Shown in pieces: positions 1 through 64,000 of a stretch of DNA of 64,000 bases. The notes below the pieces were generated by a model that ran no database searches, was not told the origin of the DNA, and saw nothing but the letters and a program-made list of their open reading frames with translations. Origin of the DNA: Dimorphilus gyrociliatus. Taxonomy: Eukaryota; Animalia; Annelida. Positions within the stretch are counted from its first letter, which is position 1, and every line of letters begins with the position of its first letter. The stretch is from the NCBI GenBank assembly GCA_904063045.1, contig CAJFCJ010000003.1, positions 1,736,001 through 1,800,000 on the forward strand. Reading direction: 5' to 3'. The position numbers and the translations under genes were made by a program.

Positions 1-346
1 CGGAATTAATACAGCAATTAATGAAGAGTATTAGGTATATCATTTTTGCTTTGAAAGACACCATATGTCTCAGGTGCATGTAAGCCCTAATAATCAAGTA
101 TGGGTATGTATTTTTACAATTTCGAAGAAAGGGTGAAAATAGTTGACAAGCAGACGAAGATATGATTAAGAACAATATAGAAAAAGTCTAAGAGGAGTCT
201 ACTCCTGAGCAAAATCCAATCTAGCCATGCAAGGCTAACGATTTTACGACTGGGCTTTTGTAAAAAAGAAAGTATTTAATTAGCTTTCGGATCACGTAGC
301 CGGCAGTTAGTCAAACTTGAGACACCTTGAAGCTTATGAATCTGCC

Positions 347-583
347 TTTGATGCCATAATTTCATTTTCTTTTGACAGCTTTGCCCTCTCAGCAGCCAAT
401 TTCTTAACCGTTGCCTTGTCAGTCCTTTTGTCTACTATTAAGCATTAAGTATTGAATCCTATTTACCCACCTACAACATTTTTTAGCATCCTAGCTTATA
501 GTTTGCTTTGATGGCATAATTTTATTTTCTTTTGACAGCTTTCCCCTCTCAAAAACCCATTTCTTAGCGTTTGCCCTGTCAGT
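347..583. repeat. Imperfect direct repeat: two 77-bp copies (347-423, 507-583), period 160 bp
   Basis: Manual alignment gives 66/77 identity with no indels. Both copies are open on the minus strand (TDKATVKKLAAERAKLSKENEIMASK / TDRANAKKWVFERGKLSKENKIMPSK). Confidence 0.8.
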
Positions 584-2936
584 TTGATGGTCTATAAGGA
601 GTTTTGCAACTGCAGAAAGTTATCTTAGATGCTATATAGGTTTTATAGCTTCCAATAAATCTTTTCGTTTCTTATCTGTTAAACTGAAGATGTGCGAAAT
701 CTTTTCCTTATCATTAAATAGCTGAGTAAGTGGTTGTACAAACGCTTTGAATATCGCATAGGGCGCGCCAAAAGCACTGCTATACATGTTTCGTTGTACA
801 GTATAAAAGAAGCGGCAGTTCTCTGCAGGTAGTGTATCAAGCTGCAGAATTGCTACCGCGTTGTCATGCTTTTATAAACGGTATGAATTCTTTATTTGTG
901 AGCTGTTTTTTCTGGAATCAATTGAAAGAATCGAATCAGTCTATACCACTATGATAATACTAAATTGCAGAACACTGGCTTCGTATGGCTAATTTCTCAT
1001 TCGTTTCTTACAGATATAGAAGGGAAGAGAGCGACTGAGGGAGAAGGCGTTGTTTGTCTGCTAGCTTCTCAGAAAATTGGACTGGCCATGTAAACGAATA
1101 CATCATGTAAAGTGCCTTTGAAAGTAATGAAGGTAAGTTTAGTATAATTAAGCCAACCGTAAAAATGCTAATTTTTCTATGCCAAGTTTTTATATCCTTT
1201 TTATTTCTATAACAAGAGATAGAAATTCGTTTTTATCTTGCCATAGGTAAAACATCTGCGTCTTTATTAGTGAACTTGTACTCTAAAGTTTTGCAAATTA
1301 GAACCTGTGATTTAAGCTTGTAAATAAAATTGAAACGATATCAATTCGTATTTTACTGAATGCTCTGCAACAAGATTACTGAATAATTGAGTGCTTAGTT
1401 TTTTGTCGATTATACTATAGGCGTCCGTAAAAACTTGAGTTGCTATAGCAAAGAGAAAAAAACAGGCGTACGCCAGTGTTGCTTTTGTCCAAGCAGGTTT
1501 AGTTTTTATATAATAAATTTTCCAGAATGGCATCCACAACCTCTTTATCCGCAATAATTTGATGTTTTAGTTCCCTTGTTTATCGAACACAATTATTTTT
1601 TGATAATTTTTTTTCTACATCTGTTTTCAATATAATCTAGTGAAATTATAACGAATGAGACCGGGAATTATTCTGCTTATGTATGTTTTCTTTCTTTGTG
1701 ATCGATCTGTGTACCAGCAGATGTCAAGCACCGCCATTAAAAATAAATAATAAAACAATAAATATAAAGGCGAATAAAAAGTAGGCCGCAAAAAATTCTC
1801 CATAGACTTAGCCTAGATGTTGCAGATCGACAGCAACAGGTCTCTTCGGGACGCTCTTTTTTCCGTATTGTGAATGTAGATAAGAACGGGCCACCGAATT
1901 TTGAAAAATTACTATTTTTTGGATATAGATATCTCTTGTGGCGGTATAAACTAATTAATGGACCGTTCCGTAGATACGATTGACTTTCATTAATTACAAG
2001 TGTCTTTATTTAGTGTAATCTTACACTTTGCCACGAGCTGTCAATTGATTTTTCTGTTTACCTATGGTTGGCTTATGTTTGCAGGCAATTCAATTCATTC
2101 ATATGACAAGGTCTAAGTCGATGTTTCTAGTTTTCTTGCAAATTTTCAGCCTCAAGATATTCTCACGCTCATCTTCATCTTCGAATCGATTTATGGTACG
2201 TACACACCTATAGTGACTAGTCTAAATGCTAGCTTTTTACCATATATGTATACTCCATTTTTTTTAAATAACTTTATAACATCTAATAAGGAAAATTAAT
2301 AAGAAAAACTTCGTGGTTTATCGCATAGATAAACGCAATGGGAAGGCAAACATGGCGGAAACAAAGAATACAAACAGTGCAAAAACAACAAACAGGCAAC
2401 GGCAATAGTTTGCACACTTCCCGCAAACGCAATAAAATTAGAAAGTCAAATCGTTTAGAGCTATACACGAAGGCGTAGCGACGGATAGACGCTACATTTT
2501 TGCGGTTTCCAGCGCTTTGAAAATATTCTAGCGAAAGTCGACATCAATTTACTAGAGAATAATGCAGTTAATTTGGTCGCTAATCGCCTGGCTTCGAACC
2601 GTCACCCCTATTGTGAACGTTTATTTGCCTTTAACTTTCAGTGTTCGCTCTTTATAAAATTAAGATGTTGAAAAAATAAGGATAAAAGTTAATATCTCAA
2701 ATTTTCCGACATAAATGAAAGATCGTTAGCTAACTCTTTGGAATTTTTCCGAAAGCTTGATCTGTCTTATTTATACACGATTAATGCTGGAGAAAATGTG
2801 ATAAACCGTTGACCTAATTGAGTAGCATGCAATATGTATTAATTTTCACTCCAGTAAAAAAAATGACAACCATATGCCGGTGTAATAATACAGAGATTGT
2901 TTTCTTTTTATTCAATTTCATTTTTTTCTTATGTAG

Positions 2937-5274
2937 TTGAGTTAACTGGTGATCAGCTACTAAAAAGCTGCAGAGGAGATTACGAATGCGAAGGAATTGA
3001 AAAGGGAGAAATATGTCATATAAACTACGAAGGTTGCGAAATTGGAATATGCGCTTGTCCCTCAGGCTTCACAAGAAATAGTAAAATGAAATGTGTTACA
3101 GGTTGGCTATGTAATTGTTTTATTTAAACTAATTTAGTGAAAAAAACATATTCAGTATCCACAATTGCTTTCGCCATAAATTTTATTTAGTAAACCTTGT
3201 AATATCGTAAGATAAAAGAAATTATATATCATTTAGGTTTCTTATCCTTAATTTTCTGCGAGACTTCGGAAATACTTTAAGGACATAAAATTCTTAGCAT
3301 TTCCCTTCCATAGCAAATTGCTGTACAAGCGAGACATCGAATGTCAGCCCGGGCGTAATTTGCCCTACAATTTCTCATAATTGAACTTTAGGCTTTCTCA
3401 CCTGCGTAATTGTGCCGATCACTTCGTAGTGAGTTTCTATACAACGATAATTTTTATTAAAATATTTTCCTTTTTCGCTTTAATAAAAATTATTCAGCCA
3501 GTTATAATTGGCGCCATTGCGTCTCTTCATTTAGTCAAGGACATGTGAATATGACTAGTTCAACGTGATCTGGAAAGCAAAACAGCTAACACAACAAACT
3601 TGATTAAGACCGTCACGTCTTGTAAAGAGTTATTATAAAACAATACGGGCGAATAACCAATAAGAAACGCTTCTCACATACTTGCTCGAAGATATAACCC
3701 GCGTTAATGGTTGACATTTCGAAAAATGTCAAGCAATATTTCCCTAGTTTTTGTGGTTAGTTTGTTGTTGGACTGAAAACGTGACCACCTCGCTAATTAG
3801 AGACGCTTTTTTCTTCCGCTTCTAGAGAAACGCGCGGGCGAATCGTGCGACGTTCAGGAAACGAATGACAAATGTGGCTTTCCACTAAAATGCTTGGATG
3901 GAAAGTGTAAATGTGCTGAAGGAACCTTAACTAATGACGGATTGTTTTGTAAGAGTGATAAGAAAAGAATTTTAGGAGAGCACTGTGTCCCTTGGAACAG
4001 TAGCTGTTTTAAAAATAACGGTTTGATAGAATTAAATATGTTTATTTTTATTGAGAAATGATTAATATTAGGTTTCTCTTATGATCAATCATACATTGAT
4101 TGCAACCCGAAAACTCGAAGATGTGAGTGTGGATTGATTAAATATAAAAAACAGAAGCAATATAGAAGAAAACAGACTGAGCAAGGAAATTGTATCCCAT
4201 GTCAGTTTTTTCACAAATTATTTCTTCCAAACTTATTACTTATCGACAACGAAATATTTTGTTGAATAATTCATGCTAGCAAAGTCAAAGGGATCAAATA
4301 GCATAATTGACCAATTTTTATTCTCAACATAATTATTCTACTTTATATTATAATTGATCTTATACAGTTGGACCAAACGAAAAGGGATGTGGTACATCAG
4401 AGGATTGTGCTGAAGGAGCTACATGTGACACTTCATCTGGAACGTGTCTTTGTCCATTTAGCTATAAAGCTTGGAACGGGAGATGCGTTAGAGAAGGCGG
4501 TGAGAAAAAAATCTTGATAATTTTTGACCAGTTCAAATCGTTATTGTTTTCTTCGTTCTACTAATTTCTCACTATTATAAAAAGTAAAGTAGCTCGGCAG
4601 TTTTCAATTTCTAAAACCTCTGAATTTGTGCAAAGTACATAATTTCCATGTGCTGTACATGTAATTAGGATCCGTTATTAATAATGTAACTCTTGAAACA
4701 AATGCTTGCTTAAGCAGTAAAAGTGTATGTAGAAGAAAATTTCAGCTATTCCTAAAACTGAAAAGTAAAATATAGTATACGACTTCCGCTCGTTAATCAG
4801 TTCAAATAATACGTTCTCCTGTCTCGTTGATTTATTGACGTCATTGACAGACCCGACTACTAATTTACCCTGCATAATCTTAACAGCCATCTACGGTCGA
4901 AAATTAGGAGAATCGTGCTTGGAAAACGATGGTATAGCCACAAAAGATTCACCTATAATGTACTGTAATAAAGGTTTAATTTGCAAAAAATGCGGTGGAA
5001 CAAACCAGACATGTACCAAATGTAAGGCATATTTTGTTCTTTTGGTTATAAATTAAAACACTTTAACTTCTCAGTATCTAAATTAGAACAATAAAGATGA
5101 GTTTTTTTAGGCAAAATGCAATTACGAAAATTATTCAAAACGTATTTGTCAAATAATTTTTTGTTTATAGATCGACCTGCAAATGTCTACATGTACAATA
5201 GTAATTCTACGCCAACAAGAAATGTCTTTCAACTTGGAGCTTTGGTTGCAGCAGCGACGTTCCTTTTCCGGTGA
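2937..5274 (+). CDS. Cys-rich EB-module/EGF-like repeat cell-surface protein, probable GPI anchor (5' exons unresolved)
   Basis: Phase-1 GT-AG exons at about 2937-3101, 3825-4021, 4072-4200, 4368-4499, 4889-5022 and 5171-5274. They encode Cys-rich modules (CHINYEGCEIGICACPSG, CGFPLKCLDGKCKCAEG, CAEGATCDTSSGTCLCPFSY) and end in NSNSTPTRNVFQLGALVAAATFLFR*. The signal-peptide exon is not fixed; one candidate is near 2150-2196. Confidence 0.7.
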
Positions 5275-5730
5275 CGCTCCTGAGACGCTGCATTCAATTA
5301 TATGGCTCTCTTTACTTTTTCGCGCTCTACTGAAGTGTAATGGAGGCGTCTATTTAGGAGAGTCTTTTGGGACGCTTTAAATTAGCGCTGAAAATTTAGA
5401 TTACTGCGCTGCCTACACGTTTCCTCGAAAGATTTTTTAATCGAATTTTTGTTCCTGTGATAATAAACGCCAACATATTGAAAAGTATAGCTAAGGATTA
5501 TGGTTTTCCCAGAAGGAAGTAATTCATTGATCACACACTGCTAATTTGACTGGTGCCCCGATTTACGCCATTGATCCGTGATCCGCATTAAACCTTTCTA
5601 GCTCTCTGTAAAAGTAGGATAATAGATAATCTACCCTAGAAGTCTGACTGTCATTCGTGCACCACAAATTTTCGTTAAATCGAATGCTTATTTAAAATAT
5701 TTATTTCTCGTGTCGCAAGATGGCGCATAT

Positions 5731-8700
5731 TTACTTGTGGAAAATATCTAAAATATCCACAACTGTTGAAAAAGAATTTTCTTCATTCCGGTATTCCTTT
5801 ATCATCCATTTATCCACCGGATAAATAATAGAATCTTCAGCGTGTATTGGATTCGACAAAACTTTTGAATTTCGATTGATAATCATCACGCCATTTCTTT
5901 TTCTTATGAAAATCGAACATCCTCGGAGATTTTTAGTTCTCTTTGTGTAATAACTAACATCGCTCTGGCACAAATAGGCTGTAAGATAGGAAATATTTAA
6001 TTAGGAGAAAAACTTCTGCGTTTCTATGCAAGGTATACGATACAGTCAATTAATCATATTCCTGCGTACATTTAACTTATAAATTATACTTTGTAAAATA
6101 CAGATAAAATTACTTGTTAGTATATGGCGCTTTAGAAATTCTTTCAATTCCTTTTCATCGTAAGACGAAACTACATCAGGTAATTCCTTGCGAAGAAGAA
6201 AAAAATAAACTCAGTCACAATGGTACTTTTGTCAGACCTACCGTAATTGGAGCAAGGATGGTGACAGAATAGTTTAGTCGTTTTACTTCCTGAGAAAGAG
6301 CAGTTTTCACCAAAAGATTATAAAATGCCTTAAATCTCTCTTCGGCTCTAAGAACGTTCATAAAGTTCCCACTAGGGATATGAAGAGGCTGCAGATAACT
6401 TGAAATTGAATTCGCTTAAAAATGAATCTTAATTTTAAGTGCAAGCTGGCAATTGAAATATATATTGTATGATTTATCTTTCTGTCATGATATTACTAAA
6501 TAATTTAGGCATTCTTTCTAATTCTCTCTTTACAGAGAGAAAATTGACATCTCATTCCTATAAGTTCGTTCAATATTGGACAATTGATATTTCACACAAT
6601 GCACTCATGTTTAAATAATTTATCTTTAACATCGAAAGAGATCATGTGACCCTACTTTAATTACCATGTAAATCAAACGTTACCTCTGATATGAAAACAA
6701 TAGAACTTTTACAGCCAAGAATAGGATAAGTAAGAAGACGAGAGCATTGAAATTGTGATGATTTGTGACTACGAGAAATCCAATCAAAAATAGACTAAAA
6801 TAATAAATAGTCTTTAAATAATTACAATATTTAACAATAGAAACCTTTCTTCTATTTTTTTTATAAACAATGGATTTTCCAGCATATGTTTCTATTTTGT
6901 TGGTTTGTTTATTTTTAAGTGGATAAAGTCCTTGAATTGTATGATACTTAACAAACTCCTCTATATCATTGATTTTCTTTTTCATTTCTTTTAAACTACT
7001 CGCTTGCGGAACCAGAATAGTATAGTCATCTAATTCTCTGAAAAAGTTTTTTAGATTCTCACCCGCTTTAATTAACAATGCGAATTCAGCTGCTCTGTTA
7101 TGCTTTTCTACAATTTGATAGGCACTCTTAGCTATCGGAAATAACAACTTTGTAAAAAATAGTAATAATTAAACTCAAACAGCAGACCAGATTCCAGTGT
7201 TAAAGCTTGATCTATTACATGTATGACACCATTTCTAGCCATGATATCTCTTTTTATTATTCTAGACTGGTCGTTAATCGTTATAGTGTCATTTTGTAAT
7301 GTTATTTTTATTGTTTGTTTCTCTAACAATGTTAGCACCGTCATCTCATTAGCCAGTACAGTTGAACATAAAATGTCCGGCAGAATGTGGCTTAACAAAA
7401 TATCTATAATTTAATGTCTAAAAATATATCTATTAAAAACAAAAAGTACTCATAGGTATACTTTTTAGGCATTGATTCTTTTTAAGCCTCTTAAAGGCTT
7501 CATTAGTCGGAAGAAAGATAGTAAAACGCTTCTTCATATCGTCTAGTGACTCCAATAAGTTAATGTTTGATTTTTTTAAAGCTGAATTTCAATAATTTTA
7601 ATTATAATTGTTTAAAGCCGATAACTTTTTTACCGTTTAGAAATTCTGAATACTCCGGCCTCTGAATAATATCCAATAACGTTTTATCAACTATAGGTAA
7701 AGTATCCTTTACCCTGTATATGATGGCATTTTTTGAGTGGATAATTTCTGAAACTATAGGAACACAGTTGGCCGTAGAAATCTATATATGATTAGAACTG
7801 TTAATTAAAAATCAAATTATAATAAGCTTCTCTTTCTGTTACCCTTTTAGGATAATTAAAAATGTTGATGCGGACAGAAGATGTTGGATCGATATTTTGA
7901 AAAACAAAATTATTGTTAGAATTTCTTAGTTTAACAAATCCTTTGACAATTTGATTAAAGAAAGCTCTTTCCATGGCCATGTTTTCCCTATCTATTAGGT
8001 AACTTGAAGGGTCTGCACGATTTATTGTGACAAAATCATATTTATTTTCTCTCATTTCTTTCAGTATGTCATCTTTAACCTTAAATAAGGATTAGCTACG
8101 CTTACTTTGCAAACATATTTTTGTCACCTACCTTTCGCTCAAGACCAATAATTTGGTTATTGCTAGCAGCAAATATTGTATAATTTTGCTTGGCCTTAAG
8201 TATCTTAAACTCAGACAGAGCAGCTGAAAGCATATCTAGTTTCAGACTGCGAAGAATGGTCAACGGATCTTTCAATACTTCTTCTATATGTTTTGAGCAG
8301 ATTAAAATAAAGGTTTAAGGGCTAATCTATGTATCAACCTATTGGACAGCCAACACTGCTAACTTTTCTAGAGAACCCATAGCAGCATTCATACGTGATT
8401 ATTTCAGTTATCACTTTTTGCTCTCTCTTTTCTCTGTAAACATGAAGCAATAACATGTATATATGTTGTATATAGTTACAAGTGAAAAAATAGCCAACAC
8501 TTTTTTGCAAGTATAAGCCGTATCGGACGCATCACAATTAAAACTGACGTGGAACGTATGTCTTGTTAAAGACGAATCATTTTTTTCCATTGTTGTATTT
8601 TGGATGCACACATTAGGACTAATAAAAAAGAATTATATAGAATATCTCCAATAGCAGAGCTTGCTTTAAATTTACCCAGTCCACCATTTACTTCGCCCAA

Positions 8701-8928
8701 AAAGACCAAATTTAAATGCATAATCATCAACATAACTAAAAATCTTATCCTGGTAAGCTCCTAATCTGCTTTTCAGTTTACTAAAATTTATATCAAAAAT
8801 TAAAAGTGTAATTTTGAAGCTGTTCTTGTGTCAAACCTTTTCCACGATCTCTTAAATAGATTTCCCTTGTCAGCTTGCGCTTCAAAGACGGTGAAAAGAC
8901 AAAAAAGAATTACTAGTTTCGTTCTCAT
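5731..8928 (-). CDS. Periostin/TGFBI-like secreted protein (signal peptide, EMI, about 4 FAS1 domains)
   Basis: Signal peptide MRTKLVILFCLFTVFEAQA (ATG 8928). Spliced EMI hallmarks WTGPNVCIQ and YECCYGF...GCP. FAS1 motifs YTILVP, FVKYH, MARNGVIHVIDQAL, VTILAP, EFLKRHIL. Stop at 5731. Confidence 0.88.
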
Positions 8929-9611
8929 GTTTAATGCGAATTTGTATCTCTACGATTTTTCTCAATTTATACTTCTAAACAAATGTTTGCCAGCTGAGCA
9001 TGAAACAAGAAACTGTTTAGATATTTTTCAGTCTGGTTTCAATCTAAACTTTTTTCTGATTGATAATTACAAAGAGATACTATTATAAAATAAAAACTGT
9101 CGCTAAGTGCCAAAAATGAAAGAGAACGCAGAGATAAGCATAAGAAAAACTTGAATGCTTAATCTCAATAATCTATTTGTGATTTAAAAATGTTTTGTGT
9201 ATTTAAGACATCTATTAGATTTTAAATTTGAATGCCATGTATGTAATTTGTCATAAAGAATTCACTCTTATGACTTGGAGATGTTTTTGGAGAATATAGG
9301 TGACATTTATAGTTTCTGGAAGTCTATAATGCATCACGTATATATAAATTTCAGTCTCTCCAGGTTTTTAAGTAAAAGCACCAGTCAAGGTCTAATCAAA
9401 ATCAACAACTACCGTAAGGACAAGGAATAATATCGAAAAATAGTATTAGATTATATTAACATCTACATAGAACTCACAAACAGTATAGGATAAAGTCAGG
9501 AGATGATTGGATATTATTTTAAGGGGATGGTAAACACAATACATAAAATGGCAATTTTAAAGAAGGTAAAAGATGATGTTGAAGATTAGTGAACAAAATA
9601 ATTTGTAAATA

Positions 9612-9619
9612 TGACGTCA
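9612..9619. promoter_or_regulatory. Full palindromic CRE (TGACGTCA) about 250 bp upstream of the NNMT-like gene
   Basis: Exact ATGACGTCAT match; function is inferred from position only. Confidence 0.35.
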
Positions 9620-9864
9620 TATGGGACTTATCTGACTGTTAATGAAATGCAATATATAGTATATTTAGAAATTAGCAAACATAATATATTTTCTTATATT
9701 AATCTAAACGCACCAATTTACAACCTATGTGAAAACTTGCACAAAATAACAAAAGCAAAATAAGAACTACTAATATAGGTGGCGCTTGTAGTATCTAATA
9801 AAAGCTATTCCATTGTTTGATGAGCTCACTTCAATGGGTGAATCGCAACGGTTGACTTTGAAAA

Positions 9865-10575
9865 ATGCTGGCCTTCAGAGAAGATTACAATGATAAGGAA
9901 TGGCCTGATAACTTTATAAACAATTGGAGGAAGCCAGATGAAGAAAATCATTCAAACCTCCTTCATCTCCACGAATTCGTAAAAGGTTTGACCATAAAAG
10001 GAAAATATTTGGAAATTGGAAGTGGTCCATCCCCTATTGGAATTTTTTCGGCTAGCACAAAATTTGACGACATTACCTTATCTGATTTTTCTGTAGCTAA
10101 TATTGATCGTTTGAAAAAATGGAAGAGTGGAGGAAATCTCAGCAACATCATGACTCTGATTGAGTATGTGGCCAAGTTGGAAGGACGTGATGTTAATCAG
10201 CTGATGACTATTTCTCTGAGCAGAGTGAAGAACATTAGACACGCTGACTTGCTCAATGACGAAATATTACCCAAAGACGACAATAAATACAGTGCAATAT
10301 CTATGAACTTTGTACTTCTTTGTGCTTGTAAAACTAAGGAAGATCTGTTCAAAGCATTCACAAAGCTGTACAACAAGCTGACTCCAGGTGGAAGATTATT
10401 TGATTTCGGAGCCCTGAATACAAACAATTACAATGTTGGAGGAAGATTGTTTTCACACTGTGAAATCGATTTGGAAACGCTGGTAGTATTGGCGGAGAGA
10501 GCTGGCTTCAAAGTATTAAAGCAAGAGAAGCTAAATATGAATACACCATGCTACTGTATTGTTGCCAGTCGTTGA
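9865..10575 (+). CDS. NNMT/PNMT/INMT-family SAM-dependent small-molecule methyltransferase, single coding exon, 236 aa
   Basis: YLEIGSGPS (family motif I, cf. LIDIGSGPT), ITLSDFSVAN, LTPGG and NYNVGGRLFS (cf. YYMIGEQKFS); uninterrupted ORF. Confidence 0.88.
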   Translation: MLAFREDYNDKEWPDNFINNWRKPDEENHSNLLHLHEFVKGLTIKGKYLEIGSGPSPIGIFSASTKFDDITLSDFSVANIDRLKKWKSGGNLSNIMTLIEYVAKLEGRDVNQLMTISLSRVKNIRHADLLNDEILPKDDNKYSAISMNFVLLCACKTKEDLFKAFTKLYNKLTPGGRLFDFGALNTNNYNVGGRLFSHCEIDLETLVVLAERAGFKVLKQEKLNMNTPCYCIVASR

Positions 10576-11209
10576 AAAACCTATGTTGACTCTTCTTTAG
10601 AATCAAAAAATTTGATGAGCCAAAAATTATAGCAAACTATATTTCTTTCTGAACAAAAATAACAAAAATTTAATACAATTACAATAGAAGTTCGATACTT
10701 TATATATTTATATATACTTTTTCTACGGACAATAGCAAATCTTTTTCTTATTTCTGGAACAACCATGACAAAACTATTTGATTAATATCCCAAGATTTTA
10801 TGATATTCTAAAAGATATTTTAACTATGCTTTACGGTTAAACAATATCAACATTAGACGATTTTCCTGGAGATTTAATCTTTCCTTGGAGGGATAATGTC
10901 AAACCTGAAGCTGGAGGGTAAGGAAAGACTCTTGGACTTTTATTTGTCTGAAAGTTCCCAAAGCTTTAAATTAATTATTTAACAGTGGCTATAAAATTCT
11001 AAAATTGAACAATTGTTTGTACTAATTTCGTGAATAAAGTACTAAAAATACCTACAGAACTGCATTGTGTATGATTATCCATTAATTGTTTGCGCAGCTT
11101 GGTTATCTCTTCGTCTTTCTAATAAAATATTGTATTAGGTGATTAATTTAGCAAAAGCTCGCAAAAATAACCTCTTTCAATGAATTTTGTAATTCCCTGT
11201 TTTCTATGA

Positions 11210-11942
11210 CTAAATGATTTTCGTCTCTGGAAAACTCAGTATCAAATGCTTTTTCCTGGGTTTCTTTTAAAGGAAAATTTTGCGAATCTGCAATATAGAA
11301 GTATAATCACAACATATTTCCTACAAATAACGAAATATCAATCCTCTTGAATAGAAAAGAATATGATTGTTACCACTACTATGCCTATTTAACAGCTTCT
11401 TCTCCAATGACGCAAGCATTTGTTCTATCATACACTTGCTCGCAAGTGACATGTTTGTTAAGTCTTTAACAGCCTCTGTATTACAAAAAGAAATGACATA
11501 AGATTATGTAATATTTCTTAATTTAAAAACAACTGACCGGCTGTGACATGACGCATTTTAAGAAGTTCTTCAAGCTTTGCAATTTTCCGCTTCATTTTCT
11601 CGTGCTCGCCTTCAACTAAAGAGAAATTTTTTTGATATTCTGCATTTTCTCGTTTTAGGTTGCGAATAACTTCATTGTTTTGAGCATTTACCTATAGATT
11701 CATTGTGATTTTGAAAATTGCAAAACATAACAAATACCAATAAAATTATTAAAATATCCTACAAGTAAAATTTTAATAAGATTCTTTACGCTTGTTATTA
11801 AGGCAAAACAACAGAATATTTACATTGTGAAGACAATCGATTTCTTTTTGCATAAGCTGAATTCTTTCTTCAGCCTGAAAATTCTCAAGAACATATAAAT
11901 TGTATTTTACGTTATAAATTAAAAACTTACTATTTCTGACAT
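11210..11942 (-). CDS. Small coiled-coil hypothetical protein (about 130 aa, 5 exons)
   Basis: Phase-compatible GT-AG exons give MSEI|AEERIQLMQKEIDCLHN|VNAQNNEVIRNLKRENAEYQK...KIAKLEELLKMRHVTA|EAVKDLTNMSL...|DSQNFPLKE...KII*. No family recognised; start uncertain. Confidence 0.55.
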
Positions 11943-12066
11943 ATTTGCCTTTGACCAGGAGTTGCACTTGACTAGAGTAAATTGAAATAACCAAGATTAA
12001 CTCTCACATCGGGTATCTAAATGAAGCGGAATATGTCAGCTTTGTGTGCTATGGCGTGAGCAGGTA

Positions 12067-12163
12067 TAGCTAAGTTAAACTCTGGGGCAAATTCGGGATA
12101 GACCCAACGAACAGCGTCGGCGTACTAACCTTTAGAGCCGACACCCCCAGTTAGCTACTTTTT
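12067..12163 (+). ncRNA. Candidate structured small RNA (closed multi-branch fold ending in a T5 tract); family unassigned, strand uncertain
   Basis: TAGCTAA(12067-73)/TTAGCTA(12151-57), CTGGGG(12082-87)/CCCCAG(12145-50), TTCG(12092-95)/CGAA(12108-11), GTCGGC(12116-21)/GCCGAC(12137-42), then TTTTT at 12159-63. It is a GC-richer island in an AT-rich intergenic gap. Confidence 0.4.
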
Positions 12164-12333
12164 ATTTAAATATGAAACTCACGTCGGAAACCGTATTTTT
12201 AAAAATATGTCACTGAAAATATTTGAGAATTTATAATTATTACTGCTTTTTTAGGCAGTTTAGTTTAAAATAAATCTCATAAAATTATTGAATTTTATTA
12301 TATTTTACTCTCTTGAGTAGTAAGTCAGTCAAA

Positions 12334-15300
12334 TTATGACAGCGAATTATCATAAATTGAAGTTATTTTAAGATTATCAAAAAACGCTGTTGAAAAATTT
12401 GTAGTGCCCAAAGCAAGAAACCCATTGGACGATGAAGTTTCTGGGAGTATCGTAGTAAACAAAAATTGACCATTCATTTGCAAAGTCAGTGAGCTTCCCT
12501 AAATCAGGAGAAGTTTTACAAGCTAACTAATAACTAGGTTATTGCATACCTTCAAAACTATCTTGACAGTCAACCATTGATTAAAATGTAGCATATCGCT
12601 TGGAATTTCGGCATAAGTTCGATTATTTTTAGCTGGGATTAATGAGTACCGTATTATAAATATCTTAAAAAATATTAACCTTACAAAAATTTCCTGCAAC
12701 AGTTATTAGTTTTTTCTTCAAGTTAATATAAACAAAAGTTCCAGGACTATAACAAATATTACAGCCGCCATCCCTAACCCGAGCTCCTAAAACGATTCCA
12801 TCGCTTCCATTTTTGGGAACAAGAAAATCAATTGCAAATTGCACATCTGACCTATAGCAATAATTGACCTAACGTCATCAAATAAATTGACAAACTGCTA
12901 ACCATAGATAATTTCCAAATACAGCTACTGGTCTCGACATAGGGAAAGGGAGACAGGTGTCAACCGGAGGTTTAACAACCATTTGCTGAATGACTCCTTT
13001 GCGATTTTCATAATCTGTAAAATGCACCTCAAAAGTTCCCGCTTGTTGGGCAATGTTATATGGTTCCTCTGAGTCTCTATAATCTGCAAAATTTATTTTT
13101 TGGCGTTTTTTTTACTAATTGTTATATATTGAAAAGTATATTTTAGTTACTGTCAAAACTATCGAAGTAGGGCAAAGGAAACGGTACTGATTTTGGTGAC
13201 TCTTTGTGGAAGCCTTTACTACCTGTACTAAGAGTCGTTAGCGTAACAACAGTATTCCGTTTTAGGTGAAGTGTAAACGTTGAAGTGGAGTCAATCTGTT
13301 AAAACAAACTTCCCCATAAATTTTTTTAGATAGTAGCCATACTTGGAAAGTTTTAATTTCGATAAAATAGCTATCTTCAATGGCTTAAATTTCTTTGAAT
13401 TTAAGCATATTTTTATCAAAACTTTCTAAAGAAGTAACAAAAATAAAAAAATGAGTTAATTTGAAGCAATTGATAAGATTTATTAGAATGCATAAGTAAT
13501 GATAAAAATATCCTAATTTCGTAAAATTTTACGTGTAAAGTTCTCTAAACGGATATTTTTCGTGTATTGATGAAGGATATAGTAGAAAAACCGTTTAAGC
13601 AACCAACATACCTTTGATAGGAAATCACAAAGAAAAAAGTAAAACCTGTAAGACAACTGAGTTGCCTAGGATTTTTGCTAAGTAGAGTTTTATAATACAT
13701 TTTTCAGCGAAAATAGGCATTTAGTTAATTAAAATAACCAATAGAAATTATAGAAAGTACTCCTAAATAGTTAAAGAAATATAAAGTGAAAAATTTTTCT
13801 AGACTCACAAATATTGGATTTTGCCTCTGAAAAAGAGCTTCTTTCTTGTAGTCCTTAGTGAAATCACTCTGCCACACTTTGAGAGTAGTTATAGCTTTCT
13901 AAGAGAAACTAATTAGAGATAGGATATTATTAGATATAAAACATACAAATTTTCCTGAAAGTTTAAACGAAGCAATTTGATGCGAAGCCACTGGATATTT
14001 TGGCATGGGGTAAAAACAGGGAAACTCTTGGGGGTCCTTCCATAAAAAAAGCAACTCATTAGAATATAGATTGATGACTTGATAATATCAACCATAGTTT
14101 CAACAATAATAGTTAAGTGCTTTTCATCAGTTAAGCTTAAATATGTTCCTCCACCAGTTAAGTTTCCAACTCCATTTGAATGTCTTAGAAAGTACCAGCC
14201 AGGTTTCGTAAATTGAGTATGGTGAGCTGAGGCCCAAATAGGAGAATTTACTTCGTAATGACCACTCCAGGGTTCGCTGGCTGTCATTAAGCTACATCTA
14301 CCATAAGGAAGATTAGGATAATAACTGGCTATAAGATTCCAGGCAATCGATCTAGGTATTGTGGAAAACATGAGTAAATATTATTAATTAAAAGTAAATA
14401 CAAACGCTGTAAAAAACCCTTGAACGTAGCGTTCATTCAGGACCTATTATTAATAGAAATTGAAATAATTATATACATGTGTGATATGTACCCTAGCCCA
14501 GCATCCTCCTCCAAGTAGGTTATTCTCAGCACTATATTCTTCTGAACCCCATAGTATTTTGTCTGTTAACAGAGACTTCAGGGGATTTGCCCCAGTGAAA
14601 CCAGGATAGTGCACACTGCGTGAAAAATTTTTTACAAGCGACAAAGTGCTTTAGGTATTTTTACCCGATAACGTCTACAACTTGGGCAAGTTCAGGATCA
14701 TTAAGCATATCGTCTAAAATATTCCATTCGCCATCGGCTGCAACTATCTTTGTCTTCTGGTAGCCTAATTCATCTAAACGTTTTCTCAACATCTGATTTA
14801 TATAATTTTATATTTAAATATCACTTATCAAAAGAAATAACCTTAATGTAAAGAATATCGTAAGGTCTCTCATTCCATATCTAAAATAGTAAACAAAAAC
14901 TAAATAATTTTAAAAGTTCAATTTAAAACTAACTCCAACGAAATCTATAGTTAAATTATGAAATTTTTCTGCTCCAATAATCCAATTTGTTATATACTTA
15001 ACAAGTTTTGTTCTATTAGAGTAAGGGTTAGACTTTCCCCCACCAAGCCATCCTGGAAAAACCCACGGCAAACCGTAAAGTAAAATTTCTGGATTTCTCT
15101 TATAAAAAACATTTATTAGTCGAAATTGCAATTAATAAAAAAAGAAGGTACTTTTTTAGCTTCTTTCATTAAAAACCACTCGTAGCCTCTGTTGAAATTC
15201 AAGTCATTTTCTTCATGCATATGAGACGCTTCGGTTCCGTCTTCATCAATACATATTAATATCAAACTAACAATTTAGAAATTGCGTTACCCGTGCTCTG

Positions 15301-15666
15301 TGAATCACCGCCAATCTCCACTTTTAAAATTTGTAATGATGCTGCGAAATTAGGCTGTTTTTTATGCAGAATTTTAAAGGGAGTATTAAGACTTGAAAAG
15401 TTACTGACTTTAAAGAGAAAATCCAATATTTCATCACGATAAATCTTGGGATAATTTATCAGTAATTTTGAAGTTGCCTACGGAATAAATCTTGTTAAAA
15501 TTGAAATCACTCAGGCTTCAAAAAGTACTCCTCCTCCGCTGATAGCACCTATTCCATCAAATCGTCGACCATATCCATTTCTATCAGAAATTAAGTACTG
15601 AAAAGCATAACCGTGGGTTTGTAAACTTGTTAAGTAACTTAAAATAAGAGTTAAAGTAATTTTCAT
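12334..15666 (-). CDS. GALC: Galactocerebrosidase (GH59), multi-exon
   Basis: Signal peptide [21 protein letters not shown]; [14 protein letters not shown]; [11 protein letters not shown]; LWGSEEYS...GGGCWAR; WNLIASYY...PWSGHYEV...WASAHHTQF; C-terminal NGFLALGT...FDN. Stop at 12334-12336. Confidence 0.95.
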
Positions 15667-15686
15667 TGCTCTTTGTATATATCTAC

Positions 15687-15712
15687 AGTCACATGATATA
15701 GCTCATGTGACT
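15687..15712. promoter_or_regulatory. Inverted pair of MiT/TFE M-box (CLEAR-like) elements upstream of GALC
   Basis: AGTCACATGA-tatagc-TCATGTGACT is a perfect 10-bp inverted repeat, and each arm contains TCATGTGA. It lies 21-46 nt upstream of the ATG of a lysosomal hydrolase. Confidence 0.6.
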
Positions 15713-15740
15713 AGTTACCTTCAACTTGTAACAACTATCA

Positions 15741-15780
15741 TGATTGGTCACATTTCATTTCGTAATAACGCCTGACGTCA
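15741..15780. promoter_or_regulatory. CCAAT box (TGATTGGTCA, 15741-50) and full CRE (TGACGTCA, 15773-80) in the GALC/CEBPG divergent promoter
   Basis: Exact consensus matches in the 538-bp gap between the divergent ATGs at 15666 and 16205. Confidence 0.5.
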
Positions 15781-16204
15781 CAAGGATTTCCCCTGTATTC
15801 CCTAACGTTTTCAGCGTTTTACCGACCCCCGTTCTTAATTACCGGCACTTTTCCCGATTTCAAGAGGGTAAATCATCTATTTTATCAATTCTTATTCAGA
15901 ATATTAAATTGCCTAAAAAAACATTAGACTGTAATTTTTAAATTTTGGTTAAGATTCGATTTCGTAAGGGCATTGATACAGGTGTGATGATGAATTCCGT
16001 TATCCTCCTATTTTTTATACCGCTATATGATAAATTGATAATTAATAGAGTATTTAGCAAGATATTATTAATCAAAGCACGACGATTTGTAAAGTACGCC
16101 GCGGTCATTTTGATAACGCTTTTCTTAGCGACATCTAGTGGAGGCAATTGTTGTGAAATCGTCAGTGAAAGTCGTTAAATTGTTTCAGTTTAAATCTCTA
16201 AAAA

Positions 16205-16471
16205 ATGGCTCCAATGAAACCGGGAACAGCGCGAGTGCGATCATCACCTCTTGATAAAAATAGTCAGGAATACCGAGAGGGTCGTGAAAAGAACAATATT
16301 GCCGTTAGAAAAAGCAGAATGAAAAGTCGCTTAAAGCAATTAGAAACAAATCAGCTGGTGGAAGAATTAAAAAAAGAAAATGCAGAATTAAAAGAAAGAG
16401 TTAATCTGTTATCTAAAGAATTGGGGGTTTTAAAAGATTTGTTCATCACTTATGCAGAGGACAAATCTTGA
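16205..16471 (+). CDS. CEBPG: C/EBP gamma-like bZIP factor, 88 aa, single exon
   Basis: SPLDKNSQEYREGREKNNIAVRKSRMKSR basic region and zipper ending LSKELGVLKDLF (cf. CEBPG LTKELSVLKDLF); no activation domain. Confidence 0.9.
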   Translation: MAPMKPGTARVRSSPLDKNSQEYREGREKNNIAVRKSRMKSRLKQLETNQLVEELKKENAELKERVNLLSKELGVLKDLFITYAEDKS

Positions 16472-17166
16472 CGAAAATTTAATGTTATGACGACTTTAGT
16501 GGATCATTTTTTGTAGATTTCAATATTTATAACTTGCTTACAGAGTTGTTTCAGTTTGTCTTTATCTTTTAATAAAATTTTCAAAACTTTTCAATTTACT
16601 AAATAAATATTGCTTTTTTAAAAAATATATCAAAGTTTCTTTAATACATGTTGAATTAATTAGAAATATCTTTTGATGTTCTTCATCTATAATTTACCAC
16701 TTAAGTAAAAACTAAGTTATGAGGTAATCGAAATTACAGTTTTCAGACTAGCGAAAATTGTATATTCTATATAATTACATTTTTGAATGTTCACTACTAA
16801 AATAAAGAAAATTATATTTCTATCTACTGTGAGCCTGACTTTAAATGATAACTGCCCGTTTTTGAGAAACCTAGGTCAGCAGCCAGTAGCAAACATTGTA
16901 TAAAATATATTGTACAAACTAAATCACTCTTATAACACAATTTATCCGAGTGTACATATGTATGATATATATATATAAAGTAAACTTACATATATATACT
17001 GAAAAGAGGATAACAGAACATGAAAGAATCGCGTTAAAAATTTCTGAAATAATCGATCGTCATGCCAAAGAAATAAGTAAGGTGTTATATAAACTTTACT
17101 AAACATTCGAAAGTGCATAATAGATAGATACATTTCCCATAATATTTCAATATATTACGGAAAAAG

Positions 17167-19281
17167 TTACCAATCACCCTCAGTTTTTATTTTCTGTGCG
17201 ACTGGTATGCCATTAGAGCCAGGAACTAATCTTGCTGACGGAGAGTTATCAATACGAAGTAGTTCTTCTTCTAAATCAAATGTGGTATCAAAGTTGTTGA
17301 GCAGGCCATTTGAAGTAAAATTAGATTCATCATCTAACATAGGAGAGGAAGTAGCCGATGGACTTCTCCGTAACCTTCTAAGACCCCGATCCGTAACTTT
17401 TACTCGGCTCGGACTGCCTGGCCTTTTAAAGGTTTCACTTTCGCATGAGGGAAACACAGTTTGCATTGAAGGATAGCTTATCGTAGATGGTTGTAGTAAA
17501 CTCAAAATTCCGCTTTGCTGGGGTTTAGACTTATACTTCATTGATAATGAATGGATATAATCTAAGCAACGGAAGAGACGATTACGGTCGTCAGGTGGAA
17601 CTAGGCCAATATCGGCTAATGCAAGGTTTGAAATATCGCTGATCGCTTCCATCCATTTTCGTTCGAGAGGTAGTGCAGCTATTAGAAATTGTTAATTCAA
17701 CTAATTTTTCGTACAAAGGAAATTTAAAAACTTTCAGAAAAAGACAAGTTATACAAACCTAAATTTAAGGAATCTGGAGTATTAATTCTATCCCAATCTT
17801 TAGTAGCAACTTTAGTAGGAATTGGCGTAGAATTCGTCGGGAGCACCCGCTTTATTGCCTTCGGCTTTACACTGTAATACGATAATTCACTTATCTAAAT
17901 AAACCTATCTATTTAAACATTTTAAATCTTACATTTTTTCTTTTACTACTTTTCTTTTTTCTCCTTCAATTGCATCCTCAACGCTGCTCACGCTACGCTC
18001 TTTACTAGAGCGGGATTTATTGGACACATCACTTCCAACCATACCTATAAACTCATTGTTTTCGTTATAATTAGCATATGCTTCCAAAATTTTATATCTG
18101 GTTCTATATTCTTCTGAGAAGAAATTTTTTGAATGTGCTATGCGTAAGATATGTTGTTTTCCTGATTTCACCGTTGGATATTTATGCTTGCAAGTTGGAC
18201 AGTAATAAAATCCATTTTCATTGTGTTTTTTCTGATTTTTAGCGAATCGAATAAATTCCTCTCTTAACCTGTTTGAAACGTATTGTAAATTTTTCGGTTG
18301 GAATTGGCTATAATGTTGAAGAGTTGCGTCCATTACTTGCATGCATTTAACGCTCATATTTCCCTTTACTCTATATTTATCAAGTTCATCTGTATTTAAA
18401 GTTCGAGCTTCTGATTGCCTCTTTGGGCCACTATTCTTATTGGGCATGGATTTTATAATTTTAGATGTTTTTATAATAAACTTTCCAGCCATTCCTGCCG
18501 TTAAATTGTGTTTTTGTATTATGTGCTTTAGCACAGATATTCTTTGAAAATTTCGGTAAGAACACTTGGAACAAGCAAATATCTGGTGCGGTGAATTAGT
18601 AGGTTTCAATTTTAGATTCAATTTTTCTGGTTCTTCGGCTCTGACGTTTGTATTTTCTTCTGTATAATTAGTCAATTCTGTTTCCACAACGTCTTTTCCT
18701 AACTGATTCTCAAGGCGTGTCTTCCAGATATTGGATATTGGTAAATTTAAAGATTTTACAATATCTGGGTGCTGTCGGTTGCAATGTTTCACCATAATTT
18801 CAACACTGGATATAAATCTATCAGGATGGAGGGCACAAGTGAAAGATCTCGCATTCATGTCACCCCAATCGATCCCTTTATCGACACAAAGATCGTAAAA
18901 ATGCTCAAGAATCTTGTGACGATGTGTTTGGAAATGATTGTCATGTTTCCGACCTGACAGTTTGTACTTGCATACTCTGCAATAGTTTAGGTCCTTTATT
19001 AAAGATTTCTCACGCGAAACTAATAAAGCATCCTCATCAATATCTGTTGCACTTTTGTTGGCTTTGCTTTGAAATGTTCGATGTGTTTTACGTTGTCCCA
19101 TAGGCAAAGTTAAATTGTTTATTCTGTTTTCTTCACTTTCAGCCTCAGATGCGGATTCTTCAGAAAGACCTTTCCCACTGACACATTCATTGTTCCTAAA
19201 GTTATTACCTAGTTTAATCCGTAGATTAAATGTCTTATCACAGTTTGAATTTCGGTTAGCAGATTCACTTTTGTAAGACAT
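17167..19281 (-). CDS. Multi zinc-finger protein (about 4 dispersed C2H2/matrin-like fingers) with a conserved-looking C-terminal block
   Basis: Large exon (ATG 19281) contains CRVC..HFQTHRH, CALH..HCNRQH, CSKC..HIIQKH and CPTC..HILRIAH. It splices through a small exon near 17870-17756 to the terminal exon (ERKWMEAISDISNLALADIGLVPPDDRNRLFRCLDYIH...*). Confidence 0.65.
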
Positions 19282-20381
19282 GCCCTGAACCTGCAATGAT
19301 AATAGCCTGTAATATCGCTCAAAACAAATGCTTCATTTTATTAGTGAGAAAACGGTTTTAATAACACTGAAATAAAAGACACAAGGACAAACCTCACGCA
19401 GTCCGTAAGTCACACTTAAAAAGCAGGTATAACAGAGAAATTATTAAAAGGTAAATCTTAAACTCTCCTAACAATGAATTAACATTTTTGAATGGCTCAG
19501 AGTCTCACGTAAGTTCTTATCGTTAACAAATGAATATGGAATACAAACCACCCTATACTTTTTATGAACAAACTGGTGGTTACTTCTCAAATCAGTTAAT
19601 GGTATTTTTGCGATACTTCTGTTTTAAATTTATAAAGATACTTATGTCTTAATGCAAATCTTTTTTCGTAGTTTTGTTTAGCGTATAGTTTTCAAATTCA
19701 ATAAACCCTCCTTTTCCTTATTTTTATGAAAAAACTTAGTTTTTACAAGTAATATCAGTACAATGCAATCATATTGAATTTTCTTTTCATAGCTGAACTT
19801 CTCAACCGCATACTAAAACTTTTATTTCCCAGGACTGAACGCCTTTGTTGTATATTTTACATATTGATACGCTAGCATATTGATCCACAGTCTTCTAATT
19901 TAAAAAGTGAAAAGAGGCCCCTGCACTTTTTGCAGTGAAATTCCTTATGACTTTTAAACTCACAATATGAAACATACATTCAATATCAATCCAAATTCTA
20001 ATTTTAACTCTTGCAAAAGTTATTTTCCATCTTAAGAAAAAAACAAGATATATTCTTTATTTATAATAAAGTTAAGAAATATATTGCTTTTGTTATACAC
20101 CGAGTTAGATGGAAAATTGTCCTTTATCTAGTTGTATTTATGAATTCGCGCAACAGATGTCGTTTGTGTTTTTCTAGTATTGAAATCCCCTCCACTGTCA
20201 TTTCAGTAAACGCCCTACTGAAGTAGCTTGCGATCAAAATTTGTTTTTAGCAAAAATTTTAACAATTTTATTTGACAATAAAACATTATTGTGAAAATTT
20301 AACTAAAGTTAGTATGATTTATTGTTAAATATTGGTTTCTATATGTCTAAATGATATTCCAACAAATATTTGCCAACAGTA

Positions 20382-23319
20382 ATGACTGATGTGGAGGCTA
20401 GACTTGCTGAAATTCAGCGCACTCTAAATAGGCTTGGGGAAAATGTTGAGCAATTATCTCAAACTCAGAAGTTTCGGGTTAGTTACCATGCTTAGCTTAT
20501 GGTTTCTTGTTTTTTAGATTATTCAGATTTTATTATTTATTTTCGAAAGCATCGTATCGTTTTCAAAATCATTGTATACAACGACATTGAAATAGTCACA
20601 CCTGTACCTTGTGTAGTATAGTATATTGTGTGACACTTTGCCTAAACATCCAACTTTGAATCAAAATGCCTAGATGAATATGTTTGAAAGCCGTGATAGG
20701 TGAACCGGATATCTATGAACGGTTTTGCAATATTCATTGTTCATTGTTAGTACGGATGTTTCTTATGCACTATAATCAATATATTATTCTCTTTATAGTT
20801 CATACTTCCTGTTATTGTTGACTAAATATTATTGAAGAATTGGACCAGATATTGGCCCTTTACTGTAAAAAAAAGATGTTTTTTACGATTTAAAATTTGA
20901 TGTTCACACTGCTGATTAATATTAAATTTATTTTAATACTTTATCAGGTGGCTGAGTCAAACACTGCGAAGGGAAATGTTTTTAGTTTTGGTGATGATGA
21001 AAATGAAGAAAGAGGAAACTGGACTGGTAGGCTGGATTTCTTGCTGTCATGTCTTGGTTATGCTGTAGGTTTGGGGAATGTTTGGAGGTTTCCTTATTTA
21101 TGCTATAAAAACGGAGGAGCCGTATTTTTTGTCCCTTACGGTATTGGTTATTCACAAAATATAATTAGTTCTCATCACTATTTGAAAATTTCCAGTCATT
21201 ATGTTAGCTTTTGTTGGTATGCCAGTTTTTATGTTCGAACTCTCCATTGGTCAATTTACCAGTTCTGGAGCTTTAACTTGCTGGAAATTTGCTCCATTAT
21301 TCAAAGGCGTAGGAGTCGGGATGGTAATCGTTTCTGGAATGGTAGGAGTTTACTATAACATGATAATCGGATGGTCTATTTGGTACCTTATTTCATCCTT
21401 TATAAATGTAAAGGATTTGGAATGGAGTGACTGTGATAAAAAATGGAATAATCCAAATTGCACAGGGTTAATGAATAAGGACGCGGCACTAATGTGCAAT
21501 TCATCAATAAAGGATGAAGGCTTTGATAATATTTCCAGAGGGCCGGATGGTTGGTGTTATGTTTCAAGAAATCTAACTTTCGGAAATTTCAGAGATACGT
21601 TTCATAATGTTCCAATAGGAATTTACGATAAAGACCTACACAAAGCTCTAAAAACAAATCACGAGGTATTTAACACAGATTTCATTTTTATTTTTCATAG
21701 CAAGCTCATATTTCAGAATCATACGAAAATGGAACTACCAACAGAGCAATATCTATACAACTACATGCTTAAAAGAAATGATTTTGAAAATGGAAAGTTA
21801 GTTACAGAGTATAACATGGATAATTTTGGATCCGTCCAGTGGGACTTAACTTTGGCTTACATTGCTGCATGGATTATTGTGTTTTTGTCTTTGTGTAAAG
21901 GAGTAAAATCTTCTGGAAAAGTTGTTTATTTCACAGCTCTCTTCCCGTATGTTGTCCTTATAATTCTTTTTGTAAGAGGAATTATTTTGGATGGTTCGAA
22001 AGATGGCATAGATTTTTATCTTATAAACGTGGACACTAGTAAATTAGAGGATTCAGTTGTTTGGAAGGATGCTGCAGTTCAAATCTTTTTTTCGTTGTCG
22101 GCTGCCTGGGGTGGTCTAATATGCTTGTCTAGTTACAATCGATTTCATAATGATTGTTTGAGAGATACATTAATTGTTTCGATAGGAAACTGCTTGACAT
22201 CTTTCTTTGCTGGTTTCGTGATATTTTCTTTTATAGGCTTTCTTGCACGTGAAACGGAACAAGAAGTCGAAGACGTTGCTACGAGTGGTATTGGTTTAGC
22301 CTTTACAGTTTATACATACGCTGTCACCCTTATGCCTGTTGAAGGACTTTGGGCTGTTCTTTTTTTCTTGATGTTAATAACTCTAGGGCTAGATTCTGAA
22401 TTCGCTCTTGTTGAGACAGTAACCACGTCAATCATCGATCAATGGGAGAGCTCATTGAGACCTAAAAAAAGTTTGGTTATTTTTATTACTTGTGTTGTCT
22501 TTTTTCTGCTTGGATTACCAATGTGCTGTAACGCTGGAGGTCATATGCTTCAATTGGTGGATACTTTCGCTGGTGGATGGAATGTTATGTTAATAGCCTT
22601 GTGCGAATGCCTTGGAATTATATATGTCTATGGTTCGTTTTAATTACAGCTTATTTTTGCATGAAATTAATCTGTTAATTTCAGGTGGATTTAGATTTTG
22701 TAAGGATATTAAAATAATGATTGGTCAAAGTGGATGCTGTGGTGCTTTACCTTGGGAATGCTGTAAATTTTGGTGGCTGTTGAACTGGGCAATTCTAACA
22801 CCTATTGGTGTTTTGTTTATTATGATATTTTCTTGGGTTAAGGTATTACTGATTCAACAAACAAAACCCTTAATAATAACTTTTTTATAACATTCAGTAC
22901 GAAAGAGCAACATGGGATAGCTATGTATACCCTGATTGGGCACAAGCATTAGGCTGGCTCATGACTTTAGCTGTGGTGGCTGGAATAGTTATTACACCGA
23001 TTTTCCTAGCTATATTAGCAATTAGAGAAGGAAAAGTAAGTTTTGAATACTTTTATGTTAAATAGCTATTATTTTTGAATTTCAGAGCTTGAAGTCTTTG
23101 ATAACGCCTACACGCGATTGGGGCCCAGCCCTTTCGCAGCATAGGCGACTTGTTGACTACGTAGATGATTTTGTTATTGATCCAAAATCTGATGGAGAGC
23201 TAGATTTGCATGATGTTAAGGTTAATGTTGTTAGCAATGATAAATCAGCCAAAACAAAAGCCAATCGCAATAATAACATACTTCAGATTGCTTCTTTCAG
23301 CTCTGGAACAAATTTTTAA
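20382..23319 (+). CDS. SLC6 Na+/Cl- dependent amino-acid transporter, GlyT2/proline-transporter-like
   Basis: [37 protein letters not shown] (Gly, not Asp, in TM1, typical of amino-acid carriers); [10 protein letters not shown]; [29 protein letters not shown]; LGLDSEF. First exon MTDVEARL... splices in phase 0. Confidence 0.92.
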
Positions 23320-24051
23320 TTTTCTTACTTTTCATAGTTTGTAAATTTTAATTACTCTTTCCTTTTTACTAATATATCGTGCCCTCTTTTATTCATATGA
23401 TGACTGTGCGCTTTGAAGTCAGAGCTAGAAATATTTTTCAAAAACTTTCAAACAAAACAAAGTTATTTGATTCACGTTTAATGAATACTTCATGAAATAA
23501 AAACAATCTTTTTGCCTGGAAGTAGCCTTTATCAATAATACCTTTTAAAAATAAAAGACCGTCACAATATATGATTCCTAATTTAAATTTTTTTCTTTGT
23601 AGATTGGAATGCAAGGGAAGACAAATAAGGGGTATGAATAATTGTTATGTACAACTACTATATTTTCAGTTTCGACTTAAAAATTTTTATTTACTACTTG
23701 CCTAACATAATCGCTAAAGACCCGCATCTAAATGAAATAAGATTAAAATGATTATATTCATCAATGAGTTTGATATTCTGTAATTAGATTTAGATGTACA
23801 AATTTTATAAATATAGTAACTTTTTGCACTTTTGTTTTTATTCAAACAAATACATTCAAATTTAAAAAAGTAGCCTTTCTTAGTTATATTGTATAAACTT
23901 CAACATTGGGTTTTAATATATAACATTTTACTTGTATATCATATGCCAATGAAATTAGTTATAGCTATATATTTATACATATAAAACTTGTATTTTAAGG
24001 ACCAGTTCAAAGCAACTTGAATTGACATTTAAGATATTTCAAAGTATTCAA

Positions 24052-26769
<2,718 letters not shown>

Positions 26770-28560
26770 TTTCTTTACGGTTGATTGCTAAAAGTTTACA
26801 ACAGTCCAATATCTGGAAAATTAACCATAAGCGTAATAGCGCAGAGCATGTCTATTTTACTTGCAAGATAATGAAAACTGGTAGACTTTTATGTGATTCA
26901 GATTTTATATAAACTATTCCAAGCCTTTGCGCAAGCGTTTTGTGAGGCACTAAGGTAAATTTTCATCAAGAATAATAATAGATTAGAATATCCTTTAATA
27001 TTGATCATATTTGGAAATTATATTCCTTATTTAAGTTGATTTAATTAGTAATATAAAGAAACATCTTAGATTTTCACACAATTTACAATAAATAAAAATT
27101 ATTCACCCTATCATGTCTTCATATCAATACCTGTGGACAGGTCATATTTATGTTCCTAGCCAATTTTTGTAATACTAGATACTTGAACATTAGAAGATAT
27201 TTATTATTTTTGTAGGTGGGAGACATGACGATTAAAGATTTTTATGCTCTTACGCTAATTTAAGAGTAATTCAGAGCAAGAAGCTACCTCAATTTACAGT
27301 TTTAATTCGGTAAATAATTCACTATTAATATTTACATATGGTTTTTGGTGGAAAATGAACTTTAATATATAATAACTAAGACAAATTTCAATGAAACGAG
27401 TTGGAATCGTTTATCTTACTATTGATAAAATGGCAATAATCTACACATTCATAGTTGCTAAAGCGGAAGCAAGGCAAAGGATAATACACACCTGGTCGAC
27501 AGTTAGAGAAAGCATGGCAGGTCAAAATATCTTTCAGCATGTAAACTCGCCTGACTACAGTACTTTTGGCCCGTTCTGTACAATACTCTGCGCAATTAGT
27601 AGCTCGTTAAATATTAATAGCTTTTGTGTTATAACGGGCATTCAGCAGCCTCAACTTAATGCTTTCAGAAATATGGACCTTCTTTATATATAAAATAGTT
27701 TTTGACTTGATTAATCTTTGATGATGAAAAGAACGAAAAAGTTTTCATTAAAATAAAAAAAAACCACATAAAGTAGTTCATTCAGTTTTGAGACTTTTGT
27801 CGTAATAAAAGCTGCTGTTTAATCTATCATATGGACATCTTTCATATCTTTATCATTTGTTACATCAGCACGTTTAGTCTTCACCTTGAAGTAATGAGAA
27901 TAAACTTCAAAGAACACTGTACATGTATATTTTCAGTAATTAAGAACTGTTTAATATGAGGACAAGATAGGGTGAAGTGATGACATTTAAGTAGATATAG
28001 CAGTCATTAGGAAAAATTATGCACGAACCCCTTAAATGAATTCTTGAATCACGCAACAATGATGACCTATATTTTGCTGACTGAGCGCGCTGATTGGTTC
28101 GTAAAGTAAATGCACAAGCACGTTGATTGGTTATTTCGATAATGATATAAGTAATGTTCTTTTTTATTTCTTCATAACTTTTAACATTTTCAGTAGGTAG
28201 AGATGAAACTTTTACGACATCCTCACCTCGATTCAGCAATTACAACTACGTTTGATGTCTGCGCGTCATAGAATTTTTATGAGGGTGACACAGTTCAGTA
28301 TTGGCAATTGCTACAAAAAGATTCTCACCATTAAATTTTAAGCGAAATTTTCTCACCCTCAAATTTCGATTTAAGAATTTATTTGCCTGCTATAACTATT
28401 GTAGAATTGATCAGCAGTAGAATTTCAAAGTTTCAGAACGCTACATAAAACAAGAATTACTAGTAACAACCAGAATAATGAATATTATAAAGTATTCAGG
28501 AGATTGATAATTTTCCTTTTGAATAAACCCTTAATATGCTCGTTGTTACTTCATATAGAG

Positions 28561-29548
28561 ATGGAATATCAACAACAGGTGTTAGGTACGTTTTATTGTT
28601 TTTATAGTCGACTTACGTAAAATATTTTTCAATTCAAATAAATAACTTTTACTACTTATAAGCTATAAACAAAAATTATTAATCATTTTCGCAAACAAAG
28701 TTTTCTAGCCTTAAAAATATCTCTTATTCACCAGCACAGAATCCAATTCTTGCCATTCGTTTACGAATTCTTCCATGGAGACTAGTCCCGAAGCAAACGA
28801 AAGAAGAGAAAATAAAAAACGTCAGAAGCGTCAATATCCTTTAAAGAAGTTTCAACAGGATGGCCGAAAATTATATAAATGTCAGCTTTGTTGTTATGTA
28901 ACAGATAGAAAAAATAATTTAAAAAGACATATTTTTACCATGCACGAACAGTGCGGAAAGATTTTAGAATGTTGTGGTATGTTTTTTGTTAATAAGGCTC
29001 AGTTAAGGGAGCACGTTTCCATTTTTCATCGAAATGGTTATTCCTGTGAAGTGTGCGGAAGAAATTTTTGTCGTAAAGCACTTCTTAGACGACATAAAAC
29101 TCTCCATAATAACGATTTTCGAACATTTATGAGCAATGCAGGAGATATTCCTTCTAAGGTAGAAAATAAATTGGAAGTTTTTAACAATGGAAATACATTT
29201 GAAAAAAAAGAACAATCTCAGGAAACGAATTTTGGAAAAAAAGAGGAAAAGAAACGATCAGGAAACAGAGAGGGCTGGATGAAAAAAAGAATGCTCTTAA
29301 ACAACAGGCTATCAGAAACTTACAACAGTACCCTATTTAACTTTAAATTAAAATTAGAAAACCAAGACTTTCGTTGTAAACGACATATGCCCAATATAAC
29401 AACAAAAAGAAGACTAGCTAGATTTATATATTCCTGTCAATGTGGCCTGGAATTTGAAAAACAAATGGGTTTGTTGGAGCACTCTCCATCTTGTCGGGTT
29501 TACAATAATTCTGTGTCGTACCTTAAGCCTTTCAATCTGGCTAATTAG
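28561..29548 (+). CDS. C2H2 zinc-finger protein (3 tandem fingers plus a degenerate C-terminal one)
   Basis: ORF 28775-29548: CQLCCYVTDRKNNLKRHIFTMH, CCGMFFVNKAQLREHVSIFH, CEVCGRNFCRKALLRRHKTLH. Probable short first exon MEYQQQVL (28561-28585) splices in frame. Confidence 0.8.
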
Positions 29549-31048
29549 AAATTCGACAAGCAATTTTTCGCACACCAGTATTTTCCTTCTTTGTGACTAG
29601 AATATAATGTGGGATATTCATCTATATTGCATAGGGATATTCTTTTTGTAAGGTTACACTTTCGATTTCGTTACGAAATTTAGTTCATTTTTAATTTTTA
29701 TTCCATACTTATGCTTAATGCATTTTGTGACCATCCTTATAATGTATATTTAATGTCTTCGAACTGCATATCTAGTACTTTGGGCTAGTATTATCACTTA
29801 TGTTCATCATACAAACGTTTGTACTTTATTTTAGGTATGTATATTTTGGAAGAAGAATAATAATTTGTTTTGGTAAATCTCTTAGCTCATGACATAATCA
29901 AATAAAGAACACGTTGACATCATATTTTAAGGTATAAACTCGATTATAATTTTGTCGTGTCCAAACCCAACAAAATGTATTGCGTGAGGAAAATGAAGGA
30001 ACAATCGATAAATATGCACGAGTTCGTCTTAATTATAAATGCATTTTCCATTTCATGGATCGATTTATAAAACTTTTGTTCAGTATTACGGCTTTCTCTA
30101 GTAAAATTATATGCCTTAAGCAAAATATTCAAGCGGATTTTAAATATGATATATTACTTTTCTCGCATCGTTTTATCCTTTAGTCCTTCCACATTTGGCT
30201 GTTTGTCAATATCCTGTCATAAAATATGTAGAATGTATATATACAGTATATATATATAAAGAAGTATATCTTTTATATGTGTCTGCTCAAACAGTCTAGT
30301 CTGTCATGGCAATATTCTACTTTTCAGGAAGAGTAATGTTCATATGAACAAAGCATTTTCTATAAATTAGATTGTTACTAAATATAGCTATACATCGTTT
30401 ACTTAATAAAATAACTCAGTCAAATAATAAAACTAGAGCAATCGTTGCAGATGTGAAAGAATTTCCCACCAAATTTATCTATTGTCAAAAAAAATTTCTA
30501 AAAATTTTATATTTCAAAGTTTAATAAGTAAGATATACGGACATCATTATTTATTGTGGTGTACTTGTCAAAGGAACAGTTATGAGTTTGAATATACAAA
30601 GTGAATAAGAAATATTTTAAAAATTTATTTGACTCCATTCATAAAGATACCGTTAAATATTTTACATAAACTCCTTAGTCCCACAAATAATAGTTATTAA
30701 GGTCACCTAGCCTCGATTAAAACAAACACCCCAATTTAAATAACGATTGCATCTAATTAACTATTAATTTAATACTGTGATCGTTTGATGAATAAATATT
30801 CAGAAATAATGAGTGAAAGCTGTACAAAGATATGAACGAGAGAATATGACAATCTATATCTTCAAATCAATTGTTTGTTTTAAATATTCTATTTAAATTA
30901 AAGACTTGCAAAGATAAATTTATGCAATGATAGATTTATGAAATAATGTTGAATCATATTATGCCTTTATATTTAATAAATTCTTTTTAGGCCATTTTTC
31001 TTATATGCTTATCTAATAGTTGGTTTAGGCTTCACTATAGGAGGTTTT

Positions 31049-33052
31049 TTACAATTTAAATATTCCCCTGACTGGATGGCTGTCCAAAGATTCACATGTG
31101 GATTCTGAGATATTTTCCCCATTAATACCATTTTCTGATGCAATAGAACATGAATTATCTGGTACTTTAATCAAAAATTGAGCAGGTATCCAGCCGCATT
31201 TATTACAACGCTTTTTGTCACATGGTATTCGAGATAAATGCTTTGTTCCATACATCCAACAATTATCAGGATATATTGCTGTTATCTATCAAATAAATGA
31301 CAAATTTAAATTTCCTTTTATATAAGATGCTTTACAAACGCAAACTATATCCCCAGAGTTAAGTTTGACGCAATTATCGGAGACTGGTGCATAATCTTCT
31401 ATAGCTTTGAATAAGCCAACAGATAAATGAAAATTCTGAAAGTCAGAGAGATAAAAGTGCCTGATTTCAGTCTCAACTTACCTCTTTTCTAAAACTGTTT
31501 CCATCAGCAGCATTTGATGTTTTTTCCTTTATACAGGCCTTTGGAATTAGGCCTTCTCTTCCATTGGCCCTTTGCGAAAATAAATACAAAGTGAACATTT
31601 CAGTGACCTTTTTTGTTTCATACCATCCTAGCCACCATCCCGTTACGTTTGTTTTTGTAATTAAGACTTCCTGATTCAACTCTAGTGATAATTCATCGTC
31701 AGTAGAAGCGGAGTAGGGCTTTATACATTCATACCATTTTGCTGTGAAAGGAACTAGAAAAACTATCACATGTATTTTAAAAGAAAGATATAAACCCTCT
31801 GGCAGAACAACATTGTTTTGACTGAGTTGAAGATATGAAGCCGGAACGCAACCTATAGAGCCATCTTCCGTGCTTATTCGCCACCACCCTGTAAAAATAT
31901 AGTTTTAATAATTATATTTTTTCACTCGCTAGAGTCAATAACTTCTTAATAGATAAAGGGTCAAAAAAATGAAATTTACAAGCAGATGCGATAACTTACC
32001 GCTATCAAACTTTTCCATCACTCGGACAATTTCAAATTTTTTTACAGCTACCTCATACTCTCCCTCAGGACAAAAGTCTTCTATGCATAGCCATTCTTGT
32101 AGTTTCCTGGGAGTGGATATTTCCATATTTTTTGAAGAATTATTTCTTGATGGTCTTGATATAAATAATTAAGTGCATTAGATAGAGCGTTGTACATGCA
32201 ATATTTAAATCGTGTACTCGTTATCATCAAGATCACTCTCCTTAGGGCTGAAGAAGGTCTGAACAAGAATATCCCGGCTAAAATACTTTTCCAAGGTTTG
32301 AAGAGACTATTAGAGTGGTAGAGTAATATCTAAAAAAAATTTGGCGTGAAAAAGAAAATGTATATACCTTGCAATAATCATTTAGAGGTTTAAGCCGACT
32401 TTCTGCAATTTGTCGACATTTCCTAGGATGCTTGGCTGTCAAAAATAATTAAACGTCTTTCTTAAGTTTTAGTTAGAAGTTACTTACGAGGAAATTTTGG
32501 CATTATTTCTTCAAAATTTGTCCCAAATTTGAACAAATGAGGATAACTTTTAACTAATTCGACCTAAAAATAAAAATATTGCCGATAGATTCTTAATTTA
32601 AATAGAAGAAATAGTAATTTAGAGTAACTACAGGATATTTTAATTATCAGTAAGTTGCAAACGAAAATGTATGAATAATCGCATGACCCATACTTAGCCA
32701 ACCTATTTGACATTTAATCTCATGAATTTGAAAACTCACATGCAATTTTCGAAATTCGCTGTATCTTCGATAAACTACATTTTTCGTCCCATCTGTCCAT
32801 AGCAGCTTAATGGCATAAACCTATAAAGACGTACAAAAAAGTAACTCTCAGTTAAAAGGCTGATAAGAAAATAGCATTTCTCAGACAAAAATAACATTTA
32901 CAAAATTTAATGAATAGTATTTGCAAAGTGCATAAATTGCAAACATGTCATAAAAACTTGCAGTTTGATTTTCTTAAATAATATTAGTAACTAATAAAAC
33001 TGACATAACATTTTTCAAGATACACATTGACCGTAATTGATAATATAGACAT
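31049..33052 (-). CDS. PX-SH3-SH3-SH3 adaptor (TKS/p47phox NOX-organiser-like)
   Basis: PX: EKCY|VYAIKLLWTDGTKNVVYRRYSEFRKLH...RLKPLNDYCK. Three SH3s: CIEDF..GWWRI..GCVPASYL; CIKPYSASTDDELSL..GWWLG..EGLIPKAC; KAIEDY..CWMYG..GWIPAQFL. Confidence 0.8.
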
Positions 33053-33850
33053 GTACTTTTTTTGGATTGTTAGCTACTCTGCATTCTACTTAAATAGGTA
33101 GATCAAAATTTTTTAAACAAGTAGATATCCTTCTAACTTAGAACCAGATTGATATCGGACACCAGCAGCTAGGATTTAATTAGCAACTAAAAATGCCAAC
33201 ATAAGCAATGTTTTTAAACAATTTTTTCTTCTCAATTTCATTTTTATTAATATAAAATATTTATTCAAAGGAATTCTACTGGTAGCCTGCCAAAATTAAA
33301 TAGAAGGCCACAAAAAACTTAACGATTTAACATGACAACTCGCAATATTGGTAGTATTTAGATTTTTGGCCTTTCTTCGACTTACTGATATTTTAAGTTT
33401 AGATGTTTTGGTGTCCATCTCCAGATTAGCTGTTACTTCAAATGCTAGTATTTTGTTGTATCATCAAAAACTCCTATTATCTTTTTCAAATAAAAAAATA
33501 CTTACATAATATTTTTCTTCAGTTTTACATTTGATACAATTAATAATTTCGATATGATGGATTGTTTTCCCTGACATATCTTGGTATACACAATCCTTTA
33601 GTTTGAAAGTTTAATAAGAAAAATCAAGCAATTTTTAGAAATCTACAGGCCAGCTTCACGAATATGAAGCAGATTATTCATTCGAGGAAAACCGCCTAAT
33701 GCTATGAGTCATTAATTAATCCTGATACAGTACAAATTATTATATAATTATTAGTCATAAAAAGTTACGGAAATAGCATATTTTTATTAGAAGTAACAGA
33801 AAATGATGTGATGGGCAAATATCTTTTTTGAGTGCCCAATTGAAAATTCG

Positions 33851-33859
33851 CGCCATTTT
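33851..33859. promoter_or_regulatory. YY1-like CGCCATTTT within TTCGCGCCATTTT, in the divergent promoter of the PX-SH3 gene and ACOT9
   Basis: Consensus match about 125 bp upstream of the ACOT9 ATG. Confidence 0.35.
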
Positions 33860-33982
33860 GTTAAATAAACTGGTAAAGAGCTGTAAAATACCCTCATTTT
33901 CGTGAGATGTCCACAGTGCTCGCACATCACAACATATTCTAAATTCTTTTATTATATAAGCTTATACCATATACATTTAGCT

Positions 33983-36320
33983 ATGTTAACTAGGAGACTG
34001 TTTAGCATCAGAAACAATATTTTTAGAAGCATCGTTCGAAAAAAATCTGCTGTTTCAAATTCTATCGATATGAACAGAAAGCTTCTAACTGATTTAAAAC
34101 TGAATCAGACGATTACCATTCAGGAAAGTCAGTATTCCATTTTCTTAATAAGAGAATCGCAAAAAACTGCACCTCATTGTAATTTTCAGTGATAAATAAT
34201 ATCAGTGAAATGGTAGCCAAACCGAGAACTTTCAGGTAAGAAAACTCCTGCAACAGTAAATAAGCTATTACAACGAAAACATTATAGAGATGAAAGGCCT
34301 CAAGAGCTTATGGAATGGAAAATGCCCGCAAACCAATCAATATTACCTGCAAGTAGAATGATGGATAGCTATGTTGAATGCGTTATACCCCTATCTACTG
34401 ATGAACAATTGAGAGAAAAATATGCAACTTTTTACAATACTCTTAGAGTTGGTCGATTGTTAGAAGATCTAGATGTACTTGGAGGTATTGTTTAGTTATT
34501 AAAAAGTCATTATCTGAAAACAATATTTATTTTTACAGTCTATATATCTTTCAAGCACAACACTGTTCATTATCCTGGACAATCTCGAAGCCCTTATGTA
34601 ATAGTAACTGCCGCAGTTGATCAAATAGGTAGCAAATACTGTTTCGTATGAGAGGCAGTTTACTTAACTATCTAATATAGATATTGATTCAAGAATAACG
34701 ACACTGTCGATTGAGAAAGATGTTATTTTGCGAGGCCATGTAACATGGGTAGGAAGATCATCAATTGAAACAACAATGGAAGTTTGTCAAAAGGTTATTA
34801 ATACTAATATTATTTTATGAAAAGTATTTTTTGAATCTGGTATTAGGATGCAGACGATATCTGGCAGGGTTGTATGATTGCAAAATTTGTCATGGTAGCC
34901 CGGGATCCTGCTAATGCCAAGTATACTTTCTTACTATGAAAATAGAAATATTTTAACCCTTATAACCGTTCATTTATTTATAGAGCAGCCATCATTCATC
35001 CCTTAGTGTGTAAAACTCCTGCAGAGAAACTTATCTTTCAATTAGGCCAAGGTATATGCCTAAGTGTTATAAACATTTTGTTTTTATTTTATCAATAATC
35101 ATTTAACTACATACAGAGCTTAAAGGAAAGAGACTACTTGAAAGTTGTCAATCGCTGCTTAAAATTCCGCCAAATGAGGAAGAAACAGAATTAATTCATA
35201 ATCTTTTTCTTCAAACAATAGATCAATCGTAAACATTTTTAAAACTATCTTATCCAGTATATCCAGAGTATATACTCACATATATTTGTAGTATTTATTT
35301 TAAGGCGAATGATATCAATACTCAAATATAGGTATTTAATTATGTATTAATTGAGAGCATGCACATGCTTCCTCAAATATATTGTTGGCAGTTTCGAAAA
35401 GAGTCGATTAAAGTCATGTTACAAGTACAATTATATGACTATTAAGAATTTATGATTTTTTAAAATTATTTCAAACCCTTAAGTGATGCTATTTCTTTTA
35501 GATGTGACACCCAATTTTTTTTCACATACCCATTTATATCTCATAAGATCACACTTCCTTCCTAGGACAATGAGTTTCCGAAACATCACTAAGCCTAAAG
35601 GAACCAAATGGATGAACGATTCGAAACTGAAAAACTTATTTCTCTGCTTTCCCGAAGTAACTAAGTTTCCTGTTGTTAAAACACTAAGTTTTCAAATTTT
35701 TTTTTCGATTAATAGCAAAGAAATTTATATAACAAAGTATTTGGAGGTTTCTTGATGAGAATTGCATTTGAATTGGCTTGGGCAAGTCAAATGAGCCATA
35801 CGTAAGCTACAATTGAGAAAATTATATAATCACGATATAGTAGGAGAATATTTTAAAATAGAAAATCTAGACCTGTGGTGAAATCTTTGGCGGATATCAG
35901 TTTTCGAAAACCTGTCGATATTGGATCACTTCTTTATTTATCTTCAATGGTAAATACCTCAGCTTACCGTAATTTAAAATATTGTAGTCAATAGAAACAG
36001 TGATTGATCTATAAACTTTTTGCATATATTAGGATTATTTAACATTTAAGTTAAACTATAAACAGATAGTCTACACAAAAGATTATGACACTCAAATTAA
36101 AGTTAATGCAGAAGTAATTAATCCAATGACAGAAGAAAGAAGTCTAACAAATACATTTCAAATAACCTTTACGAGTGCTGAAAAAGTAGTTCCTATTATT
36201 CCAGCCTCATATTCCGGTATTTTTTACATTATGTTTAATTTTATATCTGATTATTAATAAATTTCAGAATTTATGATGTTCATCGACGGAAAGCGATTCT
36301 ACAACAAGTGCAATAAGTGA
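33983..36320 (+). CDS. ACOT9: Acyl-CoA thioesterase 9, mitochondrial (double hotdog)
   Basis: Presequence MLTRRLFSIRNNIFRSIVRKK; DSYVECVIPLS...LREKYATFYNTLRVGRLLEDLD; VTAAVDQI; GHVTWVGRSS; FVMVARDP; second hotdog DISFRKPVDIGSLL; ends MFIDGKRFYNKCNK*. Confidence 0.9.
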
Positions 36321-36332
36321 TTTTCTAAAGAC

Positions 36333-36337
<5 letters not shown>

Positions 36338-36364
<27 letters not shown>
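36338..36364. repeat. (TA)n microsatellite, about 13 units, just after the ACOT9 stop
   Basis: Direct reading. Confidence 0.9.
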
Positions 36365-37899
36365 CAATTAAAGAATCTATTATATACTATGTTTTTTGAC
36401 TTAATTCAATAACATAATTAACTCTGAAAAAAAATCATTACATTAGATTTTTTTAATTATTGTTAAATATATTGCACTTAAAATGTATCTGTATTATTTC
36501 TTGGTGAAAAAACAGTCAAAGATTTTTATTTATTTTCCGTTCCAGCTAAAGTATTGAGTGGAATTTTAAAGTAGAAGTGACTATAAATCTGGCTGAATAC
36601 TTTGAGATAAATATAAAGTGCTTTTCTAACCGAAAGACAGAACTTGCCTCGAATGTACGTAGCATAGATTTATTTAAATAGAATCAGTCAAGAGGCGAAC
36701 GTTTTAAGCTATACTGTTTATTAACAGGAAGCTTAAAACCTCTTGCACCAGGGTAAGCCAACCAAGCAATGGCTGCTAGTTTTTTTGAAAGTCAGAATTT
36801 TAATGAACTATTCATTTTAACATAAAAATAGCAATAACAACAACTTGGAAATTAGAATAGAAACCTTAACATATTTACTAAATTCAAATTTTCGTTTATT
36901 CCAAAATGAAAATGTTGTCTGCTCTAATACTCTAGCTTTGGGTTAATGTGACTTGCCTACTTTCTATAAATAAGTAAAGCATATCTTAACCTCTAGATTG
37001 TTAAATTGAAGTGTATATAAATGTTAGCCTAAAGATGGCAATACAGTTCGATTGGTTAGACTCCTGAGAAATTATCGACTTTTTTGTAGTTACATACAAG
37101 GCTTCTCGTTTCGATTTTATTCATTAGAGGTAAAGCTAGGCTAAACACCCTATTATAACTACAATGTGTTTTGTTTTACAAAGAGATAACCTTGACTTGA
37201 AATACCGCTAATTTCGTACTGGAACAGGCAGTATACGAGATAGTATTTGAAAGAAGTAATAGTGTAAGAAGTCTCTATAGGTATTGCGCACCTTTTGTTG
37301 AAAAAAATGTCAGATTTAAGTCTAAAGGTTTACTCTCTTTGAAATATTCTTCCAGATTATCTCAATGGAAATTTTTTCGATGTCTCTAATCAATTAAAAA
37401 TTATTGAATAAGCACATCGGCTTGTAGTTCAGGTATTAATAGATTTAATCGCTCCGCTCCCATTATTGACATATCAGTTTTTGATCACATGTCTCATCGA
37501 AGGTTTGTTTGTTAATTACACATATATCCAAAAGCTTCTTTCTTTTTAGTAATGAAAAGAATATGAGACTTATTTTAGGCACTGAATTTTCTTTTTCTAG
37601 TCTGTAAATTACCTGTCAGTCATTTACCGAAGGAGCTGACCAGCGTAACCTTTCGCAAATAACCTTTGGAAGCGTTTAGACGTTGTTTTAAAAAGTCAGT
37701 TACTTTCTAAAATATTATTGAATTAACAGATGTTTGCATTTGTAAGTAGGTTTGAAACGATTTACAGACAATGTTTGTAGAAGCCGCCAATCGCTAACTA
37801 TTTATGAGATATGTTGTAGTAACGCCAATATTCTGTTATAACAGTTCGGGTTTAGCGAATCTACATACGCTGTTGCAGTTTACTTTAGCGATTTCTTAG

Positions 37900-39037
37900 T
37901 GACGTCAGCAGACGAACGCTCCACCTAGTGCCCCATTCCCATCGTCAGTCGTGCAGTGTAGGTACTCAACGCCTCATCGAAAATTTATTATGGATTCTGC
38001 AGATTTTATCCACCATTATTCAGTATTTACTTGTTGAATTGTTAAGAAAGTTTGAGCATAAATAAAGGTTGGTAGGTACGATTACTTATAACTGAAAACA
38101 CGTTTAGTGCCAGCTTGCTCTAGATGTTTGGGCTTCCAACTTTTTAGTAATTTTATAAAATCACTGGTTGGGAAATGCCAAATATTAGTTTATGAAATAT
38201 AAAAGCGACGTTGATAATCAATTTATGTTAATTAGAAACATTTAAAATAACTAACCTATTCTACCTTATAAAAAATTGCAATGTAATGTTTTCGAGGGTC
38301 TTCTGAAATACTAAAATCCTATTTTAGAGTTTCTGTATTTCATTTTACCTCAAACAAACGCTAAAAGAATCTTATATTACATTGTGTATTTGAACATAAT
38401 CATGGGTTGAAAATTGCACAGTACATATAAATTTATATATGCTGTATATACTAATATATATAATTTTAACCAAATGAGCAAAACCTGCTCTACACCTCTA
38501 AATATATCCACTACCAAATATATATAATGGCTTCATGCAGGTATTAGATATATCCTTAATGTGAGGTTTACCATTTTTGTTTTCTTAATTTTATAAAGCA
38601 GTTTTTTTATCTTTTTTTAAGATTTAATGATTATCCTTAGAATAAAGCTGTAATTATACATATAATTTTTTGTCATAAAACTTATTATTGAGAATTATCC
38701 ATAATAGTCAAAAGATATTTAAAATGGACCAGTAGGATTGCAATTGAAATAACTCATTCATAAAATATAGCTTGAATAGGTAATGAAACGTTTACGATTA
38801 CTATTCCAGATAAAATAGGCTTACAAAATTTATTCTCAAAATATGATATAAGTTCATGTGATACATATATATATATAAGATTAAGAAAAGATCATTTTGT
38901 TTTCCTTTATTAATCTATTTTGGTTTTTCCTGAAAATCCTTATATTTACTTTAGACTGTCTATATCCAATATCTACATAATTTTTGTGCGCAATTTCTAA
39001 ACCTAAATAATAGGTGTTCAGCGACCTTATGACGTCA
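37900..39037. promoter_or_regulatory. Two full CRE palindromes (37900-07, 39030-37) upstream of the SLC24 gene
   Basis: Exact TGACGTCA matches; the first sits in a GC-richer promoter-like patch (about 37600-37990). Confidence 0.35.
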
Positions 39038-40189
39038 CAAATCTTATGTTCTTTATCGATTTTTGCAAATCAGTGGCTATTGAAATCACAATCATATTAT
39101 TAGCCATTTACCATAGGGACTAAATCTATTAAAATTTTATTATCCGTTAAATTGCATCTGAAATATAATTCCAGTATTTGCCATTTTAGAGAGCTTCTCA
39201 AGATATGGCGTGAAATTCTATTCTTTCTTTTCCCCGATTCACAGTCAATTTTCATCAATGACTTAAAAAGCAATATTAGACATAAAGTCACTCAGGCATT
39301 TGAAGCGCCAATAACATATGATGAAGTTTAATATTTTTAAAGAGTCTCAGTGAAAGCATTAAGGGAGATTTATCATATTAAATACACAGACTTTTAGCTT
39401 TTTCTCATTATAATTAGGTTTGTTGTTGTTTAGGTATAATAGACAAAATTAGTATTTCTCTGTAGTAGCAATCTGTTCATATTTCGTTTTATTTCGACAG
39501 AAGAAACATTTAACCTTAAACTAAAAATATGAAATGAAAATATTTCTTATAAATCATATATAGTGACTATTACTATATACTATATGCGATTCAGCATACT
39601 AAATTAGCTTTAATTAGTAAATGGCCTTAAATTCTCAACTTTTTTCTTTTGAAGCAATAGTTAATTAAGCTCTTTACTATCTTTATCAGGTAATAATTGA
39701 AAACTTATGAGATTTTAAACACAAAAAAACAAATTGGAATTTAATAAGGTTTAAGTAAATAAATAAATCGTTTATATTTGTCCTATACTTTAATCTAGAT
39801 ATGTACAGAACATGTCTGTCTATAAATTAGTTGATTGATATCACAATTCTATAGCAATAAAACAATAGCATAAAATAATTGGTTCTTCATAAAACGGTAG
39901 CAATTAATGTTAGTATTTGTATCCTATATGATGTAAGTAAACAATAGTAAATCTATCACCTATTCGCCATAGATATAAACTAGGGATATTCTGAGTAATA
40001 TTTCATTTTATGAACCAAAGATGTACTTTGTATTTGGCATGCCATACATAGATGTTAACTGCCTTAAGTATGACATTGATCTTCTTTATTTTGAGGCTAG
40101 GTAAAACTACAGACGCAAGAGCGATTACATATTAAGCAAAACGTGTGCCCACTCTTAAAGGATTAATAATTTCTATAATATTGACAGAA

Positions 40190-43100
40190 ATGCCTTCAAC
40201 TTCTTTGGTAAGACGAAGGAAGCATCGATGGCTAAAAATCTTGGGCTACAGTACAGAAGATATAATCAAATGGAGGAAATTTGGTCTCATAACCATTGCT
40301 ATAACTGTTGTCTCCGCTCATATATATCTACAACAGTCTGAAGATACACTTGTGGGTAAAATGACAGGTAAAACTGCAATACTCATGGACTCTAGGTTTT
40401 TTTTTCAAAATATGATCCAAGTATTAAAAAAAGAGAATTTGCATGATGTTTCTAACTTATTTAACTAGGCACAAATCCGTTTAACTATTGAATGGAGAAT
40501 TTTTATTGGCCATGCTTACATAACGATATTTTTTGTAAGAGTTTCTCTTTCAGATCTTGTCGGGTCTCCTGTCTAAAATCAATACCTAAGTAATGTTAAA
40601 TCAGCATACATCTTGAGTCATTTAGAATCTGATATATCTAAAACAGTTCTGTTAGAGATTGTAAAAAAATGAAGGAAAGACGCTAGTAAAATGTATGTTT
40701 CTGAAGATTAAGCAATTACTAATATGAGCTCTCGTCATTTAAATACCACTAAAGAATGTGAGAATAGTTAAACAATCAAAAAATGTTTATTTCGTTGCTA
40801 AGGCATTTATATTGACAGAACTATACTTTGAAATATTAATAATTTACCAATGCTGATTATGATCTTACTAGAGTATTATTTATAGCATTATTTCTGACTT
40901 GAAGTAACCTACAATTTCTTTAAATGTAGGAACAAAAAATGAACATCTTTTAAGTTAAGCTCCAGATTAAAAGTAATTAATTAAATTCTGATATTACTTT
41001 CCCTTCGATTTCACACAGGTTTGCAAGCCACATCTAGAAAATTATTGGCCAACTCTACTTCTCATGGACCAGAATGGGAATCGTGTGATTTTGAAAATAA
41101 TCATATTCCTGGACTGTGGATATTTTCACATGCAGTCTGTGTAATAATCGTCTTTATTGGTAATTATTGATGGTATAAAATGGACAAATGAATGTTACAT
41201 ATCTACTTAGATAGATACTTATACATACTAATATATATGCTATATATATATACTGTATATACAGTCTATGTATTGTATATATTAGTATATACAGTATACT
41301 AGTGACATATATAGCTATTGTAAAGAGCAAGATTTTAGCTATTCTTCCTGACAGTAATTTCTTCTTCAGCTTTGGCAATTATATGTGATGACTTCTTCGT
41401 GCCGTCCCTTGAAGTTATATCTGAAAAATTACACTTATCTGGTGATACTTTCTGCATAAAAAAGCTTTCCATTATATTATCTCTAACTTTCAGAGGATGT
41501 TGCTGGGGCTACGTTCATGGCAGGTGGAAGCTCTGCACCGGAACTTTTCACTTCCGTAGCTGGTGTTGCAGTGAAAACGGACGTTGGTGTCGGAACTATC
41601 GTCGGGTGAGTGTAATTATATTACAGGTGAAATTTTTTTTATCAATATTCCGGTAGAAACATGGCTTAATCTCTCATATAGTGAGAGGATTTGTCTAATG
41701 ATTTTTATCTCAAAGGCCTTTCCTAATAATATAGAGATCAAACCCGTCGGGAAAATAAAACCTATTTCAAATAACTATATCGAAATAGCTTATGTTCGTT
41801 GTTAAATTTGCTATTCTGATAGAATTACGACGGTTTGCAATGCTATCTAAGTGTCCTGAAATGCTAGTAAATCAATGTTCTCTGCCACTTCTTACACTTG
41901 TTTATATCACTCTGAGATTACAATCGAAAGTTTTTCATGCGAGCTTGAGCAAGTGAACAAATTTATTTGGAAAGTGCTACGACCCTAATATGCTAAAAAG
42001 AAATTAATGCATATTTTCAAGTAAAATAATGAAGTATAAAAATAAGGTCATTTTTTGCTCTAAACCTTTCATACACCTTGTAATTGTAGACTCCAAAAGG
42101 GAGTTGTTGTTAGATCTCAGGTAGATGAGTAAAGGCTGAAAGAAAATACCCAATAGTTTATACCCTTCTTTGACCTTGATTTCATTTACCAGTAATAAAT
42201 GCCCAACAGTGTAACAAATATGATATATAATCATAAAACGCTCTCGAATATTGAATAATGAATATAAGTCGGATTAGATTTATGAATGTTAGCGCTTCGG
42301 TAAGATTTAATAAAATCTAACAGGAACCATTTAAAAAGAATTTTACTTTAATTACCATTAAGAAACCAGTAGAAATATAAATTATATTTAATTGATAAAA
42401 GCATTTGACGATATTCGGTACATATCTCTTTGATGAAAATCGCTCAACCATTCTTTGACATTTTTTTATGAGCTAAATATTTTACGAGAAGGTTTCTATA
42501 TGTCGTCAGTTTTAATATCTATAATAAATAGAACTTAAATGGTTAAGCAGTGGGAATTATTACCTTTTAACCAAAGCATTTATAACTATCATTTTTATGT
42601 GTTAAAACGCAATTTGTCTTTTGTACCGATTGAACGCAAGTATTAAATGGCATATGAATATATGTAGCTTATAATATATTTATAAAAGATTTTTATGCTG
42701 GTCATTTATGATCGATAGTACAAATGAATATTTAAACCTTATGATTGACCAGATTAGATAGGAAATTATAGGCAATGCTAGTTAATAATTCCTTACAATC
42801 TAAATGAGTATCCCAAGGCTGAAAGGCCTAAGAAAGCAGCTTTATGAACTATTAGCTTTTCATTTGCCCTCCTAGAATAGGACTAATGACTTTTTTATGT
42901 ATTTATGAATACGCAAACGGTTTATTTTCTAATTTTTTGATAAATTAGAGTGCCTCAAAAATATACAAATGATTTGAAATCAAAGGAGTAAAATTTATAG
43001 ATCTAATAATGACTATTCCTATATGGTTTTCAATTATTTAACAGCTCGGCAGTATTTAATCTGTTGATCATTATCGCTTTAACTGGCGCTTTGGCTGGAC

Positions 43101-45733
43101 AAGTTTTGAACCTTGACTGGCGTCCTCTCTTACGAGACTCTTTCTTCTATGCCATGAGTATTGCTTGTTTCATTGTCTTTTCTTGGGATGCAAAATTTAG
43201 TCATTGGGAGGCCGCTGTGCTCTTATGTCTTTACATTGCCTATATCGGACTTATGTTTGTGAATCCCAACCTTATGAATTGGATGTCAACGTGGCGGGGC
43301 TGGTAAGAATTTTATTACATCTATACTTTCGTTTTCTAGCAAATTTTTTTCTAACATTACTCCAATATTATTACTTCTCAGCTGTAAAAGCTCAATGATT
43401 AACCCAACATCGATGGAAGATGGGCCTGAGACGGAACAAACAGGAGCAGACGAAAAAAATGAAAACAAACTGCGTAAGGTAAAGTAACAAAACTATAATT
43501 AAATACTACATTTGGTATTAGATCTTGAAAATAAAAAAGCTTTATTTAAATTGTTACATTGTATACGTATATATATATATGTATAGACCTCGACAAACGG
43601 ACTTACAAATACTCAGGAGCCAAACGGAGAGGTAAACGGAGATGTTTGCTTTTGCTTTTACTATCTTTCAATTTATTTACAAAACATAAAGGGTTTTAAT
43701 TTTTTTAAAGCTTTTCTTTTTTCTTCTATACACATGCTCTATCATGGGTATTAACGCATGGTTGATCTTTTTTTTGAAATTTGAATAAGAATATGGTTCA
43801 CTGAAATTCATGATAATTTTCACCCAGCTCATACTATTGCTTCAAAAGCAGCAGAAATTAGGTTACATAAAAAACTATAGAAACGTATCACGTGACATGG
43901 AGGCTGCTCCATATTCCGTTACATTGGAATTTTCTTTGCTGAAATTGTAATGGTTTCATCAGAATGATAATTATTTTCCAAAGCAAAATAATAATTTTAC
44001 AAATTCATCTTTTTAGAAGAGTTTTTGGCTCGTTTAAAAGGGCTAAAAAGCTGTATCTTTCTGTTACATACGTATACTAATCCTTATATATACATACTAA
44101 TATATACTATATATATTCAAACATCTTCTCTCTATAGTATTTTATTTAGACTTTTTTTATAGCAGTCTCTGGTTGGAGGTCATGCTAGAAGAGTTTCAGT
44201 TATCTCTCAAATATCTCACGAGCAAGAAGGAAAACAGTTTCATCATGAGAAGAGACATTCAATTTCGGCTGCTCTAGTAAGTGACAGGATTCAAAAATTT
44301 TCGAACTTATCGATATGCATATAGCAGCACTTATTAATTTATTAATCAATTAAAATAACAGGCAAACTATACATAACAATTACGATGGTTAAATTTCAAG
44401 CTTACTAATAAAATATTAACAATTAACATTTTTTGCTGTGAGTGTTTAACATTTTCAGATGTCAAAATCACCACCCCATTCGCCTTCCGTTGTGAATCAA
44501 GGACTCCACCTTTTCCAAAACGTAACAAAAGCTCATCAAAAAGCCGATAGTGGATTTCAAAGCCGGGAAGCCTCCACTCACGAAAGTGTCATTAATTCTA
44601 CTGGCGACGTTCAATCATCGCCAGATAGACAAAAATTACCACCCTTACAAAGCTCGCCTCCTAATCATAATGATAGCTATCAGCTTCAAAATCTTTCCTC
44701 ACCTCCCCCATTACCACCTATTTCTAATGGCAATGATCCAGTTAATGGAATTAAACAGATGAACAGACCAAACCGTACAAGCGTAACTTCCCAACAAAAC
44801 GACATCAAAGAAGAAATTTCAAATGAATCCAACGAAAATGTTAATGTATTTTCTTCATTACATTTATAATTCTTTGCGTAAAGTTATTGAATGTTTTAGA
44901 GAGAGAATGACGGAGATGATACTGACCATGAAGAAACTATACGCTGTTGTCCATGTTCCGGATGTCCCAAAGTGCGAACCTATCCTCCTAGCTGTGAAAT
45001 TGCTAGAACTGAAGGCGGTTGTCTCAATTGGCTCAAAACAATAGGACGTTGGTTATTATGGATTCCATCATTTCCCTTTCTTTGCCTCTTCTCTTGGACA
45101 ATTCCAGATTGCTCGAAACCTCATTTACAAAAGTTTTTTCTCTTTAGCTTTTTTATATCGGTTGCATGGATTGCTCTACTCAGCTTTACTATGGTTACAC
45201 TGGTTGGACGTACTGGATGCATTCTAAACATAGACAGCTACGTCATGGGTTTAGTTATTATTGCCGTTGGCACTAGCATACCGGATGCCCTAAGTTCTGT
45301 TTTAGTTGCCAGGGACGGCTATGGAGATATGGCTGTATCAAACGCTATTGGTTCGAATGTATTTGATATTAACCTGGGCCTGGGTCTACCTTTTCTCATT
45401 CGTATTGGAATTGACAAAGGAGATCCAATCAAGCTGTTGCAATTAGATTCAGAATGGGTAAGTTATTTGGTCATTTTGTTGTGGAATTTTCTCAATATTT
45501 AATAAAATTCTTAGAACGACTATTACGACGGAACCATGAAAATTGTACCGCATGCGAAATTTGGTTTCTTGTTAATACTGGAGTTGATTATAGCTCTCTT
45601 CTTCTTTACAATTTTTCGCTTTAGATTAAATAAATACATAGGTATAACTTTCGTTTGTCTTTATGTTATTTTCGTAACCTATGCATTTATTCAAGAACTT
45701 GTCTGCGTGAAAAAATATTCAACTTATTGTTAA
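40190..45733 (+). CDS. K+-dependent Na+/Ca2+ exchanger (SLC24/NCKX family)
   Basis: First exon [11 protein letters not shown]... splices (phase 1) to [10 protein letters not shown]. Alpha-1 repeat [11 protein letters not shown]...[20 protein letters not shown]...[13 protein letters not shown]; alpha-2 repeat [36 protein letters not shown]. Confidence 0.92.
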
Positions 45734-46197
45734 TTTTAAAGATAAAGTTTTATTCTTGTTCTCTATATTCTTAATGTTTTCGTAACGTTCAAAAATGAGC
45801 ATTAATCATTTTCTCACATGCAAACTTGATAAGCTCTCTCTGATGTGCCAAAACACTTTGTCTATGTTACGCATCCTGCATCGATTAACATGAAATTAAT
45901 TGTACAGTAGAAATTAATCAACATTCGAATTTTGAATCATTTTTTGTTATGTCTATCAGAATTTAAAGTGTGCAAATTTTTGTTTGAGATATGGGGATGA
46001 TGTTTTCCACAGATTTCGTAGATCTCAATGTCTAAGCCAAATTAATTTTAATTTCTTACTGATGTATATGTTTGATTAGTAAATCTAGAAAAAGTAATTA
46101 CAATAATTACAACTCATAAGTTAAGCTGCACAACCTTAGAGTAACAATTATTATATGAACAATTAAAATACAATTATTGTACAAGCGATAAACGCCG

Positions 46198-47293
46198 CTA
46201 AAAGCCTTCCCGCCTGCGAAGTTTCTTTAGAACATCTAGCCATCTATTCCAACGTATTCCAAACTCCTCTTCAATCTGAAAAATTTTTTTATAGCTCATA
46301 AAAAGAGGATGGGCATCCTTACGTTTTTGTGAAACAGCGATCTTGGATTCACCTCACTTACAGTTTGTACTGAAGAAGATCCTACGTCAAACGTATTACC
46401 GAAAATAGCTTTTTCATGAGAAACAGTCTCATGAAAATCATGTTTCGGTTTCTTTTTTCTGCTGCCAACAAATGCTGATTGATGAAATCCCCCTAATTCA
46501 ACCGACTCCAATATCTTAAATCTTTCATCATTATCCAATGCTGATAAACTAAAGGAAGGCCCAATTGCTGTTGGTAAAGATTTATTCATTGAGAAATCTT
46601 CATCTGTTGCCTTTGCAGTAAAGAGAGCTTTTTGAAGAGTTAATTCAGCTTTTTCTTTTGGTGTCTAAAGATATGAATGTTAATTAAACGTTTACCATAC
46701 AATAGTAAATTCAATAAAAAGACTTTTATATTTTTAGATAAGTTATAATTAAGGTACATTTCTTAGTATGACCAAGAATCCTTCCAAGCTGATACTATTA
46801 ATACTTTGCTGTTGCATAGGTGGGCAAAAAGCTCTTCAATAACCTTTAATTTAGTCAAATTTTTATAACTACAATTACTGAAAAATATTAGACAACTGCA
46901 AAATACAGGAACAAGAAATTTTCACCATGTGCAAATAACCAGGAGTGTTTGTTGTTGTCTCCTTAGGAGATTCCGACTTCGACTTGCTTATTCTATTGCT
47001 CCTCGACCTAAAGTACTCCAATTATTAATTTGCTTCAAAGTTTCTTCTTCTTTACCTATCATATCGTCTGCTTCTACTGCGCGAACGAGAGTTCCTTTTG
47101 TTTTTCCTCGTCGGACTATTGCTTCTAGAGCGCCTCTTCTGTCTTCTTGAGCGACGAGATTCTTTGTTTTCATTTCTATAAAGAGCTGCTTTGCAAATTA
47201 AAATGACTTCAGACGTTCTACGTACCTAGAAAATCCAGAATTTTTTCCAAGATCTATATCATAGTCAGTCTCGTCACTTGATCGTCGACCCAT
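46198..47293 (-). CDS. RSRC1: Arginine/serine-rich coiled-coil protein 1 (SRrp53)-like
   Basis: MGRRSSD N-terminus; spliced RS domain SRRSRRQKRRSRSNSP...RSRSRSRR; C-terminal VELGGFHQSAFVGSR...SLFHKN|IEEEFGIRWNRWLDVLKKLRRR resembling RSRC1. The ORF track shows the wrong frame for the RS exon. Confidence 0.8.
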
Positions 47294-50200
47294 TAACCAC
47301 GAAATAAAAAATCCTATCGAAAAAATTGAATAACCCTACTTTATTCTATAATAAAATATTTTTTATATCTCTAACTGAATGGTTGTCTCACATATACTTT
47401 TTCACGTACAATATACATTACCTTATGTTGTAAATGGAAAGAGTTTTAAAGGCTTATCCGCATTTATAGTTGGTGAAGTGAAGTAGATGGCGCCTAAAAA
47501 TAATAAATTGGCTATACTAAGGTTGTACCGGTTACTGGACCTTTACGGGCCTTTCTAAAGCTAGGATGTAATTTTCCAGTGCCCCGAATTAAACTGTTTA
47601 AGGGTATATTTTATTGATAAAGGTCAAGAAACATTATTTAAGAGTCATCTCTATATTGATATGTTAAACATATAGCGGGGTAATATTATTATACTGATTA
47701 GTGCCTATGGCAAGTATAACTTCTGTTAGGCATTGATTTCAGCTGAACAAAACTGACCACATGGTTGCTCGTTGGATGGGTCAAGTGAGGAAATCCAAAA
47801 TGTATGTATTAGGATAAGAATGAGAAAATATTAAAGATTCGTTTGTTTGTGTTCATTATTTCAATTTTTAAAATTTTGCGACAGTGTTTTAGTAAGACCC
47901 ATATTTTTCATGTAACCGGTTGTTTCTTTTCTCCAATGTGGCCATTTCTTCTGACTGCCATCTAGAGGTTGTTATAAACTACAGATTGGGAAAGTCAAGA
48001 ATCGTTTTTCCGAACGATATGCAAAATAAATAAGAAAGGAAAGATAATATATTAGTATCTCTTAATATAACTATAATTTCTTTTTTAATAATCTATTTAC
48101 TTTCGTTAGGATATGAATTATAATTTATGTTAATTGAAATTGTTACATATAAACTAAATTGATAGGTATGAGCTTTTCAATGGTGACACAAAATTCTTCC
48201 TTTTATTCATGCGTTCTCTAGTTGCAGTTGAGACGATAATTTCAGAACACAAAATGAGTTCCTTTTGAGTATTGAAGTGACCTTTACTTTCACCAAATTC
48301 GCTTATACATTGAATGGATTTAGGAAGGTGTTTTGATTTATCTAATTTCTACGTTTCGAATTACCATTTTCATGCTTTAATTTTTATCTCTTCAGAGTAG
48401 TACTGTAACTTTTAAAGTAGGAGAGTGAAATGAGTTTTTAACAAAACGTAGTGAGACTCAAATTGAGATAGATAGAGCTTTTTAAGCATAAAAAATTTAC
48501 ATTTTATTGTTACATCTTTCAATGACAATATAACATGTTAATAAAACTACTTTAAAGTTTAAGTTTTATCGGTTATGTGATGAAGTAAATACAAGTATAC
48601 AAGTGTAGGAATTTTAAAATCCTAAGTAATCTACTTTTTGAATATTACTTTTAAGAATTGAAATAATTAATTTTTACAAGAAATAAATTATATAAATCGA
48701 ATTTACACATTCATCTTTTTATGATAATGAATTCACGTTTTATTTGAAAATGAGCATTGATTGTCTTTGCTCACCGGACACTTAATAAACCTAACATATT
48801 CTGATTAAATTTGTAAAACTTTTAAACTAAACTGCGTTGAAATTATTCTTACATATTTGAATCATTGGCACATACTAGAAATTATAGATATTTATACAGA
48901 TCAAATAAAACTCATATTTCGTTCATTTAGGTCTATTTCTAGATGAGGTCTCAGTAAAATTCAACTATTTTGAAAATTGTATTCTCTCCTTAAAAAATAA
49001 AAATATAAATGTATTTTTATATGACTATAAATTTTTTTCTCTACTTTAAACATCATTTCATATTATAATCGAGTATAGCGTAGTCTTTTTGTATAAATCT
49101 GTTTCTTGAAATGTTAGGAAAACTACATGAAGTTTTGATATCACGGTGATATACTTTTCAAACAAAAAGCTGTATTGCTTTTATATACCAATCTTGTACA
49201 AACCTCAACAAATTTCTTAAACTGGATTTTAAGTGGAAAATAAAGTTAGTTCATCTAAGAACTATAATACTCTACAAATAAAAAAAACACTTACTGCCAT
49301 CTGTAAGTAAAATAACGCACTGAATGCGTTGCGTTCTGATTTTTTCAATCTGATAATACAGCACATCTGACATTAATTTGACTTGTTCAGATAAAGTACT
49401 AGTTTTTCTTACTGAAATATGCCATCTCAAGAAGCGAAAGACTAAGTTTTTATATTATTTATATTGAAAAACAAACTTACTAACCTTTAATTTTCTCTCA
49501 TATATATAGCATACAAAGTCAGGAGTCAAATGTTGTAAAAACTTAAGACAGTTATATTTAGATATCGGATCATAAATACTTTAATATATTATTCTACCAA
49601 CTCATCCATATGACAACCTTTCCAACTGAAAGACCAATACTTTTTAGTATTAATAAAAACTTATTTTCACTGAAACACTTGTTGCGAATTCAAATCATTA
49701 AAATCATAACATAATATTAGCAGATGTACCTTCTTGTTGAAGAAATTAAAATTTTCAATGTTTCAAGAATAACCTTATTTAAAAATTTGGGTGTCTGACA
49801 TACAAAATGTCATAAAGCCGCCCCACAAGTCAGATTAGTGTCTCCAACAGTTTTTCTTTCGTTCGATAAGCAGCTGTGAGCCTTTATTTATCCCTGGCAC
49901 GCACTTAAACATATCAGTGGCATCCATGTTTATGTTTTTCAAATGTTATACGGATCCTTTGCTGCTCTCCTTGCTTCTTGCAATAATAATAAGCTATGTA
50001 ATGTTTACCATTTTCAGCGAACTTTTTTTCTTGTTATTAAATTTATCAACTATATTTCATTCATATAAGTGAATAACTTGATCAGATAACTTATTATTCA
50101 TTCTTTATATGGATAGATGATAATATAAAAGACTCTAGTTTTAGGTAGATCTATCTCCGCAATACGCCTTCAAATAAAAATTTATCTAAAATCTGTTGGC

Positions 50201-50342
50201 GTATTATGCAAGAATAATATTTTACTGAGTTTAGAATGTATACAAACATTTCATTTTAACATCTCTAAAATCCGTTTACTTTTTAAAATGGTATACTTCT
50301 ATTTAAGCACGGTTATAAGCATTTACGAAGTATTTAGAAATA

Positions 50343-51686
50343 TCAAAGCCTAACAACGGAATTCGAGCGATGATCAGAATAGTTAACGCTAAAACTGGAA
50401 TTTGATAATGGAGCGTTATAACGATTATTTCGTCTAGTTCTCAGTCTATTTTTTGGACACCAATGAAACAAAATTTTTGAAAACGCTCTTCTAAAATCTT
50501 TCATTGAACATGCGTAGATAACTGGATTCATTCCGGAATTAATGTAACCTAGCCAAGTGAAGACAGGAAACAGAATTTCACCGTGTTTGATACAATTGCT
50601 GCATAGACCTAATACAAATAAAGAAATAGTGAAAATCGTTACAAAAAAAGCTTATAGCTCCTCACCTGTAAGGACATTTAGGACAAAAAATGGCACCCAA
50701 CATATACAAAAGACCCCTATAACTATACCCAAAGTCTTAGCTGCCTTTTGCTCCTTAGCAAGTTTAGATAGTTTTCGACTCAAGGCAAAATGCTTCCATT
50801 TCCTTGAGACCATTCTTGGAGGTCGAATATGCTGTGTATAGCAATTATTTGGATTGATCAAGTGAGCTGGGGAATTAGGGCATTCCGAATCTGAGTCGGT
50901 GGTTTCAGCATATCTATAAGCTCCACCCCTGTGCATCCTTAACGTCATTGTTTCACCTGATTGCCCATCATTAACTAGTACTTTCGAACCACATTTTAAA
51001 CTTCTAGTTTGTTCACATGCTGCTACATATATCTTGTAATAAGCAAACATTATTATAAAAACGGGGCAGTAAAATGAAATTATCGATGAGAAGATGAGAT
51101 AATATACGTCTTCTGTAAAAGCGCATTTGTCGACTTCAATAGGTTCGGGAACAGTTGCTCTCCACCACAAAATGGCCGGAAACGAGATTGCTGACGAACA
51201 AATCCAGACTAGAGCGATGAGTATCAATGCCCTCCCTGTCGACATCTTTCCTGGATAAGCTATCGGATCTGTAATGGCCCAATATCGATCCAAAGATATA
51301 ACACTAAGATTTAAAATAGACGCCGTGCTTGCTAAAACATCAAAACTGTGCCAGACATCGCACCAATCTCTTCCAAAATACCAAACGTTATCAGTTAGTT
51401 CCATGACAATTGAGAAGGGCATTACAAGAGACCCGATAACAAGGTCAGCAACGGCTAATGATACGATAAAATAATATGTAACAGTTCGTAGATAACGTTC
51501 TCTAACAACCGCAATTATAACGAGCATATTACCACCAATAGTAATGAGAGCAAAAGTAGTTAGCAAAAGGCCTAAGGCTGGCTTGAATCGACGCCAACCA
51601 TCTTGATCCTGTGTAGTTCGATTTTCAGCGGTGATATTAATCCATTTACATAATAATGACGTGTCGTTGATTCGGCCGAGACACAT
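50343..51686 (-). CDS. Dop1R2: Invertebrate D1-like dopamine receptor (Dop1R2/INDR type), 2 coding exons
   Basis: WCDVWHSFDVLASTASILNLSVISLDRYWAITDP, VWICSSAISFPAILWWRA, TLRMHRGG, KEQKAAKTLGIV, exon 2 TWLGYINSGMNPVIYAC..DFRRAF. Confidence 0.88.
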
Positions 51687-54600
51687 TTTCTAGAATGAGT
51701 GACGCCAGAGTCAAAGCGACATCCTGCGATAAAAGAGACGTCTTGCTTGTTGTCCTTCCTTTTATCGTACTTTCTCTCTTTCACAGATGGTCCATTATTA
51801 CCGCCTATAAGTGAAGGTATGTCAAAATGTGATTATAAAGCTAATTTACAAATTTGGCGAAATGCCGAATCAATTCATCGTAAACACGTATATAGTACGT
51901 TTCACTTACGCCTACCCGATGATCGAGGCGTAAAATTGTCAAGTGCGTGACCGATTCGAATATATTAGACGCCTTTACACTATGCTTATAATGACGATAT
52001 ATATGAGCCAAGCTGTGAAGGCGTCTAATCTTACTACTTTTTGATCTTTCACAGAAAGTAACATTCGTCAATGGCATATTGGCCTCAATTAACTCCTAAG
52101 AAAAGTCACGTGATTAGTATATTGCCCAACAAGAAAAGTCAGACGAGCAAAAAGCCCAAAGTTACCCAATTCTTTTCGACTCAATTCAGTTAATGAAAAC
52201 GTGGTGAGCATCGGTGAAGTTTGCCAACACGTTCCTTTATAAGAAAAGAAAGGCTGTCGGTCGTCTTTTATGCTCGTCGTATAAAGCTAGATACTTATAT
52301 AGATTTTTAATTCAAATGATTCTATAGAACTGTTTTATAAAGATTCATGAAATATTCTAAGGAGCGTGAATTTAAAAGTTATATAATCAACCAATATTAA
52401 GATAAATCACTACGATAATAGAATCTACAACATCTCTTTCATTGACGGTCATAAAAGGAGTTACGGTGGCAATTAGGCGCAACGATCACCAACGTTTCAT
52501 TTCAAGATTTTAAATTAACAGAGTAGTCTTGATGGCTCGGAAACGGCCAGGTTTCATAATCTAGCACTTTTATCTTCATGATACGAATTTAAGGTATAGC
52601 AATAATTCTGTTGGTTTTGTTATATTTATTAAATGTAATTCTTTAATGATCATTTTGATGAACAGATGATCTTTGAAAATGATAAAGCGTTTCCGACTTT
52701 TGGTTACTATGTAATCGATAAATCTTCTAACATTCTCATATGAACTCATCACGTCTTTTACACATATCTAAACGGTTTTAGCGACTGTTTTAGTCAACTT
52801 AATCTACTTATAAGTACTTTTACCATTGGCTATTGAACGACCAAATCGAAGATATTGAATTTTATAAATCATTTTCCCCTTCCTACCCGATATATGAAAA
52901 ATATACGCTTATATTGTTTATCTTTTGGTTACAGCCGTTCCGAAATTCCTAAATGTAAACCCGATAGATTGCGGAAGCTGTCATTTAGACAGAACATGTT
53001 GCGAAATACTACGATGAAGGTGGTCATTTACATCCAAATATTTAGACAACCATCAACTTTTCAATGCAATATTATCTGTTAACAGTTTCTTTGAGTGCGA
53101 CACCGCCATTACAATTTATGTCACATTAAATACATATTCTGTATAAGTAGTTGAGAGTGGACATAATATTTAGCACAGATGATTTGCCTCCGTTTTTCTT
53201 GAATATCATATGTAGAATGTGAAGCGAAACTCTTCCCTGCAATTTGCATAGAAAAAAATACCTTTCTAAAAGATTTTCTTGGATATTAAAAAGAAAGCTT
53301 CGGAATGGCTTCGGTCGTGTTCGTCTTTTTACTTATTCTTTTTCCCTCTTCGATTACTCGTTCGATGTCAATATGATTCTTACGATAAATCTCTTACCAA
53401 ATCGACGTTTTCCGTTGGACTACTTGCTACTCACATAAATACCATGAATTCTCAGGCCTCTTCCGATCCTCATAACATTATTGCTCTTACAATAACTTTA
53501 CAAGGTTTCTTTTTATTTAACTTACATAAAAATACTAAACTTTAAGGCTCAAATTTTACTAATTAGTGTTACGAATACAACATACTGTATGTGGGTAAAG
53601 AGAGTATACTTTCCGTATAGTAAACTAGTATTACTTTAAACATATACCTATACGATTATTATCACCAGTGAATCATAAAATCTTTAAGAGTGCTGAATGA
53701 GGCTTACAGGTCCAAAATTTATCTTATCTTAAAATATAAAGTGCCAAAAAGAGCATTCCAGACTCAAATGCGAGGTAATTCGAAGAAACGAACCTGCAAA
53801 AATTTTTCGTATAAAATATCCAATCTTGCAACGAAAGCAATAATATTACAGTTCTGTAGAAAATCAGCAGCGCCCTCACCATTCTAGAAAATTAATAAAT
53901 ATTACTTGCGAATATCATCTCTGTCAGCTTTAAGAAAAACGTGTCAGGTCAATTATTAGCTTTCTAAGCTTATGTTCAACAGTTTATTTTGAATTTTAAA
54001 AATTAATTTGAATACAAAAAAACGTTAAATATTAAGTGTCTTAAAAGCCAACGGAAATTCTATATGTTTCTCATTAAATTTCACGGGCAATGCTCGACAG
54101 GTGTTTGCAATTTAACTAAATAGACTTAAGCATGAAATCCTCTTAAAGACTGAGTTAAAAGTATATTAACAAAAATGCACAAACTATTCTAGTCTTCCCT
54201 CTAGAAAACTTAGTAAAAAAGATGTTCACATTCTATTTTTAGCGATTTGTTATCTCATTTGAGATAGTCAGTATAACTATAAAACTATTTTTTAAAAATT
54301 ACATATTTTTTAATCTCAAAAAAAGAACTTTAATTTAGTCACAAGTGCATAAAAAGTTCTAAGTGTATTAACAATATTACAAGAATACTTAAAAAAGAAA
54401 TTTAGACTATCATTTGGAAAGAATTATTCTTGATAATGCCTACTTGGATACGATTAGTGAAGAAAATTTACTAGAATAATAAGTCGTACTTTTACAAATC
54501 TTTTCTTTAGTTTGTAGGTTAATCTGAATGATTATGACATATATTCACCAAATTTCTCATATAATGTTCATTACTTGTCAATGGAATATCCCATTTATAT

Positions 54601-55063
54601 ATTTCACGAGCTTTCAGGCAAGTTTACACCTACTCAAACTAACAGTCAAACGGATACACAAATATGTTTATATATCATGTTGTGTTTTATAAAAACATTT
54701 ATATAATGAATGCCATGTATAAAGCATGGAAGATGAAAGAAAATTTTCGAACGGACTTATCGTTACTCTCAAGGTATTGGCCTTTGACCAATTTAAGCCT
54801 ATCAAACTACGTAAATAATTGCAGAAATGTAATGATCTAGTCAAATCTTAAGCTCTCTCTTCCTCTTTTCTGTATCATAAACTGTGATCCTCCTTGACCT
54901 AAGACTAACTTTTTACTCAACAATTTTAACAAGATATCTGCACCATTTCTTCAATTACAACTGTTTAACTTACGCAGTTGGCGTATCTGAAATTTGGCAA
55001 ATTGTTATTTTACAGTTATGCTCTGTAAAGACCTACTTTTATCGAAAACGGTTAGAGCAAGAT

Positions 55064-55067
<4 letters not shown>

Positions 55068-55117
<50 letters not shown>
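55068..55117. repeat. (TA)25 microsatellite
   Basis: Direct reading, 50 bp. Confidence 0.95.
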
Positions 55118-55118
<1 letters not shown>

Positions 55119-56540
55119 CATTTTATATATTGAAAATAAAATATAACAAGGACATTGTGTAATTATGGCAAATAAATAGGCTGCTTCCCTTTTAAATAAT
55201 TTTTTCTATCAATACAAGAAATTTACAGAATAATAAATATATCTCTGTATAGATGCAAAAGTATTGTGTTAGTAAAAAAATTCTGTGTAAACTGGTTATC
55301 ATACTAACACTGACTAGGCAGCTGCTGAAGAGTTTGACCAAATGTTTACGAGTTTAATTTAGATGACTTTTGTGAGCGATCGATGAGGCGTTTTACTTGA
55401 GCTCTTGATTCTGCAAATGCCAAAATCGATGAGCGGCAAAAGACATCAAAAATTATTTGTTTGTTGCTTCTGAGGTGATTTAGAGGAATTGATTGATAAA
55501 ATCTTTTGGTCAGACATCTTGTAGACGCTACTGCACACAAGTAGGGTAGTAGCTTTTTTCAGAATGTAAGTCTGTCATAAGTATTGCATTGATTTTCAAA
55601 AAAATCGATCTATATGACAAAACTTATCATTTTTTTCTCACTCCGTTACAACCAAGCGAAAAGTAGATTTTCCATTTCTTTACGAGAAATTCTCTTTTTC
55701 TATAGTATAAAAGTAGCAATAGGCTATGAGCAAACAGTTTAATCTTATACATATATCTACTTCTTCGAAAGTTCATGAATTTCTTCCCTGCAATTGTTTG
55801 GGGCAAGTTTATATGTTAAAAACTCAAACACAGTCTTATAAAATGACGAAAACAATTATTTTACTCGCATTGCCTGAAGCAATGTCTATTTTTTCAATCA
55901 TTTCCATTTAACTCTTACAGACTTCTTGACTCTTCTGTAATCACACTGGTCCAGATAAATTGCGAATAAATTTTTCTTATTAATGAAGAACTTCGAGTGG
56001 GCCTCTAGTATGTGGAGAGCCGGGATAGACACCAATCGATTCCTCTGAATATTTATCTTGAATGATGGATGGAGTCAGTATCTAATCTCACTTACTACTC
56101 TTCTCGAATAATAAACGTTAGATTTCCATTGACTCGCTCAAAAAACTTCTCCGCTGACTGGGTAACTCATACATATTTTACAAACTATAGCTGTTTCAGC
56201 GCAACGCGATTTGAATGGTGTTTAGTTTATTTGCATGCTCATCACTGTTAAATTTGAACTTGTTGCAGATGGATCTATTAACTAGTGGTAACAGAAAAAT
56301 TTCCACATGAATTGACTGTAAGTTGGATGAAGAAAAGAAACATTATCGCGGTATCAATCATTTTGTACACAAGATATTACTGCTTGTGCTATCCCTGAAG
56401 ATGGACAATCTGACCCACTCGAGTGTGAAATGGAGCTTTTATCAAAGTGGCCTATTCTACTGGCATATACGTTGAATAATACTTGTGAAAACCAAGAGAA
56501 CATAAAAAACAAAAAATCATAACAAATAAAATTTTAAATA

Positions 56541-59500
56541 TTAATATTCATCAATGAACGTAAATGTAGGTCCTGCGTTGGGTCCAATCATCGGATCAAT
56601 GCCTTCCTCAATAGGTGTTCTAACCAATTTTTCTCCTTGCACCAAGAGACTATACATCATACTCATACAAAATCGCATCTTATTTGTATGCCCATTAAAT
56701 AGTTCATGAAAACATTTTAATAGCTTTGTATACATTGAATCAAACTGTAAAGAATATCTATGAGCTTTACTGTTGATTTTATATTTCCATATTTGAGGAT
56801 CTTCTATCATGGGCCAGATACCGTCAGCCGCTAGAGGGCGATTAGGACCATTATAACTGTACGTTATGTTGCATGTTTGCAGATTTGTGCCGTTATGACA
56901 GTACTCAGTCTCCATCATGTATAGGTCACGGTTTTTCCCCTCAGAAATACAGGTTTCATTTGAATGAATTATTAAATCTCTTTCTTTGGCCATTTGAGAA
57001 AAAAGATAATAGTGTGAAAGATGTTTACTTGTTGTTAAAGGGTTACAAACGTCGGAACCCTCTCCCTCTTCCACAATTTGTGCTACTGCTCTTTTAGCAG
57101 TTCTTAAGTTAGTTACTGCAAATGGTTTTCCATCAACATCCGAATACCAATCATCATCTTTTACTTGTCGAGATTTTAACCCTGTAAAGATAGTAGTATT
57201 TTCTAGTTCAGCTTCCTTTTCTAACTGAATTATACCATGTAGAATATTGTTATATAGCTGAGATATTGTGTTTGGATTTGTTGTTATTGGGCATTTATAG
57301 GTAAGCACATCAGCATGAATGCTTTCTTTTAAGAGGTATTTCAGGCAACGGGTTTCAACAGTTGCTGCTGGTTTTTCAATTTCCATGAAAGTATGTTCAA
57401 TTCTACTTTTTGACAACGGCCCAAGAACCATTACTATATCCGGATTATTAGGTAGTGGCGACGGAAAAACAGGTACTGCGCTTGCTTCATTGAAAATAGG
57501 TTTACCACCTATACCATTTAAAATATTGGCAGCCAAAGTAGTATGAGCCATTTCCTGTATCATTATATGTTTTAAAGTTTTTTTTGCAGCTTTATTGTAT
57601 CCCGGTCGAATGGATAAAAGAGCTGTCATGTATAACGGGATTGTTGATAACTCAAAGCGAATTGCAGTTTGTATAGACCTTTTGATGTCATCTAAGCTTA
57701 CTTTCGGAGGGTTCCCAATCGTTGGGTTTTCAAGCCACCTCAAAATCATATTTGTAGTTTTTTTCGATAAATCTCTGGATATAGGCATAAAATTATGATG
57801 CTCTAAAGGCAGCGTCATTGCCATTTTCAGTGGTCGAAGTCTTTGTAATACGTTCGTAATATCTTCAAGATGGATGAAAGGTCTCATGACGGGATAGAGG
57901 TAAGCATAACGAGTAAAAACTTCGCGTACATTTCCGTACCAAGTGGGTTCTTTCACTTCAGGGAAGTCATAAAAAATATTTAAGTTTATCATTAAATCAC
58001 ACCATTGGCTTGTATTATTTTTAGACGTGTAATTGAGTAAAACGGTATAAATTTGACTATCGATGGTGCACTCCTTTCGATATTTCCCTAATTTAATACC
58101 TGGATTGTTGGCTTTAATATTTAACAATATAAGCCCGTCTTGATCAGTCCTTGTTGGTTCTGGTAGAGTTACGCCATCTTCAGGATCATTTATAGCAGGA
58201 TTGTCTGAATCACAGAAAAAATCTAACATAGGTCTTGGCCGCTTCATCCAGTTCAATGGGAGAAAGCTCGAAATTTTCAATCCGTCGATTGGCATTCCAA
58301 ATTGACTAGCATAAATTTCAAAACTATGTGTGTCATTTGGATCCATTCTCAAAACATTGTGAGTAAGACTGTGAACGATCACTCCATCAGAATTTTCACG
58401 TAGAACAATATTCATACAATTTTTGCCTTCCAGTTGAGCCACTAATAAAGGTATACTGCGTAGTCGTTCAACTGCTTTCTGATGATAAATTGTCATTTCT
58501 AATCCGTTCGGTGGAAACTCTTGAATACTGTTCATGTTATAAAGAAACATCTTGTTTTTGTATAAAACTGATCCTAAATCAGTAAAATCGTTTGGGCATT
58601 TACTAAAATTTGTATCATTTATAACATCTGTTGGAACAATTACGTGTAAGTTTTTCAAAATACCGTCATGAAGATCTCCATTTGGGCGCTTTCGAAAAGA
58701 GTTGCTAAAATCGACGAGTACAGAACTCTTTTCATAATTAACATGAAAAAAGGCGGTACAAAAATTTTCTTCGTATCGGATGTTACCACCTTGTCTAGGA
58801 TTACAGCCAAGTCCTTTTAGAACTCTTGTAAATCGATGAAATTGACGGGATTCCAAAGAATGTGATGGTCCTATTGTTCCACTGATTTCCCCGTACGTAA
58901 AATTATGCTTTGTTCTGTCTCGTACATATCTATCCATTGTGAATTTGATTGACAGCTTACCTTCTTTTTTACCCCAAAAATCGATTGTTCGCTCCTTTAA
59001 CTGTTTTACAATTTTAGAGTTCTCGTCAACTTCTTTCATCCAAGACAGAGAATATAGTGCACTTTTTATGTATGAACTAAATCTAGGTGCTCTAAAAAGT
59101 TCGGGAATACGTGGCCATAAATCTTGAATAACTGCCACTTCCATTTTTCCTCTAATGCTATGGCCAATTTGAACTTCTAAATCAAAGAATTCACTGTTTT
59201 GGCACATAGGATCAAGATCAACAAATTTCCCGGAGTGATAAGTCATTGGTCCTGAAATGTAAAAGTAATTTCTATTCAGCCTCGAGTAAAAACACTGTAT
59301 ATTCGTTAATACACAAACATTTACTAACTTAATATCGGTATATTATTAATAATCCATCTATCTTTTAGGCAGTTGTGCAAAAGCACTTTCAAAATGGAAA
59401 CGTCAGAAAGAATAGTTTCGTTATATTTTGATATTTGTAGCGTGTCAATTTGCTTCACATATCAACGGAAAAATGAATTGATATTCAAAAAATGTAGAAA

Positions 59501-62500
59501 AGTACTTAGTAATTGAAAATTTAAATTAGAGTCTTCTTAAGCATACTAGTAAATATTTCAAAGCCGACTTTAATAAACCTTCAACCATATTCTTCAAAAT
59601 TAATTATAGCTTTTGAATTGTTAAACGAGCAAGTTTAAAACCTATTATAGTCTGCATTGGATTTCCTAATACTTTTGTAAAGTCCTAAATGAAAAATTAA
59701 GCATGTATCAGTTAAGTTTGCTGAGTCATTATAGGTTCAGAGTGTATCTTCGAGAAAAGTGCTTCAGCTTCCCTCTTCATGTTTTTGATAAATATATAAA
59801 AGATATTTTAAGACGATCATCAAAGTAAAAATCTTTTGAACTCTTATTGAGGTCATTCATTAATTACTTCTTTATACTATTTAATGGACTTTAATGAACA
59901 TATGATAAAGATTTTCGACACTTTAACACAACCTTTTATTGAGCTATGTATTTTAAATAAAATGCTAGCATTGTTTAATCTTCATGATTGTTATCTAATT
60001 AAAATAAAAAGTACCTCTTTTCTGAAAAAGTGTCAGATATAATAAAATATAATTTTAATTAGCTAAAGTATATTCGCCTCATACGTCAAAAAGACTTTTA
60101 AAATATTGTAAATAAACAAGGGATTCATTTCGTATTTTTCTTTGATGTATAGCTTTGATTGTAAGACACATTCTTATTTATATGTTCATTGGTGCTATCA
60201 GCTGTAAATTACTTGCATTAAAACACCAACGTTGTCAAACCTGTGTTGACCACAATCATGTATAGGAATAATTAGACAGATTGATAAAAATTTATTAGAT
60301 GATTGGATAAGAAAAATCACAACAACTGCTATCGAAGTTTTGAAAATGCCAGATAATTGTGATTATTCTCATCTCATATTTAGTATACGCTTCTTTTAAT
60401 ACGTTTTACACAAAGTAACCTAAAACACTCCCAACGCAGATGGCTTTTACGTATTTGTTAACATTTAAAAACACATTTTTTGAGAAAATCAAATGACAAG
60501 TGCATTGTTTATGATGATCTAAAATTTAAAAAGATTTCGGAGAGCGGTGCGAAAATCTCGATTACAAACGAAATACAAGAGAGGATTAATAGTGCTGTTT
60601 ACGTAAGCCAACCAGTAAGAGTTTTCATATGCAACAGGATTAACGCAATCATTACAATACGCTACCATAGGCCACATAATACAGAATGGGAGCCAACAAA
60701 CCAAAAACATCAGAATAATGACTCCCAAAGTACGGAGCACTCTCGTATGTTGCTCTGTTTTTCTTCTATTTGAGTTTTTAATTTTGATTTCATCTTGACC
60801 ACTTGTTTTCGTAACAGATATATCGACAGTAACTTCGTCATCATCTATTGATGGTCCCATATTTTTATCCATAGCCTCAACTTTAAGTTTTTGCCTGTAC
60901 AAAGCTCTCAAAGATCCTGTATAGAAAACTATCATAGCTAAAATAGGAATATAATACACGCAAATTGCTTGAGACACAACAAATTTTTTGTCAGGAACGA
61001 AATAGCAATCTGTAGATATTTTTTTAAGATCTAATACTCGAAAAGTTATTACAGGTGGAAGCCACACTATCAACCCAACAATCCAACTGCCAACAGACAT
61101 CAATGTAGATCGTCTAATGGTTGCAAGAGACTTATATTGCAACGGGCGATTTAGTGCCAAAAATCGATCATATGCCACTAATATTAAATGAAATATGGAA
61201 ACAGTACAACAAGTAAAATCCAAAGCAACCCAGGCAGTACATAAATTATTTCCAAGAGGCCAATAGCCATAGATTGTAAACACATTCATTCCACCCATAA
61301 CAAAGACACCTACTATTAAATCGGCCACAGCAAGAGAAACAACATACACATTCGAAGCGTTTCGCAATTTTTTATCATATATTACGCAAAGAATAACGGT
61401 AATATTAGCCAGAACTGTGATGAGAGTGAGTAATATAAGTGGAGGGGCTAAAACTTCTGCGTTTCTTGACGATTGCTCTGTTATGTTCGAGCTCATCTTG
61501 CCAATTGACGTGGCGTCAGACAACCTGATTTTTAAATATAAACGCAGGACAAATAATTCGATTGGGTTCATTCTTTCAATTAAGTCAAAGAATACTATAA
61601 AAATAGCTCTCTACACTTACACCTTAATAAAATGTTAATATAATAATTGGCCCTATTTATATTTAACACATGTGAGTTTTCCAAACTAAATCTTCCTTTT
61701 AAATAATTTTTAATTTTAATGCGAGCTACTGACCATAAACAGGTTGACCAATGATAGGATCTTGCTTTGGATCTGAAGTGCAATAGCCATTTTTGTAGCA
61801 AACCCTCCTAATAGTAACATTTTCAAATCGGAAATCGTTTGATCCCTAAGCAAAGCACATACAAATTTAACAAATCAATATCAACAAGAAAATACTAAAC
61901 CATTGGAGAAAATCCTCCTTGTGTTGTATTTCCATAAATTATATTCCATTGAGTAAACTCTCTCATATTGTAGTGCTTTGCATTGTTATTTGCCGTTGGT
62001 GGATCAGCGTACAAAAAACCAGAAAAATGAAGTCTGGGCCAACCAAGATAATTGGTACCGGAATATTTCGTAGCTGTACTTTCAAACATCTAAACTTTTA
62101 CAACAGTAATTAGGAATAAATACCTTTACGACAAAAAAGAGCAAATTCATCTTCACCGCCTCTACAATTTGGTTTCTCATCGCATACTTCACTCCATTCA
62201 ATACAATTTCCATCATAGCATTCAAATTCACAAGCTTTGTAAAATCTTATAAGAGATAATTATGCATAATCTTTGAGCTTACTTTTATTAAGGAACAAGT
62301 TTGTTGATTTTCTTAGGAAACCTTCTTGTAAAAACTTTTGTTGGACTTTCAATTGAACGAAAATCCCTACCAGTATTGTGATGATAAAAAATAGAATTAC
62401 ATAACTGTCAAAATTCAAAAAAGATAAAATCACTATATTAAAACGTTTCAGGTACCAACGTTAAGCGTGTTACAGATATAACCCTTTTTTTCTCCTCAGT

Positions 62501-62515
62501 AGCGCTTTTCTGCAT
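56541..62515 (-). CDS. Type II membrane protein: TM anchor, LDLa, then VioB/RebD/StaD-like enzyme with C-terminal ferritin-like domain (1094 aa, 6 exons)
   Basis: Exons 62515-62460, 62404-62283, 62234-62124, 62073-61901, 61845-61734, 59251-56541; all GT-AG and phase-consistent, total 3285 nt. VioB-like motifs: PRLHFSG..ADPPTAN, GSNDF, KFVDLDP, YAYLYPVM, FMPISRDLS..ILRWL, QTAIRFELSTIPLY..ALLSI, QEMAH..LAANIL, EEGEG, SHY, AGPTF. Confidence 0.88.
60519..61496 (-). CDS. Orphan aminergic-type class A GPCR (muscarinic/histamine-H1-like), single coding exon, nested in intron 5 of the VioB-like gene
   Basis: 7 hydrophobic segments; SLAVADLIVG, TM3 Asp (VALDFTCC), DRF, CWLP, YWLAYVNSTINPLLY. Likely start MSSNITEQ at 61496 (the ORF extends to 61571). 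Confidence 0.9.
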   Translation of the reverse strand: MSSNITEQSSRNAEVLAPPLILLTLITVLANITVILCVIYDKKLRNASNVYVVSLAVADLIVGVFVMGGMNVFTIYGYWPLGNNLCTAWVALDFTCCTVSIFHLILVAYDRFLALNRPLQYKSLATIRRSTLMSVGSWIVGLIVWLPPVITFRVLDLKKISTDCYFVPDKKFVVSQAICVYYIPILAMIVFYTGSLRALYRQKLKVEAMDKNMGPSIDDDEVTVDISVTKTSGQDEIKIKNSNRRKTEQHTRVLRTLGVIILMFLVCWLPFCIMWPMVAYCNDCVNPVAYENSYWLAYVNSTINPLLYFVCNRDFRTALRNLFKF

Positions 62516-64000
62516 TTTCTATATCATAAACGAAATAAACTCTCTTGTAAGTTATTGTCTGTTGTACTATGTTATCACCAACATCAAACAAGACATCTTT
62601 AGAAAATAATTTTTAGGTACGATAGAGTTAAAAAAACAGGACAATGGCATTGTTAATTCCACAACGTCTTATCAATTAGATAAGAAGTATGAGCCAAAAT
62701 TTTGACATTACGCATTTTTAAGACAAACAATTAGTCGTAAAATTCATGATCAAATGTTGAAAAAATTACGGGCTTCTGACGACGTAAACATTCCTCAGCA
62801 GTATTAATAGCTTAAATAGTAATGAGAAATAACCTAAAAGCTTTTAAAAATTAGTTCAGAAAGCAATATATGAACAAAAAAGTTATCAACAAATATGACC
62901 CAAAGGTAAAAAATTTCTATTAGTTGTTCGGTTAATTCTCTTATATTTAGCTTTTATAGAAATTGCTTCAGGCAAATCGTAAACGAAAAGATTCAGATTG
63001 ACGTTTTATCTTGATAAACTTTGTCCTAATTTGTGACCAATCAATATTTTATTGTATGCGCTTTTATACTCGCTTATCGAATTGATATATATATATATAC
63101 CAACAGCAGGGATTTTCATCTAACAACTATTGTGAAAAATTATTAATTTGCCTTTCAAACTTATGTTTTTATCTTCTATTTAATAAAACGCGTCATGACT
63201 GTTATCTTGATTTAAAATACTATGATTTATTCTTCTTTTTGGCTCTTCAAATTTCGAAAGGTTCATTTTTATACTTCAATATATGTAACATTGTAAAAAC
63301 TCAGCAAAAGCAATATGAAGGCGCCATCTAATGTTTTACGGCTGAGCGCTGAAACTTTGGTTTTCAGTTTAATATTAAGGTATTAGTAAAACGTTTTTGA
63401 TTATATTAAAAATATAAAGCATTTGAAATATTAACAAATCCCAAAGGGGTTTTTCATATAATCTTGGAAAATAAAACTTCTTATTTAAGAATATATAAAT
63501 ATGATTAGCTGGATATACTTTTATCCAAATCTTGCCGTAATTCTTATGAAAGTTATTTTTCCATAAAAAAAGATGTTGTGAACAAAAAGGAACAACGAAA
63601 AAGCCTTCTCTTTTTAGTTGTTATTAAGTTATACTTCCAGCCGAATATTTTTTTCCTGACTTCGTGTTTTTCATGAGCATATGTTTTCCATATAAATAAT
63701 ATACTATGTACTAAAAATAATACAAAAAATAGGAAGACGTTCAATTAAATAAAGATAACGCATTTGCAGCTCAATCAAAACAGTATTTCTTTTAAAACCA
63801 CCCAAACGATATACTTATTTTCAAATTTGAATACCTATTTGTCATCATTTCGAAAAAGCACATAATTTATTATAACCAAGTGATAAATAGATTATGATAT
63901 TATTGTTTTCTTTATACTTTCAATAAAAAATATTTGTAGTGGTTGGTTTAGCGTTGAGTGTTTTGTTTTGTTGACAAATTTACCAAGCCAAGACAATTTA

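What the first reader, a model, noticed from the sequence alone, without database searches (positions are those of the whole stretch)
56541..62515. Animal membrane-anchored VioB-like enzyme: a domesticated bacterial indole-dimer-synthase homolog
Seen: six spliceosomal exons join into one 1094-aa ORF: MQKSATEEKKR, a hydrophobic anchor (YVILFFIITILVGIFV), an LDLa module, then a roughly 1000-aa body. Established: Chromobacterium VioB (violacein) and RebD/StaD (rebeccamycin/staurosporine) couple two indole-3-pyruvate imines. From my recall of VioB, it has the same motifs in the same order (PRIHFRG..PTAN; GNNHF; YELVYPFM; YYMPSTRELS..FLKYL; KAVDLELSVMLQY..AYSI; EEMIH; QGEG; SHF; AGPP). Inference: the gene came by horizontal transfer from bacteria, probably from the wider uncharacterised VioB-like family (DLDP, IDSQIY and PTW motifs), and was retargeted to the secretory pathway. 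There it could dimerise imines made by secreted L-amino-acid oxidases, giving an animal-encoded route to bis-indole pigments or defence compounds. I know of no description of this architecture.
Basis: partly seen in the sequence, partly recalled or inferred. Interest (0 to 1): 0.95.

Follow-up and report, generated by a model that had tools for sequence, protein, structure and literature searches.

The report
Old animal relative of VioB enzymes
This marine worm makes a membrane-anchored, outward-facing relative of the bacterial enzymes that build violacein-type pigments; the same gene occurs in lancelets, sea squirts, acorn worms, sponges and a jellyfish, so it is an old, unstudied animal gene family rather than a recent bacterial import.

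Summary
Spliced RNA contigs confirm six GT-AG exons that give one 1094-aa ORF: a short basic tail, one hydrophobic anchor, an LDLa module, then a ~1000-aa body with a Pfam PF12902 ferritin-like domain (E 1e-50). The window comes from the annelid Dimorphilus gyrociliatus.

The VioB link is real but distant.
- A good model (pLDDT 87) has RebD and VioB as its only full-length Swiss-Prot fold matches (E 1e-24 and 1e-22, 14% identity).
- The VioB equivalog HMM cutoff (1250 bits) is never approached.
- The protein belongs to a large uncharacterised subfamily of about 900-aa proteins (5152 cluster representatives).

The reading as a domesticated horizontal transfer is not supported as stated.
- Homologs exist in Branchiostoma, Ciona, Styela, Clavelina, the hemichordate Glandiceps, the sponge Ephydatia and the jellyfish Sanderia. 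Several carry LDLa or TSP1 modules.
- The bilaterian sequences form one clade. Four phyla share a phase-1 intron at the same glycine codon.
- All animal sequences lie on one side of the branch that holds every sampled bacterium.

Any transfer therefore predates Bilateria. Metal-ligand-type residues are intact and dN/dS is 0.10. The function (extracellular oxidative coupling) remains inference. Three earlier scan notes cover this same window; none covers other DNA.

The parts
62460..62515 (-). Coding part of exon 1. ATG at 62515, 56 nt, encodes a basic cytoplasmic tail. The RNA contig reaches at least 62551 as 5' UTR.
   Evidence: Joint 62404/62460 in X2 contigs. In-frame stop upstream of the ATG. 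Phase bookkeeping.
62283..62404 (-). Exon 2. Holds the single hydrophobic segment YVILFFIITILVGIFVQL (a signal anchor) plus a linker.
   Evidence: Joints. Highest Kyte-Doolittle window in the protein, 2.66 at aa 21.
62124..62234 (-). Exon 3. One LDL-receptor class A module, 111 nt, phase 1-1.
   Evidence: Joints. PF00057 at 27.0 bits against a cutoff of 24.1. Conserved in the relative at L003:5836-6192.
61901..62073 (-). Exon 4. Start of the bacterial-type body (YLGWPRLHFSG..PTANN).
   Evidence: Joints. Aligns to residue 2 onward of bacterial 913-aa homologs. VioB HMM positions 4-29, E 0.014.
61734..61845 (-). Exon 5. Continuation of the N-terminal domain. Its donor is also used for a second joint, to 61524.
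   Evidence: Joints 61844/61900, 59250/61733 and 61522/61732. 84% identical in L003.
59252..61733 (-). Intron 5 (2482 nt, phase 1, in a Gly codon). It is the ancient shared intron and hosts a same-strand GPCR ORF at 60519-61571.
   Evidence: Same column and phase in B. lanceolatum, Clavelina and Glandiceps. 7tm_1 E 5.8e-57.
56541..59251 (-). Exon 6. Holds 903 codons plus the stop: the beta-rich domains and the ferritin-like catalytic domain.
   Evidence: ORF. One 3280-nt RNA contig covers it and 30 nt of exon 5. Model pLDDT 86.8.
56559..57713 (-). Ferritin-like helical domain (ORF aa 512-896; the Pfam core aa 525-753 maps to 56988-57674). It holds the invariant residues E, ExxH, E, E and H.
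   Evidence: PF12902 E 1.1e-50. 3HL1 at Z 26.9, rmsd 2.4 A. Invariant residues.

Best explanation
This is the Dimorphilus gyrociliatus member of an old, vertically inherited bilaterian gene family. It encodes a secretory-pathway version of the long PF12902 proteins, the superfamily that contains the heme-dependent imine-coupling enzymes VioB, RebD and StaD.

Shown:
- The mRNA is spliced from six exons.
- The protein has a short basic N-terminus and one hydrophobic segment that most likely acts as a type II signal anchor. That topology would place an LDLa module and the ~1000-aa body outside the cell or in the lumen.
- The body consists of beta-sandwich domains followed by a ferritin-like helical bundle. 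The bundle keeps every family-invariant polar residue: E725, E758-x-x-H761, E817, E922 and H938 in full-length numbering.

Inferred:
- The bundle binds iron or heme. The protein acts as an oxidase on a small, probably aromatic amino-acid-derived substrate, by oxidative C-C coupling or a related reaction. The product would be an extracellular pigment, defence compound or cross-link.
- The animal-specific conserved cysteines and the LDLa or TSP1 modules are adaptations to the extracellular milieu. They were added by phase-1 exon shuffling at an intron just upstream of the body.
For: Gene structure and expression.

Organism and host context: the SLC6 exon in the same window is 96% identical to DgyrCDS2274 on the same 3,232,594-bp contig. 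The neighbours are animal genes.

Superfamily:
- PF12902 at E 1e-50.
- RebD and VioB are the only full-length Swiss-Prot fold matches, at E 3e-24 and 1.7e-22.
- Clade members hit the VioB HMM collinearly, down to E 2e-12.
- 3HL1 at Z 26.9.

Subfamily: full-length alignment to bacterial 913-aa proteins; 5152 representatives.

Animal distribution.

Monophyly of the bilaterian clade: 99 and 97 SH-aLRT.

Shared phase-1 introns.

Selection: dN/dS 0.10 against the 69%-identical ortholog; invariant residues are kept.

Extracellular adaptation: 16-52 cysteines in bilaterian members against a bacterial median of 6, with clade-specific conserved positions. LDLa or TSP1 modules occur in relatives.

Chemistry of the known enzymes: PMC10851217.
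Against: - No member of this subfamily has a known activity. Identity to VioB/RebD is about 14% and global TM is only 0.36.
- The window protein itself reaches the VioB HMM only with a 25-aa N-terminal piece, at E 0.014.
- No amino-acid oxidase or other pathway gene lies nearby; the neighbours are GPCRs.
- Topology is inferred from hydrophobicity and charge only.
- The run type of X2 is not on record; it is taken as RNA because its contigs lack introns.
- The tree is unrooted. Vertical descent from the metazoan ancestor and an ancient transfer cannot be told apart.
Confidence: 0.7

Rival explanations
1. The gene is a bacterial gene acquired by horizontal transfer in this lineage and retargeted to the secretory pathway. 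There it dimerises indole-3-pyruvate imines made by secreted L-amino-acid oxidases, giving bis-indole compounds.
For: The family is overwhelmingly bacterial. The fold matches RebD and VioB. One bacterial relative sits two genes from a PF01593 amino oxidase in a cluster-like context. Fungal lodA/lodB amino-acid-oxidase loci carry PF12902 genes (PMC4417212).
Against: Homologs occur in at least six animal phyla. The bilaterian sequences are monophyletic and share introns. No animal sequence nests inside the bacteria. The VioB equivalog cutoff is missed by more than 1200 bits. No oxidase gene is in the window. Most bacterial contexts do not pair the gene with an oxidase.
Confidence: 0.1
2. Two or more independent ancient transfers. 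The sponge-type intronless clade and the bilaterian clade entered animals separately from related bacterial donors.
For: The two animal clans are separate, meet the bacterial clan at one node, and have entirely different conserved-cysteine patterns. The sponge-type genes are intronless and tandemly duplicated.
Against: Both clans lie on the same side of the well-supported bacterial branch (99 SH-aLRT). That is what a single origin predicts. A cnidarian sequence also falls on the animal side.
Confidence: 0.2
3. It is not a small-molecule biosynthetic enzyme. It would be an extracellular ferritin-like or catalase-like protein that handles metal or peroxide, or cross-links matrix.
For: After 3HL1, the nearest solved folds are Dps, bacterioferritin and manganese catalases at Z about 9-11. 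The N-terminal domains are Ig/MG-like, as in adhesins and complement C3. No pathway partners are nearby.
Against: Z values of 9-11 for helical bundles are within the range of unrelated matches, according to the tool's own note. The only characterised full-length relatives are coupling enzymes. Bacterial relatives sit in secondary-metabolite contexts: ebo clusters, P450, NRPS-like A-T, aminotransferase.
Confidence: 0.15

Closest known systems
VioB / RebD / StaD (iminophenyl-pyruvate dimer synthase, chromopyrrolic acid synthase; TIGR04492; Swiss-Prot Q9S3V0, Q8KHV6)
   Same: Same overall length and domain order: an N-terminal PRxHF..PTAN start, beta-rich domains, then a C-terminal PF12902 ferritin-like bundle. 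They are the only full-length fold matches among reviewed proteins (E 1e-24 and 1e-22). HMM matches in clade members are collinear.
   Different: About 14% identity and global TM 0.36. HMM scores of 13-46 bits against a cutoff of 1250. No adjacent Trp oxidase. The animal protein has a membrane anchor, an LDLa module, many cysteines and introns. Its activity is unknown.
Uncharacterised bacterial long PF12902 proteins (about 900 aa; e.g. MEM7130273.1 from Chloroflexota, and Streptomyces, Chitinophaga and Undibacterium homologs)
   Same: 25-31% identity over the whole body. They share the motifs VDLDP, IDGQVY, PTW, MPxSRDLS and QGEG and the same invariant polar residues. An AFDB cluster representative matches at TM 0.67.
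   Different: The bacterial proteins are cytoplasmic-type, with a median of 6 cysteines and no LDLa or anchor. In at least 9 of the 79 loci the gene is split into two genes, and two plasmid homologs are also split. It often sits next to ebo clusters or biosynthetic genes.
Animal homologs: Branchiostoma (KAI8489964.1, XP_078572607.1, CAH1249889.1), Glandiceps XP_077992063.1, Ciona LOC100180317, Styela LOC120338304, Clavelina LOC143461065
   Same: Same clade (97-99 SH-aLRT). Shared phase-1 intron at the Gly codon before K-x-VDLDP, and a phase-1 intron just before the body. Shared conserved cysteines. Extracellular modules at the N-terminus.
   Different: About 28-32% identity. Tunicates use TSP1, B. 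belcheri has three LDLa modules, and the annelid has a signal anchor plus one LDLa. Only the dinophilids have a GPCR nested in the shared intron.
PDB 3HL1, ferritin-like protein CC_0557 of Caulobacter (stand-alone PF12902 domain)
   Same: Z 26.9, rmsd 2.4 A over 257 residues, 24% identity with model residues 512-896. phmmer E 1.7e-5.
   Different: It covers only the C-terminal domain. It comes from structural genomics and has no known function.

Membership tests
VioB/RebD/StaD equivalog (TIGR04492) | Whole-protein score at or above the curated cutoff of 1250 bits | tested here: not met
   Only the exon-4 peptide hits, at 13.2 bits and E 0.014. The 901-aa ORF and its parts do not hit at E<=10. 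The best clade member scores 45.7 bits.
VioB/RebD/StaD equivalog (TIGR04492) | Same multidomain fold over the full length | tested here: met
   Foldseek against AFDB Swiss-Prot gives RebD at E 3.1e-24 (query 1-901 against 110-961) and VioB at E 1.7e-22. The next hits are at E>=5e-5 and are Ig-like only. Global TM is 0.36.
VioB/RebD/StaD equivalog (TIGR04492) | Genomic partnership with an FAD L-tryptophan oxidase (VioA/RebO/StaO) | tested here: not met
   The window neighbours are GPCRs, an SLC6 transporter, a methyltransferase and zinc fingers. Among 79 bacterial loci, no amino-oxidase family was among the recurrent neighbour clusters I annotated. An amino oxidase is seen in L001.
VioB/RebD/StaD equivalog (TIGR04492) | Heme cofactor and coupling of two indole-3-pyruvate imines | not testable with these tools
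   Needs purified protein and LC-MS.
Pfam PF12902 Ferritin-like | Score above the gathering cutoff of 22.3 bits, and a ferritin-like helical bundle | tested here: met
   173.1 bits, E 1.1e-50, profile positions 1-220 of 221. 3HL1 at Z 26.9.
Long PF12902 subfamily (beta-domains plus ferritin-like, about 900 aa) | End-to-end alignment and retention of the invariant polar residues | tested here: met
   aa 104-1082 aligns to residues 2-904 of P0004, E 3e-101. All residues invariant in at least 99% of 80 sequences are kept.
Bilaterian clade of the family | Monophyly with other animal sequences and shared intron positions | tested here: met
   10-row clan at 99 and 97 SH-aLRT. Intron at alignment column 493, phase 1, in both the window and B. 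lanceolatum. Clavelina is 3 columns away, phase 1. The Glandiceps acceptor is phase 1 in the same Gly codon.
Recently domesticated horizontal transfer | Nested inside a bacterial clade and absent from related animals | tested here: not met
   All sampled bacteria form one clan, apart from the animals. Homologs occur in Porifera, Cnidaria, Hemichordata, Cephalochordata and Tunicata.
LDL-receptor class A module (PF00057) | Score above 24.1 bits with six cysteines | tested here: met
   27.0 bits, E 5.2e-6, on the translation of window:62125-62232:-.
Type II single-pass membrane protein | One N-terminal hydrophobic segment preceded by net positive charge, with no cleavage | tested here: inconclusive
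   The hydrophobic segment at aa 20-38 is preceded by KKR..R. No signal-peptide or topology predictor was available. A cleaved signal peptide is not excluded.

The most novel reading that the evidence does not exclude
Marine invertebrates from sponges to chordates carry their own extracellular VioB/RebD-type oxidative coupling enzyme. If so, some aromatic amino-acid-derived dimers (bis-indole or related alkaloids and pigments of tunicates, hemichordates, sponges and worms), usually credited to symbionts, would be made by the animal. Alternatively, the family performs a so far unknown extracellular coupling chemistry in animals.
Probability: 0.15. Interest if true: 0.85.

Novelty: new variant of a known kind. 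Interest (0 to 1): 0.6.

Why it matters
Apart from VioB, RebD and StaD, I know of no characterised member of the PF12902 long-form superfamily, and none turned up in my searches. None of the PMC and bioRxiv searches I ran turned up a paper describing animal members.

This work shows three things:
- An intact, expressed and selectively constrained member sits in an annelid.
- It belongs to a clade shared with chordates and hemichordates, marked by common introns.
- Animals have repeatedly fitted it with extracellular modules.

That defines a concrete, testable candidate for animal-encoded oxidative natural-product or matrix chemistry. It also corrects a tempting but unsupported story of recent horizontal transfer.

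Tried and rejected
A split directly after KKR (donor at 62483) is out of frame with the hydrophobic exon. RNA shows the donor at 62460.
- **Third homolog search.** The search with the animal alignment A3 returned the same seven proteins and added nothing.
- **Getting a VioB sequence.** I wanted one for direct alignment and rooting. Two tblastn searches of plasmids found only split or stand-alone ferritin-like genes and no VioB. VioB-type outgroups are therefore missing and the trees are unrooted.
- **NCBIfam on parts of the ORF.** At E<=10 this gave no VioB hit.
- **PF12902 in a schistosome vesicle proteomics paper.** This looks like a label for ordinary ferritins. I set it aside.
- **LodA/GoxA resemblance.** It was suggested by language-model features at scores 0.60-0.65. 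Neither Foldseek nor VIA-align on the PDB backed it, so I dropped it.
- **Contamination.** Rejected. The gene has spliceosomal introns, GC content like its surroundings and animal neighbours on a 3.2-Mb scaffold.
- **Partner oxidase in this genome.** A search of the scan notes found nothing relevant.
- **Structure prediction.** The model lacks the 96 body residues encoded by exons 4-5, because the spliced protein has no reference.
Full report
**1. What is in the sequence**

The minus strand carries a 901-aa ORF at 56541-59246. Upstream of it lie short coding pieces. One public run (X2) holds the locus at 100% identity, and its contigs lack the introns. They give five joints, all with CT..AC ends on the plus strand, which is GT..AG on the gene strand.

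With the tool's stated cut offsets the exons are:
- 62460-62515
- 62283-62404
- 62124-62234
- 61901-62073
- 61734-61845
- 56541-59251

Joined, they give 3285 nt, which is 1094 codons with a single terminal stop. Two contigs cover everything. A 611-nt contig spans exons 1-5. A 3280-nt contig holds the last 30 nt of exon 5, all of exon 6 and about 540 nt beyond the stop.

The ATG at 62515 has an in-frame stop two codons upstream. The only correction is that exon 1 runs 56 nt, to ..KKRVISVTRL. A donor right after KKR would break the frame.

X2 has no recorded library type. I take it as cDNA because its contigs are spliced and depth drops to 0-2 over most of intron 5.

**2. Organism and setting**

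The SLC6 exon at 21201-22643 is 96% identical to DgyrCDS2274 of Dimorphilus gyrociliatus. The short introns of 48-55 nt fit that genome, whose median intron is 66 bp (PMC7854359).

Neighbours in the window are ordinary animal genes: two rhodopsin-type GPCRs, an SLC6 transporter, an NNMT/PNMT/TEMT methyltransferase, a C2H2 zinc finger and an AAA/M41 protease. GC content of the gene (0.32-0.36) matches the window. Contamination is excluded.

**3. Anatomy of the protein**

- Residues 1-19 are basic (KKR, R).
- Residues 20-38 are the only strongly hydrophobic stretch (Kyte-Doolittle 2.66).
- Exon 3 is a 111-nt phase 1-1 exon. It encodes one LDLa module that passes the Pfam cutoff (27.0 against 24.1 bits).
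- From residue 104 the protein aligns end to end with residue 2 onward of bacterial 913-aa proteins (E 1e-97 to 1e-101). The alignment runs across exons 4, 5 and 6, so introns 4 and 5 interrupt the bacterial-type body.

Pfam finds PF12902 Ferritin-like at E 1.1e-50.

An AlphaFold2 model of the 901-aa exon-6 product was built with an 81-sequence alignment. It has mean pLDDT 86.8 and pTM 0.80. Residues 1-430 are beta-rich and residues 436-901 are helical.

The helical part superposes on PDB 3HL1, a stand-alone PF12902 protein, at Z 26.9 and rmsd 2.4 A over 257 residues. Dps, bacterioferritin and Mn-catalase folds follow at Z about 10. Residues 287-427 resemble Ig/MG-type sandwiches.

Across 80 animal and bacterial sequences the invariant polar residues include E725, E758-x-x-H761, E817, E922 and H938 (full-length numbering). 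This is a ferritin-type ligand pattern. All are kept in the worm protein.

**4. Relation to VioB**

- The VioB equivalog model TIGR04492 (cutoff 1250 bits) hits only the exon-4 peptide, at 13 bits and E 0.014. It does not hit the 901-aa ORF or its parts, even at E<=10.
- 11 of 15 animal and animal-like relatives hit it at E<=0.1, the best at 2.1e-12. The matched pieces are collinear. HMM positions 2-29 and 3-118 match N-termini. Positions 508-633 match the region before and into the ferritin-like domain. Positions 786-861 match the C-terminal part.
- Among reviewed proteins with AlphaFold models, the model's only full-length matches are RebD (E 3.1e-24, query 1-901 on 110-961) and VioB (E 1.7e-22, query 1-895 on 130-933), at 14% identity. 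The offsets of 110 and 130 residues broadly fit the 96 residues of exons 4-5 that the model lacks. All other hits are at E>=5e-5 and cover Ig-like parts only. Global TM is 0.36, so domain orientation differs or is uncertain.

The protein is therefore a distant homolog with the VioB/RebD architecture, not a VioB ortholog.

Its nearest kin form a large uncharacterised subfamily. A profile search of 1.84 billion representatives gave 5152 hits at E<=1e-3 and 1512 at E<=1e-30. A scan of one genome per prokaryotic species found 267 relatives in Chloroflexota, Acidobacteriota, Bacteroidota, Actinomycetota, Pseudomonadota, Cyanobacteriota and Myxococcota, at 23-31% identity.

**5. It is not alone among animals**

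Cluster look-ups named the following:
- Branchiostoma belcheri KAI8489964.1, with three LDLa modules plus the body
- B. floridae and B. lanceolatum proteins
- the hemichordate Glandiceps talaboti XP_077992063.1
- Ciona intestinalis LOC100180317, two Styela clava loci and Clavelina lepadiformis, all with an N-terminal TSP1 domain
- the sponge Ephydatia muelleri, with tandem copies
- the jellyfish Sanderia malayensis

AFDB cluster hits add LOC106173762. From memory I believe this is Lingula, but the organism field was masked. They also add further amphioxus and sponge-type entries.

Many unnamed relatives sit on eukaryote-like contigs with retrotransposon genes, split BTB genes and sparse ORFs. 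UniProt already auto-names some of these 'Iminophenyl-pyruvate dimer synthase domain-containing protein'. None of the literature searches I ran found a paper on animal members.

**6. Phylogeny and introns**

Two maximum-likelihood trees were built with LG+C20 PMSF: 86 rows in the first and 66 in the second, which included split bacterial forms. Both give three clans that meet at one node:
- a sponge-type clan (100 and 99 SH-aLRT)
- a bilaterian clan holding Glandiceps, four Branchiostoma sequences, three tunicates and the window with its relative (99 and 97)
- one clan with every named bacterium (97 and 99)

All animal sequences therefore lie on one side of the bacterial branch. None nests within the bacteria. 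The trees are unrooted, because no VioB-type outgroup sequence could be fetched.

Within the bilaterian clan the worm pair groups with the tunicates (84-87). Both are long branches, so I do not lean on that grouping.

Intron mapping gives independent evidence. I mapped introns by exact protein-to-genome matching on loci L089-L091. Window intron 5 is phase 1 and splits the Gly codon before K-F-VDLDP. It falls in the same alignment column and phase as an intron of B. lanceolatum, and within three columns, in the same phase, of one in Clavelina. In Glandiceps the acceptor is again phase 1 in the same Gly codon. The annotated Glandiceps model uses an internal donor and skips an in-frame stretch that is homologous to window exons 4-5.

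All four species also have a phase-1 intron just upstream of the body start (SYLxWPR). This is the place where LDLa or TSP1 exons, which are phase 1-1, are attached. That supports the exon-shuffling note made on this window.

Bilaterian members share conserved cysteines that bacteria lack: window C170/C176, C410, C927, C976/C985 and C1038/C1053. Bacteria have a median of 6 cysteines, against 16-52 in the bilaterian members. The sponge-type clan has a different conserved set.

A related dinophilid contig (L003) has the ortholog at 69% identity, with the LDLa exon, exons 4-5 and the nested GPCR in the same order. dN/dS is 0.10, with dS saturated.

Together these results place the gene in the last common ancestor of protostomes and deuterostomes. 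A bacterial origin of the animal family is plausible, because the superfamily is mostly bacterial. If so, it is ancient, and my trees do not show it.

**7. Function**

What is established for the only characterised relatives: an FAD tryptophan oxidase makes indole-3-pyruvate imine, and the heme-containing RebD/StaD/VioB couples two imines at C-beta (PMC10851217).

For this subfamily there is only context.
- In 10-12 of the 79 bacterial loci, from Cyanobacteria, Betaproteobacteria and Bacteroidota, the gene sits among ebo-cluster genes: DHQS-like EboD, TatD, a TIM-barrel EboE-like gene and a phosphodiesterase. An annotated Aureibacter plasmid shows it next to eboA-eboF.
- The ebo cluster is a cryptic pathway. 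It has been linked to export of scytonemin monomers to the periplasm before oxidative dimerisation (PMC6282210, PMC12904256).
- In actinomycetes the neighbours are a P450, an aminotransferase-methyltransferase fusion, an NRPS-like A-T protein, ABC transporters and, in one case, a PF01593 amino oxidase.
- Fungal lodA/lodB amino-acid-oxidase loci carry PF12902 genes (PMC4417212).

These contexts point to oxidative secondary metabolism, possibly at or beyond the membrane. They do not fix a substrate.

I therefore commit to an extracellular or lumenal, metal- or heme-dependent oxidase that couples or oxidises an aromatic amino-acid-derived small molecule. My confidence in that chemistry is about 0.25-0.3, and in the identity and evolutionary placement about 0.9.

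**8. The nested GPCR**

A complete 350-aa rhodopsin-type GPCR ORF lies at 60519-61571 (7tm_1, E 5.8e-57), on the same strand inside intron 5. RNA contigs also join the exon-5 donor to an acceptor at 61524, which is inside that ORF. This joint is out of frame and meets a stop after nine codons.

Depth over 61523-61733 is not zero. Transcripts that start in, or retain, that stretch probably encode the receptor. The arrangement is conserved in the relative. The genome paper reports no trans-splicing or operons in this species. The shared-donor isoform is unexplained.

**9. Verdict**

In kind, this is a new, animal-specific, extracellular variant of a known enzyme superfamily. It is present in databases, but none of my literature searches found it described.

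Noticed in passing
window 60519-61571 (minus strand), acceptor at 61524: A complete rhodopsin-type GPCR ORF lies on the same strand inside intron 5. RNA contigs join the host exon-5 donor (61734) to an acceptor inside the GPCR ORF. The joint is out of frame and meets a stop after 9 codons. The nesting is conserved in the related species (L003:6606-7613).
   Followed up: partly
L043, L047, L049, L050, L056, L057, L059, L066, L079, L082, L037; L088:12217-18558: In Cyanobacteria, Betaproteobacteria and Bacteroidota the bacterial homolog sits directly beside ebo-cluster genes (eboA-F type: DHQS-like, TatD, UbiA-like, TIM barrel, phosphodiesterase). I did not find this association mentioned in the ebo papers I looked at.
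   Followed up: partly
L050, L066, L067, L069, L070, L073, L079, L080, L082; L087:9001-11938; L088:9001-12061: In several bacteria the gene is split into two adjacent genes, an N-terminal beta-rich protein of about 580-640 aa and a ferritin-like protein of about 350 aa. The two halves are therefore separable modules.
   Followed up: partly
L089:4163-4360 (Glandiceps talaboti, XP_077992063.1): The annotated hemichordate model uses an internal donor. It skips an in-frame stretch (NMCQNYDIKKF...LIGTKVIG) that is homologous to window exons 4-5. The model is probably about 65 aa too short.
   Followed up: partly
L004:8001-11153 and 15195-18269; L084:8001-11150 and 14713-17886; L091: Sponge-type and tunicate homologs occur as tandem or inverted duplicates on eukaryote-like contigs. 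The sponge-type genes are intronless over the whole body and have their own set of conserved cysteines.
   Followed up: partly
window 9865-10575 (+): A single-exon NNMT/PNMT/TEMT-family methyltransferase (E 1e-23), a family that includes indolethylamine N-methyltransferases. It lies 46 kb from the VioB-like gene, so the proximity is probably coincidence.
   Followed up: no
window 50652-51686 (minus strand); L003:2151-3218 and 14805-16142: The VioB-like gene sits within a small cluster of intron-poor rhodopsin-type GPCR genes in both dinophilid species.
   Followed up: no
window 58846-59086: A marine metatranscriptome run (X1) holds a 241-nt contig of exon 6 with 3 differences. The gene, or a very close relative's copy, is therefore transcribed in an environmental sample.
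   Followed up: no

Follow-up and report, generated by a model that had tools for sequence, protein, structure and literature searches.

LDL-receptor class A (LDLa; Pfam PF00057) modules have spread through animal mosaic proteins as class 1-1 exons, in keeping with Patthy's exon-shuffling rules, and canonical modules use an aromatic residue two positions before the fourth of their six cysteines. In the window analysed here, a 64-kb stretch of the genome of the annelid Dimorphilus gyrociliatus, one exon on the minus strand (exon 3 of the gene model in Table 1) resembles these modules in its six-Cys framework, its Gly-x-Cys-Ile core and the acidic residues behind Cys4 (Asp) and ahead of Cys6 (Asp-Glu), as well as in carrying about 36 residues on a single exon with phase-1 boundaries, in what would be an extracellular context. 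The exon precedes a large enzyme, and for that combination the closest described architecture is that of the type II transmembrane serine proteases (TMPRSS2, TMPRSS6/matriptase-2, enteropeptidase and corin), in which a cytoplasmic tail, a signal anchor, LDLa and a catalytic ectodomain follow one another. The same order would apply here if the hydrophobic exon acts as an anchor, and the LDLa modules of TMPRSS2, TMPRSS6 and enteropeptidase are among the structural and sequence matches of exon 3. In contrast to those proteases, however, the catalytic part is ferritin-like (PF12902) rather than trypsin-fold, and SEA, SRCR and CUB modules are absent; the parallel would thus be one of architectural resemblance only, not of membership.

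The enzyme itself can be compared with the bacterial iminophenyl-pyruvate dimer synthases VioB, StaD and RebD (NCBIfam TIGR04492), with which it shares the PF12902 domain and an N-terminal P-R-[IL]-H-F..T-A-N-N motif. However, the TIGR04492 VioB model scores only 13.5 bits on exon 4 (model positions 4-29), against a cut-off of 1250, and gives no match to the 901-aa body encoded by exon 6. Membership in VioB proper was rejected, this N-terminal match being all that there is; the relation to VioB appears distant, and VioB chemistry should not be transferred to the enzyme.

Table 1. Features of the gene model in the 64-kb window and their counterparts in the orthologous locus of the sister species (L002).
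Feature	Position	Strand	Length and phase	Remarks
Exon 1 (putative)	62460..62515	minus	phase-2 donor (ac/gttggt at 62459)	ATG at 62515, short basic cytoplasmic tail; hand-read, phase arithmetic
Exon 2	62283..62404	minus	122 nt, phase 2 in, phase 1 out	18-residue hydrophobic segment and basic linker; signal anchor or leader
Intron 2	62282-62235	minus	48 nt, phase 1	GT..AG (gtaagc..aag)
Exon 3 (LDLa module)	62234-62124	minus	111 nt, phase 1-1	read directly from sequence
Intron 3	62123-62074	minus	50 nt, phase 1	GT..AG (gtattt..cag)
Exon 4	61901..62073	minus	173 nt, phase 1 in, phase 0 out	enzyme N-terminus (..YLGWPRLHF..PPTANNN..)
Exon 5	61734..61845	minus	112 nt, phase 0 in, phase 1 out	
Intron 5	59252..61733	minus	2482 nt, phase 1	nests the GPCR ORF, same strand
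Rhodopsin-type GPCR ORF	60519-61571	minus		intronless, inside intron 5
Exon 6	56541..59251	minus		enzyme main body, 901-aa open frame
Sister-species exon 1 (putative)	L002:7636-7649			sequence not conserved with window exon 1
Sister-species exon 2 counterpart	L002:7710-7807			assigned by position; ~13-residue hydrophobic core, 5 residues ahead of core
Sister-species LDLa exon	L002:7864-7974		111 nt, phase 1-1	orthologous, at the same place
Sister-species exon 4	L002:8023-8195			length equals window exon 4
Sister-species GPCR	L002:8606-9613			nesting repeated

The reading frame of exon 3 consists of 2 nt, 36 codons and 1 nt, so that each end is in phase 1, and the hand-read minus-strand edges are an acceptor (..acaaag) ahead of the exon and a donor (gtattt..) behind it. 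Translation of 62232-62125 returns the six-Cys peptide of the original prediction, which had described a 111-nt exon between phase-1 introns of 48 and 50 nt and was correct on each count. That prediction had also named two alternative acceptors (62245 and 62089, +11 and +16 nt) whose use would bypass the LDLa frame; by hand arithmetic, neither of the resulting frames rejoins that of the enzyme, and the sister-species exon contains a stop in the alternative-acceptor frame. Class 1-1 LDLa exons are common elsewhere in the same genome, including those of a paralogue locus (L005), and because the closest genomic paralogue of exon 3 is only 49% identical, no donor gene can be named.

Exon 3 is a genuine LDL-receptor class A module. 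The profile search that the original prediction had proposed places it above the Pfam gathering cut-off (27.0 bits against 24.1, E 5e-6), with residues 2-29 aligned to PF00057 profile positions 7-34, and a phmmer search of PDB chains matches it to LDLR and VLDLR modules (E 8e-5 to 3e-4 for single-module chains). An AlphaFold2 prediction of the module reaches a mean pLDDT of 89, from an input alignment of LDLa paralogues that makes the model lean towards the LDLa fold, and the Foldseek PDB matches listed for it are LDLa modules (TM 0.6-0.84, rmsd mostly 0.6-1.8 Å), with E-values that are weak owing to the small size of the module. Relative to the canonical spacing used here (C-x6-C-x4-5-C-x6-C-x5-C-x8-10-C), the distances from Cys2 to Cys6 are regular and align with LDLR modules ungapped, whereas only 3 residues, not the usual 6 or so, separate Cys1 from Cys2, a detail that the original prediction had missed; neither species has the aromatic residue two positions before Cys4. 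As had been claimed, the Ca2+ motif is partly degenerate: the ungapped alignment to LDLR modules shows Asn for Asp before Cys5 in the window copy and, further, Gly for Asp two residues past Cys5, with both the Asp that follows Cys4 and the Asp-Glu pair retained, whereas the sister species has Asp at both altered positions. Judged by sequence, the window copy would supply 3 of the 4 side-chain Ca2+ ligands and the sister-species copy all 4. With two positions of its Ca2+ site degraded and a Cys1-Cys2 loop shortened by three residues, the window module may not bind Ca2+ and ligands in the canonical way.

The sister-species comparison draws on a 22.7-kb locus from Logan run SRR23372228. A blastn comparison of the window with this locus aligned the stretch from exon 4 through the GPCR and did not align the LDLa and leader exons; the orthologous LDLa exon was located by reading the sequence. 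It scores 29.0 bits against PF00057, keeps both splice sites, and is identical to the window exon at 17 of 36 residues, all six cysteines among them, so that the exon that the original prediction had suggested looking for in a related species is there, with the same length, phases and place. The LDLa frame is the only one open in both species (dN 0.54, dS saturated), and exon lengths and phases chain unbroken through exons 2 to 6 in each. No ATG occurs in intron 3, exon 4 or exon 5 of the sister species, and the conserved N-terminus of its enzyme is therefore translatable only from the upstream exons. On this comparative evidence, exon 3 is in all likelihood selectively maintained, and the conservation of its frame, splice sites and exon lengths leads us to infer that it is joined into the mature mRNA.

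Profile and homology searches over the rest of the gene model, whose splice junctions are predicted, were run exon by exon. Exon 1 is putative and the least certain part, since its start codon is not conserved between the species and its donor is weak; the phase-2 donor agrees with the acceptor of exon 2, and an alternative donor at 62444 would leave a 40-nt intron. In exon 2, the 18-residue hydrophobic stretch (Kyte-Doolittle mean 3.3 over 15 residues) is preceded in the window by a basic 19-residue tail; the shorter hydrophobic segment of the sister species may be a cleaved signal peptide. The start of the bacterial homologues P0003, P0004 and P0011, which reads M-S-YLGYPRL, aligns with exon 4. 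The exon 6 body, single copy in the genome, matches the PF12902 ferritin-like domain above the gathering threshold (173 bits, residues 525-753), and a Pfam search of its 901 residues returned this domain only, with no trypsin-fold protease domain.

The closest relatives of the enzyme are secreted proteins of Lingula (XP_013383910), hemichordates (Glandiceps XP_077992063), amphioxus (several from Branchiostoma) and tunicates (Ciona, Styela and Clavelina), which UniProt labels "iminophenyl-pyruvate dimer synthase domain-containing". Their enzyme bodies are 32-36% identical to that of the window (E down to 1e-111 in an exhaustive search). A tree was built by a quick search without bootstraps and rooted at its midpoint; the composition of its dinophilid rows was flagged as odd. 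In this tree a single split sets the animal sequences apart (SH-aLRT 99), the dinophilids adjoin Lingula (SH-aLRT 96) and the order is species-like. Introns 4 and 5, which bound exon 5, occupy the same alignment columns in the same phases in the Lingula gene. The enzyme body has six cysteines that 10-13 of the 13 animal sequences compared share and that none of 15 bacterial ones has, which supports an extracellular setting for the enzyme as the probable one. Bacterial proteins are among the closest relatives outside the animals, and one of them has a gene neighbourhood resembling a biosynthetic cluster.

Between the leader and the first enzyme exon, the genes of Lingula, Glandiceps, Ciona and Branchiostoma belcheri have an intron in phase 1, placed 1-5 residues ahead of the Y-L motif (in amphioxus, one residue before ILRLSF), and it is within this intron that the dinophilid LDLa exon falls. 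In the Lingula, Glandiceps, amphioxus and tunicate homologues the leader stands directly before the N-terminal motif of the enzyme, the tunicates also carrying a TSP1 module; no LDLa was found in these homologues except in one B. belcheri paralogue (P0032), which has four LDLa exons and a spacer exon at the same intron position. Where the dinophilid gene has a hydrophobic segment, a predicted anchor, and one LDLa, its animal homologues thus have a plain signal peptide, TSP1 (tunicates) or, in this single B. belcheri model, four LDLa.

Given a Pfam score only 3 bits over the cut-off and two degenerate Ca2+-site positions, one might ask whether exon 3 is a chance Cys-rich open frame or a decayed pseudo-exon. 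When 8 LDLa units from elsewhere in the same genome, and no others, are made into an HMM, it nevertheless gives the exon 3 frame 30.5 bits, against 7.6 for the runner-up across the six frames of the window and at most 13.4 in 40 block-shuffled windows; the window and the orthologous locus each hold a single six-Cys LDLa pattern, at orthologous places, where all cysteines and both splice sites are kept, and the predicted fold matches LDLa. We regard an accidental or decayed frame as scarcely credible. A different question is whether exons 1-3 belong only to a minor isoform, or to a separate small upstream transcript, with the main product starting at the ATG at 62089 or at Met 59246. Exon 3, being symmetric, is skippable without a frameshift, and the ATG at 62089-62087 lies within intron 3, in frame with exon 4 and sixteen nt upstream of it, and initiation there could, in principle, yield a product without a leader in D. 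gyrociliatus. That ATG, however, is missing from the sister-species intron, and exons 4 and 5 of that species, with zero Met, stay conserved and open all the same. Exon 3 leads to exon 4 with no stop codon or long gap, across an intron of 50 nt; and a cytosolic form without a leader would not fit an enzyme with conserved animal-specific cysteines whose other animal homologues all have leaders. Restriction of the upstream exons to a minor or separate transcript is accordingly improbable.

As for the enzyme, the original prediction had treated it as an acquired gene of bacterial type in native animal DNA. The locus is indeed plainly animal. For a recent transfer from bacteria to dinophilids, followed by capture of host exons, speak the single 2.7-kb exon of the main body and a word-index protein search that gave one animal relative (the sister species) and otherwise Streptomyces-type proteins at 26-27% identity. 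This account was dropped once the exhaustive search overturned the word-index result with the closer animal homologues described above, and an acquisition that is recent or dinophilid-specific is contradicted by the bilaterian clade with its species-like order, the two intron positions and phases in common with Lingula, the leader intron in common with deuterostomes, and the shared animal-specific cysteines; we consider it very improbable. From the clade and the introns common to Lingula it follows, rather, that the module joined a long-resident, already secreted animal enzyme. The module might instead be ancestral to the bilaterian family and lost in most lineages, given that P0032 has its LDLa exons at the same intron position and LDLa therefore precedes the enzyme in two distant lineages. 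But P0032 nests within the cephalochordate clade beside paralogues without LDLa, Lingula, the dinophilid sister in the tree, passes straight from leader exon to enzyme exon, and Pfam finds no LDLa in either hemichordate model; moreover, the short Cys1-Cys2 loop of the dinophilid module is not found in the amphioxus modules, and the copy number is one as against four plus a spacer exon. Ancestry with loss in most lineages is an unlikely history for the module.

The reading that we favour, and hold with good though not complete confidence, is that exon 3 is a selectively maintained LDLa module that was inserted, in the dinophilid lineage, into the ancient phase-1 leader intron of a secreted ferritin-like enzyme, a distant relative of VioB, with a product of predicted type II topology. 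The identity of the module, its phases and its conservation are observed directly, as is its position relative to the bacterial start and the animal leader intron. In other bilaterians the ancient intron divides a leader (signal-peptide) exon from the first enzyme exon, and since a symmetric (1-1) module entered a phase-1 intron, the reading frame was left intact. The original prediction of a class 1-1 LDLa exon shuffled onto the enzyme gains support here, bacterial relatives starting exactly where the next exon does; its assignment of the anchoring role to the LDLa needs refining, as anchoring would fall to the hydrophobic exon that precedes it. The product would begin with a short, basic tail in the cytoplasm and a hydrophobic signal anchor, followed by a basic linker, a single disulfide-knotted LDLa module of the Ca2+ type and an enzyme of ~1000 residues facing the lumen or the outside; the LDLa, close to the membrane, may serve for docking or as a stem module, much as in the type II transmembrane serine proteases. 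With two dinophilid genomes in the comparison, the insertion can be dated no more closely than to after the split from the Lingula lineage.

A broader scheme is possible, and we put it forward tentatively: the leader phase-1 intron may be a repeated landing site for class 1-1 modules, each arriving independently (one LDLa in dinophilids, four and a spacer in the amphioxus paralogue, TSP1 in tunicates), in a family that may go back to one transfer, before the bilaterians arose, of a natural-product-type enzyme from bacteria, which then gained a leader exon.

Shuffling of LDLa exons is textbook knowledge, and the exon by itself is ordinary; its value lies in its context, since the donor class (1-1), the recipient intron (phase 1, past the leader exon) and the outgroup gene structures are all visible in one case. 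A literature search found no paper linking VioB or PF12902 to annelids, brachiopods, hemichordates, amphioxus or tunicates. The locus corrects the word-index impression of a worm-specific bacterial gene and points to a family of secreted ferritin-like enzymes, present in all five of these groups, that has gone unstudied and that different animal lineages have equipped with different extracellular modules.

The third exon of the enzyme gene is a real and clean example of a class 1-1 module insertion: it consists of two nucleotides, 36 codons and one further nucleotide, and both flanking introns are therefore in phase 1. Its borders, as read from the sequence, are an AG acceptor at 62236-62235 and a GT donor at 62123-62122, and its codons give a six-cysteine peptide identical to that of the original prediction, whose description of a symmetric exon between two short phase-1 introns is borne out by this reading. 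The Pfam LDLa profile PF00057 matches the exon at 27.0 bits (gathering cut-off 24.1). As a chance control, an HMM trained on eight LDLa units located elsewhere in this genome, with the query and its orthologue excluded, scored 30.5 bits on the exon frame, compared with 7.6 bits for the runner-up across six frames of the 64-kb window and at most 13.4 bits over 40 block-shuffled windows; the predicted LDLa identity is confirmed. Comparison with PDB chains (phmmer) matched LDLa modules of LDLR, VLDLR, LRP2, TMPRSS6 and enteropeptidase, with E 8e-5 to 3e-4 for single-module chains. An AlphaFold2 model of the exon has a mean pLDDT of 89, from an input alignment of LDLa paralogues that is biased toward that fold, and every Foldseek match listed for this model is an LDLa module (TM 0.6-0.84, rmsd mostly sub-2 Å). 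The whole 78-Mb genome holds at least 150 LDLa matches over the Pfam cut-off (and 1971 first-look candidates), including apparently duplicated tandem arrays such as C25:1022861-1052091 and C7:474204-483481.

Exons and introns around the LDLa module, with phases
Feature	Position	Strand	Length and phases
Exon 1 (ATG 62515; tentative)	62515-62460	minus	56 nt, start / phase 2 out
Exon 2 (hydrophobic leader)	62404-62283	minus	122 nt, phase 2 / 1
Intron upstream of LDLa exon	62282-62235	minus	48 nt, phase 1
Exon 3 (LDLa)	62234-62124	minus	111 nt, phase 1 in / 1 out
Intron downstream of LDLa exon	62123-62074	minus	50 nt, phase 1
Exon 4	62073-61901	minus	173 nt, phase 1 / 0
Exon 5	61845-61734	minus	112 nt, phase 0 / 1
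Exon 6 (901-aa open frame)	59251-56541	minus	2711 nt including stop, phase 1 / end
Orthologous LDLa exon, sister species	L002:7864-7974		111 nt, phase 1-1

The exons of the window gene were read singly from the sequence, and the results derive from these rather than from a search or fold of a spliced model; the predicted junctions chain in correct phase throughout. Exon 6 carries the Ferritin-like domain PF12902 (173 bits). The exon 4 product contains ..YLGWPRLHF..PPTANNN.., and it is exactly at this motif that P0003, P0004 and P0011, homologues of Streptomyces type, begin (M-S-YLGYPRL..); compared with the bacterial protein, exons 1-3 are thus an N-terminal extension. Intron 5 (59252-61733, 2.48 kb) holds a complete intronless rhodopsin-type GPCR ORF (60519-61571) on the same strand as the enzyme; this nesting is common to the sister species (L002:8606-9613), with 71% DNA identity from exon 4 to the GPCR.

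The window enzyme is not a VioB equivalog: TIGR04492, with its cut-off of 1250, reaches 13.5 bits on exon 4 and has no match on the body. The gene for P0004 (6001-8742 of a bacterial locus with GC 0.72) adjoins amine oxidase/FAD, MbtH-like, ketosynthase and ABC exporter genes, in what looks like a biosynthetic cluster. In some bacteria, as on the contig of P0007 (Logan ERR11523672), the enzyme is split into adjacent 648-aa N-terminal and 344-aa ferritin-like genes, next to phosphodiesterase, UbiA-type prenyltransferase and MFS transporter genes.

The nearest relative of exon 6 is P0002 (69% identity), encoded at L002, the orthologous locus in the Logan assembly of run SRR23372228. In this comparison, which covers two dinophilid genomes, the gene layout matches that of the window, nested GPCR included, with exons of 98, 111, 173 and 112 nt ahead of the large exon. 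The LDLa exon is present with the same length and phases (PF00057, 29 bits), and 17 of 36 module residues are identical, including all six cysteines, the Gly, the Ile, the Asp after Cys4 and the Asp-Glu pair. The alternative frame of the exon, open in the window, is interrupted by a stop in L002. Synonymous sites are saturated (dN 0.54), and the module is evolving faster than the enzyme while keeping its framework. An ATG at 62089-62087 (minus strand), within intron 3 of the window and in frame with exon 4, would yield a leaderless protein whose start closely resembles that of the bacterial homologues; its absence from the orthologous intron makes coincidence the probable explanation. Intron 3, exon 4 and exon 5 of L002 contain no ATG, so the conserved enzyme N-terminus can be translated only from the upstream exons.

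After Patthy, the phase-1 intron following a leader exon is the expected insertion position for class 1-1 modules. In Lingula and Glandiceps, a signal-peptide exon ends in phase 1 and the next exon begins five residues before the Y-L..P-R-x-H-F motif; in Ciona, a single residue separates that motif from the phase-1 end of an exon coding for TSP1; and in Branchiostoma belcheri, four LDLa exons and a spacer exon, each phase 1-1, come ahead of the first enzyme exon, which itself opens in phase 1 with one residue to go before ILRLSF. Dinophilids have a phase-1 end to the hydrophobic exon and a phase-1 start to exon 4, with only exon 3 between them; the LDLa exon is thus lodged within an ancient phase-1 intron that follows the leader exon. 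The tunicate homologues P0061, P0091, P0093 and P0107 have an N-terminal TSP1 module, and the Ciona intestinalis exon (1501-1707 of locus L014, from AP043569.1) stands just before the first enzyme exon; the next downstream gene there also has a weak TSP_1 match.

A word-index search and Atlas lookup had pointed to a worm-only gene with bacterial cousins, a view overturned by an exhaustive HMMER search: among 2308 relatives, animal proteins rank directly behind the sister species, from Glandiceps (E 1e-111), Saccoglossus, several Branchiostoma and Lingula, with Ciona, Styela and Clavelina ranked lower. In a tree from a quick maximum-likelihood search with compositional warnings, 15/15 named animal sequences fall on the same side of one branch (SH-aLRT 99), dinophilids adjoin Lingula (96), and tunicates, hemichordates and cephalochordates each form one group (100 each), the union of the latter two being weaker (83). 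The order of the animal sequences is species-like, and gene structures agree: Lingula introns at ..FNSV/GTGNF.. (phase 0) and ..QSVE/D.. (phase 1) match window introns 4 and 5 in column and phase, and a phase-1 intron of Ciona lies near the position of intron 5. Each of six cysteines in the enzyme body is kept by 10-13 of the 13 animal sequences compared and by 0/15 bacteria, and the animal homologues have N-terminal signal peptides. The animal clade, shared introns, animal-only cysteines and signal peptides therefore indicate that the enzyme was resident, secreted and bilaterian long before dinophilids; if it came from bacteria, it did so before the protostome-deuterostome split. Tandem PF12902 genes of 1050 and 1024 aa (8001-11153 and 15195-18269 of a locus in ENA ERZ25072196, GC 0.34), rich in N-glycosylation sequons and carried by a eukaryotic-looking contig of 1.28 Mb, form with P0094 and P0062 a separate clade outside the animal one; the LDLa pattern was not found within their locus.

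Since amphioxus also has an LDLa-bearing paralogue, the module could be ancestral to the family rather than gained independently, which we consider very unlikely. That paralogue is nested in the tree among paralogues without LDLa, and the Cys1-Cys2 loop is of normal, long form in the amphioxus modules, whereas both dinophilid copies have a short C-E-F-E-C; on these grounds we read the dinophilid and amphioxus gains as independent. The amphioxus LDLa exons lie at 6559-6681, 7294-7413, 7733-7855 and 9529-9657 of locus L011 (from JALCYT010000069.1); a second PF12902 gene lies upstream, head-to-head (1-2429, minus), in a model whose first 180 residues look unreliable.

The N-terminal exons of the window encode a basic tail of 19 residues, then a hydrophobic stretch of 18 and a basic linker; the positive-inside rule suggests that this is an uncleaved signal anchor, the remainder lying outside. 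In the sister species the leader consists of five residues followed by about 13 hydrophobic ones, and it may be a cleaved signal peptide. Targeting to the secretory pathway, as predicted from these sequences, is well supported, and permanent anchoring, given this short and possibly cleaved leader, is not. Of the folded units on the luminal or outer side, the LDLa module would come first, with the enzyme immediately behind it; by analogy with LDLR-type modules and type II transmembrane serine protease stems, it may serve as a Ca2+-stabilised docking or spacer module. In canonical LDLa modules, an aromatic residue two positions before Cys4 clasps a ligand lysine; it is absent from the module of both species. 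Two acidic positions are also gone from the window copy, where Asn stands before Cys5, the degenerate Ca2+ position named in the original prediction, and Gly after it; the canonical Asp retained at both positions in L002 makes this a local degeneration. A purely structural role would be as likely as ligand binding. Because the reading frame would survive skipping of this symmetric exon, isoforms may exist either with LDLa or lacking it.

The core of the original prediction, a class 1-1 module insertion, is supported. Its claim of a module shuffled onto an acquired gene holds for the insertion and needs correction for the recipient, which by tree and shared introns is no fresh bacterial import: the LDLa exon represents an already known type of insertion, into an old bilaterian secreted enzyme.
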